Shown here: positions 1-64,000 of the stretch, one piece after another | How the letters are laid out: every line of letters begins with the position of its first letter | Position numbering within the stretch: position 1 is the stretch's first letter | DNA from: Giardia intestinalis | Lineage: Eukaryota | Length of the DNA: 64,000 nt | Reading direction: 5' to 3' (one strand) | NCBI GenBank assembly: GCA_000002435.2 | Contig: CM018793.1 | Translations under genes and position numbers: made by a program | The notes under the pieces: model-generated | Databases searched by the model: none | Seen by the model: the letters and a program-made list of their open reading frames with translations, nothing else | What the model was told of the DNA's origin: nothing

Positions 1-2163
1 GCCAGAGTACGTCATGTGGATCCCTGCCTCGTGCTTCGCGTCTGCGGCCAGATTCCTCAGTCCTGTGCTGGCTCTTTGGAGCTCCCTGAAGCAGCTCCAT
101 AGCCGTGTCTTTCTGGCCTCCAACTGCTGGATGCTTGCAGTGTTGTTGTTGTACTTCTCAAGAAGCTCGCAAAAATCACTTATGAACTGCACTTTGTCTT
201 CTATCTCATTACACAGCAGACTCTCCTTCCGCCAGAAATCAATCATTTTGTCTATTTTGCCCAGATCAGTGTCTTTGCTGGATAAAACTGCAAAAAGGTC
301 CAGCCGCTCCATGATGGGCATCTTCAGCTGCTCCCAGACCTCCACCAGCTGTGCTGTTGTGCCGTTGTCTCCCAGTGGAAGGGCGACGCCTTCTGAAAGA
401 AAATTAGTGTAGGACTCCAGCTCTGAGACCTTGAATGGGTTGTCTCCTGTAACGGCGAGATCCAGTTCTGATAATACCTCATCGATAAGAGGCGCTACCT
501 GCAGCTCTCTGTGAGCCAGGGGGTGTAAGAAGAGGCGGGTTGAGGCCATCTCATATAGTGCCATGGTCGCTATCCTTGGATCGAGGTCCTTGTCAACATT
601 TGCTTCGTGGTACTTGGAGAAGAACGATAGCAAGTGTTCATTATCTAATACACACTCCTTAGCGGCAACATAATTATCTAGCCTTTGTACGGCTGCTATC
701 TGGTCATACTCCTCCTTGTCGAGGAATGTTGTGGGCTTTCTGGCCCGCGCTGGGATCTCCGCGCCCTCTGCTATCTGCTTACTTATCTCGGCGTCATACT
801 GATTCATCATGCGTTGCATCTGTTGTGCCGTAAGATCATTTGATGGCTGATATCCTTTTTTATTGAGATTCACGTATGCGTCAGACGCGTGGCCCTTAGA
901 GACCCTTTTGAGCTCCTCCTCGTTTGCTTTGTGCTCCTCAAATACTGCATGTAATTCAGTACGCCTGTTAACAATTGCCCTCTCACAATCCTCAATGTAC
1001 TTGCTAACGGCTGTGCCAAATTCAGAAGACATATAGGCTATTTCCACGTCTGTATTCTTATGCTTATATGGAGCATGTATTTCTGCCTTTAGTAAATCGA
1101 TAGCTTCTCCCAGAGAAATCGACTGTAGTGCCTTCAGCTTCCCACTCAAGAGCAGGTTATCGACCTCCTCCTCAATCTGTGGCCGTGACAGGTCCGATAT
1201 CTTGAAGTTAGCAGAGGAGAGCATGTTGTCTTTCCCATGCTTTTCTAGGAACTTGCACAGGCAATTACCATAAATGCAGTTGTCCGATGTGAAACCAGAA
1301 TTATTACTATCATCGACGCCATCATCCTGTGGCTCGCTTGACGCCAAAATCAGCCGTGCTATCTCCGTTGTTGGCCTCAGCTGCAAGAAAGAAGAAGAGC
1401 GTAAGCTGGCAATGAAGTCCTTACCAAACGACGTAGCCAACTCTGCTGGTATTCCGTTAATAATGCTATGAATGAGCTGCTTTGTTGTGGCATTCTCGTC
1501 TGTTCTGACCTGTTCAAAGTGAGTCGGACTGTACGGTCGAATAGGAAGAAAGGGCATGTAGTTAAGGGCATCATCGGGTTCCGTCTCATGGCTATTCTTG
1601 GACTCCTTCTTATCCTCATTTGGGGCCTTGATCACACGCGCCTCTCCTGTGATTATGCTCTTGCTTCTATCAATGTCCACCCGCTGATCGAGGTATGCGC
1701 CAGCTGTCCGTCCAGAGGCTACCTTCTCCTTCATCTCGTATAGCTTGTTAACGGGAACCATGCCGAGGGCCATGCTCAGACCGGCGTCCCGATAGTCTGC
1801 TTTATTGTCCACGTCGAAGAGAAGGCGACTTATGTCGTCAATGTCTCCGCCAGTTCTAGTGGAAATTATGCCAGCAGTTACCCTTTTCCTCAACTCTTCA
1901 TGTGCCAACTTCTGCATATCCTGTTCTCGCTGGGCGTTGAGCTTCACTGGATCTGGAAGAGATAACCGTGCTACCTGAGCATTATCCTCCTCAGACAAGG
2001 GAAGCACATTGGATCCCAAATGGGGCTCTTCGACCACAGACAGGTCAACGAGATCCTGCTTTAAAATGCTCGGCTGTGTAATCTTGGAGTCAGTTTTTCT
2101 AGCCTTGATAATATCTGCAGCCAGTTTCTGTGTGTATGTTTGCTCTGTGTACCCATCTGCCAT
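1..2163 (-). CDS. hypothetical protein (N-terminal ~720 aa in window; C-terminus continues beyond window start)
   Basis: Manual translation of the minus strand gives an uninterrupted ORF from ATG at 2163..2161 (complement) down to position 1 (MADGYTEQTYTQKLAADIIKARKTDSK...). It is absent from the ORF track only because no stop lies in the window. The 14..412 + track ORF is antisense to it. No recognisable domain. Confidence 0.6.
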   Translation of the reverse strand, partial: MADGYTEQTYTQKLAADIIKARKTDSKITQPSILKQDLVDLSVVEEPHLGSNVLPLSEEDNAQVARLSLPDPVKLNAQREQDMQKLAHEELRKRVTAGIISTRTGGDIDDISRLLFDVDNKADYRDAGLSMALGMVPVNKLYEMKEKVASGRTAGAYLDQRVDIDRSKSIITGEARVIKAPNEDKKESKNSHETEPDDALNYMPFLPIRPYSPTHFEQVRTDENATTKQLIHSIINGIPAELATSFGKDFIASLRSSSFLQLRPTTEIARLILASSEPQDDGVDDSNNSGFTSDNCIYGNCLCKFLEKHGKDNMLSSANFKISDLSRPQIEEEVDNLLLSGKLKALQSISLGEAIDLLKAEIHAPYKHKNTDVEIAYMSSEFGTAVSKYIEDCERAIVNRRTELHAVFEEHKANEEELKRVSKGHASDAYVNLNKKGYQPSNDLTAQQMQRMMNQYDAEISKQIAEGAEIPARARKPTTFLDKEEYDQIAAVQRLDNYVAAKECVLDNEHLLSFFSKYHEANVDKDLDPRIATMALYEMASTRLFLHPLAHRELQVAPLIDEVLSELDLAVTGDNPFKVSELESYTNFLSEGVALPLGDNGTTAQLVEVWEQLKMPIMERLDLFAVLSSKDTDLGKIDKMIDFWRKESLLCNEIEDKVQFISDFCELLEKYNNNTASIQQLEARKTRLWSCFRELQRASTGLRNLAADAKHEAGIHMTYSG

Positions 2164-2208
2164 CAGTGAAGCGGGCTTTAAAATTATAGCATTTCGGAAA
2201 AGTGGCAA
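2164..2208. promoter_or_regulatory. 45-bp divergent intergenic/initiator region (AT-rich 'aaaattatagcatttcggaaaagtggcaa') between two head-to-head ATGs
   Basis: ATG of the minus-strand gene is at 2163 and ATG of the E2 gene is at 2209. The AT-rich core is typical of minimal diplomonad initiators. Confidence 0.4.
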
Positions 2209-2742
2209 ATGAGCTCCAAGACTCAGAAATCCTCACCTACAGAATCGCAAATAATTATCAATCGAAAGCTTCTATGGGAGCAGAAGAATCCTGACCCTTA
2301 TTATAAGCTCCGTCTTACAAATAGTGGCGACCTCTACAGAATCCACTTCTCTTGCAGAGGCCCGAAGGGCACCGTGTTTGAGGGCGGTATCTATCACGGT
2401 GTGCTTGTCCTGCCACCTTCCTTTCCGTTTAAGCCACCAGACCTGATGATGATCACCCCAAGTGGGCGCTTCGAGATTAACAAGAAAATCTGCTTCTCAT
2501 ATACATCGTACCATCCCGAAACGTGGTCTCCGGCGCTGAACTTCAAGCATATCATCATCGGATTCCTCAGTCTCTTCAACGAGTATAGTGAGAGTGCCAT
2601 AGGAATGATCACTACTATGGATAGGCCCACAATCGATAGATACAAAGAGGCGAATATGAAGTTTACATGCTCAGAATGTGGCATGTGCCACTCATCTATC
2701 TTGCGGGAGCTTGAGGAGCTGGAGAAGAGCAAGGGATGCTGA
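2209..2742 (+). CDS. ubiquitin-conjugating enzyme E2, Ubc6/UBE2J-like
   Basis: 177 aa. 'GGIYHGVLVLPPSFPFKPPDLMMITPSGRFEINKKICFSYTSYHPETWSPALN' aligns with the UBE2J core '[48 protein letters not shown]', including the catalytic Cys. Real ATG at 2209. No C-terminal TM anchor. Confidence 0.85.
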   Translation: MSSKTQKSSPTESQIIINRKLLWEQKNPDPYYKLRLTNSGDLYRIHFSCRGPKGTVFEGGIYHGVLVLPPSFPFKPPDLMMITPSGRFEINKKICFSYTSYHPETWSPALNFKHIIIGFLSLFNEYSESAIGMITTMDRPTIDRYKEANMKFTCSECGMCHSSILRELEELEKSKGC

Positions 2743-2904
2743 CGGTTTAAGGGTTTATCTTTAGCATCCTTCAAATATATGCGACTGTCCTCTTTCTAGC
2801 GACTATGGTTCCAGAATGACCGCTTTTTGGCCTTCAAAGTGTTTGTCCCGTCTTACTCTGTTTTGTATAAGTATTGCACAGAAAGAAAAACAGGTAAATT
2901 GCTG

Positions 2905-5900
2905 ATGGATTCCAGTATTGGAAGGGTACGCGTCATCCTTCGAATCAGACCCCTCGTTAGGGCGGAGCTCATGGACGGCGGGGGTGTCAGTGTTCAGGCA
3001 CGAGGATCCTCTATATTTCTTCAAAATGACACATCATATATGTTCGATTCTGTACTAGGCCCTGAGTCCTCTCAGGAGGATGTATCTGCAGAGGTGCTGA
3101 ACGGGTTGCTTGCACCATTCATTCAGGGGTACAACTGCACCGCCTTTGCATATGGTCAAACTGGCGCGGGAAAATCCTACACCATTGGGGTGCCGAACCA
3201 GACATCCCTGAGCTATGTGGAGGCGTGTCTTGGAGAAGCCAATAAAGAAAGTCATGCTGGCGCAGATGTAAGCGACGTCGACGTGGACCCTCAAACTAAA
3301 TTTGCGTCTGTCGGCCTTATCCCTCGCTTCATCGTTCAACTCTTTGATGCCTTGGCCAGCATTCAGTCTGTGTGGAAAGTAAGAGTGTCCTTCCTGGAGG
3401 TTTATAACGAGACGCTTAGAGACCTTCTTTCCCCGGAGACAGATTCGTCTTCTTTGTGCATACGCGACTACAAAGGAAAGGTCGTCGTCCAGAACTTAAC
3501 TGAGCGAGAAGTCTCCAGCGCAAAGGATGCCGCTAGGTGCTTTGTTAACGGCGGTATCTTGCGTGTTACAGCCGTCACCGCTATGAATGAGCGGTCTTCT
3601 CGATCCCACAGCATCTTCACGGTCACCCTTGAGCGCGTTCAGGATAATAAGAAGTTTCTCTCCAAGTTTTCCTTTGTTGACCTTGCGGGCTCTGAACGAG
3701 CAAAGAAGTCTGGGGCCACAGGCCTCCAATTCAAGGAGATGGTCGGCATTAACTCCGGGCTGTTGGCTCTAGGAAACGTGATCAGCGCTTTGGCAGCCAA
3801 TCAAGACTCAAGGGAGAAGCGGCATGTACCGTACAGAGACTCTAAGCTTACTAGACTTTTGCAGGACTCCCTCGGCGGCAGCAGCACAACCATAATGATA
3901 GCAAACATAAGCCCGTTCATCGGCAATTTTGATGAGACCAATAGTACTATTCTTTACGCTGCACGTGCACGGAACATAATTAACGTCCCGGTGGCTTGCC
4001 ACGAGGAGCTCAACCTTGGCCAAGCACAGGATCAAGTGCGCCAGCTTATCAAGGAGCTTGAGAAAGAGAATCTAACGATGAAGGCAGATCTTGACCGAGT
4101 CAGAAAGCAGCGAGATGACCTGCGAGGTGAGATAGAGATCCTTGAGGCACAGCTTTTAGAACGCAATGCAAGACTAATTACAATGGCCAAGGGTGCCGCT
4201 CTCGAGCCTTCAACCCAGCAGGCTTTGGGTAGCAATCAGCTGGACAATCTAGGAAATCTGAGTGTGAATGCTGGAGTCAAAGAGATACCTGAAGTTGTGC
4301 GAGAGCTCGTGCGTAGTAACTGTATTGCCATTGAACAAGAGTTTGGCACGTTTTATGCGCCCAAAAAGATTCAGACCATTAGATTGCTGTTAGATTTATT
4401 AACAGATTACATTTGTAAGACGTACCCTGTCGATAACAGTAATTACAATGATGTATTCAAGGCACTTGTTAATCAAAATGTTATAAGTTCACTGAAAAGT
4501 GCCAATGCGCGTAGCTCAACTGGCACGGGAGGCAAAGCTGCTGGGCCGTCTTTTACAAAAAAGAAGGCATCTAGCTCAAAGCAGCTGCTAACCAATGAGC
4601 ATAACAGCGCAATGTTTTCCGATACCGTGGTTGCCACACTTATTGATGCGTTACTGCTACTTAGAAAGGCTGGGTCGGCACCGCTTAATAAGCGCAAGAA
4701 GCAGCCTCGTAAAAGCTCAAGGGCTGCGCTTAGAGAACACTCTAAACTAGATAATCAGCAGGGCAATACCGAGGCACCGTCAACCAACGGCGTGCTGTCA
4801 GAACAACTCTCGAAAGAGAGTGTAATCTTTACCAACACGTCTTCCTCTACTTCCTTGCTGAAAGTCAGCATGCTGGACAAGAGTACAAGCAGCGACGTGT
4901 CTCCAGTCAATGTGAGTGAGTTCTTGGATCGATCGCTATATGAACATAACAACAAGGGCGAAGGAGATGAAGAACAGCAAGATGTATATGACTTAGCCTA
5001 CAGGGATATAGTTGATAATACAAGGAATGTCCCGGAGGGATCTGCAGCGCTGACAGCGATTAAGGATCTGATAAAACGCCTCATATCTAAAGAAGCGTGC
5101 CCAGAAGAGATATACCACTCAACTGTCACCGCTATGATGGCACTCCAGAAGCAGCAAGAGCATATTCTTGAGCTAGAGGGTCAAATGACATACATACAGC
5201 AGAAAGTGCAGGGGAAAACTTGTGACGAGAATGTAATCGAGTTGAGAACCCGCATAAAAACCTTAGAGGAAGAGCATAGAGTTGCTCTCGAGGAACTGCG
5301 CACAAAGGAACAAGTTCAGCTGGCGATGAATCAGGTACAAGCGCGATTCCAGTCAATGATAGAACGGTATAAGAAGGAGATTATCGAAAAGACACGAGCA
5401 TGTGAGGAGGCCAACAGGCTCCTTAAGTCACAAAGGATGAACCAATCGTTCAACGAAACCCCAATCAAGCCAAAGAGGCCAGGAAGCAATCGTCTCAGTA
5501 TGGGTCAGATGCATGCACACAGACGTGTGCAGTCGAACACCGAACACGCATTTGCAATGATAGACTCCGGCTATGCACCAGCAGTTCATGCCAAGCACGC
5601 ACACCATCTGTCCTCAGTTAATATGACGGATTGTAGGCCAAAAAGCAAAAAAGATATCGGTCAGAGTCACCAGAAACTAGGCAACAGGGACACTAAGCTG
5701 GCTGAACTAGATAGAAAGCTAGAAGATCTGCAATCTCTCTATGCTTATAATGCTAAAAATGAGGAAGTACTAAGGAACAGGGTAGAGGAGCTAGAAGCGG
5801 AGAGAGATAGCCTGGCGAGCGAGAAGCTTTCTCTCCAAAAGAGATTGTCACAACTTGAGCAGGACATAAAGATGCGTGTGGTTTCTCCAGTTAGAGCATC

Positions 5901-6075
5901 TGTGGAGGGAGTGCCACAACTCCGGAGACAACTCCAGCAGCAGCCCCGTCCTCGACAATCCTCAGGTGCAAGTGGTACTCCCCAGGCAGCTAACCAGAGA
6001 GAAAGAAATCCTGATGAGCTGAAGGGGTTACAGCTGCAAGGGCTGCCGATGCTTGGAGCACGTCAGAAAAGCTAG
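2905..6075 (+). CDS. kinesin motor protein (N-terminal motor, long C-terminal coiled coil)
   Basis: P-loop GQTGAGKSYT, switch I SSRSHSIF, switch II DLAGSER, and 'HVPYRDSKLTRLLQDSLGG' neck-proximal motif. Track start 2827 is TTG. The first in-frame ATG is 2905 (MDSSIGRVRVILRIRPL...), preceded by an AT-rich initiator. The coiled-coil-rich tail runs to the TAG at 6073-6075. Confidence 0.9.
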   Translation: MDSSIGRVRVILRIRPLVRAELMDGGGVSVQARGSSIFLQNDTSYMFDSVLGPESSQEDVSAEVLNGLLAPFIQGYNCTAFAYGQTGAGKSYTIGVPNQTSLSYVEACLGEANKESHAGADVSDVDVDPQTKFASVGLIPRFIVQLFDALASIQSVWKVRVSFLEVYNETLRDLLSPETDSSSLCIRDYKGKVVVQNLTEREVSSAKDAARCFVNGGILRVTAVTAMNERSSRSHSIFTVTLERVQDNKKFLSKFSFVDLAGSERAKKSGATGLQFKEMVGINSGLLALGNVISALAANQDSREKRHVPYRDSKLTRLLQDSLGGSSTTIMIANISPFIGNFDETNSTILYAARARNIINVPVACHEELNLGQAQDQVRQLIKELEKENLTMKADLDRVRKQRDDLRGEIEILEAQLLERNARLITMAKGAALEPSTQQALGSNQLDNLGNLSVNAGVKEIPEVVRELVRSNCIAIEQEFGTFYAPKKIQTIRLLLDLLTDYICKTYPVDNSNYNDVFKALVNQNVISSLKSANARSSTGTGGKAAGPSFTKKKASSSKQLLTNEHNSAMFSDTVVATLIDALLLLRKAGSAPLNKRKKQPRKSSRAALREHSKLDNQQGNTEAPSTNGVLSEQLSKESVIFTNTSSSTSLLKVSMLDKSTSSDVSPVNVSEFLDRSLYEHNNKGEGDEEQQDVYDLAYRDIVDNTRNVPEGSAALTAIKDLIKRLISKEACPEEIYHSTVTAMMALQKQQEHILELEGQMTYIQQKVQGKTCDENVIELRTRIKTLEEEHRVALEELRTKEQVQLAMNQVQARFQSMIERYKKEIIEKTRACEEANRLLKSQRMNQSFNETPIKPKRPGSNRLSMGQMHAHRRVQSNTEHAFAMIDSGYAPAVHAKHAHHLSSVNMTDCRPKSKKDIGQSHQKLGNRDTKLAELDRKLEDLQSLYAYNAKNEEVLRNRVEELEAERDSLASEKLSLQKRLSQLEQDIKMRVVSPVRASVEGVPQLRRQLQQQPRPRQSSGASGTPQAANQRERNPDELKGLQLQGLPMLGARQKS

Positions 6076-8138
6076 GGTTGTGAATCGCCCTCATACGTCC
6101 CCGAGAATAAATATTTAACAGCCCTCTTCAGGCGCTTGAGGAACCCTTGTGGGGGGCCAGGTGAGTCTCGGGAGGAATGGAAATGCTCATTCTCATACTG
6201 AAGCCTGCTATATGCATTCAGGCTTCGGCACACTGTACTCTGAGAACGCGGGGTAATTCTTCTGCTCCCGGGAGTCTCTGGACAGTTTGGTGTGCGGGGA
6301 GAAATAGCCTCAGTTTCATCCTCTGAGTTGTCGAGGCCCATGATACTGAAGTTTTTACTAGAACGACCCGATGTTCTGGCCTTTAGCTCAGCTACCTCAA
6401 CCTGCAGGGCCGAGATGCTTCTCTTGTTGCTACTTCTTTCCTCATCGATCTTAGAGCTGATCTGGTTACATCTCTGCTCGAGGGCCTTCAGGCATGTTCT
6501 ACTGTTCTCCTTAAACTTTTCAAAGTCTCCCGATATTCCTCTGATGTTCTTTTGAACAGAGCGAAGGTTGTACCCCAGAGCAGTCACCTGAGACTCGTTT
6601 TGCTCGAGTAATTGTCTAGTGGCCTCCCACAACTCATCTTTACTGGGCTTCCCTTCTGCTTCTCCACGAGGCAGATTGAGCACCTCACCCAACATACCAA
6701 CGAGCTCCTCAATTCGGTGCTCCTGATTGGATAAAAAATCAGAGATAGTGTCTATGCGCTGTGAAAGTCGCAGGATCGTTTCTTGAATCTCGTACTGACT
6801 AGTTGTGTCATGCTGATAAATACTGTTTTTATTCTTTGTTCTAATTGCATACCCTGGACCAGTTGATCTACCAGGTGCATCAGTGACCGGCTTTGGGGCA
6901 GTTTGGAGATTGGTCACTGACATGGCCGTTGAGTGTACGCGCGACTCACTGTTGAGTGGTGGCTTTTTCAACTGAGAAGTGAGGCTAGTTTCTAAAGAAT
7001 TGTTATAGAACTCCATCAGCTCTTTTAGCTCGCTATCGAATGTGTTGCCCGCCACCTTTGTGTGTTCGAGCTCTTCAATGACCATATGACTATCCCGCAG
7101 TTCGTTGGCGACCGGCGCAGGTGTCATTGCAGGAGTTTTCAAGGAGTTGTTGATAGTACAATCGGAAGGTATCTTCCTAGTAGCAGCTATCATGGATGCG
7201 CTCCCTGACAGCCTAAAGCGCTGTTGGTGGAATCGTGTAATCTCGTCAACCACCTTTGTAAGCCCTAGTGCCCTGGCAAGCTCGAGGGGTGTCTGACCCT
7301 GTTTGTTCTGCAGGGCCTCCTCTGCTTCTATCAGAATGATAGCAGATTCTGCATGATAATTCTGGATTGCTAGTAGGAGTGCTGTGTTGTGGTTATTGTC
7401 CCGATGTCCCGACTCATAGGCTAGTAGTGCTTCAGTTGTCTGTGTACGACCAGAGTAGGCAGCATACATTAGTGCTGTGTGACCTTGGGCATCCTGCAAA
7501 CCTGCCTCTACAGAAATGAGGAGTTTCACCATCTCGACATGCCCGGCCGCGGCCGCAATCATCAACGCTGATCGCCCTGTGACGCTCCTCATGCCTGCCT
7601 CTTGTGAGACGAGCATTTTCCCGCATTGCCACTTGCCGGTCTGTGCAGCAAACATGAGGGCTGTCATCCCACTGTTATCCGTCAAGGATGCCTCCTTGTG
7701 TCGCGCCATATCGACAAGCTCAGTCCACCCTAGGCGGCTCGCTATCATCAGAGCGGTTGCACCGTCCTTTCCTTGCATTCCCGCCTCCGCCTCCAAAAGG
7801 AGCCGAAAGCAGCCGATACTCCGCCTATATACCGAGCTCATCAGAGCTGTCTGTCCACCAGCGTCCTGCATGCACCTTTCGTACGGAAGGAGAAAGGATA
7901 CGATGGCCTCTTGGTTGTTGTAGGCAGCAAACATAAGGGCTGTCTCTCCTGTGTTCACCTGCATTCGCTGCTCCTTTTCTACCAGCAGCCTTACACACTC
8001 AAGATGCCCAGCGCTGGCGGCGAACATCAGGGCAGTCTGGCCGTTTGCGTCGGCTAGCCCCACATAAAGGTGCAAAAGCGCACGCACATCGGCCTCCCTA
8101 CCCTCAAAGGCAGCGACCATCAGCTCGGTTTTACTCAT
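6072..8138 (-). CDS. ankyrin-repeat protein, Giardia 'Protein 21.1'-like, with C-terminal coiled coil
   Basis: 688 aa. There are about 12 tandem ankyrin repeats with the TALM signature (GQTALMFAASAGH, GETALMFAAYNN, GMTALMFAAQTG, GHTALMYAAYSG), followed by a coiled-coil/Ser-rich tail. ATG confirmed at 8138..8136 (complement). Confidence 0.85.
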   Translation of the reverse strand: MSKTELMVAAFEGREADVRALLHLYVGLADANGQTALMFAASAGHLECVRLLVEKEQRMQVNTGETALMFAAYNNQEAIVSFLLPYERCMQDAGGQTALMSSVYRRSIGCFRLLLEAEAGMQGKDGATALMIASRLGWTELVDMARHKEASLTDNSGMTALMFAAQTGKWQCGKMLVSQEAGMRSVTGRSALMIAAAAGHVEMVKLLISVEAGLQDAQGHTALMYAAYSGRTQTTEALLAYESGHRDNNHNTALLLAIQNYHAESAIILIEAEEALQNKQGQTPLELARALGLTKVVDEITRFHQQRFRLSGSASMIAATRKIPSDCTINNSLKTPAMTPAPVANELRDSHMVIEELEHTKVAGNTFDSELKELMEFYNNSLETSLTSQLKKPPLNSESRVHSTAMSVTNLQTAPKPVTDAPGRSTGPGYAIRTKNKNSIYQHDTTSQYEIQETILRLSQRIDTISDFLSNQEHRIEELVGMLGEVLNLPRGEAEGKPSKDELWEATRQLLEQNESQVTALGYNLRSVQKNIRGISGDFEKFKENSRTCLKALEQRCNQISSKIDEERSSNKRSISALQVEVAELKARTSGRSSKNFSIMGLDNSEDETEAISPRTPNCPETPGSRRITPRSQSTVCRSLNAYSRLQYENEHFHSSRDSPGPPQGFLKRLKRAVKYLFSGTYEGDSQP

Positions 8139-8207
8139 ATATCCCTAGCACTGCTGCTGGCGCAGACGCAGGGTTGTTGACCTCTGGATTTCTTCTTTTT
8201 TAGAAAA

Positions 8208-9347
8208 ATGGATGACGTCCCCTCTGTCTTTCTGCAGTCCAGATTCGGCGCCGTCAGTGCACTAACGTTTGATATATTAAACGACATAGACCCAGACATG
8301 GCTATGGGGCTGTATATCGATACGGCCTGCTTTGCAAGCAGAAAGCTCGTAGCCCAGGCCGGATCGCTCAACAAATTCACGGGACAGCACAAACGGCCGA
8401 TTCTCCTAGGTCCGGACAACTGCTCTCATCCGGTCCAAATCAAATCTAAGAAGCATTTCACTCAGGTACAGTATTCAAGCAGCACCGTGTATGAGTACTT
8501 TAATGCAAAAGAGTTTGTGGGTCTCATCAATGATTTGAAGCCGACATTTTTTGTTCTTCCTAATCCCCTGCCTCTTCCTAAAAGTCTAACAGGAGCCTCG
8601 CCAAAGCCATCCGATATTATTTTACATTGCAATGCATCGACTGACTGGCTTGCTATAGCAGACACTGCAAGGAATGCTCTGATAGCAGTCACCGAGGAGA
8701 CTCTCCGCTACAATGACCCGCTGCCAAAGCCAGAGCTGTACGCGAGCTACCTAGATGTTATCAGCAAATCTAAGGGTCCCTTCTTCCTACCGTATCTATC
8801 CCAGCTTCCTGTCATTCGTGACGTCTGTAAAGCCCGTGGATACCCTACTCGCATCGTTGTAGCTTCTGGAAGCACTCTCGTCTCTCTGCTGACGGCCTTG
8901 CAGTATGAATCTGTCAGTGTCATAACTGATATAGTGTCACTGTACTCTGAACAAGGAATAGCCATCACTGTCCCCTTGGATCTCTTTACTAAACAAGTGG
9001 AGGTACAAGAGGACCGGGAGCCCCTGCGTAAGCATACCATTGGCACGGGTGTGTATCCCTCAGAGACTAAAGAGCATCGAATGCTCACCTATCTAGACTC
9101 CTCCATGTACGCAACAGACCAGGAGCCTCTAGACAAGACGTGCCCGTGTCTGGGATGTAAGCGACCGAAGGCGTACTTACGCCACCTTTATACCACACAC
9201 GAGCTGACAGGATTACTTCTAGTAGCTGCACACAACGTAACGTGGATAAAGCGATTCCTACTTCTTCGGCAGAGGTGCCTCGAGCTGCACGGACCCAGCT
9301 TGCTGAGTGAGTTAGTTCGCAGTATGCTGAGTGCTCTAGCACATTAG
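8208..9347 (+). CDS. queuine tRNA-ribosyltransferase (TGT)-family protein, likely non-catalytic accessory subunit (QTRT2-like)
   Basis: 379 aa. The C-terminal Zn motif 'TCPCLGCKRPKAYLRHLYTTHELTGLLLVAAHNV' matches the TGT-family 'CxCxxC...YIHHLL..NELL...LL..HN' zinc subdomain. The N-terminus lacks the catalytic-subunit TPxFMPVGT-type motifs. ATG at 8208. Confidence 0.55.
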   Translation: MDDVPSVFLQSRFGAVSALTFDILNDIDPDMAMGLYIDTACFASRKLVAQAGSLNKFTGQHKRPILLGPDNCSHPVQIKSKKHFTQVQYSSSTVYEYFNAKEFVGLINDLKPTFFVLPNPLPLPKSLTGASPKPSDIILHCNASTDWLAIADTARNALIAVTEETLRYNDPLPKPELYASYLDVISKSKGPFFLPYLSQLPVIRDVCKARGYPTRIVVASGSTLVSLLTALQYESVSVITDIVSLYSEQGIAITVPLDLFTKQVEVQEDREPLRKHTIGTGVYPSETKEHRMLTYLDSSMYATDQEPLDKTCPCLGCKRPKAYLRHLYTTHELTGLLLVAAHNVTWIKRFLLLRQRCLELHGPSLLSELVRSMLSALAH

Positions 9348-9365
9348 GTACTCGCCGCACATGTT

Positions 9366-9372
9366 AGTAAAG
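9366..9372 (+). promoter_or_regulatory. possible polyadenylation-type motif AGTAAAG, 19 nt after the stop of 8208..9347
   Basis: Near-match to the diplomonad AGTRAAY 3'-processing motif; the last base deviates. Confidence 0.25.
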
Positions 9373-9522
9373 AACCCTTGCCATGTTTGTTATCACACTG
9401 TGTGACTTCAATCCATAGTTCCCGGTGGAATCGTTGCTCTGGTATCAATTGTGACCACAGCTCCTTGGATAGTCGATGCACTTGGGTGTCGCAACCCACA
9501 ATCTTCCCGAGGAAAAAGAAAA

Positions 9523-10533
9523 ATGGGCGTTCTGGATGGAGCTCTTTTCTCGTTGATAGATCTCGTCACCACTAAGCAGACAACAATCTTTCTGCTGTCT
9601 TGTACCTTTACCCTGCTCGTTCTAAGCAGATATTCTTCCAAAAGGAACCTTAGACAAGCCATAGAAACTGTTCGCGCCGTCCGCACCATCCTGCCCCTGG
9701 ACGTTCAGTATCCGTCTGTTAAAGGGTTTAATATGCGGACTTATCGCTGGGCTGCGGTTTCATCGGCCGATGACGCCCCTGTACAATCTCTGTCTCTGCT
9801 CATTGTCACAAGCAGTGCAATGAACCCATCCTGGTATATTCTCCGTTATCTCCACGTTTCAGGGCCATTTCTACTCTTTGAGGTGGCAATACTGCCTCAA
9901 GCAAAGGGACTCTACGCCATTCTGGTCGGCCATCACGAAGGCAAGACGTTTAACAACGCATATCCGTACGCTGGAACTCGTGTATCTGACGCAAAGAGTC
10001 CTAGCATGTATCACCAAGCATACGAGTCGTGCTCTGGCCTTGCTAGAGGCCTCTATGACGCCCTTGTCTCCGCAAGTTCTGACCCTATCGACATTGCCAA
10101 GTCGGTTATCACATGTGCTCTGATGGAGGACAAAGTAATCTTCCATACTCACAATTCCGGATGTATAGACACTCTGGAGGGCATTTTGAGGGCCTTAAGG
10201 TCTGTGCTTCATTATGCAACGTCGTTCAGCCCAACGGACATACAGAGAAAACAAATTGCTAAGAAAATGCTTGCTGCAGAGCGTGAGATGGCCAACATAA
10301 ATGCCCAGAAGCGTTCAGAAGAGGCAGCAGAAAACACAAAGAAGCTTCTCAAGGAGTACAACGAGCGCCTTCGGGACCCCCACATAACCGAGTCAGAACG
10401 TAAGAAGATCAACAGGAAACTTGATAGCATTGAAGCCCAGCAGAGGGCCTCTCTGAGCAAGATGCTCTTTGGATATAGCATGCCGAAAATGAAGCCCTCC
10501 AAGAAGTCTCGCACGCAAATAATATACCAGTAA
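9523..10533 (+). CDS. hypothetical membrane-anchored protein (N-terminal TM segment, C-terminal charged coiled-coil region)
   Basis: Track start 9451 is GTG. The first ATG in frame is 9523 (MGVLDGALFSLIDLVTTKQTTIFLLSCTFTLLVLS...), preceded by 'gaggaaaaagaaaa'. There is a hydrophobic stretch at residues ~20-35 and a C-terminal K/E-rich segment. No nucleotide-binding motifs found. Confidence 0.5.
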   Translation: MGVLDGALFSLIDLVTTKQTTIFLLSCTFTLLVLSRYSSKRNLRQAIETVRAVRTILPLDVQYPSVKGFNMRTYRWAAVSSADDAPVQSLSLLIVTSSAMNPSWYILRYLHVSGPFLLFEVAILPQAKGLYAILVGHHEGKTFNNAYPYAGTRVSDAKSPSMYHQAYESCSGLARGLYDALVSASSDPIDIAKSVITCALMEDKVIFHTHNSGCIDTLEGILRALRSVLHYATSFSPTDIQRKQIAKKMLAAEREMANINAQKRSEEAAENTKKLLKEYNERLRDPHITESERKKINRKLDSIEAQQRASLSKMLFGYSMPKMKPSKKSRTQIIYQ

Positions 10534-10808
10534 CGTTTGCAGCTGCACTAGGCACAGTGGTTGTTTTGCAAGGTCTTGGATCAACTGGTGGGAACTGGCG
10601 ATAACCCCCTATTTACTGAGTTCTTGCGACAGGAACTGACTATGCAAGCTTGTGGTGCCTCACTATCCCTGAACACGCACAGGCACAGGTACAGCCAAAC
10701 GCTTTTATATAGACTTCGGGTGTGAACAAGAAATGCACACTCCATATACACGAGATGGCATCGACTGTAACTAGCAAGCGATGTACTACAGTGCATACAT
10801 ACTTGCGG

Positions 10809-11504
10809 CTAAGCCGTAGAGAATATGTTGGAGTGCATAGATGGAGCAAATATCAAGAACAGGCGCCGGAACCACACGTCTTGCGACGCGTACGTCATTA
10901 GAAACAGGGATCTCAGCTGGCAGGGGGCTCTTGAGGTTATTCTCACCTGATCCATCCTAACCTTGTAGAGCCACGGCATAAGCCACGCAAGCCGAGGAGG
11001 TGTTTGCAGGAAGTAGCACTTTGCACGAATCCGGCCTGCCAGCACCGCCTTCCCTATCTGGCAATGGTTTATGTGGCCTGTGACACCTTCGCTGTCAAAG
11101 GTGTAAACGGTAATGGCATCACCCATTGCCATGTCCATTCCGTACAAGATTATTTGTAGAAGTCGTTCGCTCCACGGTGTATAGGGATCATCGAGAAGAG
11201 GCGTCCGAAGATAGTGAGTCCTGATGGCTGAGAACCTTCTTGATAAGGATGCGAGCTCGGAGGTACGGAGAGCCCCCTGCCTTGGGTCTTGTCTGCTTCC
11301 TCCTTGGAGCTCTGCAGATTCTCTCCAGCCGCCAGATGTCAAGCAGAGAATGAGCGTGGGAACCTCATGCTCCTCCATGTGCTGCAGTAGAGGCCCGAAG
11401 AAGAGCAGCTCATCATCGGGGTGCGCTGTCAGGACAATCACCCGAGTTCCGGAGTACTGCTCTAGCTGAGACACAACACTGAACAGTAAGTTAGTAAATG
11501 TCAC
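10809..11504 (-). CDS. N-acetylglucosaminyl-phosphatidylinositol de-N-acetylase (PIG-L / LmbE family), GPI-anchor biosynthesis
   Basis: 'RVIVLTAHPDDELLFFGP' (HPDDE metal-binding motif) and 'GVTGHINH' (HxxH motif) are diagnostic of the PIG-L/LmbE family. The 5' end is unresolved: the codon at 11504 is GTG and there is no in-frame ATG upstream of the HPDDE motif before a stop (see findings). Confidence 0.75.
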   Translation of the reverse strand: MTFTNLLFSVVSQLEQYSGTRVIVLTAHPDDELLFFGPLLQHMEEHEVPTLILCLTSGGWRESAELQGGSRQDPRQGALRTSELASLSRRFSAIRTHYLRTPLLDDPYTPWSERLLQIILYGMDMAMGDAITVYTFDSEGVTGHINHCQIGKAVLAGRIRAKCYFLQTPPRLAWLMPWLYKVRMDQVRITSRAPCQLRSLFLMTYASQDVWFRRLFLIFAPSMHSNIFSTA

Positions 11505-11560
11505 GATCTTTTGTTTAAGACGCTTTACTCGACCACGTAATAGACGTCTACATTCAGAAA

Positions 11561-11875
11561 ATGTTCTGGCTGCTTATTTTTGCAGTGGCCGTGCTTGCAT
11601 ACAGACCGTCAGATAGGAAAAGGGACACGTATTCAGCTGTTCTACGCAGCCCCAAGCCATGCGGCTTGAAAGACTACGAGGGGCTTCTAACCTTCATGAA
11701 GTCTCCCGAGCGCGACCTGTACGATCTTACTATCGAGTACGGCTATACCACGCCTGTGCTGCTATTCTTAGACGTCAATGAACAGGAACTAGGCCGTGTT
11801 TACATCGACAAGAGCCACACGCCTGTGGCAATTCAGGCGTTGCTGGATGAAGCTGATATCCCGGTTCGCAGGTAA
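11561..11875 (+). CDS. hypothetical small secreted protein (N-terminal signal-peptide-like segment)
   Basis: 104 aa, true ATG at 11561. 'MFWLLIFAVAVLAYRP' is signal-peptide-like. It fills the gap between PIG-L and the zinc-finger gene. No recognised domain. Confidence 0.4.
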   Translation: MFWLLIFAVAVLAYRPSDRKRDTYSAVLRSPKPCGLKDYEGLLTFMKSPERDLYDLTIEYGYTTPVLLFLDVNEQELGRVYIDKSHTPVAIQALLDEADIPVRR

Positions 11876-11881
11876 AGATGG

Positions 11882-12262
11882 TCAAGGGGGCTCCAAGTGA
11901 ACACAGATTTCTGTTCCAGCAGTTTCATAAACCCCGTTGCCGTAGTAGATTCCGTAGTCTTCTGCACGTTGGCCAACAAAGGGCACGGGTGTTAGGAGTT
12001 CCTTACCCGATTTCCCTGCCCTTATAGGCCATGGATTGGCCCACAGATGCCCGTATTTTTCCCGCAACTTCTGCACGTGCTCGTCGCTTTTGTAGTGACC
12101 CTGTTGCGCCTTCTTGGATCCAAAGGATACTCCACAAACAGTGCACGAGACCAATGGAATAACCTGGGAAACATGCATCTCTGCCATCTCCGGATGTAAA
12201 GGCGTCACTGATTTCGTCACTAGCAGTGACGACGCGGACGATGAGGCGCTAGGCTCTATCAT
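11882..12262 (-). CDS. U1-type C2H2 zinc-finger protein, ZNF593/Bud20-like (pre-60S export factor family)
   Basis: 'CTVCGVSFGSKKAQQGHYKSDEHVQKLREK' matches the ZNF593/Bud20 finger '[30 protein letters not shown]' (C-x2-C-x3-F...H-[YF]-[KR]-S-x2-H). ATG at 12262 (complement) is confirmed, but internal Met codons at 12187 and 12178 are alternative starts. The 12188-12262 stretch overlaps the opposite-strand ankyrin reading frame. Confidence 0.6.
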   Translation of the reverse strand: MIEPSASSSASSLLVTKSVTPLHPEMAEMHVSQVIPLVSCTVCGVSFGSKKAQQGHYKSDEHVQKLREKYGHLWANPWPIRAGKSGKELLTPVPFVGQRAEDYGIYYGNGVYETAGTEICVHLEPP

Positions 12263-12383
12263 TAAAAAGTGTAGGCAAGTGGACGACTTTTTTCGCGCTA
12301 TTCGTGCCGGAGACTATGAAACAGTCTCCAGGCTTGTACTACAGTATGGAGCTTGCACCGATGCTAACGGACACACTCCCTTG

Positions 12384-14240
12384 ATGTGTGCTATGGCTTC
12401 AAAGCAGGAGGACCTTCTTCCTGTGCTGATTCCGTCGTCATCGGGCATGGCAACCGAGAATGGGGAATACGCCATCACACTGGCTGCTGAACTGGAGTTT
12501 CTTCCTGGAGTTCTCGCTGTACTCCCGTACGAGCATCACTATCGCAACCGAGACGGAGATTCGGCCCTTCACATACTTGCTCGAAAAGGGATTGTCGACA
12601 TCATTCCTCAGTGTGCACAGTACTTGGAGCGAGCAAGGGATGCTACTGGACGTATTCCTATCGACGTTGCAGCAGAGCATAACAGTGTTGCATTTCTCAA
12701 GGCCTCGATAGAGAATAAGCTGGGCTTGACGGCGGACGATGTTTTGCGCACGTTCTGTGCGGCACGACATGCAGGTAGACAAGAGGCCATGGATTGTCTT
12801 CGTGAATACATTTTCGTGGAGCCTGTTGAATGCCTCTGCTATCGTTGTAGCAACGTTCTGGACTTTCCTTCTAATAGTTCCAGCAGGCTAGGGACACCAA
12901 TAGTATCGAGATACAGCTCCATATGTCGCACGCCTTTGTCGTTCAAGTCCATTCGAAGCCTGGGGTCTCTTTCTGCAGAAAGGAGGCCAAGCTTGCGCAG
13001 TCCCTGTCTTTCCCCGCGGCTATCTAATTCAGTGGAGACGACATCCATCGGCATACAGGTTTCTACCGCTTGTCAAAACTGTACTGAAAGTGCACAGATA
13101 TATGAGCAGCAGATTGCTGAGCTAAACGACAGATTGTCAGCCCTGACTGCACAACTAAACACATTTTCTCAAAGATCGCCACAGGTAAGCACGACCCTAC
13201 CTCATTGCACAGAGTCAAATTCTGGTTTTAGTGAAAGGAGACAAAAACAGAGAGACATAGTGGAAGCGGCTGCTCTATCCTTCTCGCCCCTACAAGAAGC
13301 CTCGAAGGCACAAACAAGAGAGCTAATTTCTGTGGTTACGCCAACAGTGAACAGAATCACAGATGACCCGCATCCCAGCGTCCCAAGTAGTCCCTTGCCT
13401 TCTTCCTCTCTATGTTCAAGCCAAGGGTCCAACCCAACAGTCCTCAGATTTTCGGGCTTTCGCGGGATCACCGAACTTGCTCTGTCGAAGGTGGGATCTC
13501 TCAAGAACAGCTCTCCGCATTTAGAGGACATGGGATCCCTGTATGAGGCCCCTGACATGCATACCAATATGACCGACCTTATGCGAGCAGCATGCAGCGG
13601 GAACGTAGGACTTGTGGGAAAGCTTATCGCTACCCAGTCGCGACACCAGACGGAGTCAGGCTACACGGCGCTAATGTTTGCATGCAGAATAGGAAACTTG
13701 GCAGCAGCTAAAATGCTTCTGCCCTACGAAGCAGGGATGCAGACGAAAACAGGATCAACGGCATTGATGGAGGCATGTGCAAGCGGAAGCAAGGAGCTTG
13801 CAACTCTATTGCTCATTGAGGGAGGCATCTATCGTAAGGATGGGTGGTCTGCTCTCATGAGTGCTGCTCGAGCAGGACTTCCCGACATTGTCCGCTGCCT
13901 TCTTCCAGTCGAGAGCGGTAGGGCTACTTTGGGCGGAGTAACCGCCCTTATGAAAGCCGTAGAGCAGGGACACTATTCGTGTATTTCAATGCTCATTCCA
14001 TCGGAAATTCACTTTCGAAGAAAGGATGGGCGAACGGCAATAGACATCGCCCGTGAACTGAATAATACAGGCATAATTGGCCTGTTGGAGGACTACATCA
14101 ACAACCATCCAGTCAGCCTTTCAGATCATCAGACAACAACTGAAAGGGATAGCAACCAGCTGACCAGTAGCGAGATGGAACTCCTTGCAGATATCGATGA
14201 GTATATAATCATGGGTGACGGCGCTTCCGACAAGTGTTAG
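12384..14240 (+). CDS. ankyrin-repeat protein, 'Protein 21.1'-like
   Basis: Many TALM-type repeats (GHTPLMCAMAS, ESGYTALMFACRIG, GSTALMEACASG, GWSALMSAARAG, GVTALMKAVEQG). Track start 12114 is TTG. The first in-frame ATG is 12384, yet ankyrin-like sequence (DDFFRAIRAGDYETVSRLVLQYGACTDANGHTPLM) continues upstream of it, so the true 5' end is uncertain. Confidence 0.75.
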   Translation: MCAMASKQEDLLPVLIPSSSGMATENGEYAITLAAELEFLPGVLAVLPYEHHYRNRDGDSALHILARKGIVDIIPQCAQYLERARDATGRIPIDVAAEHNSVAFLKASIENKLGLTADDVLRTFCAARHAGRQEAMDCLREYIFVEPVECLCYRCSNVLDFPSNSSSRLGTPIVSRYSSICRTPLSFKSIRSLGSLSAERRPSLRSPCLSPRLSNSVETTSIGIQVSTACQNCTESAQIYEQQIAELNDRLSALTAQLNTFSQRSPQVSTTLPHCTESNSGFSERRQKQRDIVEAAALSFSPLQEASKAQTRELISVVTPTVNRITDDPHPSVPSSPLPSSSLCSSQGSNPTVLRFSGFRGITELALSKVGSLKNSSPHLEDMGSLYEAPDMHTNMTDLMRAACSGNVGLVGKLIATQSRHQTESGYTALMFACRIGNLAAAKMLLPYEAGMQTKTGSTALMEACASGSKELATLLLIEGGIYRKDGWSALMSAARAGLPDIVRCLLPVESGRATLGGVTALMKAVEQGHYSCISMLIPSEIHFRRKDGRTAIDIARELNNTGIIGLLEDYINNHPVSLSDHQTTTERDSNQLTSSEMELLADIDEYIIMGDGASDKC

Positions 14241-17200
14241 GTAAACAAAGGCGGAGGCCCCAACTTAGGAATGTCCTTCAGGGACGTTATGATGCTGTCT
14301 AGCGTCTCATTGGAGAGTGCACACGGCACCGGGGTGATTTCTTTTTCGAGACGCTCTTCATGCTCTCCTCTCATAACGGGGGACGATTCTTTGCTGGCAT
14401 GGTGCTTTTCGATCACCTGCTTGACATCTAAGCTCAGGCTGTCCATGAGGGCTACTAACGTGTTAGTGTCAACGCCAGACATTGCAGAACCGAACTCTAT
14501 GGGACGCGTGATGTTCTCTGAGACCCTGACGTCGGAAGAGCCTTCAATGTGGCTCACATCCTTATTCAGTGTATCAAGCTTACCGAGCTCATGGCTGCTC
14601 TTGGATATCTGAATAATCACCGGGGTCTCAGACCCTTCAGATGCGGAAGAAGCGGACAAATTATCTTTATATGACGACAGTTCTGGTGTAACGCTAGTAT
14701 TCGGAGCCTGCCTTTCTGCCAGGCTGGCCGAAATGCACTCAATAAACGTTGATCGCTTTGACGACGGACTCTTTGCAGCTGGTGGGGGTGGAGGAAGGGC
14801 ATGTTTCTTGATTGTTGCGATAGATTTGGGAATGCCTCCCGGGCCTGAAATCGATGAGGCTCGGTGAGATCTTCTATCTGATAAGTGTGCTTTCGCGTCC
14901 TCAACGGTTGCTTCTTCAACTACGGCATTTGGCGTTGCACACGGAACTGGAGTTGAGCCAACCTCAGAGGTACAGGACGAAGAATCATGCGGTTCTGCAG
15001 AGATTTCTGGGTGTGGTCCACGGTTAGAAATGACATTGGTATTAATAATATCATCCAGCTTAAAGGCATCGTCCTCGTGCTGGTCTTGGATTCCAGCCTT
15101 GACGTCATGCACACTTAAAGCGTGCGGTTGTCTGGTGAAAAATTCATCCTCTGCTGTTTCGTAGGTAGATGCGTTGGATTCTGATTTTGGGACATTCAAT
15201 AGCGTAGAGATCAGCCGACTAGGAACCTGCTGGTGCGATGTAATAAGAGAGGGGCTGTGTTTTTCTGTAATCCTCCCGAACTGGCTGCTTGTCTCACCAC
15301 TAGTCTCAGAAAACCGACTTTGATTCTCGTTCTCTTCATGCAATGCTTTTAGTATCTTGCTTGAGTGTCTATAATGATCGGGATTATCAACGCCAATGTT
15401 GCCTTTAACTTTAGTGGACACATATGTGTCAGAGAACTTCCCTGCAGTGAAAACATCATCCACAAGTGAGGATCGAACAGTAACTCCCTGCTCAGTGCCT
15501 GTTACAGTGGGTACTGCGAAGCTGTAATTGCCGTACTTCCTAAGAAAAGCCCTAACTCTCGGAATATATGCGTTGATTGACAGGTTGCTTTCTGCATTTC
15601 CGAGGATAATGTTTTCGAATTTGACGTTAACTTGTAGATATCTAAGATTATTGTCCATGACGAATCCATACCTAAGTGATTCCTGCAGCATCTCAGTGAA
15701 TGCAACTGTTTGCAACGGAGACAGGTTGATTGCCTCCATGTTAATTTCGTGATCTTGCTCTGTTACCGAGCCTGGCGATGGATGCTGTACTGGCGAGGAA
15801 CAAGAATTGAAACTGGTTAGTGACGTCTCTGCAAGCACACCGGTACCTCGTCGCGGCTGCATAAGTGTAAGCATCAGTGCCACAAGGGCAACAGAGGACA
15901 TACGGGAGACTTCTGCATTTGTTTCTGAGAAGTAGTATGCAGTAAGCTTCCCTTTGTACGGAATCGCAGAAACGGCCTGCTCCCCTTCGGTGTCTTTGGT
16001 GTACACCCCAATGTATCCGTTTTGCTCCGGAAACCGCTCGTAGTCTGTATCAAATGTCGATGTCTCTGGATTGAATAGTATTTTGGAGCCAAGGAGGCCG
16101 AAGAACATGAGGCGTAGCTCGTAAAGACTCTCAAGTACTGACTCACAGATCTTTATTGCCACTTTGCGGTGAATGATGTGGAGGATGCTGTCACTGTCAT
16201 CCTTTGTATTGTCGATAAAACGAAGCGTTCTGTCGTTGTCTTCCCGCGCTTTTAGGGTGGCTTGAATAGCTAATTCTAAGGTGTTGTTCATGTATGACGG
16301 AAACAGCTCGGCAACAAATGCAGAAGAAAACGGAATTGCTCCTGTTTCCGTAAGGTCAGGGGAGTAAAGAATCTCCGGCACACGGACGTTGTAATCGCAC
16401 CTAATCACCTCCAGGATCCAAGCCGTTATGTCTAGTAGGTCGGCGAGCTGAAGCCTGAAGTTAGGAAGGGAGATGCCAAAGTCGGCCTTGAGGGTCTGTA
16501 TTTGTGAAAACTTGGAGGAGACCATGAAAACAGTTGGGTTTTTGGTATGCGCCATCTGCACTTGTTGCATAGCGGTTTTTTCGCAAGTGTTGTGTGCGTA
16601 ACGTAAGCAGTAAGCAGCATTGATGCCAAATCCCTTGTAAGAAAGGGTATCTCTTTTCCCCATAAATACCATGCCAACTCCGTCAGAAAGCTTGTCAGCC
16701 TGCAGCATATGAGAAATAAGCTTGCATTTGATCTTATTCGAATGCAATCTAGATACCTGTGCCAGAGAGGTAGAGGTCGACAGGATACTATAAGATTGTG
16801 AGGTGCACGTCTCACTTTTGGAGTTTGCATACGTGAGGTCAGAGTCCAGAGATCTGGCGATAATCAAGGCGTACCTCAATAAGTCTGTTCCTCGCTTCTG
16901 TGTTCCGGCGAGAGAAGCGTTCTGAGATGCAATCGTGACCAGGCTACTCCCATAACAATCACACAGTTGCATCATGAGAGATGCAAAGTTTATTTCTAGT
17001 GGCACCAAACCGGTTCCAATCATCGGGTCAAAATGCTGTGCAAAGGAGCCTGTTGTTTTCAGAAGGCCTGTGTCTGTGGCCTGTGTGCCGTGCACTCTCT
17101 TTAAGTTGTCTATTTCACGCAATCGTCTGACATCGTTGGCAACATTTACGAGCAGATTGTGGGGAAGGTCCACCAGCTTAGTTGTTTGATTAGTCACATA

Positions 17201-19918
17201 GAAGTCGCAGAAGGAATGAACGGACTTGACGAGAATCTCGTGGGCTAGAAGCGAGTTTAGTTGTTGGATGGTGTCGTCAATGGTGATCCTTAATGTGCTG
17301 TCGCACTGGTCAATCTTATGGAATACCTTAGATAGAGTATTATTGTCCCCGGTAGCCAAGAGGATATAGGGATTACAAAGGATAATAAGAAGAGCGCGAC
17401 AAAAAGTCAGCTTGTCCATGGCACAGAGAGACGTAAAGTCCGTCTGCCCCCTACTCGCCGACGCCATCAGCTCTAAGTCAAGGGCTTCGGACAAATCGAT
17501 TATGTAACGAGAAATTGCGTCTGTAACAGTACTCGCGTTAAGAGGCTCATTAGACCGTATATCGTGAAGCAATAACACGACATGGGTAATCAGAAACTCC
17601 CGTGTATTGCGGCAGAGAAGAGTCACGTTTGGCGAATTGATAGACTGCAAAAGAAGCAGGACGTCTTGACGACGATACAGAGAATAGATTGTGTTGGGCG
17701 CGACGTATGTCTCATACTCTTGCATTAGTTTGTAATGACTATCTTCCGAATACTGGTCAGTAACTTCAAAAAGGCTGACTAGGCAATCGAGAAACGTGAG
17801 GTACGTGCATGCGCTTACTAAGCTTAGCTCCTTGTCAGTAGAGAACAGCTTTAGCGATGCACTGCTTGAGTACAGGGCCAGAAGGTTGGCGTTCATGCGT
17901 GAAGTGCGCTGGCTTTGGGCCAAGGAACTTGAGGCGGCAGCTTTCGTCTTGAATGATGCGGAATGCCCGAGACTCGTCACCGGATCTTCGTGTGCACACT
18001 GTGCTGCATAGAGAGCAGTGGACATAGCATTATAGCCAGAACTAAGCAAGATGATGTCGCTGGAAATTGGTCGCGGAACCGTAGAAGTGCCCTCCGACAG
18101 GGTCCCTGAAAAGCTGGGCTTGATGTCGATGAAAATATACACGTCCCGGAGAAAATCTAGTGAATTGGACATGAAACAATTGGTCAGCTTTGTTAAGATA
18201 ACCTCTTCCAATGGAGCAGCATCAGAAGAAACGTACTCTGCAACAATCTGAAGTAGTGATTGAAAGTTGGAATAGTCTAGAGTGTTTCCAACGGCAATGC
18301 AGAATATGCCAAACGTTGCTGCCGCGTAGACGGGAATGGTCGGGAAATATGTAACTGGTGTTATTATGTTCTGCACCAGGGGAATAAAGAATGTGGCCAT
18401 AAGCGTCTTGCGTCTTCCTGGCAGCCCGGAGCTGGAGGACAGCTTCATGGTCTGTGTGTTAGATGCCTCAAACTGCAGAGCATTGTACTCCAGAAGCGCT
18501 GCATCGATCAGTGTCTGCCTAAAGAACGAGGGGGAATACACTAAAAACAAGAGTATAATGCGCAAGTATGCGCCTACTATTTCATTATAATCATTCATGG
18601 GCATACTGCTGCAAGATTCCAAGCCTGCAGTCTTCGTGTCCAGATAGGAATAGAAGAACGAGGCTAAAGACCGAAACATTCGAACACTGTAAATAACGGA
18701 GAGGTAATCTACGATCGCCTGCTCTTCCTGAACCGAGAAAAGTGGTAGACGGTTTTCGAGAGGGCCATGGCTCTCCAAAATGGAGAATGGCACCCGCGTA
18801 TATGCTTCTATCCGCCTCTCTCCGCAGTGCAGGAAGAATATGCTAAGCAGCCTGACCGTTATAACATCTGGTTGGTAGATGATGGAGCTGTCGCCAGCCA
18901 TTGTACGCGAAGTGTCCGCAGATAGGTGTAGACTGAATGGAGACCGTGTGGATGCAGCAGACAAAAACGCTTTGGTGTCTCTGCCACCCAACAGGTTCGT
19001 CACAAGGTAGTCGTCCATAACTAGTCGGGTAAATATCTTGTCCTGGTGTCGAAGAAGAGCGTTGTATTGGGCCAGCGCCTTATCTACTTGTTCGCCGCTA
19101 TCGAGAATCGCCTTTGCAATGGATTGCTTGAAGGTATGGAGCCGCTCCAATAAATCACTGAGCAATCCCAAGGTTGCTAAACGTGTGCTAGCAGAGCTGG
19201 AAACAGGACACTGTGCAGGAGGAGACAAGACTCTTTCAAACAAAAAGTCAGGCACCTGCGTCGAAAGAAAGAGCAAGAACTCGTCTGTTGAAAAGCTAGT
19301 CGTTGTATAGAGAGCCAAAATCTCTAACATCTCGTTCAGTGCGTCAGGGTTACCGGTGCATGTATGCAAATACGTCGTGAGGAGAGAAGCCGATTCATAC
19401 GTCTCTCTGAATAGGCAAACAATCCCAAAGCGGACCTGAACAAAGTGCCGTAGGAACTGAACTGCGTAGTTTGTCAGCTGGGTACTGCCTGCCCGCGGCT
19501 CAGACATGGCCTTTGCAAGCTCCTCCATGCCACCGAGAGCCACAAAGCTCTTCAAAAGACATGTCTGGACCCTAACATAGGAGGTGCTTTCCCCACTGGA
19601 AATACCCTTAAGGAGCTGTGTCATGGTTCCTAGAGCGAGACATTTGAACCGAACCGTCGTCTCGTTAATGGGCTTTAAATCTATTCTGAAAAGATCCAAC
19701 AAGAGGGCGACCAGCCCAGACGAGATTAGTACATCAAGCCTATCACTTAATGGGATTGCGTTTGAGGCAGCGACAGCGTCTTGCAAAAGAGACTGACAGA
19801 TACTGCTTGAGGTATCGATGAACGCCGTCGAGCTGTACGTCCCCGAGAGGACCTCCTTTACTTGTGCGACAATGATGGGAATGGCCATCTTCCACTTAAT
19901 TATGGGATTTGGCGCCAT
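14237..19918 (-). CDS. large hypothetical protein (~1894 aa), predominantly alpha-helical/ARM-HEAT-like with Ser-rich low-complexity C-terminal region
   Basis: Continuous ORF. Track start 19960 is TTG. The first ATG is 19918..19916 (complement), giving MAPNPIIKWKMAIPIIV..., preceded by the AT-rich 'catttaaaatc'. The C-terminal third is Ser/Pro-rich (PPPPPAAKSPSS). No catalytic motifs recognised. Confidence 0.6.
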   Translation of the reverse strand: MAPNPIIKWKMAIPIIVAQVKEVLSGTYSSTAFIDTSSSICQSLLQDAVAASNAIPLSDRLDVLISSGLVALLLDLFRIDLKPINETTVRFKCLALGTMTQLLKGISSGESTSYVRVQTCLLKSFVALGGMEELAKAMSEPRAGSTQLTNYAVQFLRHFVQVRFGIVCLFRETYESASLLTTYLHTCTGNPDALNEMLEILALYTTTSFSTDEFLLFLSTQVPDFLFERVLSPPAQCPVSSSASTRLATLGLLSDLLERLHTFKQSIAKAILDSGEQVDKALAQYNALLRHQDKIFTRLVMDDYLVTNLLGGRDTKAFLSAASTRSPFSLHLSADTSRTMAGDSSIIYQPDVITVRLLSIFFLHCGERRIEAYTRVPFSILESHGPLENRLPLFSVQEEQAIVDYLSVIYSVRMFRSLASFFYSYLDTKTAGLESCSSMPMNDYNEIVGAYLRIILLFLVYSPSFFRQTLIDAALLEYNALQFEASNTQTMKLSSSSGLPGRRKTLMATFFIPLVQNIITPVTYFPTIPVYAAATFGIFCIAVGNTLDYSNFQSLLQIVAEYVSSDAAPLEEVILTKLTNCFMSNSLDFLRDVYIFIDIKPSFSGTLSEGTSTVPRPISSDIILLSSGYNAMSTALYAAQCAHEDPVTSLGHSASFKTKAAASSSLAQSQRTSRMNANLLALYSSSASLKLFSTDKELSLVSACTYLTFLDCLVSLFEVTDQYSEDSHYKLMQEYETYVAPNTIYSLYRRQDVLLLLQSINSPNVTLLCRNTREFLITHVVLLLHDIRSNEPLNASTVTDAISRYIIDLSEALDLELMASASRGQTDFTSLCAMDKLTFCRALLIILCNPYILLATGDNNTLSKVFHKIDQCDSTLRITIDDTIQQLNSLLAHEILVKSVHSFCDFYVTNQTTKLVDLPHNLLVNVANDVRRLREIDNLKRVHGTQATDTGLLKTTGSFAQHFDPMIGTGLVPLEINFASLMMQLCDCYGSSLVTIASQNASLAGTQKRGTDLLRYALIIARSLDSDLTYANSKSETCTSQSYSILSTSTSLAQVSRLHSNKIKCKLISHMLQADKLSDGVGMVFMGKRDTLSYKGFGINAAYCLRYAHNTCEKTAMQQVQMAHTKNPTVFMVSSKFSQIQTLKADFGISLPNFRLQLADLLDITAWILEVIRCDYNVRVPEILYSPDLTETGAIPFSSAFVAELFPSYMNNTLELAIQATLKAREDNDRTLRFIDNTKDDSDSILHIIHRKVAIKICESVLESLYELRLMFFGLLGSKILFNPETSTFDTDYERFPEQNGYIGVYTKDTEGEQAVSAIPYKGKLTAYYFSETNAEVSRMSSVALVALMLTLMQPRRGTGVLAETSLTSFNSCSSPVQHPSPGSVTEQDHEINMEAINLSPLQTVAFTEMLQESLRYGFVMDNNLRYLQVNVKFENIILGNAESNLSINAYIPRVRAFLRKYGNYSFAVPTVTGTEQGVTVRSSLVDDVFTAGKFSDTYVSTKVKGNIGVDNPDHYRHSSKILKALHEENENQSRFSETSGETSSQFGRITEKHSPSLITSHQQVPSRLISTLLNVPKSESNASTYETAEDEFFTRQPHALSVHDVKAGIQDQHEDDAFKLDDIINTNVISNRGPHPEISAEPHDSSSCTSEVGSTPVPCATPNAVVEEATVEDAKAHLSDRRSHRASSISGPGGIPKSIATIKKHALPPPPPAAKSPSSKRSTFIECISASLAERQAPNTSVTPELSSYKDNLSASSASEGSETPVIIQISKSSHELGKLDTLNKDVSHIEGSSDVRVSENITRPIEFGSAMSGVDTNTLVALMDSLSLDVKQVIEKHHASKESSPVMRGEHEERLEKEITPVPCALSNETLDSIITSLKDIPKLGPPPLFT

Positions 19919-20454
19919 GCATGATTTTAAATGCAAATATGAACTGAAAATTGGAAGCAAGGGGCTTGGCTCGTAGGATCTTACCTTTCACACGTTTGTA
20001 TGGTAATGTTCTACTTACTTATTGACACTCCACATACAGCTGGGCTCTGCACTAACACTCTGAGTAATAAGTAAGAACGAAAATAGTGCAACAATAAGTT
20101 TATTTCAATCATGCAGTTTTGTCCAATGTAATCAATCTTGAACTACTTCAGCTTTCTCACCACTAAAGACCACTAAAGGCTAGTTGTTTCTGCTGAGGCC
20201 TTCCCCGAACGACAGTTTGTTTGTGCGTTTACAAGCAACATAAGCGCCAGCTAGAGTTTAAGGAAGCTTCCAAATTGCAGTGATCATCTTGCTAGTGCAT
20301 GAACTGATGAGTGTGAGGACGCGTTCACACACCCCGTAGAATAGGAACATGCTTATCTCTGAGGCGGAATCCCTATAGTCGACACAGCGGTCGGGACTGT
20401 AGTGCTATCTGGGATGCAAATTCTATATGGTCTAAACTTATTATACTCATAGTG

Positions 20455-22494
20455 TTAACCCAATCTATTTTCAATTAGCGCCCAGAGCGTCTTCATCTGT
20501 ACATGCACAGCCGCAGAATCTATACTGGATAGCTGAATAGAGAAAATATTATCGCCTTTGTAGTAGGGCGGAGCTGCTTCTTCTCCTTTCATATGAAAGT
20601 ACACCCCCAGAGATTTAGACAGGACATACGCCAACTTATCTTCGTTGGGCTTGTTGATGCGAACACGATTAAATTGAGAAGATTGCTTTTCCAAAACCAC
20701 GCAAAGAACGGCACCGCTCTCCCACTCCTGCTCAGTAACTTTTCCCACGTCGGATGTAAAGACCAAAGTTCGGGCTTTGTACGACAAAACGATATCGTCC
20801 GCAGCGAAGGACAACTTGTCCTTGCTGATGCTGAAATTCGTTGCCCCCGCTTCCTTGTCCTTGGCCTTCTGATGAACGTAGCTGTATTGGGGACGGCGGT
20901 AGTCCTTAACTTTCTCAAGACGGTTCAACGGTTTAAACTCTCCTCCTACGAATAGATAAAGTATGTTCCGTTCATTGACGACGCAGCTGCTGTAGGCAGA
21001 CGGTATTAAGATGTATCGTGGGCTGCTCTTTGATATTCGCTGTTGGAGGCTTTGGTTTACCTCTGCCCTTCGCTCGGAAGGTTCCACTTGAGAGTCGGGA
21101 GATCTGTGATAAAGACCTGATAGCACTTGCCTGAGCGTACTATCCGCGACAATCGGAATGTTATTTCGGATGAATGGAGCGACAAACTTTGCATAGTGAA
21201 GCGAGTTGGCAGAAATAAAGGTCACTGGCCGTTGTATTTTCGCTGCAACAACCCTGATGGTGTCGGCGGGATCCTTACGCGCGGTGATAGTGCAGTACTT
21301 ACTAAATGTACGTAGGACTTTGGACAAGTACGCTGTCGGAACAAGAGACGCGTAGAGAGAGGAGAGATACACGGTGCTACAGAACAGCGATGGCTTGTAT
21401 GTGTTCATACTTCGTGCGATGTCGTGAATAGTGTTCAGGATCCGTGACCCGCGCGCCGAAAAAAAGTCTTTACTGACAACAAATGTTGAGCGATGTATAA
21501 AGCTGGTTATCTGAGCCTTTTCAACCTCTAAAGTCTTAGGAAGAACCTTCACATTGGATGTGACTCTGGACGAAAGCACAGAAAGACGCCCAGAGTAAAT
21601 CAATTTCTGGTCTGGGCCGTCTGTTTCTGTGGTTAGTTGTGGGTTACTGGCAACTCGCTGGTCGAGCTCGCTGTACTTTTTGATTGAAGAGATTGCTTGG
21701 TCAAGAGAGAAGCCAGAGGGGCCACTGGCATGCTCTTCGGAGGTCTTTGGAGACATAGCTGTGGGAGCAGCTGACCTGTCTGCTAAAAAGGGAGTCAGAA
21801 AGTCCAAGTGTTTGGAAGCATGCTCGATCGCCGAGTCCACCTCAGTGAGAAAGCTGGCTCCGTGTGAGTAGTACGAAAGATATTCTTGGTTGTCTTTCTT
21901 ATCGTCCGCCTCCCGCGATGCAAGGAATTCGTGCAGTGCGCTGTAGTAGGAGCTGACGTCGCGCCGCCTGTCGTATTCGTGGACATCGAAAAACGCACCT
22001 TTGTTAGAGTCCTGAGTCAGTTTTATTATGAGAGGAATGCCTCCGCTTTTGAGTAGATCGGGGACTGCGCTGATGTTGACGTCAGTGATGAGACGCACGC
22101 TGGAGGGGTGGATAATGTCTGAAGAGTCTGCATCAGAATAGATGGCGGCATAGAGCCCCAGTATGCTCTTCCGGTCAAACACAGTTGTGTGGGCTTCGCT
22201 GGCGAGCGCCGCGTACTTCGGCCGGATGCGTCGAACGAAGAGGTTCTCGGCGACAACCGGCTCTCCGTTGGCAAGGATGAGCTGCTGCTGGGTTGCGACC
22301 ATGACGCAGAGGTCTGCGACCGTCATGGGAACGCCCTGGAGCGTGATCTCGTCGTGGGCGGGGAGGAGGGAGCCACCGGCGTAGACGTAGCGCTGCTGGG
22401 AGGCCTCGTCGTCGACAAGGCACCAGGCGCAGGCCGGGTCCCGGGTCTGCTGGAGGCCGGTGAGCGCCGCGCGGGCTGCAGCGAGCAGGGCCAT
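20455..22494 (-). CDS. hypothetical protein (679 aa); the first ~100 codons are extremely GC-rich
   Basis: Uninterrupted ORF with ATG at 22494 (complement) beginning MALLAAARAALTGLQQTRD. No recognised domain. Confidence 0.55.
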   Translation of the reverse strand: MALLAAARAALTGLQQTRDPACAWCLVDDEASQQRYVYAGGSLLPAHDEITLQGVPMTVADLCVMVATQQQLILANGEPVVAENLFVRRIRPKYAALASEAHTTVFDRKSILGLYAAIYSDADSSDIIHPSSVRLITDVNISAVPDLLKSGGIPLIIKLTQDSNKGAFFDVHEYDRRRDVSSYYSALHEFLASREADDKKDNQEYLSYYSHGASFLTEVDSAIEHASKHLDFLTPFLADRSAAPTAMSPKTSEEHASGPSGFSLDQAISSIKKYSELDQRVASNPQLTTETDGPDQKLIYSGRLSVLSSRVTSNVKVLPKTLEVEKAQITSFIHRSTFVVSKDFFSARGSRILNTIHDIARSMNTYKPSLFCSTVYLSSLYASLVPTAYLSKVLRTFSKYCTITARKDPADTIRVVAAKIQRPVTFISANSLHYAKFVAPFIRNNIPIVADSTLRQVLSGLYHRSPDSQVEPSERRAEVNQSLQQRISKSSPRYILIPSAYSSCVVNERNILYLFVGGEFKPLNRLEKVKDYRRPQYSYVHQKAKDKEAGATNFSISKDKLSFAADDIVLSYKARTLVFTSDVGKVTEQEWESGAVLCVVLEKQSSQFNRVRINKPNEDKLAYVLSKSLGVYFHMKGEEAAPPYYKGDNIFSIQLSSIDSAAVHVQMKTLWALIENRLG

Positions 22495-22557
22495 TTTGCA
22501 GGGCCAAAGAGGAAGACACCCCTCCCCTGCGTGTCTGTGGGTCTGACGGCCGTTGTC

Positions 22558-22630
22558 GCCGCTTTAGCTCAGTTGGTAGAGCGTTGGACTTTTAATCCAA
22601 CGGTCGCGGGTTCGAGCCCCGTAGGCGGTG
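22558..22630 (+). tRNA. tRNA-Lys (anticodon UUU)
   Basis: GCCGCTT-TA-GCTCAGTTGGTAGAGC-G-TTGGA-CTTTTAA-TCCAA-CGGTC-GCGGG-TTCGAGC-CCCGT-AGGCGGT-G. The D-arm GCTCAGTTGGTAGAGC is canonical. The anticodon stem is TTGGA/TCCAA with loop C-U-UUU-A-A. The T-arm carries GTTCGAGC. The acceptor stem pairs with two G-U wobbles. There is no encoded CCA. Only a short T-run (TTT) follows. Confidence 0.8.
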
Positions 22631-22636
22631 TTTACT
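22630..22636 (-). promoter_or_regulatory. AGTAAAC polyadenylation-type signal of the RPS13 gene, overlapping its TGA stop and the last base of the antisense tRNA-Lys
   Basis: The minus-strand sequence reads tgAGTAAACacc. It is a perfect AGTRAAY match beginning inside the stop codon at 22638..22636. Confidence 0.5.
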
Positions 22637-23100
22637 CACGCGTACGTCGCAAGGAGCGCGGCGGCCTGGTCGGACTTGTAGCGGAACGTCGGGGGGAGGC
22701 GCCTCGCCTGGCGGTAGTAGCGCGCGAGGCGGTGGATCCTCGACTCGACCAGGATCAGGCGGAACTTCGAGTCCTTGTCGCGGCGGCTGCGCTCGAGGTG
22801 CTTGCGGATGGCGACCGCCTTCTTGATCATGCAGTAGAGGTCCTCGGGGATTTCGGGCGCAAGGCCCTTCGCTTTCAGGATGCGGACGATCTTCGACCCC
22901 GTGACGTTCTTGACCTGGCCGATCGCAAACTGGTCGCGGAGGATAAGCCCGATCCTCGAGGGGGGCGTGCCCTTCTTGGCGAGCTTGCAGATCTGCTCGC
23001 AGACGTCCTCCGGCGTGTACTTGTTCCAGGGCGCAGGAGCGCGAGTGTATGGTATGGCAGAGCGGGATATACCCTTACCCTTCGAGTGCATGCGGCCCAT
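22636..23100 (-). CDS. RPS13: 40S ribosomal protein S13 (uS15)
   Basis: 154 aa. '[25 protein letters not shown]...[19 protein letters not shown]' is near-identical in pattern to eukaryotic RPS13 (MGRMHAPGKGLSQSALPY...[19 protein letters not shown]). ATG at 23100 (complement). GC-rich codon usage is typical of a highly expressed gene. Confidence 0.95.
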
Positions 23101-23129
23101 GGCTTTGTCACGTGCCCGCTAAAATTGCT

Positions 23130-23762
23130 ATGCAAAGTGAATTTAAAGTCGCGGAGTTTTTTTACAGGCAGGCAGCCCGCGGCCCTATGGAGCGATTTGC
23201 GCGCGAGTGGTGCACGAACCTCTCCCTCCTCAAGGCGTCCCAGGCGAAGAAGTGCGTGGCCGGCCTCAAGGAGCAATTCCCCGGCGCAGAAGCCCTCATC
23301 GACGAGCTCTTTCCGCCCAAGGGAGAGGTCTCCCTGGTCAAGTGCAAGAACTACATACAGCTCCTAGTCAGCACGCTCCCCGCTGGCAGCGCCCACAACA
23401 CAGGGACCAAGCCCGTGAAGCGGATCGTATTCTGGAACATCCGCGACGGCCCGTGGATCCCGACCCTGCGTCTCCTGCAACGATACCCGACCCTGCTCCC
23501 CGTGCTACTAACCGACGCGTCGTGCCCCAAGTTCATACTCCAGGGCGCTCAGATGATGGCCCCTGGCATCCACCAGATGGACCAGGATCTCCCTCGGGGT
23601 GCGATTGTCTCTGTGAGCATCCAGGGTGCCCCGCCGTTCTACATCGGCCGTCTCACTCAGGCCGGTAAGGAGATAATGGCCGAGGGTCGCCACGAGCAGG
23701 CCGTGGAGACTCTCAACATAATTGGCGATGGGTTCTGGGAGTACGGCGACGACTATAAGTAA
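23130..23762 (+). CDS. MCT-1 / MCTS1-like PUA-domain protein (translation re-initiation factor family)
   Basis: 'LKEQFPGAEALIDELFPPKGEVSLVKCKNYIQLL...GPWIPTLRLLQRYPTLLP...KFILQGAQMMAPGI...IMAEGRHEQAV...GDGFWEY' aligns with human MCTS1 ([34 protein letters not shown]...GPFYPTLRLLHKYPFILP...KFVLSGANIMCPGL...IMAEGKQHAL...NDGLWHM). Track start 23049 lies inside RPS13 on the other strand. I place the start at ATG 23130 (MQSEFKVAEFFY...), preceded by 'gctaaaattgct'. Confidence 0.8.
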   Translation: MQSEFKVAEFFYRQAARGPMERFAREWCTNLSLLKASQAKKCVAGLKEQFPGAEALIDELFPPKGEVSLVKCKNYIQLLVSTLPAGSAHNTGTKPVKRIVFWNIRDGPWIPTLRLLQRYPTLLPVLLTDASCPKFILQGAQMMAPGIHQMDQDLPRGAIVSVSIQGAPPFYIGRLTQAGKEIMAEGRHEQAVETLNIIGDGFWEYGDDYK

Positions 23763-23850
23763 ATCGGAGTTGCCGTGCGTGCGCCGCCCGTCTGTGCGAG
23801 AGCTGCGCTGATAATAATTTTGAAACGTTTTCCTGTTTTCCGCAAAACAA

Positions 23851-26823
23851 ATGTATTCGGGTCCTTACAATAGTGCACCTGCGGGTAATCCCTACGGTGG
23901 CCCTCCGCAGATGTCCTCTGGTGGTCCCTACGGCGCAGGCGCCCCACAGGCGGGCCCCGGCCCCTATGGTTCGTCCATGCCTTCGGCCAACGCAGGCCCT
24001 TACGGTGCCCCCGCGGGGCCCTATGGAGCCCAAGCCCAGGGAGCTTCTGGCCCCTATGGCGCGTCGCAGGCTGCTCCACAGCCAGCATCGGGCCCTTATG
24101 GGTCAACTGCCCCTGGATACGGTGCGTCAGCCCAGCCTTATGGAGCCGCTGCTTCCACCGCAGGCGTCGGCCCCTACGGCGCAGGCGCTCCATCGATGGG
24201 TGGTAGCGGGGTCGGTGGTCCTGGGCCGTACGCAAACCCTGGTGGCCCTTACGGCTCATCGGGCCAGCCACCTGCAGGGCTGTACGGCTCTGGCGCCCAG
24301 CCAGGTATGATGGGAGGTCCTTACGGCGCACAAGGGCAGATGGGCATGGGTGGTCCCGCTCCAGGGTACGAGCAGACTCGGATCCCGGGAATGGACGTAG
24401 GCGGGTATAGCCAGGGTCCTGTTGGGGGCCCGCAGACCATAGAACCGATCGAAGAGGTCAAGAGAGTGCGCTTCCACATGACGAACGGCTACGAGTTTTC
24501 TCTCTCCATCGCAATTCCTCACAAGACCCTTGTCCCTCGCACAGAGTGGATTCAGGACAAGGACGTGAACAACTGCCAGGGCTGCGACACGGCATTCACA
24601 CTTCTTAACCGCCGCCACCACTGCCGTAGGTGCGGACGCATATTTTGCAATGCTTGTTGCATCAAGCCAATTGATATCCTGAGCGATACTGGAACAGACA
24701 GGCTTTGCAAACTCTGCAAGGCTGTCATGCTTGTGGTGGACGGGCCTCCCAATCCCCTTGCTTACGACGTAAAGCAGTTTCTCGAGGACCAGAGCTTATC
24801 TGTGTATCTCACGTCGCAAGACCACTTAATGGCCGCCGAATACATCCGCCTTATCCAGAACAACCTCAGGAACAACGACTCTCGCACATTTCTGATGCAA
24901 TACAGGCCGCAGCTCATCTATAGAGCAGTCGAGCTTTTGGACCAGGCTGTTCGTTCAATCGTTGATCATGCCTCTCGGGTTCACTACATCACGCTCCCGC
25001 AGTCCCAGGGCGGATATGCCATCCCGAACGGTCCCCAAATGATGAATCTCCGAGATGCATCAACCATCATTTCACACTCACTCGGCCTCTTGATCAACCT
25101 GACGAGCACATCGAACAAGCAATTTGCTAGCGCCTTGGCCTACATCCGCGAGGTAGACACAATTGGCATAATAGTCTCGGTCCTTACTCCAGAGGTGGAC
25201 CTGGTCAAGCAGGAGTTGGCGATTTGGGCTCTCCGCAACATTACCGCAGATCCAGGGTGCATTCCTCGCATCATGGAGCATCGCAACTTTGTTCCTGGAG
25301 TGGCGCGCCTCCTCGGCACCGCTGTCCGTGCAACGGGAGAGTTCATTACAAGCCTGATTGGAAACATTGCCCTTGCTGCTCCTGACTATGTTCCGCGTCT
25401 CCTGCCGTCCAACCCTATACCGAATATGGTCGATACTCATGAGATCCTCAAGTTTATCATGCATAATATAGACATCACGGCGCATGTCACACAGTGCATG
25501 GCCATGCGCCTGATGGGTCTCTTTGCCAAGAACGCGCACTCTAAGGATATCCTCATCAACTACAAGGTTCACGAGTCCATTGTGGCTGCTTTAGCTAAGC
25601 GTGCTGTTGAGTTCTTTACGACTGCGGGCAATTCCGCGGCCATGGCCCTCGACTCGGCTCTTCGCTACGTCAGATCAGAGACGATGGCAAACCCCATGAA
25701 GGACGTTAACGAGGCCTACGTCATGTCTGGCGGATTCTTCGCCTTAGGGTGCTTTGTGGAGCTTGACGAGGAGGCTGTGACAAAGGCGATCATTGACGGA
25801 ATCTTTGGTTCTCGCGAGCTGACTCTTTACCTCATGAAGTCCATCTCCCGAGAGACGGCGTACACCTGTGTTGAGAGTTCCTACTTCCTTCGTGTTCTTC
25901 TTGCAGGTAGCACTAAGGAGGTGTCTGACCGAATCATCGGAGACGAACAGTACAAGAGTGATTTCATACGCAACGTTGTCATTGTCCTCGACCGCCCCTT
26001 CATTATGGAAACAGTCACCACCAATTGCCAGTCCATGCTGTCTGCGCTGCAGAACAGCGACAATAGCTCTTTAGCTACCGAAATAAATACTCGGCTCAAG
26101 GGAGGCGCCGGTTCGCAGGGCCAGGGTGGAGTTAACATTGCGGAGGCCTTGTCTTCGAACTATGCCGGCGCAGAGATGAACGAGACAGATCTCAAGAGGC
26201 AGGCTACAGGCCCCTATGGAGTCCCCAGTGGTATGAACATTTCTGGAATCCCCAACCCATATTCAATGCCCCAGCAACAGTGCCCTGTGATCCCGCAACA
26301 AGGGTACCAGGGACAACCGTCAGCAAGCCTCTATTCTGCAGGCCAGCCTCCTGTCTCTGCTGTTGGGGGCCAAGGTTTTGGGCAGTCTGGCGGGATGTAT
26401 GGCCAGGGAGTTCCGCAGCCGGCTTCGGGGGCACCTGGGCCGTACGGCTCTTCCGTTGCCTCCAATCTGTACGGAGCTGTTTCCTCGTCTAATCCGTATG
26501 CTGCGGGTAACCCTTCTGCGGGCTCTAACATGGGACCGTATGGTGCGCCCCAACAGGGCTACTCTGGAGCCGTTTCGGCACCAGCGCCTATGTCAGGCTC
26601 TTATGGGGCTGGAGTTCCTGTCTCGACATATGGATCCACTCCAGCGCCCGCCGGGCCTGGGGCTTCTGGGCCCTATGGAGCACCACAGACTTCCAACCCC
26701 TATGGTGCCCCTGCACCCGCCTCGAATCCTTATGGCGCCGCAACGGCACCAAATCCTTATGGGGCTCCTAGTGGATCTAATCCGTATAAGACGTCTAGTT
26801 TTCACAGTGAGGAGCTGGCGTGA
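23851..26823 (+). CDS. FYVE zinc-finger protein with ARM/HEAT-like central region and GPYG-repeat low-complexity N- and C-termini
   Basis: The FYVE finger is 'WIQDKDVNNCQGCDTAFTLLNRRHHCRRCGRIFCNACC...DRLCKLCK' (nt ~24541-24750). The N-terminal ~170 aa and C-terminal ~200 aa are built from (G)PYG(A/S)x repeats. ATG at 23851 is preceded by 'aaaacaa'. Confidence 0.8.
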   Translation: MYSGPYNSAPAGNPYGGPPQMSSGGPYGAGAPQAGPGPYGSSMPSANAGPYGAPAGPYGAQAQGASGPYGASQAAPQPASGPYGSTAPGYGASAQPYGAAASTAGVGPYGAGAPSMGGSGVGGPGPYANPGGPYGSSGQPPAGLYGSGAQPGMMGGPYGAQGQMGMGGPAPGYEQTRIPGMDVGGYSQGPVGGPQTIEPIEEVKRVRFHMTNGYEFSLSIAIPHKTLVPRTEWIQDKDVNNCQGCDTAFTLLNRRHHCRRCGRIFCNACCIKPIDILSDTGTDRLCKLCKAVMLVVDGPPNPLAYDVKQFLEDQSLSVYLTSQDHLMAAEYIRLIQNNLRNNDSRTFLMQYRPQLIYRAVELLDQAVRSIVDHASRVHYITLPQSQGGYAIPNGPQMMNLRDASTIISHSLGLLINLTSTSNKQFASALAYIREVDTIGIIVSVLTPEVDLVKQELAIWALRNITADPGCIPRIMEHRNFVPGVARLLGTAVRATGEFITSLIGNIALAAPDYVPRLLPSNPIPNMVDTHEILKFIMHNIDITAHVTQCMAMRLMGLFAKNAHSKDILINYKVHESIVAALAKRAVEFFTTAGNSAAMALDSALRYVRSETMANPMKDVNEAYVMSGGFFALGCFVELDEEAVTKAIIDGIFGSRELTLYLMKSISRETAYTCVESSYFLRVLLAGSTKEVSDRIIGDEQYKSDFIRNVVIVLDRPFIMETVTTNCQSMLSALQNSDNSSLATEINTRLKGGAGSQGQGGVNIAEALSSNYAGAEMNETDLKRQATGPYGVPSGMNISGIPNPYSMPQQQCPVIPQQGYQGQPSASLYSAGQPPVSAVGGQGFGQSGGMYGQGVPQPASGAPGPYGSSVASNLYGAVSSSNPYAAGNPSAGSNMGPYGAPQQGYSGAVSAPAPMSGSYGAGVPVSTYGSTPAPAGPGASGPYGAPQTSNPYGAPAPASNPYGAATAPNPYGAPSGSNPYKTSSFHSEELA

Positions 26824-26831
26824 TGCGCCCT

Positions 26832-26838
26832 AGTAAAT
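26832..26838 (+). promoter_or_regulatory. AGTAAAT polyadenylation-type signal, 9 nt after the FYVE gene stop
   Basis: Sequence is tgatgcgcccTAGTAAATct, matching AGTRAAY. Confidence 0.45.
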
Positions 26839-26860
26839 CTGTTGGCATAAATATTCTAAA

Positions 26861-28459
26861 ATGGGTCGAGACTTCCATGACTATTTGGACGAGGACAAGC
26901 CCGCTGCAGAGTCTTCGATAGGCTCGGGGACCGATAAGACTCTTAACTCAACCATCATGAAGCTTACGACAGCAAATGTGAACGTCCTCTTGTGGTCCAC
27001 AGCGCTCCCCTACATATGCGGTTTTCTTCTAGAAGGGCTTGCCTTCATCGGTGACTACAATTTAGTCATCTACTACCCCGGCTTTGTGGGCCTCTTTGGA
27101 ATGGCCCTTGCATATCCTGTGGAGATATTAATGTGCAAGAACATTACACTGGGGTATGGCTTAGCAACAGCAAGCGCCATCCAGAAGGCTCTAGCAAAGA
27201 ATAAGGCGTCGCTAGCCAGCTCCTACCTTGCCCACTACATAATGCTCAGCCTCCTCTGGTCTATTCTGTGCACAATTTGCTTAACACCGTCGGCGGTCCC
27301 ATTGCTGAAATTCATGGATAATCACCAAGGAAATGAACGCGGCATGGCGTACTCTCGTATCGTCTTTTCGACACAGAACTTTGCCAACATATTTAGTAAC
27401 TCCATTAGTCAAGTCCTTGCTGTTGAAAACCGAGTAGCGCTCAACTTCTTCCGCCATCTCGGCTCTTCCTTTCTATTCATCCTCTTCGATTATATAATAT
27501 ACTTTATATCAAGCTTCTATTCCTCCAAGATTCCCGAGCTTTGCCAATCGTCTGCCATTGCATATACCTTGGCTCATACCGTCATAAGCGTGTGGATCCT
27601 CTGCGTTCTTTTTAAGAGAACCGCGTTCGATATTCCAATAAAAACCTCTCTTGATCTAAAGCTCAAGCGATTCTGGCCACTGAAGCCAAAGATCATCAAG
27701 ACCATTATAGTCGGGAGCCTTCCCCCAATCTTGTTCAACTCTACAATTCCAGCGACTATTCTAGTGTGCAATATCCTCGTTAGTCGATATTATACTTCCT
27801 TAGAGACGATTAACGCATCTAGGCTGAAATTCATTACCTACCTCCGGTATAATAATCTATTTATGTTTATCAACAACGGATTTAACCAAGCATTTATCAC
27901 CACTTGCGGCTTCAACTTGGGCCTCAGGAACTATGGCCGTGTACGCCAGCTGATAGTTGCCTCTGCGCTTTGGACCCTTGTGCTTTCTGCAATCCTAGGC
28001 ATACTGATGTTTATCTTTTACAAGAGCGTTGCCCAGCTCTTCTATCCTATTCTTGCGTATCACCAGGCAGAGCTGGAGTGGAAGGATACACAAAGACAGT
28101 ATGAGGAGACCTACGAGGCAGTGGCCCTTGCCTCCCTAGGGCCTATATGGATGGGCCTCTTCATGACTGTGAGCTCTATTGCACAGCTTGAAGACAAGTT
28201 TCTTGTGTTTGTGCTTTTGCAGACATCGCGCATTGTTGTACCGATTATCTTTGCTATATCGGCAGGCCTCTTGATCCAGGACAACGCGAAGCTATTAACG
28301 GCTCTTCCAATCGGTGACGGGATTGCTGGCATGTGCTGCCTTACATTTTTGTTCTACTACTTGCAAAAGTATAAGCACCTAAGCCTTATTGAGCAATCAC
28401 GAAAGGAGAATGAGGCATTAGAGGCACAAATAGCAAATCTGGACGCTCTGAACGACTGA
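26861..28459 (+). CDS. polytopic membrane transporter, MATE/MOP-superfamily-like (about 12 predicted TM helices)
   Basis: 532 aa with about 12 hydrophobic helices in two 6-TM halves. Size and topology are consistent with a MATE efflux protein; no soluble domains. ATG at 26861. Family assignment is by architecture only. Confidence 0.45.
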   Translation: MGRDFHDYLDEDKPAAESSIGSGTDKTLNSTIMKLTTANVNVLLWSTALPYICGFLLEGLAFIGDYNLVIYYPGFVGLFGMALAYPVEILMCKNITLGYGLATASAIQKALAKNKASLASSYLAHYIMLSLLWSILCTICLTPSAVPLLKFMDNHQGNERGMAYSRIVFSTQNFANIFSNSISQVLAVENRVALNFFRHLGSSFLFILFDYIIYFISSFYSSKIPELCQSSAIAYTLAHTVISVWILCVLFKRTAFDIPIKTSLDLKLKRFWPLKPKIIKTIIVGSLPPILFNSTIPATILVCNILVSRYYTSLETINASRLKFITYLRYNNLFMFINNGFNQAFITTCGFNLGLRNYGRVRQLIVASALWTLVLSAILGILMFIFYKSVAQLFYPILAYHQAELEWKDTQRQYEETYEAVALASLGPIWMGLFMTVSSIAQLEDKFLVFVLLQTSRIVVPIIFAISAGLLIQDNAKLLTALPIGDGIAGMCCLTFLFYYLQKYKHLSLIEQSRKENEALEAQIANLDALND

Positions 28460-28525
28460 TACATCTGCGCTACGCCGTGCACCAGGTTCCTCCATTTTCA
28501 CTTGAGAGGAGGCATTACCAACAGT

Positions 28526-30007
28526 TTACAATAGAGGAAGAAGCTCATTCATGCCCATTTTCTCAGCTGCAGCGCGTGGAGATATTCTATCGACCTTTAT
28601 GTCCTTTTCATGCGAAGCCATGAGCCTGGCAAACTCCAAATTTCTGTTTTCTATCGCATAGAGCAAAGCAGTGAATCCAGAGAGTGACCTCATTCTCTTC
28701 TCGTCATCGAGGAGGATCCTTCCTGCTTCCACGTTGTTAGTAACGGCTGCAATCATCAGGGCTGTCATGCCGTCCAAGCGTTGCTTTCGCTTATGGCTAT
28801 CAATGTGGCGCTTCACGCCGTCTATGTCGTTGTCTTTTACTGCGTCTATGAGAGGCGTGGTACTTTTGAGGATTATATCGTTGAGATCGCCGGCCGAAAG
28901 GGGCTTTAACGCAGCATTGGACACGTCTAGGCTTACAGGATCAATCTTGACGTCCTGAATATCCAGAGGAACAGGTACTGCTTTTGCACAATTATCTTGA
29001 CTGTCTCCTACGCGGCCCTCAGCAGCATCGCCTAATTTTGAAAAGTCGTGCAAGCCAAAAAGGTTGATGGTGATCGCGTTGGCAGCAATGGATGGGCTGT
29101 CCACAATCCTGATGTGACCATATCTCCCCTCTTCGGCCCACTTCTTTGTTATGCTCTGAACCTCCGGGGACTTGATGATGTCGGATGCAGAGGGTCGATC
29201 GTCAGGGTGGTACTTTATCATGGCTGAAATGATCCTGACAAACTCAGTGCTGTATCCAGGTATTGACAGCTGCGACGACGACACTTTCCTCGCCCTCTCG
29301 AGACGATCTCTGTCTGTGGGGCCTGTGATGAGATACTTTTGCGCAGCCAATTCGTACATGGTGCACCCAAGGGACCAAATGTCGAAGGATGTGGTGTATG
29401 TTCTAGACTCAAAAGATTCTGGGGGCATGTATATGGGCGTCCCGACAATCGTCATTGCCATATGCTCCTGAGCATTCTCATAAAGGCGGCAGACGCCAAA
29501 GTCTGCAAGCTTCACCTGCATGTCATCCCCGATGAGCAGATTTGCAGGCTTGATATCGCGGTGAATGACGGCCTTCCCCGTCGCATTAAATGGAGAGTGA
29601 CAGTAACTCAGCGCCAAGAGCACTTGGATCATGATTGCCCAAAGAAGATCCTCGTCGATTTTCTTTCCATGCTTCTTATGATCTGTCAGAAATTTGAGCA
29701 TGTCGCCGTTCTTGTAATAGTCCATGATGATTGAGTAGCTGTTTTCATCCACATCATCGAACACTTCATAGTACTTCACAATATTCGGGTGGTCGAGCTT
29801 CATCGTAATATCGATTTCGTTGGTGACTAGCTCCTTTGCTTTCGAGCTGAGACAGGAGTACATGATCTTCTTACAGCAGAGAAGCTTATCCTTTTGCGCA
29901 GATGTCACGGCATACACCTTTCCATAGCTGCCTGTCCCAACAACGCGATCTATGGTGTATTTGTCGGTGACTGACCCCTTTTGAATAAACACCGGCTCCT
30001 CTGTCAT
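28526..30007 (-). CDS. NEK-family serine/threonine protein kinase with C-terminal ankyrin repeats
   Basis: Gly loop GTGSYGKVY, catalytic loop VIHRDIKPANLL, DFG (KLADFGVCRL), APE-like MPPESF and 'DIWSLGCTMYEL'. The C-terminus has two TALM-type ankyrin repeats (GMTALMIAAVTNN, GFTALLYAIENRN). ATG at 30007 (complement). Kinase domain ~29167-29959. Confidence 0.9.
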   Translation of the reverse strand: MTEEPVFIQKGSVTDKYTIDRVVGTGSYGKVYAVTSAQKDKLLCCKKIMYSCLSSKAKELVTNEIDITMKLDHPNIVKYYEVFDDVDENSYSIIMDYYKNGDMLKFLTDHKKHGKKIDEDLLWAIMIQVLLALSYCHSPFNATGKAVIHRDIKPANLLIGDDMQVKLADFGVCRLYENAQEHMAMTIVGTPIYMPPESFESRTYTTSFDIWSLGCTMYELAAQKYLITGPTDRDRLERARKVSSSQLSIPGYSTEFVRIISAMIKYHPDDRPSASDIIKSPEVQSITKKWAEEGRYGHIRIVDSPSIAANAITINLFGLHDFSKLGDAAEGRVGDSQDNCAKAVPVPLDIQDVKIDPVSLDVSNAALKPLSAGDLNDIILKSTTPLIDAVKDNDIDGVKRHIDSHKRKQRLDGMTALMIAAVTNNVEAGRILLDDEKRMRSLSGFTALLYAIENRNLEFARLMASHEKDIKVDRISPRAAAEKMGMNELLPLL

Positions 30008-30050
30008 AAAAGAGTTTTTTATATTTGTACTGATTGAGGCTAATATTAAT

Positions 30051-31493
30051 TTACAGGCTCCGAACAGCAGAAAGGCCCCGGTTGGAAGAAACGGGGGGCA
30101 GCTGGTCTGCCGTCAGAATACCTCTTTCTAGAAGCATCGGCGCGAGCCTCTGCAGTCTTCCCCGAATCTGCACATCTGTCCGGTTCGGCATGAGGGCACT
30201 TATGGCCTTCCAGTTCCGCGAGGGGCAGACCTTGACGGCAGCGATGAGCTGCATGTCCTCCTCAGCCGGCCAGTTTCCCTTTGTGATCTTAGGGTCGATC
30301 GTTCTCAGCCATCGCTGATTGCATTGGTCGGCAGTGCGTCGCGGAAGGTTATGTCCGTTTATGTATATGAAGTCTGCGATTTTTCGCCAGTTCTTCGCCT
30401 TAAACATACCCACGGCGATCTCGAGCAGTTGGTCTTCTTCTTTAGACCAAGTAGCTGTTTCCTTATGGCTGCGAGAGCAGGGCTGGCGCGCCACTGCCGA
30501 CAGGGACGGTGCAGAGGCTCGCGTGGCAGGAATGCAGGGCTCTTGCTTCATGGGAATTGTACTAGGTGTGTGTAGACTCTTTTGTATAGCCGACCCCGGG
30601 GGGATCCCAGAGATGCCCGATAGCTTGTGGGTTGGTCGATCGACTGTAACGGGAAGGAGGGATATGGGAACGCGATCTAGCGGTGCCTGGGATGTGGTTA
30701 TCTGGGCAGGGTAAGGCAGGCCTGCATGGGCCAAGGCGAAGATGGGAATGGGGGGCACCGGAGGAACCAGGATTGCAGAGTTGATGGCAGCCACATCAGC
30801 CTTAGAAAGTAGCTGTGCAGAATCACACGGAACCTTGATATTCTCCAACTCCGAAGCAATGGGAGAAGAATCAAAGGAGATCTGCGAGGGGAAGGCAGTA
30901 GAATCAGAAGAGGCACACGACCCCAGCCCGGGGTGTGTGGAGACAACGAACGCCGTGCTATCGAGGCTGTGATCGCTGAGCTGGATCGTCGAACTAGATG
31001 CGCCCACCTCGTACTCTGAAGAAGCATAGTCGGTCCCGTTGGGAGTAGACGTCTGAGTCTGGCTGGAGACGGCAATTGCCTCCACCATTCTCTTGGATGT
31101 GTAGCACGTGGTAAAGAGGGATCTATATATCTCTAAAAGTCGTATGTCTAGTGATGAAGCTGCAGAGGGACAGGTAAATTGCTTAGAAGGCTCACTACCC
31201 GCCTCACCAGCATTGCTGCTACTGCCAGCAGATGGCGCTGACATCGCTGATAACTGCGCGTGAAACGAGTTGGTGATTGCGTAGAGGAGCTCCTGAACGA
31301 GAAGATAAAGGGCTTTGAGGCCCTTGACTCGCCATTTGTCTGTCTCTGCGTCTATCAAAAAGGGTGTCTGCAGAAATCTATCCATTGGACACGGGAGCTC
31401 TGCTGTACCGCCTAAATTTTGCGTATTGTTGTTTGTGGCCCTAGTACTGCATCCAGCGGTAGAGACCGCCCCGTCCAGCCTGGTGTTAGACAT
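30051..31493 (-). CDS. Myb-family transcription factor (two tandem Myb/SANT repeats, R2R3-type, C-terminal)
   Basis: 'WSKEEDQLLEIAVGMFKAKNWRKIADFI...RTADQCNQRWLRTIDPKITKGNWPAEEDMQLIAAVKVCPSRNWKAISALMPNRTDVQIRGRLQRL' has the W...W...W spacing of two Myb repeats (nt ~30158-30473). ATG at 31493 (complement). Possibly the encystation-associated Myb of Giardia, but this is unverified. Confidence 0.8.
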   Translation of the reverse strand: MSNTRLDGAVSTAGCSTRATNNNTQNLGGTAELPCPMDRFLQTPFLIDAETDKWRVKGLKALYLLVQELLYAITNSFHAQLSAMSAPSAGSSSNAGEAGSEPSKQFTCPSAASSLDIRLLEIYRSLFTTCYTSKRMVEAIAVSSQTQTSTPNGTDYASSEYEVGASSSTIQLSDHSLDSTAFVVSTHPGLGSCASSDSTAFPSQISFDSSPIASELENIKVPCDSAQLLSKADVAAINSAILVPPVPPIPIFALAHAGLPYPAQITTSQAPLDRVPISLLPVTVDRPTHKLSGISGIPPGSAIQKSLHTPSTIPMKQEPCIPATRASAPSLSAVARQPCSRSHKETATWSKEEDQLLEIAVGMFKAKNWRKIADFIYINGHNLPRRTADQCNQRWLRTIDPKITKGNWPAEEDMQLIAAVKVCPSRNWKAISALMPNRTDVQIRGRLQRLAPMLLERGILTADQLPPVSSNRGLSAVRSL

Positions 31494-31810
31494 GCTAGCA
31501 ATGTAGTTCGGTTGTGTTTTTTAATCTGAGCTGTATGCCAGCTATACACACGCCGTCAGAAGAATTTGGAAAGTCCAATTAATCCGTGTATATTGCAATA
31601 GACAGACTTCCAGATTCACATTGCACAGCACGAGGTTACCGGATACTGCGGCGAAACATAAGAGCTGGTTGATTTCAAAATGCTAGTTCCCGAATAATTC
31701 TAGAGGACGCTCCAGTAGTTCCGAAGAAGCACTGCATCCTACATCTGGTGCTATACTTCTAACAGTAGGCTCTAACAGAGTAAACAGTAAATATACTGTA
31801 TGGCCAAAAA

Positions 31811-33838
31811 ATGAATAGAAATGGCCTCCTGGACGGCACAAAGGCGGGCCTAGCCTCAATTGATAGAGACACCATCAACAAGATAATAGCACGGGAGACT
31901 CAGGGGACAGCTAAATTCCTTCGCATGCGTGAAAAGGAGCAGGCCTCCTGTGTACGCTCAGCTCTCCTCGCTCAACGAGCCAGTGCCCTGACCCCCCAAG
32001 CCATTAGAGAGGAAACACTCCGGGTTGATCGAATGATCGCAGAAGCTACCCAGAATCTTCGAGGCTGGCAAAACGTCATAGCAGTTTTAGATTTCGATTG
32101 CTTCTACGCCTCCATTGAGGAGCGCGATAATCCATCTCTGCGTGGCAAGCCAGTTATAATCACAGGCGGGTCCATTGTCTGCACCAGCAACTACGCAGCT
32201 CGGAAGTACGGCGTCCGGTCAGCCATGCCCACCCACGTCGCCAAGGCCCTCTGCAAAGATGTCATTGCCATCCCTGCGTCCATGGAAAAGTACATGTCTG
32301 TATCGCATGCAGCAGCCGAGGTCTTTGCAGGCTACGATACACACTATTCCATGCACGGGCTGGACGAGTGTGTCTTCAACCTGACTGCATATATGAAGCA
32401 GTATGCCCATGAAAGGTATGGTGTGGTAGATATGTGGAGCGCATATGCACATCTGGATAAGCAGTGTGCCGATGGCGCACTATCTACAGATGCAGACTCC
32501 ATACCCCTTCCAGCTGTCCAACATACCAACACTCTGTTCAAGGAGAAGCCCGGGTTCATAGAGCTACTTGCGGCTGAAGTTGTAAGTGCTATTCGAAAGG
32601 ATATTGCCTCCCGACTCGGAATCACGTGTTCTGTGGGCGTCGCCATAAACCAACAAGTGGCTAAGATACTTACTGAGTTAAATAAGCCTGACGGCCAAAC
32701 TATAGGGCCGCTGCACACTGTCACGCAAGATAACTACTCAACTATTCTCCACTCTCACCTGAAAGACCTCCACATAAGGAAAATTTGGGGGGTGGGGGAC
32801 GCGTCTGCACAACTGCTATCAAGAGAGCCCTTTATGATTACATCCATAGGAGACATTTTCTTAAAGCGCGGCCTTCTGTCTCTGCTTTTGACCCCAGCAC
32901 AGGCCAAGTTTTATATTTTCGCTTCGGTTGGTCTATCTAGCGTACAGCAATTGATGGACCCAAATAACCCCAACCCCAAGTCTGTGGGCCAGGAGTGCAC
33001 CTTTCCAGAGACTTCCGATGAAGACGTACTTAAAAACATTCTCCGCAACCTTTGCAAGTTGATTGCGCAGAAGCTACAAGAACAGAACCTGGTGCCTACA
33101 CGCCTCAATGTGAAAGTTAGGTTCGCAGATTGGATTGAGAAGACGCACGTTGTTGATTTGAGCCGGCACTCCTGGGATCTGGATGTCCTCTACCTGGCCG
33201 CACTCGAGGCTCTGCGCTACATACAAAAGTGCAAGACAGACGAAGTTGGTTACCCCATGTCTACAGGCAACAGTAACGAGGGTGTAGGGCATGGGCGAAG
33301 CGCCCCCTACTTGACGGTAGGCTTCGGCATATACAGGCGTCTTGCTCGGTGCGTAGATATACGCCTCCTAGGAGTTGCTGCACACACATTTCGTGAATGT
33401 CAAGACAGTAATAGCGGGTCTGTGTTGTACCAGCTTAGCAAGGCAGGGGCAGCACACAGAAACTGTACCAAGAATTGTGCAAAGGCACATTCTGTTGTGC
33501 ATATAGACCATGCGCATTCAGAAGGTGTATCTGACACAGAGGTCATTATAGTTAGCTCTTCATCTCCACCTCCATCTTCTCTCGGTGAGAATGACTATTA
33601 CCCTTCAGGGGCGTTCAAAACGTTGAAGAGTGACTTTACGGTCAGGCCCACTAAACAAGGGAATAGAGCAACAAACAAGCTGAGCAACTTTAATAAGACT
33701 GTGGCCAGGCATAAAGCAACAAGAATAGAGTGTGCACAGAAGCCAAAGATCGCCACAACCATAAAAGAAAAGCGCAGCTTTGTTATTAGTTCTAAACCGT
33801 TGCACAACAAGTTTCATAGGAGTCGATCATCTACATAG
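31811..33838 (+). CDS. Y-family DNA polymerase (Pol kappa / DinB-like translesion polymerase)
   Basis: 'VLDFDCFYASIEERDNPSLRGKPVIITGGSIVCTSNYAARKYGVRSAMPTHVAKALCKDVIAIPASMEKY...GLDECVFNLTAY' matches the DinB/POLK catalytic core ([43 protein letters not shown]...LDEAYLNIT). ATG at 31811. Confidence 0.9.
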   Translation: MNRNGLLDGTKAGLASIDRDTINKIIARETQGTAKFLRMREKEQASCVRSALLAQRASALTPQAIREETLRVDRMIAEATQNLRGWQNVIAVLDFDCFYASIEERDNPSLRGKPVIITGGSIVCTSNYAARKYGVRSAMPTHVAKALCKDVIAIPASMEKYMSVSHAAAEVFAGYDTHYSMHGLDECVFNLTAYMKQYAHERYGVVDMWSAYAHLDKQCADGALSTDADSIPLPAVQHTNTLFKEKPGFIELLAAEVVSAIRKDIASRLGITCSVGVAINQQVAKILTELNKPDGQTIGPLHTVTQDNYSTILHSHLKDLHIRKIWGVGDASAQLLSREPFMITSIGDIFLKRGLLSLLLTPAQAKFYIFASVGLSSVQQLMDPNNPNPKSVGQECTFPETSDEDVLKNILRNLCKLIAQKLQEQNLVPTRLNVKVRFADWIEKTHVVDLSRHSWDLDVLYLAALEALRYIQKCKTDEVGYPMSTGNSNEGVGHGRSAPYLTVGFGIYRRLARCVDIRLLGVAAHTFRECQDSNSGSVLYQLSKAGAAHRNCTKNCAKAHSVVHIDHAHSEGVSDTEVIIVSSSSPPPSSLGENDYYPSGAFKTLKSDFTVRPTKQGNRATNKLSNFNKTVARHKATRIECAQKPKIATTIKEKRSFVISSKPLHNKFHRSRSST

Positions 33839-34813
33839 CTTCGATAGTGCTTCCTGGACAATGATAGCTAGGTCGTCCACCCGTCTATACACATCGCTGC
33901 GGACGTTCTCAAAGTCTTTCGCCAATCCTTCCTGGGCAGCAATATCTCCTGTCTGCAGCTTCACTACCGCCTTAGCCAACAGCTTAACCTCAGTGCGTAA
34001 AATCTCTTGATCATTGAGCAACTTGAGCACGTCGTGCTCAGTGTTTGTCGTGAGGTCATCTATGGAGTTGGTCATCTTGATCTGCTTCCGCTTGATGCCT
34101 GCAATCTCACCTCTAAGTGCCTCCAGCTCCCGTGTTGCTACCTCTATTTTGTCCTGTGTTGCCCTCTTTGCTTGCTCCAACGTGGATGCAATAGCTTCAT
34201 TTGGTCCTGTGCCAGCACTAGATAGCATATCCAGGTACAGCTTCTTGGTGGCTTTTGTGTTGTCTGCGCAGGCCGTCTGTAGGTCTTTGAACCGAGTCTC
34301 GTTTGCCTCTATTGTCCGCGAAAGGGTGTCTTGTAAGTGGAGCAGCCCCTCCTTCAGGTCATGGAGGTCTGGGTGGGTAATTAACTGATTTATTGCTTTG
34401 TTGGGTATTCCGGCGCGTTCCGACTGGATCTCCTTTAGCGAAAGCTTGAGCTCATCCACCGTCTTCTGAAGAGATGTCATGCTGTCACTTAGCTTTTTTA
34501 CCTGTGATTCTATCCGCTTCATCCGCCGGTTGCTCTCATCGCAGCGATCTTTATGCTTGGACAGTGCGTCAAGGAACATGTTTGAGAGCTCGCGTATGGC
34601 CTCTGTAAATCGTTCTTTTGTCACCAGTTTTGTTACGTCCACCACAAGGGAGGGCTTGGAGACTCCTTTTTTGTCTACAATGCGGTCAACCTTGAACGTT
34701 GGACTCGAGGGTGAGAGAGTATCGATGAGTTGCGGAGGACCGCTTTCTGGGTGCAGGCCTGTGTAGAGAAAGGCGGTAGCGGACTTGGAACGCCGCTGGT
34801 ACTCGCGGGACAT
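33827..34813 (-). CDS. coiled-coil protein, hypothetical
   Basis: 328 aa with heptad-rich central region. ATG at 34813 (complement). The 3' end overlaps the Pol kappa gene by 12 bp. Confidence 0.6.
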   Translation of the reverse strand: MSREYQRRSKSATAFLYTGLHPESGPPQLIDTLSPSSPTFKVDRIVDKKGVSKPSLVVDVTKLVTKERFTEAIRELSNMFLDALSKHKDRCDESNRRMKRIESQVKKLSDSMTSLQKTVDELKLSLKEIQSERAGIPNKAINQLITHPDLHDLKEGLLHLQDTLSRTIEANETRFKDLQTACADNTKATKKLYLDMLSSAGTGPNEAIASTLEQAKRATQDKIEVATRELEALRGEIAGIKRKQIKMTNSIDDLTTNTEHDVLKLLNDQEILRTEVKLLAKAVVKLQTGDIAAQEGLAKDFENVRSDVYRRVDDLAIIVQEALSKLCR

Positions 34814-34847
34814 AGAGGTCTTAAAATATAATATTTATCACAGTTCG
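34814..34847. promoter_or_regulatory. AT-rich divergent initiator region ('ttaaaatataatatttatcacagttcg') between two ATGs 34 bp apart
   Basis: ATG of the minus-strand gene is at 34813 and ATG of the plus-strand zinc-ribbon gene is at 34848. Confidence 0.4.
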
Positions 34848-35288
34848 ATGGTCAGAGCAGCCCTGCCACTTGCACTTAGATGTAACGCGTGTGGACAGAC
34901 CGTTGCGCGCGGGAAGAAGCTGTATATGCAAAAGAAGGGAAGTAAGCAGGGATTGATATTTATGTTCAAATGTCCGTACTGCACCACAACTCTCTCATTC
35001 ATTGCATCAATCGCTGACGGCTGCTACCTTCCTGGAGAGCACACGGTGCAGGTTGGGACAGCTGCACGAGAGCAGGCCTCCGAGCAACCGCCACCAAAGC
35101 GTCTCAGTGATGAACTGCTGCTCTCTACTGCTATAACAAAAAATCCCAGGTTGAGTGAAGAGTATGTCATGCGTGAATATGTTCGTCAGTTCAAGGTACT
35201 CCAGAGGGCAGCTAGTCAAGAAGCTCCGGAAGAGCCGACCAACCTTGATACCAGATATCGCGCACTTTCTTTTCTGGATCATGCCTAA
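34848..35288 (+). CDS. small zinc-ribbon protein (CxxC...CxxC), hypothetical
   Basis: Track start 34785 is TTG. The first ATG is 34848 (MVRAALPLALRCNACGQTVARGKKLYMQKKGSKQGLIFMFKCPYC...). It has two CxxC pairs about 30 residues apart and an acidic/basic C-terminal tail. Confidence 0.5.
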   Translation: MVRAALPLALRCNACGQTVARGKKLYMQKKGSKQGLIFMFKCPYCTTTLSFIASIADGCYLPGEHTVQVGTAAREQASEQPPPKRLSDELLLSTAITKNPRLSEEYVMREYVRQFKVLQRAASQEAPEEPTNLDTRYRALSFLDHA

Positions 35289-35354
35289 AAGATTAAAAAA
35301 TGAAACTTACTTTTTGCTAATTTTTATCCTCAAGCTCATCAAAGGGACCGTCCT

Positions 35355-37853
35355 ATGTTCAACCGAAAGGTAGCCTCACAAGATGAGCAGCTCATCAAAG
35401 ACCTCCGCAAGCAACTTAAGGAACGTGATGAACGAATTCAGGCCCTGTCGTCGGCGTTAGAGGATGCACACATAACGGTGAACGACCTGGAAAGCGCCCT
35501 CAAAACCGCAGGAGCAGCGATAGGTACACCGAACCCTCAAATATGGCGTGAGACCTTCGTTCCAGACGCGATCTCCAGCTCACGCCTAGGAAGCTCCATC
35601 CTGGGCTCGCCGCCCAGACACGTAGACTCGACCTTTTCCCACAAGGACCTCTCTATGCTGACGCAGTCAGGGATACAGCCGCCCTTAGAGCTTAGCGCGA
35701 CGTTTCTAGACTCCCAACAGTATCTATCTAACTCCAACATAAACCATGATATGTATGACATTACAGAATTCAGAAACGATCTCCAAGTCATGCAGAACCA
35801 GCTAGCAGCAAAAGACAAGCAGATAGAGGAGCTGTTGGCTGAGGCTGAAGAGTTAAAGAATCACATCAAAACTGTTAATTTGGAATACAATACCTTCAGA
35901 AAAACCATTCTAGACATGTCTGTATGCAACTCAGACTTGAGAGTACAACTTGCACAGGCCCAGCAAGAGCTTGGAGAGAAAGAGCGTGCCTACAATTCTT
36001 TGATGGCCAGTATGGAGTCCCGAGACAAGGTCACGGAGCTTCTGAGCTCTGTAACCCAGAGACCTAGGTCTGCCAGGGATACATCCAACCTCTCCGCATC
36101 GAAAAAGGAGACTCTAGCCATGCACAAAACGATCAGGGATCAGGAAGCAGAGATTGTCCATCTAAGGGAGGTTTTGGCGGAGAAAGAGACAGAGATAGCA
36201 CGGCTTATTACGACGTGCGATGAGGCGGTCCAGATGAGGAACGAGATACAGTCCTTACTAGATCAATCCATACAAACAAACCAGATGCTAAAGGATAAAA
36301 TAGAGATCATGTCAGAAGAGGCCAAATTAGCATCGGTACAAGCGTATCAAGGCGAGACGTTTGGAGATAACGTGCAGGAGATTGCAATAGACAACACCAT
36401 GGTGCCATACCCCATATATCTTAACGCATCACGGAATAGCAAGGATGACATGGTGGATGCGACGATCGTGCAGCTCCAGGCGCGTGTTGCTGAGCTTGAA
36501 ACAGAGTTGGCATCGTCCCTGAACACCTCGTCTCTCGCCAAGTCCCTGGCATCCCCGGATGTCTCTACCCTCTTGACGTCAAAGGACGAAGAAATCAGCC
36601 TTCTCAAGAAGCAGGTGCTGTCTCTTGAGCGGTCTCTTCTTTCTGCCGATAACAAGCAGACTGCCTCACAAAGAGCGAGCCCTAGTGGGAGCCGCGGACC
36701 CAGTCCCGGTGTCTCCAGTCAGTGGCCTGGTTTACAGTCAAGTGGACATGCTAGGGGGTGCTTTTCTGAGGTAGGTGGTACCAACTATCTTAAGCTAATG
36801 AAGCGTACAAGACTGCTCATAGATGAAGCCTCTGACGTTTTAAGTGGGAGTGGCAGACGGACCACTGGGACTGCCATGTCGACAGTGTCCGCCTCCGGCA
36901 AAACGAGCTCTGATGACCAGATGATGTCAACGAGCATCCACCTGCAAGCCATTGCAGAGCTTAGAGAAGCAAATGCACGCATCATTAACAGCATTATTGA
37001 GAAAGACGATCAGATTGCGGATATGCTAGAGATCGTAAGCATTTCAGAGGCAGAACTAACCGACATAAAGCTTCTCATGGAGGAGAAGGACAGAAATCTC
37101 ATCCAGTTAACTGAGGACCTCCATAGAAAGGAGAAGGAGCTGGATGCATTAGTGAAGGAGGTCAAAAATGCGTTTTCAGAGGTCTTGGAGCTTACAAACA
37201 CTGTGAGGTCTCGCGACGCTCTCATCAAGGATCTTTCTGACGGGCTGACCGAGTCCCAGGACCTCATAAATCAGATAGCCGCAGAGAATACCGCTTTGGT
37301 CCAGAAGATGAACGAGAAAAACAATGATCTCGAAAAGCTGCTGAAGGAGTCCGCTGCGGCGTCTATAGAGCTATTCAAGATTAAGGAGCAGGGCAGCATC
37401 TCAAAGGACGAGCATGCTCGGTTGCTGGCATCGATTAAGGACTCTATATCCTTTATAAGGCGTTGTGCGGAAGCGACGGTGGAGGGAGGCGAGGACGCAG
37501 AAGGAAACATCATTAAGACTAAGACAATGACACCAGGGGTAACTGAGATGGTCGCATCACCAATCCACATCTCTGGCAAGTGCGATGTCATTGTCGGGGT
37601 GGTAAACTACCTAACAAGCAAGGCGGAAGAGCTCAAGATGCTTTCAGCATCCTATAATGTGAAGCACGGCCGCTTGCTGGCCTTTCTGAACGACCTAACG
37701 GCAGAGCTCGCAAGTGTTCAGACATTTGCAAGCATTCTCCCAGAGGATAGTCAGCTGCGCTCTCTGATGGTGAGACTTGGAGAAGCGATCGAAACAGACC
37801 TCCAGGAAGTGAAGGAAAGCCTCGGCTCTACAGATCAAAATGGAAAAAAGTAG
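35355..37853 (+). CDS. long coiled-coil protein (832 aa), hypothetical cytoskeletal
   Basis: Continuous heptad-rich sequence (E/K/L/Q-rich) over nearly the whole length. ATG at 35355. Confidence 0.6.
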   Translation: MFNRKVASQDEQLIKDLRKQLKERDERIQALSSALEDAHITVNDLESALKTAGAAIGTPNPQIWRETFVPDAISSSRLGSSILGSPPRHVDSTFSHKDLSMLTQSGIQPPLELSATFLDSQQYLSNSNINHDMYDITEFRNDLQVMQNQLAAKDKQIEELLAEAEELKNHIKTVNLEYNTFRKTILDMSVCNSDLRVQLAQAQQELGEKERAYNSLMASMESRDKVTELLSSVTQRPRSARDTSNLSASKKETLAMHKTIRDQEAEIVHLREVLAEKETEIARLITTCDEAVQMRNEIQSLLDQSIQTNQMLKDKIEIMSEEAKLASVQAYQGETFGDNVQEIAIDNTMVPYPIYLNASRNSKDDMVDATIVQLQARVAELETELASSLNTSSLAKSLASPDVSTLLTSKDEEISLLKKQVLSLERSLLSADNKQTASQRASPSGSRGPSPGVSSQWPGLQSSGHARGCFSEVGGTNYLKLMKRTRLLIDEASDVLSGSGRRTTGTAMSTVSASGKTSSDDQMMSTSIHLQAIAELREANARIINSIIEKDDQIADMLEIVSISEAELTDIKLLMEEKDRNLIQLTEDLHRKEKELDALVKEVKNAFSEVLELTNTVRSRDALIKDLSDGLTESQDLINQIAAENTALVQKMNEKNNDLEKLLKESAAASIELFKIKEQGSISKDEHARLLASIKDSISFIRRCAEATVEGGEDAEGNIIKTKTMTPGVTEMVASPIHISGKCDVIVGVVNYLTSKAEELKMLSASYNVKHGRLLAFLNDLTAELASVQTFASILPEDSQLRSLMVRLGEAIETDLQEVKESLGSTDQNGKK

Positions 37854-37858
37854 TAAAT
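37852..37858 (+). promoter_or_regulatory. AGTAAAT polyadenylation-type signal overlapping the TAG stop of 35355..37853
   Basis: Sequence is aagTAGTAAATgg. Confidence 0.45.
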
Positions 37859-37914
37859 GGCTCTGTTTATTTAGTCCATCTAGTTAGAAACCGGATGCAG
37901 GTGTGAGGTCCTGC

Positions 37915-38937
37915 TTAAGCCCCACCTGCCTTGCGAAACAGTGTGTCGTATCCCTTGATGAGGCTCCCCTGCTTGTTTAACTTATCCACACTTATGTCTA
38001 ACCGTAGAATGTCTCTGGGCTCGATGCATCCAGCTGTAATCTGGGACACCTTGGGAGCGTTCATGCGCTGGGTCATGATCTGGTGTCTATCTCTTTCGTA
38101 AGCTTCTCTGGTTCGCTGTCGCATCGCGTTGAGCTCTTCGGTTGCGTCGTGCTGCACCTTAGCGTTGTAGTCTCGTTCGTGTCTTGCGAATTTCTGTAGG
38201 ACGGCGCTTCCGACCCCAATCCGATGATTTATGACTCCTGGTTCTGGCTTGAAGTCTGTGCCCAGCCGAAAAGGCTTGGTCTGGATGCAGCCTGTTCTGT
38301 GCTCTTCTTCCAACTCGTGGGGGATAATGAAGAAGGGGTCGATTGTTGAAAAGCCCGAGGGAGGAGGTGGCTTTCTGTGTCTTTGGTCAACACGTGGGGG
38401 CTGTGTCCGTTTCGTTTGTGGGAGCCGTGGGAGGGTTTCTATGGGTAGTGTAATGGTCTTGCGTGCTGCTTCAACCAACCGTGCCTTGAACTCCCTCTCC
38501 TCTTGCTCGTTCATACCCATTACATCCTTCTGCGAGGGCTTCTTAAATCCCCGAAGATTACTATCTCCTAGTAAGCCATCCATTCTGGATTGATACTTGA
38601 CGTCGTCGAGTATCTGCTCAAGCTCAGTTTTGTGGGGTAGCGCCGGAATGTCCGTGTAGGTGGGGGTTGCGACATCTGCAAACTCCGCTCTCTCCTTAGC
38701 CTCCTTAAGAACTTTAGCCGCCCACTCTGACTTCTTCTCGTCCCTGACATAGGTGGCTGTAAATAGCTCGTCCGACGGATCTTCTTCGGGCAATTCCGCC
38801 TGATTGTAGATAACTCCGCCGTTAGTGAACTCAAAGGCATTCAGTTCCTCGTAGGTATCAGCTCGCTGCTTGTATGTCCTGGCTTCCTTGATCTGTTTGG
38901 ATCTCTGAAGCTCTCGCCGCTGAAAAAGGGTGGTCAT
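37915..38937 (-). CDS. hypothetical protein (340 aa), charged/Pro-rich
   Basis: Track start 38973 is GTG. The first ATG is 38937..38935 (complement), giving MTTLFQRRELQRSKQIKEA..., preceded by 'caaaa'. No recognised domain. Confidence 0.5.
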   Translation of the reverse strand: MTTLFQRRELQRSKQIKEARTYKQRADTYEELNAFEFTNGGVIYNQAELPEEDPSDELFTATYVRDEKKSEWAAKVLKEAKERAEFADVATPTYTDIPALPHKTELEQILDDVKYQSRMDGLLGDSNLRGFKKPSQKDVMGMNEQEEREFKARLVEAARKTITLPIETLPRLPQTKRTQPPRVDQRHRKPPPPSGFSTIDPFFIIPHELEEEHRTGCIQTKPFRLGTDFKPEPGVINHRIGVGSAVLQKFARHERDYNAKVQHDATEELNAMRQRTREAYERDRHQIMTQRMNAPKVSQITAGCIEPRDILRLDISVDKLNKQGSLIKGYDTLFRKAGGA

Positions 38938-39028
38938 TTTTGAAACTTCCTGGAAAAAATCTCGCTTACCCACCTACAACCTTCTCAGCTTCGGGTTAGA
39001 GAGATACTGGTGGAGTCTGTAGGTAGTG

Positions 39029-39520
39029 ATGGTGACCAATATCGAGTTTGTTCCAGAGGTGAAGCCAGATAGAGAGCTGAAGGTGAAGGATATTCTCCGA
39101 TTTGTTAATCCGCCAGACAGGTTCCATAGCCCGTCACTTTTTTGTCTAAAGTTGCTGGCCGAATACGGCCCTTTACGGGATGGACAAATCTGGGGCGGGG
39201 CAAAGATGCACAGGGCCATAACTGTACATGAAATGAAGCTGATCCTAGAGCACTACAAGGCACAAACAGACAAGATAATATTTCAGCTGAGAAAGGAGGG
39301 GTGTAAGGGCGAGTTCATTCATCCCATGAATCACCAGCTTATACCGATGCTGGAGAAGTACCTTCGGTGCTTAGCGAAGGCCCGACTGGACTATCGGGAC
39401 GGACCGTTCACCGCAGAGACAACGATCGATTTCACTGACCTGTCAAATGCGATAGAGCAGTTCTATCCTCAGCTGGTAAAGATGTGCATGCGCACCAAAG
39501 ATAAGCGAATCTCCCCGTAA
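39029..39520 (+). CDS. hypothetical protein (163 aa)
   Basis: Track start 39026 is GTG, immediately followed by ATG at 39029. No recognised domain. Confidence 0.45.
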   Translation: MVTNIEFVPEVKPDRELKVKDILRFVNPPDRFHSPSLFCLKLLAEYGPLRDGQIWGGAKMHRAITVHEMKLILEHYKAQTDKIIFQLRKEGCKGEFIHPMNHQLIPMLEKYLRCLAKARLDYRDGPFTAETTIDFTDLSNAIEQFYPQLVKMCMRTKDKRISP

Positions 39521-39529
39521 AGTGTACCC

Positions 39530-41716
39530 CTAGAGGAACATGCCTTTAGCATACCTGTTCTGGACAATCTTATCCAATACTTGGACTATATAGGATGTTG
39601 CTTCATTCAGGCTGGTGTCACTTGTGAAAACGGCCACCATGTCGATAAGGTGGGCAGACTTGTAGTGTGCCTCGCACCACTTTGCTACCTCAGGCGCTTG
39701 GCTAGGACTTGGTACATCTAGTACGACGCTATTGGCCAGGGAGGGCGTTCTACGAAACGCTGATCCAAGAAGCGATCGCCTGTTTGAGCCTGCCCTGGAT
39801 TGCCCTGCGCCACCGCTATGCTGCGATGCTTTGACAGAGTTTCTGGAAGCCGACGTCGATCTCTTTGGAGTTGATTCAAACGACGCCCTTCCTGATGCTC
39901 CTGTCGCCAGTAGCTCTGACCTGTCCAGTGACTGTGTAGAGTCGCCGGAGTATCCATTAGTAACAGGATATGTACCGCTGGCGCACATGCTCTGTATGAG
40001 CGTTCTGTGAAGAGGGATCTTTAGTACGCTGAAGCACGAGGCCATCTGGGCACCTGGAATTGTGTGGTCGATAATTTCCCACGGAACACTGTCTGCCCTC
40101 GGAGCTTTTGTCTTTGTCTTACCGGTGCCTGTAACCCCGGGCATCTGATCATAAATGTGTATGTGTGTCATCCAAAACACCATCATTTTATCCTCCCTCT
40201 TCTGTACTGAGAACCGGAGTCCGGCTCCCATACAATTGTGTCTAAAGAAGAACATACTTGTGAAAGCAGCCCTAATGGCTTCCACGCCCGTCCTTAGCTG
40301 ACATATTTGCGTATCTACTAAAGAGCACTCATTTTCGCTACTCATGGAATTGTGGCTTCGTTGGGATTCAGAAGATGGTAAGAAACAGGAGGCCTCCTCC
40401 AGCAAACCATGGACGCTGTGTGTGAGAGTTTCTTTGAATGTGTGGTTGGATGCAATGAATGCTAAGCATTTATTACGCGACACTGCATGTAGATAGTGAG
40501 ATGTCATTGCCTTCAACGGATGGCATGCCTGGATGTATAACGGAGGAAACATGGCTGGAAAGAGCTTGCGTGCCCGTTGGAAGCAAGTTGAGTGTAGCGT
40601 TTCGTGAACCACTGTTGCAAATGCTTCCAAGTTGTTCTGGTACCTTTGCTCCAGCTGCTGAACCAAATTGCTCGTCATTAGCACGCAGTAGAAAAGTGTA
40701 AAAACAGGAATCCGGAGGTTCTCTGCCGTATGATCACTGTAGGAATAGGAGTCTAGCGCTTGCTGGACAACTATGCCTGTTACTTCACTTCCTTGACAAG
40801 TTAGGTTCATAATATGATAGCTTTTGCTGAAGTACTCAGATACCTCCACAGTATTCAGGTCTTGCTCTTCCAGTGATCCCATAAACTTATCGAGAATACA
40901 GCCTGCGTCCTTCTGTGAAGTAGTGGTCCTTGGGAATTCGGGATCATCTCCCCACTTGTCAGTCAGTATGCTGTGTAGCTTAGAATAGAACGTACTATGA
41001 GCAAGCATGGATATATAGTTGGAGTGAGACAAATAGTCGCGGGGAAGAAGGCCTTTGGGGGGTGGTTCGCAGGAAGTAATATCAAGTAAATGCGCATCTA
41101 AAAACGCTACCAACCGCGTAGACAGGATGATGTTTGCTCTGAGGTCCAAACAATCTGCTTTCGCGCCTGAGGTGTACGCTTGATCCATGATATCCCTATG
41201 TGCCTCGGTGAGAACTGTACTGAGAGAATTAAATAGAACGCCGGTCTGCATCAGTGTGCAGCGAATGGTGGGAAGGGCCAGAGGTAAGGGCCAGTACAGG
41301 CCGGGCTCCCACTTGAGCAAACGGCTGGCCCTCTGCATAACAGCGTTTAAAACTGGTATGGATTGGCTTAGCCGCTGCATAGGACTATGTAATCCTTCGT
41401 AGATAAAGTCATACGGGCCCAGGACAGTGCGGATGACGCCAAAAAGTATTCTGCACCTAAAGGAGGCTTCGACGGCCGGGCACGCTCTGGGGGCAACAAA
41501 AAGGACATACAGCTTATACGATTCTAGCCTTCCAACTTCCACTTGCTGAAGGCAACAGCGATACCCTTCGCTTTCCCACGACAACTCTCCAAGATTTTGC
41601 TCCTTGAGGGTCGTAAGAGAAAACGCAATGAGTGGTTGCAGATACATGCTGTAGTCTAGGGACATCGTGAGAGAGGAATACAGTAGTGTGTGGTCTTCGG
41701 TGATAATACTGATCAT
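39530..41716 (-). CDS. hypothetical protein (728 aa); possibly a longin-domain trafficking factor (Mon1/CCZ1/HPS-like)
   Basis: Track start 41752 is GTG. The first ATG is 41716..41714 (complement), giving MISIITEDHTLLYSS. The N-terminal 'YKLYVLFV' beta-rich segment is longin-like. Family assignment is weak. Confidence 0.5.
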   Translation of the reverse strand: MISIITEDHTLLYSSLTMSLDYSMYLQPLIAFSLTTLKEQNLGELSWESEGYRCCLQQVEVGRLESYKLYVLFVAPRACPAVEASFRCRILFGVIRTVLGPYDFIYEGLHSPMQRLSQSIPVLNAVMQRASRLLKWEPGLYWPLPLALPTIRCTLMQTGVLFNSLSTVLTEAHRDIMDQAYTSGAKADCLDLRANIILSTRLVAFLDAHLLDITSCEPPPKGLLPRDYLSHSNYISMLAHSTFYSKLHSILTDKWGDDPEFPRTTTSQKDAGCILDKFMGSLEEQDLNTVEVSEYFSKSYHIMNLTCQGSEVTGIVVQQALDSYSYSDHTAENLRIPVFTLFYCVLMTSNLVQQLEQRYQNNLEAFATVVHETLHSTCFQRARKLFPAMFPPLYIQACHPLKAMTSHYLHAVSRNKCLAFIASNHTFKETLTHSVHGLLEEASCFLPSSESQRSHNSMSSENECSLVDTQICQLRTGVEAIRAAFTSMFFFRHNCMGAGLRFSVQKREDKMMVFWMTHIHIYDQMPGVTGTGKTKTKAPRADSVPWEIIDHTIPGAQMASCFSVLKIPLHRTLIQSMCASGTYPVTNGYSGDSTQSLDRSELLATGASGRASFESTPKRSTSASRNSVKASQHSGGAGQSRAGSNRRSLLGSAFRRTPSLANSVVLDVPSPSQAPEVAKWCEAHYKSAHLIDMVAVFTSDTSLNEATSYIVQVLDKIVQNRYAKGMFL

Positions 41717-41777
41717 AGGCTTTGTCCTCGTGGACTGTTTTAAAATTACCACGATAAGCAGCTACTTGTAGCGGTCC
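41717..41777. promoter_or_regulatory. 61-bp divergent intergenic region containing 'gttttaaaatt' AT-rich core
   Basis: Flanked by ATG 41716 (minus strand) and ATG 41778 (plus strand). Confidence 0.35.
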
Positions 41778-42569
41778 ATGGGGCACACTCTTACGCGTCC
41801 AGACTGCGAAATGCTTCACAAGATCATCAACGAATTTGTCAAGTGTCTGGTCTATCGAGCCGGAAAAGCCCAAACCAGACAGACCCTTAGCCTTCGGGAG
41901 CTCCTTTCGTTTTCTCAATTGGACGTCGTGCGCTTTGACTTATCTCATTTGCCGCTACTCTATCTCCTTGATGGCGACAAGGACGGGTTGTTCTCAATCC
42001 ATGACTTGCTCAATCTGGGCTATTATTACGGCAGCATCAACCACATGACCAATTATAAGGCTCACGAGTGTGCTAGCATCATCCAGGCATACTCCACGGG
42101 GATGCTAGCTCTCTACGGGGATGCGCCCTCCTTCATCAAGTGGTTTGTCAAGCTCTTGGAAGTCATAGAGCCAACCGTCACGGTCGAGAGTGTCAGGTGT
42201 GTATCGGCCTCTGTGGTCCGGGTGATGCACACTGTGCTGAAAGTGGAGCTCATTACTCGGGAGTCATCGGAGAAGCTCCTGGACACCATGCAGCGCGCAG
42301 CCGTGCAGATGGGGCTCATCGATCAGCAGCAGCTCAAAGCATTCGATGGACTAGCACCCCTAGTGATTGTTCAGGCATTTGGAGACGAGCTGTTCAAAGC
42401 GTTCACGGCCACATACAACGACTTGGGGCTAGAGTCTGTTGAAATATTGAAGTACTACCGTCCCTTCGACGAGACCAGCTTCCCCGAGATAAACTCGCTC
42501 TTCAAGGACAAGTTGACAGAAACGCTGAACGCCATATCCGTTCACTCTGAGGACAGCAGCGATAGCTGA
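41778..42569 (+). CDS. hypothetical protein with N-terminal myristoylation-type motif (MGHTLT) and an EF-hand-like DGDKDG loop
   Basis: 263 aa, ATG at 41778. The N-terminus MGxxxT fits the N-myristoyltransferase consensus. 'LLDGDKDGLFSIHDL' resembles a Ca-binding loop. Confidence 0.5.
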   Translation: MGHTLTRPDCEMLHKIINEFVKCLVYRAGKAQTRQTLSLRELLSFSQLDVVRFDLSHLPLLYLLDGDKDGLFSIHDLLNLGYYYGSINHMTNYKAHECASIIQAYSTGMLALYGDAPSFIKWFVKLLEVIEPTVTVESVRCVSASVVRVMHTVLKVELITRESSEKLLDTMQRAAVQMGLIDQQQLKAFDGLAPLVIVQAFGDELFKAFTATYNDLGLESVEILKYYRPFDETSFPEINSLFKDKLTETLNAISVHSEDSSDS

Positions 42570-42650
42570 CGCCAAGACGCTTTCCCCTAGGGAAGATATG
42601 ATCGTAGGAGAACCTAAACGACTATGCTATGTGTATTCTATGTGGCGCTT

Positions 42651-43610
42651 CTAGGGCATCAGAGGGTCAGCAGGCCCGTCTGCCTTAACATCGCTTCCAG
42701 TGGGGCTCGAATCCATGTCTTCGAGCTCTTGAAAATCGGGTTTTCCCTCTATCTCGCTGTGCAGCTTCCGGTATCTGCTGTTGTAGTACCTTATTTGGAC
42801 CAAGATGGTAAAGTCCATCATCATGGGGAAGATTGCAGCGATTATGTACGGCGTAGTTCGCAGCAGATACTCTCGCTCCTGACTGAACGTGAATAGGGAT
42901 GTCGTCTGCGCAGCGTTGGCGGTGAATATTATTGCAAAGAAGCTTGGGCTGAGATCGTCAGTGGCCTTGGTCCTGCAGTTCTTTATTACCTGCAGAAGCC
43001 CGCTAAAGCAGTAAAGAGGAAGGGTGATGTACGCCAGGACAGACCCGACTATATACCGCGCAGAAGTGTGCGAGAGCTCTGGGGAAACAACACACTCGCT
43101 GAACATCTGCGGGACCCGCTGAATGTATGTCGTTACTGGAATCGAGTAACACAGAAAACTCGATAGGCAACCAGCGAAGAACACGGTGTAGATCACTGCC
43201 TCCGACCTGCGCATCCTCCCCATAGACTTCACGTCTATCTCTGGGAGCTGCTTGCCCTTGTGTTTCCGCTTGTAGTACAAGGTGACAGCGGTCATGGTGC
43301 TATCGAGAAACAGCCAGAGACCGCCCATTATGATCTGTGTTAACGGCTGCCGCAAGATGATGAGAGAGCTGAAGTTGCTGATGTCTCCAGACACCCAGAG
43401 GAAGAGAAGGACGCTTGAGATGCATTCGGCCCGCTTTAACAGCAAAGAGAGCCGTATCTGCGGATACGATGCCGTGAACCAGCACGCGATGGATATCCAG
43501 CCAAAAATGACCGAAACGAGTTCATGAACGCTATACACGCAGTCATCGAACACTGCCGCAGCAAAGGGGTTGGCCGGGGTGCCATCGGGCAGCGGGGCGC
43601 AGTAGCACAT
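42651..43610 (-). CDS. PQ-loop repeat membrane protein (lysosomal cystine/cationic amino-acid transporter-like family)
   Basis: Seven hydrophobic helices. The first PQ-loop is 'SYPQIRLSLLLKRAECISSVLLFLWVSGDISN' and the second degenerate repeat is 'LLQVIKNCRTKATDDLSPSFFAIIFTANAA'. Track start 43655 is TTG. I use ATG 43610 (MCYCAPLPDG...). Confidence 0.6.
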   Translation of the reverse strand: MCYCAPLPDGTPANPFAAAVFDDCVYSVHELVSVIFGWISIACWFTASYPQIRLSLLLKRAECISSVLLFLWVSGDISNFSSLIILRQPLTQIIMGGLWLFLDSTMTAVTLYYKRKHKGKQLPEIDVKSMGRMRRSEAVIYTVFFAGCLSSFLCYSIPVTTYIQRVPQMFSECVVSPELSHTSARYIVGSVLAYITLPLYCFSGLLQVIKNCRTKATDDLSPSFFAIIFTANAAQTTSLFTFSQEREYLLRTTPYIIAAIFPMMMDFTILVQIRYYNSRYRKLHSEIEGKPDFQELEDMDSSPTGSDVKADGPADPLMP

Positions 43611-43680
43611 AAGCGACCTAGGACTCCTAGTTACACAAACTTTGTGAAATTCCAATTTTTTCTATCTAAGCAGTATTTTG

Positions 43681-43718
43681 CGCATTGGCAACAGTTACAT
43701 TTAAAAATATATTTAAAA
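43681..43718 (+). promoter_or_regulatory. AT-rich initiator 'cgcattggcaacagttacatttaaaaatatatttaaaa' immediately upstream of ATG 43719
   Basis: The motif 'tttaaaaatatatttaaaa' abuts the ATG, which is the classic diplomonad core promoter arrangement. Confidence 0.45.
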
Positions 43719-44348
43719 ATGTCTACTGTTAGGACGACGACGACGACCACGCGCACGACGGTCGTAACGAGCCCCGGCTCTAGTACTCCTGGGCACTATC
43801 CACAAAACGGATCTGCCCGCAGTGGTGGCAGTACTGCTGGACGACCTGCCGGCGGCAGTCATCCTGCTGGCCGTTCTGGCGGTGGACGCACGAGAAGCAG
43901 CGGAGGCAGTGGCTGCAACTGTGGCGGCGCCGGTGGTGGTGGCCTTGCTGCAGCTGCGCACTGGCTCGCCCTGGCATCTGCCATCATCATTATCGTCGCC
44001 TGGATCTTCCGCTTTATGGTCGCGGATAAAAAATACGAAAGCGCCCCTGCTTGGTTTGAGTTCTTGCTATTTCTTTTCCTCGCCCTCATGGTCATCCTCG
44101 GCGGGTTTGGGATTGGCAATCTAGATGGATTTTTAGAGGAGTATTTACAACTTACGATAAGCATGCTCGGCAAAGGTGTGCTTCTCATTCTGTTTTGCTG
44201 CCGTGTCTATGCTAATAGGTGGGGGTGGTTTGAACGTAAGGACAGTAGCTCTAGTGCTGTATTTCATACTCTTGCATCCCTCCTCTGCTGTATTGCCGCG
44301 AGTCTGGCCATCCTTGTTCTCTTAGTCGGTCTGGGCGTCGCCAAATAA
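43719..44348 (+). CDS. small membrane protein: Thr-run/Gly-Ser-Arg-rich N-terminal region plus 3-4 C-terminal TM helices
   Basis: MSTVRTTTTTTRTTVVTSPGSSTPG... then GGSGCNCGGAGGGG, followed by hydrophobic helices (LALASAIIIIVAWIF, FEFLLFLFLALMVILGGFGIG, VLLILFCC, LLCCIAASLAILVLLVGLGV). The track ORF begins at ATG 43524, but that extension reads through AT-rich promoter-like sequence and overlaps the PQ-loop gene. Confidence 0.5.
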   Translation: MSTVRTTTTTTRTTVVTSPGSSTPGHYPQNGSARSGGSTAGRPAGGSHPAGRSGGGRTRSSGGSGCNCGGAGGGGLAAAAHWLALASAIIIIVAWIFRFMVADKKYESAPAWFEFLLFLFLALMVILGGFGIGNLDGFLEEYLQLTISMLGKGVLLILFCCRVYANRWGWFERKDSSSSAVFHTLASLLCCIAASLAILVLLVGLGVAK

Positions 44349-44415
44349 TTATGTTTAGACATCGGTTAGATTGTGTGAATTAGTGCTCATTGTGCCTGTC
44401 TGATTTATTGTCTCA

Positions 44416-46479
44416 TCACAGCTCGTCCTTGGTTGCCCGGTGGTAGACGTTTGCGGTGTACCGTGTTCTGTCGTAGGTGTGCAGAACGCCACGCTGCCAG
44501 TCCCACGGATCAAGGCCGTTGCGAAGCGCGCATTGTGTAAGACGGAAGAAAATCGTGGGTGGGCCGTCGGGTCTGTTCTCCGGGACATCGCACACCGCGT
44601 GGCGACCGTCCCAGAGGACTATAAAGTGCCCCTTGGCATCTGTCAGCTGAAAGACATTGGTGTACTCCCACGAATGATAAATGCTGATCTCGACAACAAG
44701 GGAGCGCTTTATATCGATATTGATGTCCTTGGTGGCTGTTTTAGGAAGGGCACCCTCGGCAATCAGGGTCTTGTACTTCTCACGTAAATTCTTTAGCAAG
44801 GAATTGATGTGTGACGTAGAAAGCCGTTCATTGTACACATTAGTGGCCTGTTTGATCAAGCTTGTGTAAATACTTTCTGTGGGAAAGAAGTCTGAGTTGA
44901 TCAGCTCGAAAAGGACTGTCTCCATGCACATGTCCCCAAGCTCTCCATGATTATAGATGTCCCTGAGAGATGTTTCGATGATATCATGTTCGTTTGATAG
45001 GGTTTTTGCGGGCGCTGATCCTCCTTTTGCACGCGCGCCGCCATTCTTCTTGCTTTCAAAGCGTCTGAGCTCCTCATACTCTGCAGAGTGCTCCGCCAGT
45101 ATGTACACCCTTAGCGAATATGGAGCTAGCTGAAACAGCTCTGGTGGAACGTTCGATTTGGTACCGGAGGATAACATCGGGTTGACCTTCTCACCTCTCA
45201 GGGCAGACCGAACATGCTCCATCAGATAGCGAATAGCTGCATCAGAGAAGCCCTCGGTAAAGGTGACAGGCGTTGGGAGCTTTGCCACGCGCCTCTTTTT
45301 CTTCTTAGCATCCTGCTTGACAATCTTGTGGAGAGGAGGCTCCTTAGAAAGGGCCATGCTGTAGTAGATTTGATGTCCCGTGGGATTGTCGTCGTCTGTA
45401 AAGCCCGATATGTCTACATTCGCATAGTATGTGTGATAGTAGGGCTTCAGAAGCATTTTGGATCTGTTCATTATGGGATCAAAGGACGTGTAATAGTCGA
45501 GCATGCGCCACTTCCAGTGAGGGGAGTCCGCGACGGTACTGGAGCGCTCGCTGTAGCTCGCATCATCGGAGAGACCGGCGGCAAGAGCTGCAAGCCGAAC
45601 CACAAGGATCTGGGAGGCTATTGTTTTCGAGAAGGTAGCTCCGGTAGTCCCAGACAAGTAGTAAAGCCACTGCTCGAACTCAGTCACTGAGCTCCGCATG
45701 GTAATGTCGGACAGGATGTTTTCGATGTAGACGTTCTTGAACAGGTCGACACCCGAGGATACGGAGATGGGGATGATGAGAAGGTAACGCTTTCCATCTG
45801 TGCGGCGTCCGTACGCGTCCAAGTTGTCACCTGCAGTTGTGTTCTCGTTGTGGAAGAGAAGATCATTGAGGGTTTGGGCGGCTAGCTGGACCTGGTTGCG
45901 CAGCGTTGCATACAGGATTATTGGGAGCACCTTGGTCCGTGGGTTCTTTCCTGCGGGGAAGAGGGCTCGAAGCCAGAAGAAGGGGTGGTCGAAGTAATCG
46001 GATTGCTCTACAAGATAGTTGTAATCCATTCCTGGTCTCCCCCCTGTTCTGTCCCAGAAGTCGTTACGAAGGTCTGCATCCACGGTAAAGTTGCCCAGAT
46101 GGGTGTGAACGGTCTCTCCGGTGTATGCCACTAAGGGGTACAAGGGCGTCACCTCTCCACACATCTCTGGGTAGTACCCACTAACGATAACTATTGTGTC
46201 ATAGCTCTCTATGCTGTCTCTGACCGTCTTCAGAGAAGCTGCAATCCCTCTGTCGGTTGCCATGTCGCCCTTGAAGCCAGGGATTACCAACACCGACGGG
46301 GTAGTTGTGGGGAGAGGTATGTCAGCCTTGTTGATCGCATCATTGACGTACTTGGAGGCAGCCTTGGCTGTCTGGTTAAACACAGAATAGGAGACGTGCG
46401 GTGTAAGTACCGAGTCTGCAAGACAGAGGGCGAACAGGGCCAAGAAGAAGATTCCTAGGGGCGTGCCTTTAGTCTGCAT
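44416..46479 (-). CDS. secretory-pathway protein with signal peptide and C-terminal KDEL ER-retention motif; possibly phospholipase B-like
   Basis: 687 aa. N-terminal 'MQTKGTPLGIFFLALFALCLADS' is a signal peptide. Several N-glycosylation sequons are present. The protein terminates in ...ATKDEL. ATG at 46479 (complement). The enzyme family is not established. Confidence 0.6.
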   Translation of the reverse strand: MQTKGTPLGIFFLALFALCLADSVLTPHVSYSVFNQTAKAASKYVNDAINKADIPLPTTTPSVLVIPGFKGDMATDRGIAASLKTVRDSIESYDTIVIVSGYYPEMCGEVTPLYPLVAYTGETVHTHLGNFTVDADLRNDFWDRTGGRPGMDYNYLVEQSDYFDHPFFWLRALFPAGKNPRTKVLPIILYATLRNQVQLAAQTLNDLLFHNENTTAGDNLDAYGRRTDGKRYLLIIPISVSSGVDLFKNVYIENILSDITMRSSVTEFEQWLYYLSGTTGATFSKTIASQILVVRLAALAAGLSDDASYSERSSTVADSPHWKWRMLDYYTSFDPIMNRSKMLLKPYYHTYYANVDISGFTDDDNPTGHQIYYSMALSKEPPLHKIVKQDAKKKKRRVAKLPTPVTFTEGFSDAAIRYLMEHVRSALRGEKVNPMLSSGTKSNVPPELFQLAPYSLRVYILAEHSAEYEELRRFESKKNGGARAKGGSAPAKTLSNEHDIIETSLRDIYNHGELGDMCMETVLFELINSDFFPTESIYTSLIKQATNVYNERLSTSHINSLLKNLREKYKTLIAEGALPKTATKDINIDIKRSLVVEISIYHSWEYTNVFQLTDAKGHFIVLWDGRHAVCDVPENRPDGPPTIFFRLTQCALRNGLDPWDWQRGVLHTYDRTRYTANVYHRATKDEL

Positions 46480-46623
46480 GTCTGAACGGTGGACTGAACT
46501 GTAAAGGATTTAAAACCTTCGATTTTAAGACGAACTGCAGTGGTTTAGGTTGAGTTGAGAAATGGCCTATTGAAATTCACTAACAAGCCAATTGACAGTC
46601 GTATCGGGCAGACAACTAGGTAC

Positions 46624-47997
46624 CTAAGAGTAGGTGGAGAGCACCAGGCAATATGCATGCCTGTCCGAATTCGTGGTGTAGTTGAATGTGCCTTCCTGGA
46701 ATCGGCCGTTGGCACAGCGCTTTTTGGCCTCAGCCAACACGTGAAAGACAACTCCGTTGAACTTTTCCATGGTTGCATTAAACGAGAACTTGTCGTCAAA
46801 AGTAAACAGGACGCTCGTTTTGCCGGAGTCCACGGCAGCAACCACGGCAGCGATCATCGCCTCCTGCTCCCTATCATTGAAGGAGGACAACTTGATAGAC
46901 CTGCAAACAAAGATAGAGTCGTCATATTTAAACTTGAACCCAAGGGCAGGAAAGGCGTCACGCCCGTCGGTGAAGCTGATGCTGTTAATAGCAATCTTGT
47001 GGTCTGTGTTCTGCCTGATGTAGTAGAGGATGTTGTAGCAGTTCTCCTTGATCATACTAATCGTTGCCTCGCACCTGATTCTCTTGTCAAACAGAAACTC
47101 ACACTGGCTATATCCAGCGTCAAGGTAAGTGATGCATGCAAGAGCCACGGATTCGATGAGCGCGTGGTCCGATAGACCTGCGCTGATGAAGGAGCCAGAC
47201 ATCACGTTGTAGTTGTACTTCATGGAGTTCGCCTTGGGGTATCCAAATTCGCTGCTCGGCTGATGGTTGATACTGATGTACTCGTCAGAGAGGTTCATGT
47301 ATAGATGGGAGATGAAGTGATTCTTCTCTCCGCGCTCCGGCGTCAGCGGGTCGTCCCAGGTAACATCTACGTGGTACCAGTCATCTTCCAAGCGCACCAT
47401 ATTCCAGGCATGAGGACCATTGTGGCCAAGACCGGTGATCTTGAGGGCTCTGATTCCGCAGTTGATGCACAGGTAGAGGAAGACCTCGGTATAGCACTCA
47501 CAGACGCCCAGCTGGCGGCTGAAGAATCCGTAGATGGTGTGGTCACGGTGCAGGTTGCTGCGGCCGCTCGAGTTAGCCGAGTACTCACAATAGGCGACGA
47601 TGAAATCATGAATGCAGCGCTCGACCTCATACTGGCTCATGGACGGCCTTAGCTCTGCTTTGAACTTGGCGAGTGCCTGATCAATGGTTGCATGCTTGAG
47701 CCTCACCTCTGCTTGATCGAATTCCTGGAAAGAGACACGCGTCACGATTCCATTGGTCAGGGAGTAGTTAGTCGGGCGAGTCCACCAGATCTCTGGATAG
47801 TCGAGCTCAAAGGCCTTGTTAATAACCTTCATATCCCGGTCGTAAATCTTGAGGTCGGCCGGGATAACGACGCTGGGAAGGAAGCTCTCCGCAGCAGACG
47901 CAAGGATGTCTATGACTTCTCTATAGCGGGACTCGACAACGGACCTGTGATAGCGGAACTCACAAGGAACCCCGAACTGGATCGTTTGGCCGGACAT
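46624..47997 (-). CDS. transglutaminase-like (papain-fold Cys-His-Asp) domain protein
   Basis: 'GVCECYTEVFLYLCINCGIRALKITGLGHNGPHAWNMVRLEDDWYHVDVTWDD' matches the transglutaminase-like core (G.C..YA..F..L.R..GIPAR......HAW.EV......W...D.T). ATG at 47997 (complement). Confidence 0.6.
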   Translation of the reverse strand: MSGQTIQFGVPCEFRYHRSVVESRYREVIDILASAAESFLPSVVIPADLKIYDRDMKVINKAFELDYPEIWWTRPTNYSLTNGIVTRVSFQEFDQAEVRLKHATIDQALAKFKAELRPSMSQYEVERCIHDFIVAYCEYSANSSGRSNLHRDHTIYGFFSRQLGVCECYTEVFLYLCINCGIRALKITGLGHNGPHAWNMVRLEDDWYHVDVTWDDPLTPERGEKNHFISHLYMNLSDEYISINHQPSSEFGYPKANSMKYNYNVMSGSFISAGLSDHALIESVALACITYLDAGYSQCEFLFDKRIRCEATISMIKENCYNILYYIRQNTDHKIAINSISFTDGRDAFPALGFKFKYDDSIFVCRSIKLSSFNDREQEAMIAAVVAAVDSGKTSVLFTFDDKFSFNATMEKFNGVVFHVLAEAKKRCANGRFQEGTFNYTTNSDRHAYCLVLSTYS

Positions 47998-48048
47998 TAA
48001 AATCCCATGTCACACCTTTAATTCAATGGACATAAATCTTAAATCGTG

Positions 48049-48468
48049 ATGAAAGAGAAATGCAACGCCTCAAATTCTGTGCAAACATCGCGGGGCAAGC
48101 CATGGTTCATTTACGAGCCCCCCACGACGGCCACTTCCTCTTCCCAAGTCTGGGTTGTCCCACCCCTCTTCGATGGTGAAGCCAAGCCTGTAAGAAAGGC
48201 TGTTGTGGAGGCTGCTGTTCCTCCATATTGGGGCACAGATATCTCTCGGACTGCGTTCCTAGGGTCATCCGACCGCCCTTTTCGGCATCACGGAGGCACT
48301 TCTGAGCCTAGCATTGTTCTATCAGCGAATTCTGCCATCTTGACCGCTATTGATTACAGTCGCAAGAGCCTTTCTCCCGTCGCATCTCAAGGGAAAAGCC
48401 TTTATACTAAACCGTATACCCACCCAGACCTGCAGTCGTATAGCCGCACCCCTGACACGCGTTCCTGA
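48049..48468 (+). CDS. hypothetical Pro/Ser-rich small protein (139 aa); may be non-coding
   Basis: Track start 48046 is GTG and ATG follows at 48049. It fills a 590-bp divergent gap. Low complexity and no recognised domain. Confidence 0.3.
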   Translation: MKEKCNASNSVQTSRGKPWFIYEPPTTATSSSQVWVVPPLFDGEAKPVRKAVVEAAVPPYWGTDISRTAFLGSSDRPFRHHGGTSEPSIVLSANSAILTAIDYSRKSLSPVASQGKSLYTKPYTHPDLQSYSRTPDTRS

Positions 48469-48587
48469 CAAGGTAGGCTCTTCTGCTCAAGGGGTCCTTG
48501 CACAGAGTCAGCGGGGGCATTGTATCAAGATGATATTGTGCCTTGATTTATGTAAATTTTACAAAAAAGCGAATTTCATAAGAGCAG

Positions 48588-51500
48588 ATGACACACAACC
48601 AAGGCGCTGCTGGCAGCGAGCTGGACTTTAAAGTGCTTTTTGCGACTTCTGAAGAGCCAGGTTATAAGGCAGAACGGCTTCTAGAGCACAATGTACTAGG
48701 GTCAGGTTGGCGCTCTCTGCGGAGGTGCTCCTATCCTCAGAGCATTGCAATCTCACTCGGTCAGGTTTATAAGATTCAGGCTGTTCAATTTACAACGCAC
48801 GAGTTCTTGGTTCCTTCGTTTGTGGAGCTTCTCCTATATAACCCTCAACAGCAGGCGTGGGAGACCATTGGCAAGGTGCAGATGGGGAAGGATGGGCGGC
48901 CGACAGCCGGGCGTGAACGAAAGACAGTCAAGATAGACATAAAAACAAATGCTCTACGATTCATTCTCCATCAACCCTTACCTCATCAGAATAATAATTA
49001 CAATCAAGTGAGCATCGCTGCCATTACCGTGCTTGGAAACCCAGCTCCCACAGATATCCGTCCCACAACACCGCAAATCGGTCATCCCATTGTCTCTCGT
49101 AGCAAGCGAGGAACGACTAAGCCCTTGTCAGGACCTTCACAGGACAATTCAAGACAATCGAGTAATGGATCTTCTTACGCTGGTGCAGCCAAGGCACAGG
49201 CCCAGATGGCTCCCACTCCGGGCGTCTTGCCGCAAATACTCAATCCACCGGATAGTGGCGACTCTCAGGCCAGCAGAGGGCATTCATATTTAGAGAAGGG
49301 AGAAGAGCTCCGGACGGAGATAATGATTAACAAAACTAAGGCTGCAGCTGCAGAAGACTTTCTACTGGCAGACAGATATAAGATAGCCTATGACGCGCTA
49401 GGCTCCCTACTTGTGGACTACGCATCTCTGGATGAGCGGAAGGCTGCTGCTATTGCTGCTGAAAATTACAAAGGTGCACACGAGATCAAGACAACGATGA
49501 AAGAAGTGGAAAACATCCTTCAGCTACCGTTAGAAAAGCTTGTGAGGATGCTCAACGGAGAGCCAGAGCCGCCGTCCCCCAAGGTAGCACCACCAACCTC
49601 TCTAAATAAAGGATCGAAACCTAAGCATCAAGTAAGTTATCAAACTCTAGAGCCAATGGGAGAGAACGCCGACGAAAACGAAGACGATCTCACGACCAAT
49701 GATATCGGAGGAGCTCCCCCAGATGCAGCTTCCAAGCAGGCTCGCGCTAACAGCAGGCCACGCTCAAGGATGAAGGCGTCTGGAGTGAGCGACACTGAGG
49801 ATCTCTCTAGAGCAGTGCCTACCATATCAAATAAGGATATTATTAACGAAAATGGCGAGCGAATGCTCCATAATAACAATAATGGTTATCAGCAATTCTT
49901 CCTTACCGAGGAAGAGAAGCGAGAGCTTGAACAGGAGAGGAAGGAGAACTACATGCGCCGACGAGGAACGAACCTTGCTGCGAGCATGATGACAAAGACG
50001 CGGACGTTGACAGGCAACTCTACTGGGGCTGGAGGGAGCGAGGAGCTCGGTGCATCCACTCGTATGCGTCAAGGGGTTACCAAGTCCCAAGTTACCAAGT
50101 CGCAGTTGGCCAAAACTGGAACAATGCAACAGTTTTCTTTCGATGATGAACTTAATAATATAACCAGTAACAGAGACAAAGAGACTGCACCACCTGAATT
50201 ACCAGGGAGTGTCATGAGGGGGAACAACGCAACTAAGCTGAAGGATGCTGGGTTCAATGAGATGTACATTAGACTTGCTTACTCTTCAAATAAGGGAAAC
50301 GTCATAGATGCCATAAATTTAATGATACGCGCTCTCGTTCACGATCCTGTCGCATTCTATCCTGCAGGCATTTCTCTAATAACAATCATTTCCGAGTCTA
50401 CCAATACAGCACTGATAGGCTTGATAGGCAACCTCTTCTGCCATGTCTATCTGGCCATAATGAGAAAATACAGAGGAGCACCCAATGGTGGAGAGCTTGT
50501 GGGTACCGTTACACAGACGAAGAACACTGTGGTAGACGCTGGGGATATGACCTTGACATTTCTAGATGTCACGGCACAGCTCACTCTGCAGAAGGAGAAT
50601 GCTGTGACATATGCTGAGTTGAAGTGCACATCTGAACGGACTGTGGAAAAAGCTATCGGCCAAAACATGTCCAACTTACACAATGATGTGCTTCTACTGC
50701 TGGCACCTATCATCCACAAGCTCTCAGACAGTCAGCGGAGGACAAAAATCAATTCCATTAACATGTTGGCCACTGCCTCAACGTTCCCCTTCTTTCCCAC
50801 ATTCAACTTTGTGAACGCCATTATCTCCAGGCGATCCATAGAAAAGGCCTCTGGACTGGCTCAGAATGAGCTGTCCTTTCAAAACCAAAAGCTCATATAT
50901 CTAGTAGAGACCCGCAGCTGGGCGACTGCAATATTAATAACAGGAAATCAGAGGCTTATGACAAAAGATACCATTCCTGTACTGCGAGCATATATAGAGT
51001 GGATTATTCCTCACGCTACTAAGCAAGAACAGAAAAAGCCTGCGACAGACATCCTTATCGCCATGTATGGTAGCTTATTGTCTGACATGATTGGAATCAC
51101 AAACGCCGTCGAATGTGCGAACAAGGCATGCACGACAGAAGCCATTCTCAAAACCATCTACAAGGCAATGGTAGAGTGTGATAAAAAGCTAAGCATCAAG
51201 CCGCCACGGGTAAAGCTTCTCCCTCCCTCAGCTGACGCACCTGCAGGCAAGCTGGTAATAAACATGAAGCCGTCGCTATCAAGTCGTCCATCATCTCCCG
51301 ATTATAAGCGAGACACTGCAGCTGGTCACGAGGGATACAGTGCACATAGTATGGATGGTATAGATAACGCCCGTGCTCAACAATATCAGCACCAAAGCGG
51401 AGGCAATCAGCAAGAGCTTACTGCAGTCGCAGAAACTGTTGCTGACGACGATGACCCCCAGTACGGAGATTTTCCCCCTGGGGTGTGTCAGTTTTGTTTA

Positions 51501-51920
51501 GAGGAATGCGGACAACAGGAGGACATGGCCCTCAATATGTACCGGCACCTGCTCATCAAGTGCCCGTGCTGTTGTGCTTGTCCAGCGTGTGAAGCCATAA
51601 TAGAGATACCATGTCTGCCTGAGCACATGATTTACGAGTGCACGCACAAGGGCAAGCTGCAGTACTCGTTAGACTTATGTAAGAATTGCAGATGTATCAT
51701 AGAATCGAAGTACATGGCAAGTCACATGGTGACATGCAAAACTATACTGGGAGAGGAGGAAACGATATGTCCACTTTGCGGAGAGCTCCTTCCCAATAGC
51801 GAAGCTGCGCTCACCCATTATAGCGACGGAGAGGGATGCCCTGGCAATCCTCGAACTGCTGCTAATTTACGTACCGTGGTCTCGAACAAGGTGAACTCCA
51901 TTAGGCGCGGCCCGCAGTAA
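48588..51920 (+). CDS. CEP104-like protein: N-terminal jelly-roll-like domain, central helical (TOG/ARM-like) region, C-terminal Cys/His zinc-finger array
   Basis: 1110 aa, ATG at 48588. The N-terminal 'SLGQVYKIQAVQFTTHEFLVPSFVELLLYN' is a beta-rich domain. A helical-repeat region spans ~550-850. The C-terminal 'CQFCLEECGQQ...CPCCCACPACEAII...CTHKGKLQYSLDLCKNCRCII...CKTILGEEETICPLCGEL' forms tandem zinc fingers. This architecture is that of CEP104. Assignment is by domain order only. Confidence 0.45.
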   Translation: MTHNQGAAGSELDFKVLFATSEEPGYKAERLLEHNVLGSGWRSLRRCSYPQSIAISLGQVYKIQAVQFTTHEFLVPSFVELLLYNPQQQAWETIGKVQMGKDGRPTAGRERKTVKIDIKTNALRFILHQPLPHQNNNYNQVSIAAITVLGNPAPTDIRPTTPQIGHPIVSRSKRGTTKPLSGPSQDNSRQSSNGSSYAGAAKAQAQMAPTPGVLPQILNPPDSGDSQASRGHSYLEKGEELRTEIMINKTKAAAAEDFLLADRYKIAYDALGSLLVDYASLDERKAAAIAAENYKGAHEIKTTMKEVENILQLPLEKLVRMLNGEPEPPSPKVAPPTSLNKGSKPKHQVSYQTLEPMGENADENEDDLTTNDIGGAPPDAASKQARANSRPRSRMKASGVSDTEDLSRAVPTISNKDIINENGERMLHNNNNGYQQFFLTEEEKRELEQERKENYMRRRGTNLAASMMTKTRTLTGNSTGAGGSEELGASTRMRQGVTKSQVTKSQLAKTGTMQQFSFDDELNNITSNRDKETAPPELPGSVMRGNNATKLKDAGFNEMYIRLAYSSNKGNVIDAINLMIRALVHDPVAFYPAGISLITIISESTNTALIGLIGNLFCHVYLAIMRKYRGAPNGGELVGTVTQTKNTVVDAGDMTLTFLDVTAQLTLQKENAVTYAELKCTSERTVEKAIGQNMSNLHNDVLLLLAPIIHKLSDSQRRTKINSINMLATASTFPFFPTFNFVNAIISRRSIEKASGLAQNELSFQNQKLIYLVETRSWATAILITGNQRLMTKDTIPVLRAYIEWIIPHATKQEQKKPATDILIAMYGSLLSDMIGITNAVECANKACTTEAILKTIYKAMVECDKKLSIKPPRVKLLPPSADAPAGKLVINMKPSLSSRPSSPDYKRDTAAGHEGYSAHSMDGIDNARAQQYQHQSGGNQQELTAVAETVADDDDPQYGDFPPGVCQFCLEECGQQEDMALNMYRHLLIKCPCCCACPACEAIIEIPCLPEHMIYECTHKGKLQYSLDLCKNCRCIIESKYMASHMVTCKTILGEEETICPLCGELLPNSEAALTHYSDGEGCPGNPRTAANLRTVVSNKVNSIRRGPQ

Positions 51921-53514
51921 ACAGATATGCTACTTCTAGCGTGTTGTCCGTCCGCACCATAACATTCATAGAGAGCTGCTTCTGGGTGTGAGATGAATAT
52001 TTTATTTTTAAAATCTCACCATCGTAAATCTGAGAGGCAGATTGTAAAGTATTTTGGACGTGTTCTGTTTCATCATTCGTTCCTGGCGTGGAACTATCAT
52101 CCGTCCACCCTGAAGGCGTATCATCTTCATAAAGTAGCACACCGTCCCCGTAAATCGCAGAGATGGTAGAGGAAAATTCTTTAGTAAGATACTCGATAAC
52201 AGCATCAACGGAAAGGGGAGGTACATCCTTCACTTTCAGAATGTAGTAAGGGACACTGCATACGACACAGGCTGGATTTGAGGGTCGCAGATCATCGTTT
52301 ATCAGCAATGTCCTTCTAGAGTTCTTAATGAAGTGCTGAAGAGAAATAGCTGTGCGGTGCTGCTTGGTTATGAGGGAAGAGAAGATCATGTGGGCGAGCT
52401 TCATTGCTAGAGCAGCTACTGCAGCATTGGTGAATGTTACAGCGGGGACGATTGATCCTGCCAGAGTACTGAGCTCAAACGGAGTAAGCGTCGTAGTGAT
52501 TCCGAACGAGTGCATCCGCAACACTGAAAGGCCTGCAACGAGAGCGACCAGGTGAGGATTGTCTCTGTCATACGTGGTAAGGGTATACGCCTTACATGCA
52601 ATGGATCTTGCAAGCGCTGTAGCGCTGATGAACACTTCCTTTAAAGCCTGCTCAACGGACATATGCTCATGTAAAGTATAGCTAACCGAGAGAGATGTCT
52701 GCTTTATGCAGGGCTGAATCGCTCCGTCTTCGTGCTCTGATGCAGCCAACAAATGAGTAACAGCTTGCCTTGCCTTATTTATGTCCTCCATGTCCAGCAC
52801 TGCAGAGGCGGATGGATTGTCTAAAAGGTGAGTTTTGAAGCTATAGTAGAGGAAGCGAGCTAACTCAGATAAGAGCTTGTCAATCGAGCCACTACAGTCA
52901 ATAGGTGTGTACTCAGTGAGTTCGGAAAACGGGTCAACGTCGTACATACGCTGCACAAGAAGAATGGAATAACTGACACAGTGCTCGGGCCGCGTCGGCT
53001 TATTCTTCATGGTACATATAGGAATGTCTATACGTGTGTCCCTATTATAACAGTTATAGCACTCTACTGTCGGGTCCTCGGACAGCCAGTACAAAGCAGG
53101 AGGGTAGCCAGTCACGGAACCAGACAGGCCAGATGTCCCAGCATCTACCAAAAGTTTATTGGCGAACCAGCACATCTCACCCACATATTGCCTGGGAGCG
53201 AAGGCGTCAAGACACGTTACGGTGACATCATATTGAGAGAAAAAGGACGGACCAAAGCGCTTTGGGTTGATAACCGTCTCACTATAAGAGTTAACCCTTA
53301 GTGATGGCGCCTTTGCCCTGAGATAGTCCGCAGTGACATGTGCCTTCTCGCGACCCACGTCGTCCCTACTGTAGAGAAACTGACGATTGATATTCGAAAG
53401 CTCAATGCTGTCCATGTCTATGACTGCTACAGAGGCATAGCGAGCGGGGGCCTGGACAACCAGCTTCGCAACCTCGCACCCAATCCCGCCGCACCCGACG
53501 ATGCACAGATTCAT
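51901..53514 (-). CDS. UBA2: SUMO-activating enzyme subunit 2 (UBA2/SAE2-like E1, ThiF/MoeB fold)
   Basis: 'CIVGCGGIGCEVAKLV...DMDSIELSNINRQFLYSRDDVG' is the ThiF Rossmann/adenylation motif. 'VECYNCYNRDTRIDIPICTMKNKPTRPEHCVSY' aligns with human UBA2 '[33 protein letters not shown]', including the Zn-binding cysteines and catalytic Cys. ATG at 53514 (complement). Confidence 0.85.
   Translation of the reverse strand: MNLCIVGCGGIGCEVAKLVVQAPARYASVAVIDMDSIELSNINRQFLYSRDDVGREKAHVTADYLRAKAPSLRVNSYSETVINPKRFGPSFFSQYDVTVTCLDAFAPRQYVGEMCWFANKLLVDAGTSGLSGSVTGYPPALYWLSEDPTVECYNCYNRDTRIDIPICTMKNKPTRPEHCVSYSILLVQRMYDVDPFSELTEYTPIDCSGSIDKLLSELARFLYYSFKTHLLDNPSASAVLDMEDINKARQAVTHLLAASEHEDGAIQPCIKQTSLSVSYTLHEHMSVEQALKEVFISATALARSIACKAYTLTTYDRDNPHLVALVAGLSVLRMHSFGITTTLTPFELSTLAGSIVPAVTFTNAAVAALAMKLAHMIFSSLITKQHRTAISLQHFIKNSRRTLLINDDLRPSNPACVVCSVPYYILKVKDVPPLSVDAVIEYLTKEFSSTISAIYGDGVLLYEDDTPSGWTDDSSTPGTNDETEHVQNTLQSASQIYDGEILKIKYSSHTQKQLSMNVMVRTDNTLEVAYLFTAGRA
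51916..51922 (+). promoter_or_regulatory. AGTAAAC polyadenylation-type signal overlapping the TAA stop of the CEP104-like gene
   Basis: Sequence is cgcAGTAAACag, a perfect AGTRAAY match. Confidence 0.5.
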
Positions 53515-53539
53515 TTATCACATTTACACTCATACTTAA

Positions 53540-53941
53540 TCAGAGACTGTTGAGCTTCGAAAGGTGCTCTTCGCATTCGTTGGATGCAGGGTGTCCAGAC
53601 CAGACCAGCTCCCCATCCTTGTTGAAGAGGAAGGCAGCAGGGATGCCCTTGCAATTGTTCTTCTCCATAAGGCTGCGGACCTCCTTGTTCGTGTCACAGG
53701 CCACGTTGTACTCCTTCATGTGGGAGATGCGAGAAGCAAACCCCTCGACGGTCGCAACATCCTCCTCGGAGACGCTCACAAGGTATACGTTGGGGTACTT
53801 GGTCGGGATCTTTGCAAGGTGCGGGATCATGCCTCGGCAAGGCGGGCACCAGGTTGCAAAGGCCTCGACCATGTAAGACATTCCGGGCCTGTACTCCTGG
53901 ACCTTATTTACGTAGGTCAACGCATTGATATCAGGCAGCAT
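53540..53941 (-). CDS. thioredoxin-like protein (WCPPC active site)
   Basis: 133 aa. 'MVEAFATWCPPCRGMIPHLAKI' carries the thioredoxin CxxC motif in the usual position. ATG at 53941 (complement). It lies 25 bp downstream of... i.e. its stop abuts the UBA2 initiator. Confidence 0.8.
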   Translation of the reverse strand: MLPDINALTYVNKVQEYRPGMSYMVEAFATWCPPCRGMIPHLAKIPTKYPNVYLVSVSEEDVATVEGFASRISHMKEYNVACDTNKEVRSLMEKNNCKGIPAAFLFNKDGELVWSGHPASNECEEHLSKLNSL

Positions 53942-54062
53942 TTTTAAGAAAAAACCAGAAATGATTGGTCACAGGAGAAGGTCGAATTCAAATCTTATGA
54001 ATCCACAACGTTGGCATAGGAACCACCCTGTCCTGTTCTACCCTGCATGTCCTGCTAGAGGC

Positions 54063-55061
54063 CTAAGAATACCAAGACCCTGTTTGTGGAACCTCTGTCG
54101 TGTCAGCTGCACAGATGAGGCCCACAGTAGACGAGTTTAAAGGTTGTGGTGCCATAGAGTCTAGTCCAGAAAACAGTCTTGTGGTCCCTGATAGATATGT
54201 GGGAGGTGGGGTGATAGCATGGATCTCACCGTCAACGCCACTGGTACGTGGCCGTTGTGCTTGCAGACGAGAGTGACTAGCAGATTGACAACTGAGGGAG
54301 GCCTTTAATTTGTTCTGAAGGCGATATTTTTGTAATTTAGATTGAACGTGTTTCTGCGTGAGATCAGGGTAAAAAGGGCTCATAAAGCGGAGGATCCTAA
54401 CGGGTGTAGGGACCTCCCCGATGATGCTGTTGTATGCTCGCACAAAGAGGTCATTCATTTCTGGAGTCCAAACAATGCGGCTGGATGCCTTGCATGTCCT
54501 TTCGTTGCGCTTAGAGGAAACCTCAAGGCCTCTAAGAGGTACGTTGTTTAGCTTGGAATGACTCTTTTCAGAGACGCCGTTGATGGCCTTGCTTTTGCTG
54601 ATAGGTACGGGCGAGAGTATAGATGCAGATGCAATCGTGGTGTTGGGCTCTAGGTCGGAGGCGTAAGTATAGGTCGGAGAAGATGACGTCATAACACCTC
54701 CCTTGCCATAATACTGAGGATGTCTAGTATTCTCCTCAACTGCTCCCTCCGCATGAGCAGATTGATGGTCTTCCTCCGAGGCTCTCAACTCAGCTCTAAA
54801 CGGCATCAACTCCAAATATCTAAAGGAGACAGAAGGATTTATCCCTTTACTAGCTGGTTGTGAAGAGCGCTTGAGCGACTTGCAGACTGAGAGGAAGTTC
54901 TTCTGGAATACACTCCGTGAAATGAAAAAGCAGTCTTTCGGCAGCAGCTTTCTCAGCTCCTCAGAATAAAGACTAGTTGGCATGGGTGTGGTGTGCTCCA
55001 TTAACCCCGTGCTTTGGTCATCAATGGTTGCGTCAGACTCATCGATCAATCTTCTCTCCAT
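54063..55061 (-). CDS. Myb-like SHAQKYF/GARP-class DNA-binding protein
   Basis: 'IVWTPEMNDLFVRAYNSIIGEVPTPVRILRFMSPFYPDLTQKHVQSKLQKYRL' fits the single-repeat Myb 'W.xE.H..F..AV..LG...P..IL..M.V.GLT..HV.SHLQKYR' class (nt ~54323-54482). An upstream ATG at 55142 would overlap the preceding gene by 49 bp. I prefer ATG 55061 (MERRLIDESD...), preceded by 'ttgtaaattcaaaaaa'. Confidence 0.7.
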   Translation of the reverse strand: MERRLIDESDATIDDQSTGLMEHTTPMPTSLYSEELRKLLPKDCFFISRSVFQKNFLSVCKSLKRSSQPASKGINPSVSFRYLELMPFRAELRASEEDHQSAHAEGAVEENTRHPQYYGKGGVMTSSSPTYTYASDLEPNTTIASASILSPVPISKSKAINGVSEKSHSKLNNVPLRGLEVSSKRNERTCKASSRIVWTPEMNDLFVRAYNSIIGEVPTPVRILRFMSPFYPDLTQKHVQSKLQKYRLQNKLKASLSCQSASHSRLQAQRPRTSGVDGEIHAITPPPTYLSGTTRLFSGLDSMAPQPLNSSTVGLICAADTTEVPQTGSWYS

Positions 55062-55093
55062 TTTTTTGAATTTACAACCCAATTTCAAAAAAA

Positions 55094-56683
55094 TCATTGG
55101 GGAAACACGGTCTTGAAAGATGATGCAGCTGCCTCGCTGCATTTAGGACAACATATGTCTATAGCCTTTAAGTCCTTCCAGCACTCATTGCAAAAGACAA
55201 GGCTGTTACATTTCGTGCACAAAATAGTCTTTTTTTTGCTCTGACAATGCAGACAATTGAACTTTTTTTTGAGATCAAAGTTCCCAGCATCAGCGAGCAG
55301 CATGTTGCGCAAGTTATCGTTAGTGCGTTTGCTAGACTTTAACATGGTACTAAGAGTCTCATATTTCTGAAGTACTGCTCCGTGGGACCCCGTGTGTGCT
55401 TTAAGCTGTTGAATACGCTGCTCAAGACCACCTGCAGCACGAACATCTTGTGTCTTTTCAATGGCTTTCAGTCTAGTATACGTCTCCATCACACCCCTCA
55501 TAACCCCATTAAGCTTTGCAAAGCATTCATGAATATTGTTACATTCTGCATTCTCAAGGAGACCATTATTTTGCAATAACTCCAGCAGCTTTTTACCCTC
55601 GGCCAGTGCGTCATCAAAGATCGCAAGTTTTGCGCTAATCTGCTCATACCCTTCATTAGCCTCGTCCTTCAGTGCCCTTATTTCCTTAGCTATCTCACTG
55701 TTCTTCTGTGACAGTTGATCTCTTTTGTCAATCAATCTTGCATTCTGCAGCTTCACCGATGCCAGTTTGTTGGCCCTTGCTATTAGTAAATTCTGCAGGT
55801 GGACATTTTCTTCTTGCAGCTTGTGTACTTTGCCCATGGCCATCTGATCTACCGAGTTACTGAGGGCAGCTAGAGAGCCGTACTCCAGGTTGTCAATCTC
55901 TCTAGCTCCGCTTGCTCTCACCATAAAGTCAAGCATTTGACCAGCTCTCCATCTTTCTTTATCATCTGCAAATAGAGACCTTTCAAAGATCTGCCTGAGG
56001 TCATCTGACTGAATACCTTGGAGGCTGGCCCTGTCGACTCCATGAGTTAGATCCCTAAACGTAGCCATTTGGTAGAGAATACAACATACCTGATTAACAA
56101 TATGTGCATCGATATCCTGGTTGTTGTACTCCCGTGGCGTGCTGTTTGCTATTTCGGGAATCAGCATCCACAAACCCGCAAGCGAAAACGATGTCAGCGC
56201 GCTGTCGCAGGTTATGGTGTCAAGTGATATGTCGGTGATATTGCAGATTGGCACGTCCGGCCCTGTGCCACGCTGCTTCTTGCGTGGGTGGTATACATAC
56301 ATTAATGCCGAAAGGATCTGTGCCCCACAGGTCAAGACGTTCCTGGGAGAAAAGGGCTTACCCTCAGCTGCATGCGCCTGAACGAGTGTGGATAGCTGCG
56401 TGCGTAAAGGGCCGTGCTCCACATAAATAGAATTGCTGGCAGTGGAGATAATACATCTGGACGGGCTCTCAATATATTGGTGGTGCATGTCTACTAGGAG
56501 GCTGAGATCATAGGCTATTTGAGCCGGCGTACGGCCAGTATTGGGGTTATAAACTAATGAAGTCACTTCTTTCTGCCCAGTGTCGTTGGTGTCGTGTAGT
56601 GCATCAACCTCTGACAGAGGGAAACTGTCGAAGGGAGCATTTGGGTTGAGACTCTCTACAAGCTTAACTCGCGGAAAAAGCAT
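55094..56683 (-). CDS. NEK-like pseudokinase / coiled-coil protein with C-terminal RING- or B-box-like zinc finger
   Basis: 529 aa, ATG at 56683 (complement). The N-terminal ~250 aa have kinase-like spacing ('LSALMYVYHPRKKQRGTGPDVPICNITDISLD' in place of the HRD/catalytic-loop region) but lack the Gly loop, HRD and DFG. A central coiled coil follows. The C-terminal segment is 'CLHCQSKKKTILCTKCNSLVFCNECWKDLKAIDICCPKCSE'. Confidence 0.6.
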   Translation of the reverse strand: MLFPRVKLVESLNPNAPFDSFPLSEVDALHDTNDTGQKEVTSLVYNPNTGRTPAQIAYDLSLLVDMHHQYIESPSRCIISTASNSIYVEHGPLRTQLSTLVQAHAAEGKPFSPRNVLTCGAQILSALMYVYHPRKKQRGTGPDVPICNITDISLDTITCDSALTSFSLAGLWMLIPEIANSTPREYNNQDIDAHIVNQVCCILYQMATFRDLTHGVDRASLQGIQSDDLRQIFERSLFADDKERWRAGQMLDFMVRASGAREIDNLEYGSLAALSNSVDQMAMGKVHKLQEENVHLQNLLIARANKLASVKLQNARLIDKRDQLSQKNSEIAKEIRALKDEANEGYEQISAKLAIFDDALAEGKKLLELLQNNGLLENAECNNIHECFAKLNGVMRGVMETYTRLKAIEKTQDVRAAGGLEQRIQQLKAHTGSHGAVLQKYETLSTMLKSSKRTNDNLRNMLLADAGNFDLKKKFNCLHCQSKKKTILCTKCNSLVFCNECWKDLKAIDICCPKCSEAAASSFKTVFPQ

Positions 56684-57069
56684 GCAGCCCCAGTAATGCC
56701 TCAGCGATTGAAAACTATGTTATTGTAGCGAAGACTTATACTGGGCTTGTTAAAAATTAAGTTATCTCAATTAATTTATCTCTAAGCCTTGACTACCACT
56801 TGAAAGCCTTTAGTTTTTTGGTTTTGAAGTAGTAATGATTTCATGCTAAGTTCTATTGACTAGAAGCATATGACTAGGAGCATATAGGACATGTAAGGAT
56901 GCACAAGGACAATCGTGCAGATTGGACGAGTTGCATACTACAGTTGAGAGAGATTGGGAAAGATTGGTTTTTTAACGTTTAAACGCTTGAGTCAATGAGC
57001 AAAGGAATAGATCCGCTAGTGTGATTTGGCGAATCGCTGTCCTTTGGCGACTCTGGTAATTCTGCAGAA

Positions 57070-57882
57070 ATGAAAAGTCTGTTACTGGGACTTCACGAGG
57101 ACTTGCATGCCTTGCGAGAGAAGTTAGAGCACCAGTGTACGGTCCTCTCCAGACAGTTTACAGCAGTTGAGCGGCTCACAAATCCCTGCATAACGCTTTC
57201 TAACGGCTCGCTAAAGTTTCTTCCACCACCCCACGGAGACCAGCTCAAGGCTGCCGAAGACACAGTCATTGCATACTTAGATCACAGGAGTGCAGAACAG
57301 AAGGATGCGACTGTTGAGAGCCAATCGCTTATCCCCGTAGACCCTAAGCTTCCTTCACTCGTCGACCTTATTCTGCAAACATGTAGCCAGTACTTGGACC
57401 AGAAGCCGGTCCATACCTTTGATTGGAGAGACAGCGCGTTGGCCCAGATAATGGAGGCAACCCTGGGCCCCATCATAGACTCCGGTAGTAGTGAGCCTGC
57501 CTGGCTTCAGGTATCAGACAGTGAGCTGGCGTCATTGGGAGCCAGCATAGCGTCACTACAGGCCTTTGAGCATCCTCTGATGCAGAGTGGAACCGGGAAT
57601 GAAGGCTTTCTGGCAGGCTTTTTGCGTGACATGGCCCTGAAGCAAGGCGGCTTCAAATCGTTCCGCTCCCGTCTTGTGCTAAATAAGGATGAGTGGCGAG
57701 ATCTAACAAAGTGCCTAAGTGCCGAGGTCGCAGAAACAGTACTAAGTTTATACAAAGTAATAGAGAAGGCCCTCAAAGCTGCTTTGGCGCTGGATTTACC
57801 ACTGCAAGAAAAGATGCGGCTGGTGCGGCTGGCTACTGACGCCATCTCTCTCTCGCTTCATCTAACGCGCGATAAGACCTAA
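57070..57882 (+). CDS. hypothetical protein (270 aa)
   Basis: ATG at 57070. Helical, no recognised domain. Confidence 0.5.
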   Translation: MKSLLLGLHEDLHALREKLEHQCTVLSRQFTAVERLTNPCITLSNGSLKFLPPPHGDQLKAAEDTVIAYLDHRSAEQKDATVESQSLIPVDPKLPSLVDLILQTCSQYLDQKPVHTFDWRDSALAQIMEATLGPIIDSGSSEPAWLQVSDSELASLGASIASLQAFEHPLMQSGTGNEGFLAGFLRDMALKQGGFKSFRSRLVLNKDEWRDLTKCLSAEVAETVLSLYKVIEKALKAALALDLPLQEKMRLVRLATDAISLSLHLTRDKT

Positions 57883-57935
57883 AGGTACACCATGGAACAT
57901 GACTTATAATTAATCTCTATAGAGATTAAATTGGC

Positions 57936-59627
57936 ATGAGGCGTTGTCTTCTGGACGATAGGGCACATCTGGTCCTTCTCCAGCCGAGCAATGTTTCGCC
58001 TGCACGTCGGCAGCCCGTTGTCACCGGAGTAAATCTTCGGCTGGAGGACTTTTCACCGCTTTTAGATACTGAAGAAGATGAGGCAGCACTTCTTGCGGCA
58101 CGCCGTCTGGCGAACTATTTGACAGAAGCACAAGACGAGTCATCCCTGGGTATCATTGGAATGGAGCCTGAGCTCCTCACCCTTGCCCTTGAGCGATTAG
58201 AGCAGTGCGTCCCTCATCAGGCCCATTCTGAATTAGAGCGTCCTGAGGGTGTGAGGTCCACTGCACCCTCGCACCAAATACTTAGTGCCCTTTTGTCCAT
58301 TTTCACTGCTATCTGCGCTAAGCCACATACTCTGGTTCTTGCTGGGATTGTCTCTGCTGACGATACAGTTGAGAGTTCACTAGAACGACGGCTTGGTGAT
58401 AGTAACTCTACTGTGAGAAGGCTTCTCCATGCTGCACAGTCTTTCGTTGAGCACTCCACTCTCAGACACTACGAGGCGGTCACGATGGCCCTCCGTCTGA
58501 TAGGTAACTTGACAACCCATGGCCTATGCGTCGCACGTCACTTGCTCGATAGTGGCATGCTTAGCTCCATCTGCGCGCTGCTGAGCACGGAGCTCTACAC
58601 CTGCTTCACATCGATTCGGGCAGAGGTCCAATGGGTCTTTACAGCAATGGCCTCCCACTTCCCCGGTGACCAAGGAGGCGACAAGCTTGTTATCCAACTA
58701 GATCATTGCGTCTCACCGGCGCTACCATCCGAGACTTACTTAGGAGTGGCTCTGCGCTCAGCCATAGACTACATTGCTAGTTCTTTCCAGTCAATAAACA
58801 CGTACAATGACAGTAAGCGTTATGACAGATGGTACCTCTCAATTCGCTGGCTTATGTACTCCTTTATGTGTCCCTGTCTCGTGAGCCGAGATTGCATTTC
58901 TAACGCCTCCGTTTTAGAGCTAGTAATAAGAAGCATCTCCGTCCCGACACCCGATATCTCTAGCATTGCTATGGTAGCTCTGAATCAGTATTCCATGAAT
59001 GTACCAAGGGACATCAAGAATAAAACTATGTTTACAAGCCAGGCAGTTGCATTGCTCCGTCATGGCTTCACCTCAATTGCCACTACTTACATTGATGCTA
59101 ATTTATATGGAAAGGTAGAACCCTGCTATGTTTCTATTCTCAAAGAGGCTCTAGTCTTTTTAAACAACGAAAACAGTGATATTGAAATACCTGGCTTCTG
59201 GGTGCAAACAGTCGCTAATCTATATGCAAGGTTGTTGCGCGCGCACAGGGTCCCATCCGCGGACACAACTGAAGTGCTTGAACTCTTAACAGAAGCACTA
59301 GGATCCACCGTTTCCATTTGCTCCAATGAAACGATGAACGTGTTATGCAGTAGCAACGCTCGAATCTTTTCCCAATTGATCAAGCTTCTCAAATCATATA
59401 AACCGTGTGTGCAAATGAGGAAAATGATGTGGAAAAACAGCTCAATTCTACTAAATGTGTCAGAATTACTAAGAACAATGATTGACTATGTTCCAGATAC
59501 GGAGTTAGAGCTCCATAGGCACGACCTCATGGAGACTATCAACGTGCTCTTGGAAGAGAACATAGATGCGCAGACCGCAGACATACTAGAAGAAGTACAA
59601 AAGCATCTGTTCCGCAAAGATGACTAG
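57936..59627 (+). CDS. hypothetical protein (563 aa), alpha-helical/ARM-like
   Basis: ATG at 57936, uninterrupted ORF. No catalytic motifs recognised. Confidence 0.55.
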   Translation: MRRCLLDDRAHLVLLQPSNVSPARRQPVVTGVNLRLEDFSPLLDTEEDEAALLAARRLANYLTEAQDESSLGIIGMEPELLTLALERLEQCVPHQAHSELERPEGVRSTAPSHQILSALLSIFTAICAKPHTLVLAGIVSADDTVESSLERRLGDSNSTVRRLLHAAQSFVEHSTLRHYEAVTMALRLIGNLTTHGLCVARHLLDSGMLSSICALLSTELYTCFTSIRAEVQWVFTAMASHFPGDQGGDKLVIQLDHCVSPALPSETYLGVALRSAIDYIASSFQSINTYNDSKRYDRWYLSIRWLMYSFMCPCLVSRDCISNASVLELVIRSISVPTPDISSIAMVALNQYSMNVPRDIKNKTMFTSQAVALLRHGFTSIATTYIDANLYGKVEPCYVSILKEALVFLNNENSDIEIPGFWVQTVANLYARLLRAHRVPSADTTEVLELLTEALGSTVSICSNETMNVLCSSNARIFSQLIKLLKSYKPCVQMRKMMWKNSSILLNVSELLRTMIDYVPDTELELHRHDLMETINVLLEENIDAQTADILEEVQKHLFRKDD

Positions 59628-59667
59628 GGCACGCCAGACGAGACGTGGCATACTTCCTCTCTGATTA

Positions 59668-60435
59668 CTAAGATGTGGGTGTGCGCTTGTGCCTACTTCC
59701 TTTACCTTCGGCATGTGAACTGGTAGTGGAAGAAAGTACGCACTTGCTCATATCAATGATTGTTGACACCTCTACCAGATTGATCTTGTGTGATCGCTCC
59801 TTAGCACGCTGTTCGGCCTTCTCCATCACCTCTTCGAGTCCAGATCGCCCCATGGCGCGTTTGAATAACTTCTCATCACTTTCTCTTTTCCTGACGCGCT
59901 CACAGACAGAGATATAGCCTTTGACGAGCTCTGTGGCTGTCTTTGACCGTGGAGCCATAGGAGACACAAGTGAGTCCATCGAGTCTAAAGTCGGCGAGGT
60001 TGCGAGTCTATGGGTCCCCCTTTGCGGTGAACCGTGAACCTCATATGCAAAATCATAGTTCAATTGAGAGAACAGCTCCAGGTGATCAGGAATAACGGCC
60101 TTTTCTTTTCGCTTGAGAAGGAGGCTAGAGGGGTCTATAGCAGAGGAGCGCGATAGAAGAGATTTGCTATGTACGGGGGACGTTGCTGATCGGTGCACGG
60201 GGGATCTCTCTAAATCTGATCTGTGGGGAAACAGATCGTCTGTGTGTCGGTCGAGTACGCTCCTGTGCCTGATAGTAATGTGCTTTTGAGCTTTCCGTGC
60301 GCTATATACCCCGTTGTATACGTTGGGAACATTGGGGGAGATGGTGTACATGTAACGAATACAGTTTTCTCGCATCTCTTTCTTGTCAATGTGTCCAAAA
60401 GGGTTAAGCTCATGCTTTTTTAGTGCTGTACTCAT
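59668..60435 (-). CDS. hypothetical protein (255 aa), Ser/Arg/Lys-rich
   Basis: Track start 60456 is TTG. The first ATG is 60435..60433 (complement), giving MSTALKKHELNPF.... No recognised domain. Confidence 0.45.
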   Translation of the reverse strand: MSTALKKHELNPFGHIDKKEMRENCIRYMYTISPNVPNVYNGVYSARKAQKHITIRHRSVLDRHTDDLFPHRSDLERSPVHRSATSPVHSKSLLSRSSAIDPSSLLLKRKEKAVIPDHLELFSQLNYDFAYEVHGSPQRGTHRLATSPTLDSMDSLVSPMAPRSKTATELVKGYISVCERVRKRESDEKLFKRAMGRSGLEEVMEKAEQRAKERSHKINLVEVSTIIDMSKCVLSSTTSSHAEGKGSRHKRTPTS

Positions 60436-60503
60436 TGGTTTGTTGTGATGGACCAAAGAAAGGACCAGTAGAAAGAAATAAACTTTTGGTTTAAGTCAAA
60501 GGG

Positions 60504-63500
60504 ATGTCACGATCGAAAAGATACAGCAATTGGCAAGAGCTCCGTGTGTCAGACTTGACCCAGGCTGCCTTAGCTGTCAGAGTGTGCGACCGGGAACGCG
60601 TGTTTGTTTATTCAGTTAATCTGCCAAAAGGGGCAACCGTTGAGCCCAGCTCCTTAAGAAAATCTATGGAATTAGTTCAGTCAGTCTCTGCATGCATGAC
60701 GTACAGCGACATGCACTATAACAAAGAAGAGAACAAACTCCTGTTGGAGAGACCTACACGACATTGCATTTCGCTCTATGAGTACGGGGCCCTTTCCACT
60801 CAATTTCTGATACCTCCACATGCTAATGAAGACGTGCAACGGTATCGTTATGCTTTCAACTGTTCTGATGGCCTTTCCGAGATATACCTTTGGAAAATCG
60901 TGAAGTACCTACTAGATACATTTGTGAGGCTGCATGATCCTTATGCTTGGCCTGACTTCCGGCCTCGGCCTCACCTACTTCTTTCACCTTCCAACATCAT
61001 CGTAGGCCCTGACGATAGTTTCCTCTTAGAAGCAGCCGGAGTTTCTCATCTTCTATCCACTCCCAACCGGCACCGACGTAGTTGGTATTGTGCAATGGAA
61101 AACACTAACCTCTCTTCCCACGTCAACGATGCACAAAATGCAAGCGACAACTTTTCCATCATAGCAGCAGAGTATGTGGAGAACTTCTTTTCACGGTTTA
61201 TAGGAGAGAGCCGGGACGCCTCCAACATCATTGCAATAGAGGGCGTATTTGGATTAGACCGTTCAACCAGAGAGAATAGACTTGATAACCTTTTCAGATT
61301 GACCCAGATACTCACTTTTGAGCTAGTATCACGTAGCTTAAATTCAGGAGATAACGATGCCGCCACAGACTCACTAGTATTCTACTCAGCGTACATTGAT
61401 GACGACCCTGATACTAGGCTCTACACTAGCGCGGGTTTTCCGCAAATCCCTCTGGATCTAGAAGATGCCAGTGATGATTTTTTCTTGGAGGCATGCGATT
61501 ACCATGATCCTGCTGCTCTGACTTTACTGACAGAAGACTTCACAACGAAGCTTGACGTGTTTCTTCTAGGAGTTACGCTCATTACACTAACTATAAGAAA
61601 CCAGTGCCGACACTCTATCGTATCTCAGATTATCAACACCGTAAAGGCTCTAGACTCTTGGAGAACACTGATAACAAATGGCATAACAAAGGAGAAGATA
61701 CTGGATCTTTTTCAGCCAGTTGTGCAGAGCATAGTCACTGCAGGCTATTCTAGCCAACTTGCCACGTTCATAGCAACGTGCCTTATCCCCAACCCGCAAC
61801 TGCGTCCTTCTATGCACGAATTAAGAACCCTGTACGACAGCCTCTCCCAGCCTGTACTGAAGAACTCGTGGTGTCTGTACTCATTGTTCCGGAGTAGATC
61901 CTATAATATGTCTAATACAGTTAAGTACGAACTTAATGCAACTGGTGTTAGATTTGCCAAAAAGGCTACAGAGCTGATGAAAGCAGTCCGCTCCTTTGAA
62001 AATGATTTAATACCGCACTACTTGGACGACCTTCTTGTGGTTGATGTCACCACAGGAAGGACTGCACTGATGGTGGCCGTAGAGAAGGACAATATTGATG
62101 CCATTCAGTATCTACTCCAAGAGGCTGGCGTTGAGCTAGTAAGAGGGGCATCTCTGGCCGCAAAAGACCGTGGACTAAGACGATTTGACCTTCAGGCTTC
62201 ACTGTATGATATGGCTATCCCAGAGTCGGTCGTTTGCGGCTTTACTGCGCTTACGTTGGCCATAAAAGCCAGAAATACTGCTGCGATAAAACTTCTTGCG
62301 CCTCTGGAGGTGGGCTTTGGGGGCTTCACAAGCTTGATGGCTGCAGCAGTTGCCAATGACTATCACGCTGTCTGTTTATATCGGAGTGATGCAGGTAAGT
62401 ATTGCGAGGGCACGACAGCGCTCATGTTGGCACTTCTTTTTGGACACGTCAAGTGTTGTGAGCTCTTGCTCTGCGAGCTCTACATGACTGACGCCCAAGG
62501 AAGAACTGTACTGTCTTATGGTGCCTCCATCGAAAATCCATCGGCAAACGTCAAAGCTGCTTTGGCATACCTTGCACGGGAATGGATCTATTCGACGTCT
62601 GTGGATCCGTTAATATCTCGAGTTATTGCAGCGCGCTTGATTGATCCTGAAAACTCACACTCATTTGTAAGTACTTATCATGGATTGGCTGCGGCCACTT
62701 CCCCGATAGAAGTACCGGTAGATGGTATGCAGGTCTCTGCCATTGTCCACGCCCTACAATTAAGGGACTTTGATGCTCTGCAGGCCCTTCTTCCGATATA
62801 CCACCATTCTACCCATCAGACGCTAAACCTGCTTGAGCTGTCACTTAAGTACAGGGATCTTCCTGCAACAGACTTGATCTCTGAGTTTCTTGTGGCTCAG
62901 GGGATCTCTATGAAGGTGTCCGGTTCAACGGGTATCAAAGTTACTCAACACACGCCCCTAATGAAAGCGGCTCTCAATAATGACGTCACTGGGGTACTCC
63001 AGCACCGGAAACAGTACGGGAGGATGATCATTTCGAGGGTTTACTTCTTCTATTTCAACTTTCACTTCACTATTTCTCCGCTTGACCCTAGCCAGCAGAT
63101 TACTGCTCTTATGATGGCAGCCAAAAAAGGGCATCTCGAATGCGTCAAGTGTTTGCTGTGCGAGCTAGGAATTAGGACCTCTCTGGGGAATACTGCATTG
63201 ATGTTTGCCATTCGTTCCAAAAGGCTGGATTGCGTGCGATATCTTCTTCCTGAGCGTAACATACATAATACCTATGGCCGCACTCCTTTGATGACGGCTG
63301 CAGAGGTGGGTTTCCCAGAAGCCGTCGAGCTGCTCTGTCCCGATACAAGAATGACTGACAACTCAGGAGAAACCGCACTGCTTATTGCCTTGGTTTGCAA
63401 AAACGCAGACTGTGTTGCTCTTTTGCAGGATCAGATAGGGTATGCTGGAGTAACTCAGCTTATGGTTTATGCAGCCCTAGGAGATGTCGAAGCAATCAAG

Positions 63501-64000
63501 GCTTGCTTGGAGACTGAGACCGATCATGGTCACCTGCTTTGCAAGAAAACTATCGGTGATTGGACCGCCCTTATGTTTGCAGTCCTGTATAACAATTTAG
63601 AATGTGCACAGCTCTTGATGAGAGAAGCAGGGATTTCAACAACGACCAAATATACAGCCCTTCTGCTAGCAGCCCACAACCGCTGTTACGGTGCAATACC
63701 GCACCTAATTGATGAATCCGATGAGGAAAACATGACGAAGCTTATGGCTTACGCAGCTATTGGCAATCTAGACGGTGTCGAAGCTAATTTACGGTATTTG
63801 AAAAAACGCAACGTGCTAGGATGGACTGCTCTAATGTATGCAGCAGCGGCTGGTCACGCAGATTGCGTTAGTGCTCTTTTAGAAGAAGTCACGCTCACAG
63901 ATACTGATGACGAGACTGCGCTCATGAAAGCCGCAGAGAATGGAAACGTAGGATGTGTGATGCTTCTTTTAACGTTAGTTTCGCAGCGGTCAAGTAAGGG
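60504..64000 (+). CDS. NEK-like pseudokinase fused to a long array of TALM-type ankyrin repeats (3' end beyond window)
   Basis: Manual translation from ATG 60504 (MSRSKRYSNWQELRVSDLTQAALAV...) is open to the window end, over 1165 codons. It is absent from the ORF track because there is no stop in the window. The N-terminal ~420 aa are kinase-like with degenerate motifs ('RPHLLLSPSNIIVGPDDSFLLEAAG' in place of HRD...DFG; 'DVFLLGVTLITL' at the subdomain IX position). From ~62000 onward there are at least 12 ankyrin repeats (GRTALMVAVEKDN, GFTALTLAIKARN, GTTALMLALLFGH, ITALMMAAKKGH, GNTALMFAIRSKR, GRTPLMTAAEVGF, GETALLIALVCKN, GWTALMYAAAAGH, ETALMKAAENGN...). Confidence 0.8.
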   Translation, partial: MSRSKRYSNWQELRVSDLTQAALAVRVCDRERVFVYSVNLPKGATVEPSSLRKSMELVQSVSACMTYSDMHYNKEENKLLLERPTRHCISLYEYGALSTQFLIPPHANEDVQRYRYAFNCSDGLSEIYLWKIVKYLLDTFVRLHDPYAWPDFRPRPHLLLSPSNIIVGPDDSFLLEAAGVSHLLSTPNRHRRSWYCAMENTNLSSHVNDAQNASDNFSIIAAEYVENFFSRFIGESRDASNIIAIEGVFGLDRSTRENRLDNLFRLTQILTFELVSRSLNSGDNDAATDSLVFYSAYIDDDPDTRLYTSAGFPQIPLDLEDASDDFFLEACDYHDPAALTLLTEDFTTKLDVFLLGVTLITLTIRNQCRHSIVSQIINTVKALDSWRTLITNGITKEKILDLFQPVVQSIVTAGYSSQLATFIATCLIPNPQLRPSMHELRTLYDSLSQPVLKNSWCLYSLFRSRSYNMSNTVKYELNATGVRFAKKATELMKAVRSFENDLIPHYLDDLLVVDVTTGRTALMVAVEKDNIDAIQYLLQEAGVELVRGASLAAKDRGLRRFDLQASLYDMAIPESVVCGFTALTLAIKARNTAAIKLLAPLEVGFGGFTSLMAAAVANDYHAVCLYRSDAGKYCEGTTALMLALLFGHVKCCELLLCELYMTDAQGRTVLSYGASIENPSANVKAALAYLAREWIYSTSVDPLISRVIAARLIDPENSHSFVSTYHGLAAATSPIEVPVDGMQVSAIVHALQLRDFDALQALLPIYHHSTHQTLNLLELSLKYRDLPATDLISEFLVAQGISMKVSGSTGIKVTQHTPLMKAALNNDVTGVLQHRKQYGRMIISRVYFFYFNFHFTISPLDPSQQITALMMAAKKGHLECVKCLLCELGIRTSLGNTALMFAIRSKRLDCVRYLLPERNIHNTYGRTPLMTAAEVGFPEAVELLCPDTRMTDNSGETALLIALVCKNADCVALLQDQIGYAGVTQLMVYAALGDVEAIKACLETETDHGHLLCKKTIGDWTALMFAVLYNNLECAQLLMREAGISTTTKYTALLLAAHNRCYGAIPHLIDESDEENMTKLMAYAAIGNLDGVEANLRYLKKRNVLGWTALMYAAAAGHADCVSALLEEVTLTDTDDETALMKAAENGNVGCVMLLLTLVSQRSSK

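Follow-up and report, generated by a model that had tools for sequence, protein, structure and literature searches.

How could Giardia intestinalis assemblage A make a complete PIG-L, the enzyme of the second step of GPI-anchor synthesis, when the reading frame that encodes its catalytic motif holds no ATG upstream of that motif? The question concerns WB, the reference strain of a major human parasite, whose PIG-L is annotated without the metal-binding motif, and it was raised by a sequence-only reading of the window, by which I mean the whole stretch of 64,000 nucleotides from contig CM018793.1 (assembly GCA_000002435.2). The coding region has the following features, with positions counted along the window.

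10809..11504, minus strand: open reading frame of PIG-L (GlcNAc-PI de-N-acetylase), 231 codons plus stop, first codon GTG, taken from the list of open reading frames
10811-10809, minus strand: stop codon of this frame, from direct reading of the sequence
11064..11075, minus strand: HxxH of the LmbE/PIG-L active site (His144, His147), invariant in the homologue alignment
11376..11378, minus strand: first in-frame ATG, Met43 (MEEHEV), 3' of AHPDDE and start of the 189-aa NCBI annotation of WB
11409..11426, minus strand: AHPDDE metal-binding and catalytic motif, codons 27-32, from an alignment of 11 homologues, with HPDDE at 11423-11409
11444-11409, minus strand: codons for RVIVLTAHPDDE, from direct reading of the sequence
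within codons 2-42, minus strand: encoded peptide stretch TFTNLLFSVVSQLEQYSGTR, next to the proposed initiator methionine

The product of 10809-11504 has the marks of a PIG-L/LmbE de-N-acetylase with, according to its sequence and its model, an LmbE-type Rossmann-like fold. It matches Pfam family PF02585 over residues 24-155 (E 1.2e-15; 58.6 bits, with a gathering score of 28.2), and since this domain starts 19 codons 5' of the first ATG, the conserved sequence ahead of that ATG exceeds a chance finding. In the alignment of 11 homologues the residues T26, A27, H28, P29, D30, D31 and E32 are invariant, as are H144 and H147. The motif, which had been placed at 11400-11445 on the minus strand, is real, but its exact place is 11444-11409. 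The AF2 model of the 231-aa protein (pLDDT 87.2, pTM 0.88) predicts a helix at residues 3-17, β1 at 22-26, the AHPDDE loop and a helix at 32-45, and when this model is compared with the PDB by Foldseek, the best 42 matches all belong to the LmbE family; the family's matching structures include MshB (1q74, E 7e-8), BshB and diacetylchitobiose deacetylase. A search of the PDB sequences with the single protein sequence matched nothing, but the alignment profile does match the solved MshB and diacetylchitobiose deacetylase, and it is the AHPDDE region that drives the match. By analogy with MshB, in which AHPDDE and HxxH furnish three zinc ligands and a general base, I assume that two of these ligands and the base come from the AHPDDE loop, and the Giardia protein would presumably have the enzyme activity of its family.

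With the eukaryotic PIG-L/GPI12 proteins (PF02585, LmbE superfamily) the Giardia protein has in common the domain, the AHPDDE motif, the HxxH and the fold, and its C-terminal SQxxWFRxL region is conserved as it is in these enzymes. Other eukaryotic homologues (P0007, P0009) carry an N-terminal transmembrane segment, which all Giardia versions lack, and a short helix at residues 3-17 is predicted in its stead. A further difference from the known PIG-L/GPI12 genes lies in the start codon, as the ancestral one has become GTG in assemblages A and E. The region around this codon is made up as follows.

11490..11495, minus strand: ACTAAC, codons Thr4-Asn5, 9 nt before an AG at 11480-11479
11502..11504, minus strand: GTG where, according to orthologue alignments, the ancestral ATG very likely stood; proposed near-cognate initiation codon
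11505..11516, minus strand: A-rich element AAACAAAAGATC, abutting the start codon; putative initiator-like promoter element and very short leader
11548..11553, minus strand: out-of-frame ATG followed at once by TAG, within the 56-nt divergent intergenic region
11561..11875, plus strand: divergent 104-aa gene from the list of open reading frames, head to head with PIG-L and 56 nt apart
11574..11576, minus strand: in-frame TAA, the 5' limit of the PIG-L frame, from direct reading of the sequence

Direct reading bears out the layout on which the question rests. The GTG at 11504 is the first codon of the listed frame, and the frame is closed by the TAA at 11576-11574, with 23 sense codons and not a single ATG between the two. 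The first in-frame ATG, codon 43 at 11378-11376, indeed follows HPDDE, and a start at this codon would delete the motif.

One answer would be that the reference annotation is correct, that translation starts at AUG43 and that the 189-aa protein is functional. The NCBI WB model, which is derived from GiardiaDB (XP_037902348/KAE8305857), has this very extent, beginning at Met43 and thus without AHPDDE, and a first-AUG rule is reported for Giardia, at least where PMC4949329 summarises Li & Wang 2004. I nevertheless consider this answer highly improbable. In the model Met43 lies inside the helix 32-45, and a protein begun there would have neither the N-terminal helix nor the core strand β1 nor the AHPDDE loop, and would retain little of α1. 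Furthermore, codon 43 is not conserved, being Met in A, Val (GTG) in E and Leu in B and Y, and the strongest constraint in the gene is found in codons 2-42, all of which such a start would leave untranslated.

Other gene models of the locus differ considerably in length. Proteins called on many contigs of G. intestinalis assemblage A, to which the WB-like window belongs, share 100% identity with the 231-aa translation; the DHA2 model ESU39190 has 231 aa, is marked partial and has Val as its first residue, and the assemblage-B models ESU40622 and KWX11328 have 231 aa with Met as the first residue. In P15 the PIG-L annotation is only 109 aa long. Comparison of these sequences indicates that the 189-aa annotation of WB and the 109-aa annotation of P15 are truncated gene models, both of which need correcting. 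PIG-L calls of 107 aa in two assemblage-A contigs were considered as evidence of pseudogenisation and rejected: in one of them (L019) the DNA is 100% identical to the window and the call reflects a choice of the gene caller, and in the other (L018) the call coincides with the loss of 1 nt from a G5 run within the ORF.

The PIG-L orthologues are full-length in every Giardia lineage examined. The comparison covered assemblage A, with AII-like isolates (L020-L025) beside the AI-like ones, assemblage B (GS_B, L011, and BAH15c1, L081), assemblage E (P15, L026, which was reached via the neighbouring 336-aa gene), lineage X (ERR3333378, L013), lineage Y (ERR3333382 and SRR17450160/58, L014-L016) and G. 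muris (L017); lineages X and Y probably correspond to assemblages C and D of dogs. At the codon homologous to 11504, B, X and Y carry ATG and AI, AII and E carry GTG; the PIG-L of G. muris has a plain ATG at its own first codon. The element AAACAAAAGATC directly upstream does not differ among A, E and B, and X and Y have nearly the same sequence. All 18 assemblage-A contigs, which come from different sequencing runs and comprise AI-like and AII-like isolates, read CAAAAGATC-GTG, and the whole 5' region is the same in AI and AII. In P15 the homologous codon is likewise GTG, in identical context.

These counts bear on the idea that an error of sequencing or assembly, either in the base at 11504 or as an indel between 11500 and 11545, hides a normal ATG. 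Beyond the oddity of the locus itself nothing speaks in its favour, and it is hardly credible in view of a GTG found in 18 contigs from different runs and once more in P15, and of a spacing of 32 nt upstream that equals the spacing in B and X. The sequencing indel that the sequence-only reading had offered as one of its explanations can be dropped on the same grounds. It had also reasoned that an orthologue with an ATG at the equivalent of 11504 would make the GTG a simple SNP. Such an ATG is indeed present in B, X and Y, but the change is more than a trivial SNP, as AI and AII have only GTG at this codon, E has it too, and the frame that it heads is under purifying selection.

The GTG is thus very likely, from the alignments, an inherited substitution that replaced an ancestral ATG. 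As it is also present in P15, the change probably predates the split of A and E (dS 0.64). P15 has, in addition, an in-frame ATG 10 codons upstream, which extends its ORF to 241 aa. This upstream frame rests on an E-specific 2-nt deletion, visible as a spacing of 30 nt against the 32 nt of A, B and X, and further on ATA/ATG and TAA/CAA differences. Because the upstream ATG needs the E-specific deletion, the shared GTG is most simply ancestral to A and E. Most probably, then, a single A-to-G transition turned ATG into GTG in the common ancestor of A and E, and in the simplest history that the sequences allow, E would have gained its upstream ATG later, and A would never have had that ATG in frame.

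A missing AUG could also be supplied from elsewhere, by an unconventional 5' exon joined through cis- or trans-splicing, with ACTAAC and the AG downstream of it as branch site and acceptor. Both elements are present, and a few Giardia genes are known to be cis- or trans-spliced, with introns often near the 5' end and with the signals 5' [G/C]TATGT ... CT[A/G]ACACACAG 3' (PMC10711314). The hexamer had been noted just after the GTG, where it does occur, at 11495-11490, although its distance to the AG is 9 nt rather than 10. All that resembles a Giardia spliceosomal intron is this one CTAAC-like hexamer, close to where the ORF begins. That a canonical cis-intron is unlikely for want of a GTATGT donor has held up, since this motif is absent from the minus strand between 10803 and 12570, and no [G/C]TATGT donor is present on the same strand within 1 kb upstream. 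Neither does CT[A/G]ACACACAG occur nearby, nor a branch/acceptor motif with up to one mismatch near 11480, and the spacing from branch to AG is wrong for a Giardia intron. In addition, the hexamer is not conserved: at its position E has ACCAGT, B has AATAGT, X has ACTGGT and Y has ACTGAT. On this comparison ACTAAC is a pair of assemblage-A-specific codons, lying in a constrained stretch, and not a branch site.

An intron was also sought directly, by setting acceptors after 11480, 11467, 11463 and 11458 against a GTATGC at 11602-11597, and was rejected, as no in-frame exon with an AUG resulted. The AG at 11479 would put exon 2 in phase 2, and a check by hand found no exon 1 to match. Ten short contigs of WB type are colinear with the genome and thus unspliced, though the library type of their runs is uncertain. 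The orthologues of B, X and Y, moreover, begin with a plain ATG exactly at the position of 11504, and this ATG, together with a helix 3-17 that is predicted with confidence, argues that no 5' exon is missing from the gene. I therefore regard a spliced 5' exon as very unlikely, and the unconventional or trans-spliced exon of the sequence-only reading is largely refuted.

The gene may be translated from its GTG or a near neighbour, or it may be on its way to being lost. The substitution patterns bear on both. Between A and E the whole PIG-L gene shows a dN of 0.088 and a dS of 0.64 (dN/dS 0.138), and for codons 2-42, where 13 codons differ synonymously and 2 non-synonymously, dN/dS falls to 0.029. 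Three neighbouring genes with normal ATG starts show A-E ratios of 0.078 (the 104-aa gene), 0.103 and 0.125. AI and AII do not differ by a single non-synonymous change in codons 2-42. Polarised with outgroups, the amino-acid changes divide into 7 for the A branch and 11 for the E branch, which means no acceleration in A. No part of the gene is more constrained than codons 2-42, and over the A-E timescale PIG-L, and its pre-AUG segment especially, behaves as translated, constrained coding sequence.

Alternatively, the locus could be a young pseudogene or a hypomorph. Assemblage A would then have lost its start codon independently of E, recently but before the split of AI and AII, the ORF would be intact only for lack of time, and little or no active PIG-L would be made from this locus. 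Several observations fit such a history. A has no in-frame ATG ahead of the catalytic motif, and E has an upstream ATG of its own, so that the GTG there could have arisen separately and neutrally. Within A, the ratio of non-synonymous to synonymous differences (A1-A2) is 7:5 (w 0.44; the counts are small), somewhat above that of the neighbours (A1-A2 w 0.10-0.31), and one assembly (L018) carries the above-mentioned deletion in the ORF. Neutral simulation gives a probability that the ORF stays open of 0.002 at d=0.32 and 0.09 at d=0.1, but of 0.67 at the AI-AII divergence. Taken by itself, the comparison of AI with AII does not distinguish a functional gene from one that began to decay very recently.

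Nevertheless, I consider this history unlikely. It needs the same A-to-G change twice, amino-acid changes are not in excess on the A branch, and codons 2-42 have remained free of non-synonymous differences between AI and AII, with a dN/dS against E of only 0.03. The elevated ratio within A also loses force next to assemblage B, where similar ratios (5:3, 4:5 and 3:4; w 0.23-0.51) are found with the ATG intact. Neither a stop codon nor a frameshift is present in 17 of the 18 A contigs. Finally, a protein search gave a single Giardia family, and PIG-L is the sole candidate that it found for step 2 of the GPI pathway. The pseudogene that the sequence-only reading had listed stays, with an A-E dN/dS of 0.14 and an ORF intact in 17/18 contigs, as a weaker rival. 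Of the four options listed there, which also included the indel and the unconventional exon, non-AUG initiation is the best supported, with purifying selection acting on the 42 pre-AUG codons.

I thus favour, with a probability of roughly 60%, a functional gene that is translated from GUG, or from an adjacent near-cognate codon, on an mRNA with a short leader. Transcription would start in AAACAAAAGATC directly upstream and leave a leader of a few nucleotides, and the cap-proximal GUG would be decoded by initiator Met-tRNA; alternatively, an in-frame near-cognate codon close by, CTG at codon 7 or GTG at codon 11, could serve as the start. The full 231-residue enzyme would result, although perhaps inefficiently, and initiation at AUG43 might yield an inactive product next to it. 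I infer this start site from what is known of Giardia mRNAs: their 5' UTRs measure about 1-14 nt, and transcription begins within the AT-rich element that adjoins the start codon (PMC3610916, PMC1885649, PMC3792122).

How start codons are selected on the near-leaderless capped mRNAs of Giardia is poorly understood, and secondary sources disagree on scanning. Giardia ribosomes work without it according to PMC3610916, and PMC4949329 gives the above-mentioned first-AUG rule. If ribosomes do scan, many of them may pass the GUG and start at AUG43, and synthesis of the full-length enzyme may then be low. Two arguments can be raised against initiation at GUG. Under the first-AUG rule most ribosomes might start at AUG43, and ATG could have changed to GTG twice, once in A and once in E, in which case the constraint would predate the loss in A.

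The short contigs differ between the two strains. Those of WB type span the whole intergenic region and several genes, and give no indication of the transcription start site. Two short contigs of P15 end 10-18 nt downstream of the GTG, short of the P15 ATG; I presume that they derive from RNA-seq, as the run series fits the RNA-seq study of Franzén. They are a weak hint that P15 may not use its upstream ATG.

Initiation at near-cognate codons is a known phenomenon. GUG is used in NAT1/DAP5/EIF4G2 and a non-AUG codon in Candida albicans P2A (cited in PMC3566956), and UUG and ACG in yeast GRS1 and ALA1 (PMC3306390, PMC3245939). With these genes PIG-L has in common that no AUG precedes an indispensable segment, that a near-cognate codon occupies the expected start and that the extension is constrained. 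However, the known cases mostly depend on long leaders and scanning, and often give alternative isoforms, whereas in PIG-L the proposed start codon replaces the sole ancestral AUG, the leader presumably has a few nucleotides and the organism has no eIF4G. The closest parallel comes from Giardia itself. Gargantini et al. (2012, PMC3566956) found that in the WB DEAH-box helicase GL50803_13200 the N-terminal region has no ATG, while the start is present in GS, and they suggested alternative initiation codons. The WB model of this helicase is truncated at its N-terminus like that of PIG-L; it is a different gene, and PMC3566956 reports no evolutionary or expression test. A literature search for non-AUG or near-cognate initiation and for ribosome profiling in Giardia yielded only this remark on the helicase and the case of the giardiavirus IRES, and a search for Giardia PIG-L found nothing. 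PIG-L would be a new example of a known phenomenon, one not demonstrated before for cellular genes of Giardia.

If true, this reading would be evidence, of an evolutionary kind, that a cellular gene of Giardia depends on non-AUG initiation. A wider proposal can be attached to it, which I put forward only tentatively and hold to be rather doubtful. Cap-proximal initiation without eIF4G might tolerate GUG as the sole start and so sustain an enzyme of the GPI pathway over long periods. A and E would both start at the shared GUG, with the upstream ATG of P15 lying outside the mRNA, and a hidden class of non-AUG genes, annotated as N-terminally truncated or missing, might exist, a class that would open with PIG-L and the helicase GL50803_13200. 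Gene finding that relies on ATG only will truncate or miss such genes. The locus also offers a natural test, as ATG (in B) and GTG (in A and E) stand in otherwise identical sequence context.

For further lineages of the A/E clade I also scanned metagenome contigs with the Giardia PIG-L alignment, which returned 52 loci, all with at most 44% identity and none from Giardia. The divergent 104-aa gene, for its part, is kept at the A, B, E, X and Y loci; it matched no Pfam family, and its product has a hydrophobic N-terminus. The out-of-frame ATG with its immediate TAG, which had been put at about 11543, is present but lies some 10 nt away, at 11553-11548. ATGTAG is kept in A, E, B and Y and reads GTGTAG in X; located 8 nt from the ATG of the 104-aa gene, it probably belongs to a promoter region that the two genes share.

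In the P15 genome (assemblage E), the PIG-L open reading frame starts with an upstream ATG that originated through an E-specific 2-nt deletion together with point changes, and the sole PIG-L annotation in the genome record is a fragment whose first residue is Met123.

L026 (P15 locus) 7305-8030, minus strand: PIG-L open reading frame, 241 aa, ATG-initiated (from the sequence)
L026 7305-7634, minus strand: PIG-L as annotated in the P15 genome record, 109 aa (record annotation)

Two short P15-type contigs, which are probably RNA-seq contigs, both stop short of this upstream ATG. The 5' end of L079 (SRR445168) corresponds to position 7982 of L026, 18 nt downstream of the codon equivalent to the GTG at window 11504, while that of L080 (SRR445167), the first two bases of which (GG) mismatch the genome, lies at about 7990, some 10 nt downstream of the same codon. 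These ends may hint at a PIG-L transcript 5' end close to the GTG.

PIG-L, which occupies window 10809-11504 on the minus strand, is separated from a divergently oriented gene by an intergenic region of 56 nt, which harbours a minimal 'start-stop' on the PIG-L strand.

Window 11548-11553, minus strand: ATG-TAG 'start-stop' (from the sequence; equivalents in L011, L014 and L026, the loci of assemblage B, lineage Y and P15)
Window 11561-11875, plus strand: conserved 104-aa protein gene, head to head with PIG-L (from the sequence)

The 'start-stop' is kept in A, E, B and Y, with GTG-TAG in X. A distance of 8 nt separates it from the ATG that opens the 104-aa gene, and it probably represents promoter or initiator sequence of that gene rather than an upstream open reading frame. 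The 104-aa protein has a hydrophobic N-terminus and matches no Pfam family, and its gene is found opposite PIG-L, head to head, in all G. intestinalis lineages examined, with an A-E dN/dS of 0.078.

While other eukaryotic PIG-L homologues (P0007, P0009, P0006) carry an N-terminal transmembrane anchor, Giardia PIG-L, including that of G. muris, is without one; in its place, residues 1-21 are predicted to contain a short helix (3-17) preceding β1. One assemblage-A assembly (L018, run SRR13990248) has a 1-base deletion in a G5 run within the open reading frame, at window 11277, which could be either a homopolymer error or a genuine frameshift allele.

A search for splice-like motifs returned an exact match.

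Window 18452-18462, minus strand: Giardia fused branch/3' splice motif CTAACACACAG (motif search)

A GTATGC is present about 145 nt upstream. The match is probably due to chance, as it sits within an unbroken 1907-codon open reading frame (14237-19960, minus strand). Allowing one mismatch at most, the fused motif occurs 6 times in the window (2.7 expected). GTATGT occurs 36 times in the window, both strands taken together, against 20.7 expected, a count reached in none of 100 dinucleotide-preserving shuffles; this excess is possibly a codon or dinucleotide-context effect.

Follow-up and report, generated by a model that had tools for sequence, protein, structure and literature searches.

A probable non-ATG start for an ankyrin-repeat gene of Giardia intestinalis

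An ankyrin-repeat gene of Giardia intestinalis raises the question of where its translation begins. The window analysed here is a 64,000-nucleotide stretch from assemblage A. On its plus strand, the ankyrin frame (position mod 3 = 0) is open after the stop preceding 12099 and through 14240, with its first TTG at 12114. The initial annotation had described this frame as open from 12114 and free of in-frame ATGs until 12384, and we confirmed this from the sequence: the only in-frame ATGs near the start are at 12384, 12393 and 12447. The minus-strand ORF that it placed at ATG 12262 is likewise present (12262..11882, 126 aa). The annotated WB ankyrin protein (XP_001707561.1, 618 aa) starts at ATG 12384, which is also the annotated start in P15 and assemblage B and would be codon 36 of the revised coding sequence. 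The features at issue are as follows.

12279..14240, plus strand: proposed revised ankyrin coding sequence (protein 21.1 family, 'Ankyrin repeat protein 1'), 653 codons and a stop
12384..12386, plus strand: first in-frame ATG, the annotated start, in the TPLM motif of repeat 2
12114..12278, plus strand: upstream part of the open frame, antisense to the zinc-finger coding sequence plus a 16-nt spacer, not ankyrin coding
11882..12262, minus strand: small C2H2 zinc-finger protein gene, 126 aa, with an ATG that abuts an AT-rich box (CTTTTTAATG)

Orthologues of the ankyrin gene were available from assemblages B and E-like, from two further, divergent lineages (L002 and L003) and from G. muris, and the within-species comparison covered five lineages of G. 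intestinalis (A, E-like, B, L002 and L003). An orthologue scan of metagenomes returned 20 loci, all of them generic ankyrin proteins at 28–38% identity, and added no Giardia orthologue. The ankyrin locus has an identical sequence in both references, WB and DH, as well as in many independent Logan and ENA assemblies, and a sequencing or assembly error at the ankyrin start was therefore rejected.

Coding sequence upstream of the annotated ATG

The 35 codons of 12279–12383, upstream of the annotated ATG, are evidently conserved and translated, judging from their pattern of substitution. Within codons 10–35 (12306–12383), variable sites among the five lineages fell 6/4/19 at codon positions 1/2/3 (chi-square p = 0.001), with zero stops and zero indels. 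The pN/pS of this segment was 0.09–0.24, compared with 0.14–0.29 directly downstream of ATG 12384, so the ankyrin frame is under coding constraint before its first AUG is reached, as expected of a non-AUG start. The same values led us to reject one proposal of the initial annotation, namely that the gene is 5′-truncated and its first repeat is decaying. Its other proposal, that ankyrin coding sequence extends about 90 codons upstream of the ATG, survives in part: the extension is real, but it appears to comprise only 35 codons, from GTG 12279.

Comparison with related genes and a structural model both point to an ankyrin repeat in this segment. The G. muris orthologue encodes the same repeat within an ATG-defined ORF, with its ATG six codons ahead of the repeat (MTQASSDVLFAAIR); at the aligned positions it reads D-V-L-F-A-A-I-R, and its D, F and A codons carry synonymous differences. 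A check of paralogous 21.1 genes for an equivalent first repeat had been suggested, and the paralogue in the window (8138..6072, minus strand) has one, of the same type, after ATG plus 4 aa. The AlphaFold model of the ORF from 12114 contains helices at residues 57–65 and 68–78 (pLDDT 86–96), packed as a repeat before TPLMCAM, and these two confident helices within residues 57–78 agree with the first ankyrin repeat recognised by the initial annotation upstream of the ATG. In the same model, ATG 12384 sits in the TPLM motif at the beginning of a helix in the second ankyrin repeat. The segment 12279–12383 is predicted on this basis to form the N-terminal capping ankyrin repeat. The revised coding sequence matched Pfam Ank_2 with E = 5e-41, and its multiple ANK repeats, with a predicted N-terminal capping repeat right after the proposed start, have the organisation of the 21.1/ankyrin family. 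Peptides encoded in the extension upstream of ATG 12384 include AGDYETVSR and LVLQYGACTDANGHTPLMCAMASK.

The upstream frame and the divergent zinc-finger gene

On the sequences compared, 12114–12278 is not ankyrin coding, and its open frame is best read as a by-product of lying opposite the zinc-finger coding sequence. L002 and L003 carry a 1-nt deletion in the spacer and, two codons ahead of the GTG, an in-frame TAA; nothing upstream can therefore belong to the ankyrin protein in these lineages. The apparent conservation of 12114–12278 is a mirror image, because the wobble positions of the plus frame and of the minus-strand zinc-finger frame coincide; pN/pS over this stretch was 0.29 in the plus frame versus 0.23 in the minus frame. 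An open stretch of 50–55 codons in that antisense frame has a chance P of 0.15–0.18, as estimated from the window's own genes, in which 75/537 such antisense-frame stretches reached at least 50 codons.

These observations bear on the reading in which the protein runs about 90 codons upstream (from 12114 or 12141) and overlaps the zinc-finger coding sequence, at least in A, B and E. The frame is indeed open and continuous in A, B and E-like (in assemblage A it encodes GVTDFVTSSDDADDEALGSIIK), prokaryote-style gene callers and the DH annotation call this version (708 aa), and an upstream pN/pS of 0.29 could be taken as constraint. It would, however, still have no ATG, its continuity is broken in L002 and L003, the constraint mirrors the minus frame, and an open stretch of this kind is expected by chance (P about 0.15). 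The region also lies upstream of the putative transcription start, and residues 1–39 of the modelled ORF have pLDDT below 50. We consider this reading extremely improbable. In true overlapping genes, both frames are maintained and translated in relatives, and this was not the pattern observed. Since the upstream frame is disconnected in L002 and L003, the true sense/antisense coding overlap raised by the initial annotation is not upheld: the zinc-finger coding sequence ends at 12262, the ankyrin coding sequence would begin at 12279, and an AT-rich initiator lies between them. The two genes are probably divergent neighbours 16 nt apart with no real overlap, and the apparent overlap would be replaced by a 16-nt divergent promoter. 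The sequences between and at the two starts are listed below.

12260..12269, no strand assigned: invariant CATTAAAAAG box, the same in five lineages, a proposed bidirectional transcription start
12264..12278, plus strand: putative ankyrin mRNA 5′ leader, with the transcription start placed by consensus
12279..12281, plus strand: proposed non-AUG start codon GTG, present in all five lineages
12279..12305, plus strand: 27-nt block GTGGACGACTTTTTTCGCGCTATTCGT, codons 1–9 (VDDFFRAIR), invariant in five lineages
12309..12329, plus strand: hairpin GGAGAC-N9-GTCTCC in the ankyrin coding sequence, −7.4 to −8.8 kcal/mol

The start architecture is the same in all five lineages, with CATTAAAAAG followed by 8–9 variable nt and then by GTGGACGAC. 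The box contains the AT-rich Giardia initiator-type element ATTAAAAAG (12261–12269), and its minus-strand reading of CAT 12260–12262 is the zinc-finger ATG. Its core ATTAAAAA is identical to the consensus variants AAATTAAAAAT/AAATTAAAAAA published from TSS-seq (PMC3792122), and WTTAAAAAK occurs only 5 times within the 64 kb window. From the consensus, we infer transcription starts near 12264 on the plus strand and 12263 on the minus strand. The spacer 12270–12278 is variable, differing among lineages in sequence and by 1 nt in length, and it is here that L002 and L003 carry the TAA. The ankyrin leader would accordingly measure about 15 nt in A, B and E-like and 14 nt in L002 and L003. Giardia mRNA leaders are reported to be 1–14 nt long, with ribosomes that work without scanning (PMC3610916), which puts the ankyrin leader at or just past the upper limit. 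Among the long genes of the window, 10/23 have AAAA within 25 nt upstream of the ATG, versus 7% of background 25-mers.

The AT-rich initiator of Giardia is known for very short leaders and for bidirectional, back-to-back starts (Tolba 2013, PMC3792122; Teodorovic 2007, cited there). The present locus is similar in having a ATTAAAAA-type box between two divergent genes, and the zinc-finger gene shows the classical box–ATG arrangement, in which the putative leader measures about 1 nt. The ankyrin gene departs from this arrangement in that GTG, not ATG, lies at the expected distance from a transcription start placed by consensus.

The zinc-finger gene keeps its ATG and an ORF of 124–126 aa in four lineages, and its third-position variation was 21/25 in codons 1–25 and 25/32 in codons 26–57. 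Its protein has one detectable C2H2 finger, of U1/JAZ type, with a zf-C2H2_jaz score of 19.2 bits, below the Pfam cutoff of 22.6. The best sequence matches among solved structures were ZNF622 (E = 4.6e-5) and ZFa, and neither ZNF593 nor Bud20 was among the solved-structure matches, so the earlier ZNF593/Bud20-like label was not confirmed. In G. muris, the upstream neighbour of the ankyrin orthologue is an unrelated 126-aa gene.

GTG 12279 and the competing starts

No in-frame ATG is present upstream of the conserved segment in A, E-like, B, L002 or L003. The coding signature continues upstream of the annotated start and no ATG is found there, which supports the unconventional start that the initial annotation had raised as one alternative; the ankyrin gene probably starts at a non-ATG codon. 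GTG 12279 is the first in-frame codon common to the lineages after the TAA of L002 and L003, and it is a near-cognate codon that all five lineages retain where the conserved segment begins. Between 12279 and 12383, near-cognate codons kept in all five lineages are limited to this GTG (codon 1) and ATT 12300 (codon 8). We favour GTG 12279 over both ATG 12384 and 12114 as the start, with moderate confidence.

Under this reading, transcription would start within the AT-rich initiator, which would be common to the zinc-finger gene, whose ATG (12262) sits 1 nt away on the other strand. The ankyrin mRNA would carry a leader of about 14–15 nt, and since Giardia leaders are short and scanning is reportedly lacking, the cap-proximal GUG would be the initiator. 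We infer both the use of GUG and the initiating amino acid, with decoding presumably by Met-tRNAi. The product would be (M)DDFFRAIRAGDYETVSR... and would contain the N-terminal capping ankyrin repeat in full. One point against this start is that eukaryotic initiation at GUG is normally weak.

Outside the 27-nt block, the 650-codon gene has no stretch of 4 or more consecutive invariant codons. Of the third positions in the first 19-codon window, 79% are invariant, compared with 22.6% gene-wide (rank 1/635 windows). Because the 27 nt from GTG are invariant, they cannot show a coding signature within G. intestinalis. The extra nucleotide conservation at 12279–12335 covers positions −17 to −73 relative to the zinc-finger ATG, and it may reflect the promoter of the zinc-finger gene rather than an initiation element. 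The hairpin begins 27 nt downstream of the GTG; across the five lineages its loop varies, while four synonymous sites in its GGAGAC/GTCTCC stem show no change, and this invariance makes the hairpin uninformative on covariation. It is the only clean hairpin near the GTG, where the consensus RNA structure otherwise consisted of weak AU/GU pairing only, with z = −1.8 over the whole 81 nt and zero covariation. An Rfam scan of 11400–12900 (E up to 1) gave zero matches, and the invariant block is therefore not a known RNA family. No second copy of the 27-mer was found within the window, which argues against a repeated 21.1-family 5′ motif here. We also considered termination–reinitiation on a uORF that would run from ATG 12316 to a TGATG at 12384, and rejected it: its ATG is ATA in E-like and GTG in L003, and its stop at 12384 is a by-product of the Leu codon preceding the ATG.

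Three other readings place the start differently. Initiation at another codon within 12279–12305, most plausibly at ATT 12300 with GTG..GCT as an untranslated leader, is in our view unlikely. ATT 12300 is the sole other in-frame near-cognate codon kept in all five lineages, and the invariant block gives no codon-position signal itself. Against this, G. muris encodes D-V-L-F-A-A-I-R at these positions with synonymous differences and inside its ATG-defined ORF, and model residues 57–65, of high pLDDT, are the first helix of the capping repeat. AUU is, moreover, generally a poorer initiator than GUG. The leader required would be about 36 nt, versus the reported 1–14 nt (PMC3610916). We judge it similarly unlikely that the annotation is right, with the start at ATG 12384 and with 12279–12383 as a conserved untranslated leader or zinc-finger promoter region. 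This start is used in the WB, P15 and assemblage B annotations, long 5′ UTRs do occur in a few Giardia genes (PMC3792122), and the zinc-finger promoter is expected at 12279–12335. However, the 6/4/19 variation and the low pN/pS reach 12383, far past any 70-bp promoter, and the segment is homologous to G. muris coding sequence. A start at ATG 12384 would also split an ankyrin repeat of the model. Three out-of-frame ATGs (12316, 12346 and 12361) lie ahead of it, and no A/T-rich element was found within 25 nt upstream of it, where the longest A/T run is 3.

A further possibility, which we regard as very unlikely, is that an ATG exon elsewhere is cis- or trans-spliced to an acceptor directly before 12279. 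All five lineages have an AG dinucleotide immediately ahead of the GTG (AG|GTG). In Giardia, cis-introns occur near 5′ ends, some genes are trans-spliced, and several Type A introns fall outside annotated genes (PMC10711314). We searched for a CTRAC branch site fused to ...ACAG and for the donor GTATGT, motifs taken from PMC10711314 and general knowledge. In no lineage was a CTRAC branch motif or a ACACACAG-type 3′ end present in the 60 nt upstream of 12279; the conserved 3′ motif expected upstream of the acceptor of a spliceosomal 5′ exon is thus absent, and an initiator-type box stands 10 nt upstream instead. Within a kilobase of the start, GTATGT occurs just once (12571–12576), on the minus strand and inside the ankyrin coding sequence. 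By name, 0/42 listed introns belong to the ankyrin gene, and the rarely used introns of two differently numbered 'Ankyrin repeat protein 1' genes lie far from their starts (PMC10711314). The G. muris orthologue, too, needs no intron.

Related cases and a second missing start

The GTG reading has parallels in EIF4G2 (NAT1/p97/DAP5), whose GUG initiation is evolutionarily conserved, in Candida albicans P2A and in yeast GRS1/ALA1, examples taken from Gargantini et al. (PMC3566956) and general knowledge; in each, as proposed here, a near-cognate codon is the sole start of a conserved protein. Such cases, like the ankyrin gene, were recognised because coding sequence ahead of the first AUG is conserved and the near-cognate codon is itself kept across lineages. 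Their mRNAs have ordinary leaders and Kozak context and are scanned by 43S complexes, whereas in Giardia, reportedly a non-scanning system, the ankyrin leader would measure about 15 nt, and the evidence for the start is comparative. GUG starts and leaderless mRNAs of bacteria and archaea similarly place GUG near the mRNA 5′ end; this is a resemblance only, as these systems differ from Giardia in domain of life and in initiation factors. For the giardiavirus capsid, IRES-driven non-AUG initiation on Giardia ribosomes has been proposed (PMC8230311). The capsid mRNA is viral, depends on an IRES and may use A-site initiation, in contrast to a cellular, presumably capped ankyrin mRNA with a short leader.

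Within Giardia, the annotated protein of the DEAH-box helicase GL50803_13200 (WB) lacks an N-terminal motif, and Gargantini et al. (2012) found the missing 5′ region in the genome 'without a traditional ATG start codon', for which they proposed alternative initiation codons (PMC3566956). This helicase resembles the ankyrin gene in that an N-terminal part is missing from the annotation and no ATG is present; it is a different gene, and the published remark on it is a single sentence that was not followed up comparatively or experimentally. The literature searched yielded no cellular gene of Giardia with a demonstrated non-AUG start, no Giardia ribosome profiling or proteogenomic N-terminal data, and no initiation data for the ankyrin gene.

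If GUG 12279 is the true start, the WB, P15 and assemblage B annotations of the ankyrin protein are 35 residues short, with the capping repeat removed. The non-AUG start would have been kept since the Giardia assemblages diverged, giving comparative evidence of a non-AUG sole start in a eukaryote whose mRNAs are nearly leaderless and in which scanning has not been reported, and it would bear on start-codon selection in Giardia. More tentatively, and in our view less likely than not, cap-proximal, non-scanning initiation in Giardia may tolerate GUG and a gene class may use it. Its members, annotated as N-terminally truncated, would be the ankyrin gene, PIG-L in assemblage A and possibly helicase GL50803_13200, and the ankyrin 27-nt block and the conserved hairpin would serve, in the mRNA, to permit or adjust initiation at a weak codon.

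The second missing start concerns the following codon.

11502..11504, minus strand: GTG at the ancestral start position of PIG-L (GlcNAc-PI de-N-acetylase), ATG in relatives

The initial annotation had pointed to two missing starts within 1 kb, and the PIG-L GTG does lie 0.8 kb from the ankyrin start. In assemblage A, GTG replaces ATG and the ORF is intact; in assemblage B and L003, an ATG stands at exactly this codon, after the AAACAAAAGATC box. As annotated in WB, PIG-L begins at ATG 11378 and has 189 aa, with the AHPDDE motif missing; the B annotations give 231 aa. On the GUG reading, the WB protein would be 42 residues short and without this motif, and diagnostic peptides would come from MTFTNLLFSVVSQLEQYSGTR.

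Open reading frame and compared loci

In the window (GC, 49.6%), the open plus-strand frame of the ankyrin gene extends from the stop ahead of 12099 to 14240, with the first TTG at 12114 and in-frame ATGs at 12384, 12393, and 12447 only. The initial annotation was correct that the frame is open from 12114 with no in-frame ATG until 12384, and the antisense zinc-finger ORF that it described from ATG 12262 is present (126 aa, minus strand, 12262..11882, one C2H2 finger). Of the window's roughly 36 long ORFs, the ankyrin ORF has the longest ATG-less open stretch ahead of its first ATG (95 codons); the next longest among ORFs with a Pfam domain match is that of PIG-L, a GlcNAc-PI de-N-acetylase gene (65 codons). 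Starting at ATG 12384 exactly reproduces the annotated 618-aa WB 'Ankyrin repeat protein 1' (XP_001707561.1), which shares a 90%-identity cluster with the ankyrin ORF, P15 'Protein 21.1' (619 aa), and ESU39193.1 of strain DH (708 aa). These cluster members assign the window to G. intestinalis assemblage A. One annotated protein from an assemblage B isolate (KWX11331.1) begins MMCAIASK where other B sequences read PLMCAIASK (window 12381-12386), a difference that points to either a CTG to ATG (Leu to Met) allele or an artefact of annotation in the codon preceding the annotated start. At its 3′ end, the ankyrin gene lies tail-to-tail with a convergent 1907-aa minus-strand ORF (14237..19960), overlapping it by 4 nt (14237-14240) with no intergenic spacer.

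The DNA of five related loci was compared with the window.

Related loci, with source and lineage
L001: ENA, assemblage B
L002: run ERR3333380, divergent G. intestinalis, 77-80% protein identity
L003: run ERR3333379, divergent G. intestinalis, as L002
L025: Logan, E/P15-like
L004: NCBI, G. muris

L002 and L003 probably represent a dog assemblage (C or D). One start architecture, CATTAAAAAG followed by 8-9 variable nt and GTGGACGACTTTTTTCGCGCTATTCGT, is common to the five G. intestinalis lineages (A, B, E-like, L002, and L003). In G. muris, the ORF upstream of the ankyrin orthologue (L004 2461-2841, 126 aa) is unrelated and is not the zinc-finger gene, so the divergent zinc-finger/ankyrin pair is G. 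intestinalis-specific.

Coding sequence upstream of ATG 12384

Four observations show 12279-12383 to be translated. Across codons 10-35, counted from GTG 12279, variable columns numbered 6, 4, and 19 at codon positions 1, 2, and 3 (chi-square p = 0.001), and pairwise pN/pS was 0.09-0.24, similar to the 0.14-0.29 found just past ATG 12384. In G. muris, the aligned residues (SDVLFAAIRTGDCQRV...) lie within an ORF whose normal ATG is six codons earlier. An equivalent first repeat was also found in a paralogue in the window (minus strand, 8138..6072), where the same kind of ankyrin repeat directly follows ATG and four residues. In the AlphaFold model of the ORF from 12114, residues 1-39 had pLDDT below 50, followed by confident helices at 57-65 and 68-78 (pLDDT 86-96) and then a helix starting at TPLMCAM; according to this model, a start at ATG 12384 would leave the protein without its capping repeat and with a truncated repeat 2. 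Because of this evidence, we rejected the earlier suggestion that the gene is 5′-truncated and its first repeat a decaying remnant.

The extension does not reach upstream of the GTG. In L002 and L003, the spacer has lost 1 nt and a TAA stands in frame two codons ahead of the GTG, so nothing further upstream belongs to the protein in these lineages. In A, B, and E-like, the upstream open frame is the antisense of the zinc-finger CDS, read in the register that shares its wobble positions, and its apparent purifying selection (pN/pS 0.29, against 0.23 for the minus-strand zinc-finger frame) is therefore a mirror image of the minus-strand frame. Antisense stops in this register require sense TTA, CTA, or TCA, which make up 3.4% of codons in the window's genes; an open stretch of 50-55 codons has an expected P of 0.15-0.18, and of 537 such stretches in the window, 75 reach or exceed this length. 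The proposed extension of about 90 codons and the sense/antisense coding overlap are thus by-products, and the two coding sequences diverge from either side of a 16-nt gap. Sequence comparison thereby argues for upstream ankyrin coding of 35 codons rather than 90, with neither overlap nor decay.

Proposed initiation at GTG 12279

No ATG separates the constrained codons from the TAA of L002 and L003, and just two in-frame near-cognate codons, GTG (codon 1) and ATT (codon 8), are kept in every one of the five lineages. Ten nt upstream of GTG 12279 sits ATTAAAAAG, whose core is identical to the commonest variants of the Giardia TSS-seq consensus, AAATTAAAAAT, AAATTAAAAAA, and AAAATAAAAAG, all with a central A at which transcription starts (PMC3792122). 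This initiator box is invariant and the spacer after it variable; read from the opposite strand, as CTTTTTAATG, it gives the zinc-finger gene the classical Giardia box-ATG arrangement. Reported leader lengths in Giardia are 1-14 nt, and the ribosomes of this organism reportedly do not scan (PMC3610916). Transcription from the ATTAAAAAG box would place GTG 12279 14-15 nt and ATG 12384 about 120 nt from the start site; three out-of-frame ATGs (12316, 12346, and 12361) precede ATG 12384, which lacks its own A/T-rich element. For these reasons we propose GUG 12279 as the initiation codon, inferring both the TSS position and the preference for GUG over AUU. On evidence that is comparative throughout, the most likely explanation, held with moderate confidence, is that a shared bidirectional initiator precedes a conserved GUG start, and we are somewhat more confident that a non-AUG codon within 12279-12305 is used. 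At the 3′ end of the box, an out-of-frame two-codon 'GTG-stop' (12269-12274, plus strand; G 12269 is the last base of the box) reads GTGTAG in the window, GTGTAA in B, E-like, and L003, and GCGTAA in L002, and is probably coincidental.

An upstream exon spliced to 12279 is unlikely, since no lineage has a CTRAC-type branch motif in the 60 nt upstream; among the introns listed by a 2023 re-survey, none could be assigned by name to the ankyrin gene. In the literature we found, the one hint of a cellular non-AUG start in Giardia was a remark on helicase GL50803_13200, whose 5′ region is said to have no ATG (PMC3566956); translation of the Giardiavirus capsid may begin at a non-AUG codon via an IRES (PMC8230311). 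If true, the GUG start would add a Giardia member to the conserved non-AUG-initiated eukaryotic genes.

The strongest synonymous-site conservation in the ankyrin gene falls at 12279-12335 (plus strand). Codons 1-9 are the only invariant run of at least four codons in the 650-codon alignment, and third positions are 79% invariant over the first 19 codons versus 22.6% gene-wide (rank 1 of 635 windows of this size). A hairpin accounts for part of this extra constraint.

12309-12329, plus strand: hairpin GGAGAC-N9-GTCTCC inside the ankyrin CDS, starting 27 nt after GTG

It is kept in all five lineages (-7.4 to -8.8 kcal/mol); four synonymous sites in the stem never vary, whereas the loop does. The constraint may reflect an mRNA element tied to initiation at a weak codon, or it may mark a zinc-finger promoter embedded in the neighbour's CDS, as the segment spans -17 to -73 from the zinc-finger ATG. 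The ankyrin promoter within the first 25 zinc-finger codons lacks such constraint (21 of 25 third positions vary), which argues weakly for the initiation element.

The PIG-L start and a small neighbouring ORF

The initial annotation had also noted an anomalous start in PIG-L.

11504..10809, minus strand: PIG-L gene, with GTG at 11504 (11502-11504) right after a AAACAAAAGATC box

In assemblage B and L003 this very codon is ATG, and the anomaly is explained, on the aligned loci, as the replacement of ATG by GTG in assemblage A at a gene start that is intact in other respects. With GTG at this codon, the WB annotation takes ATG 11378 and so lacks the AHPDDE motif (189 aa); the assemblage B annotations have 231 aa, and that of DH is flagged partial. 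The PIG-L GTG would fit GUG being usable in Giardia, and it could also reflect recent inactivation of the gene in assemblage A. Between PIG-L and the zinc-finger gene lies a 104-aa plus-strand ORF (11561-11875) with a weak, below-cutoff match to the Sep15/SelM redox domain (E = 0.058), which is conserved, being called as a gene at the E-like, B, and L002/L003 loci as well.
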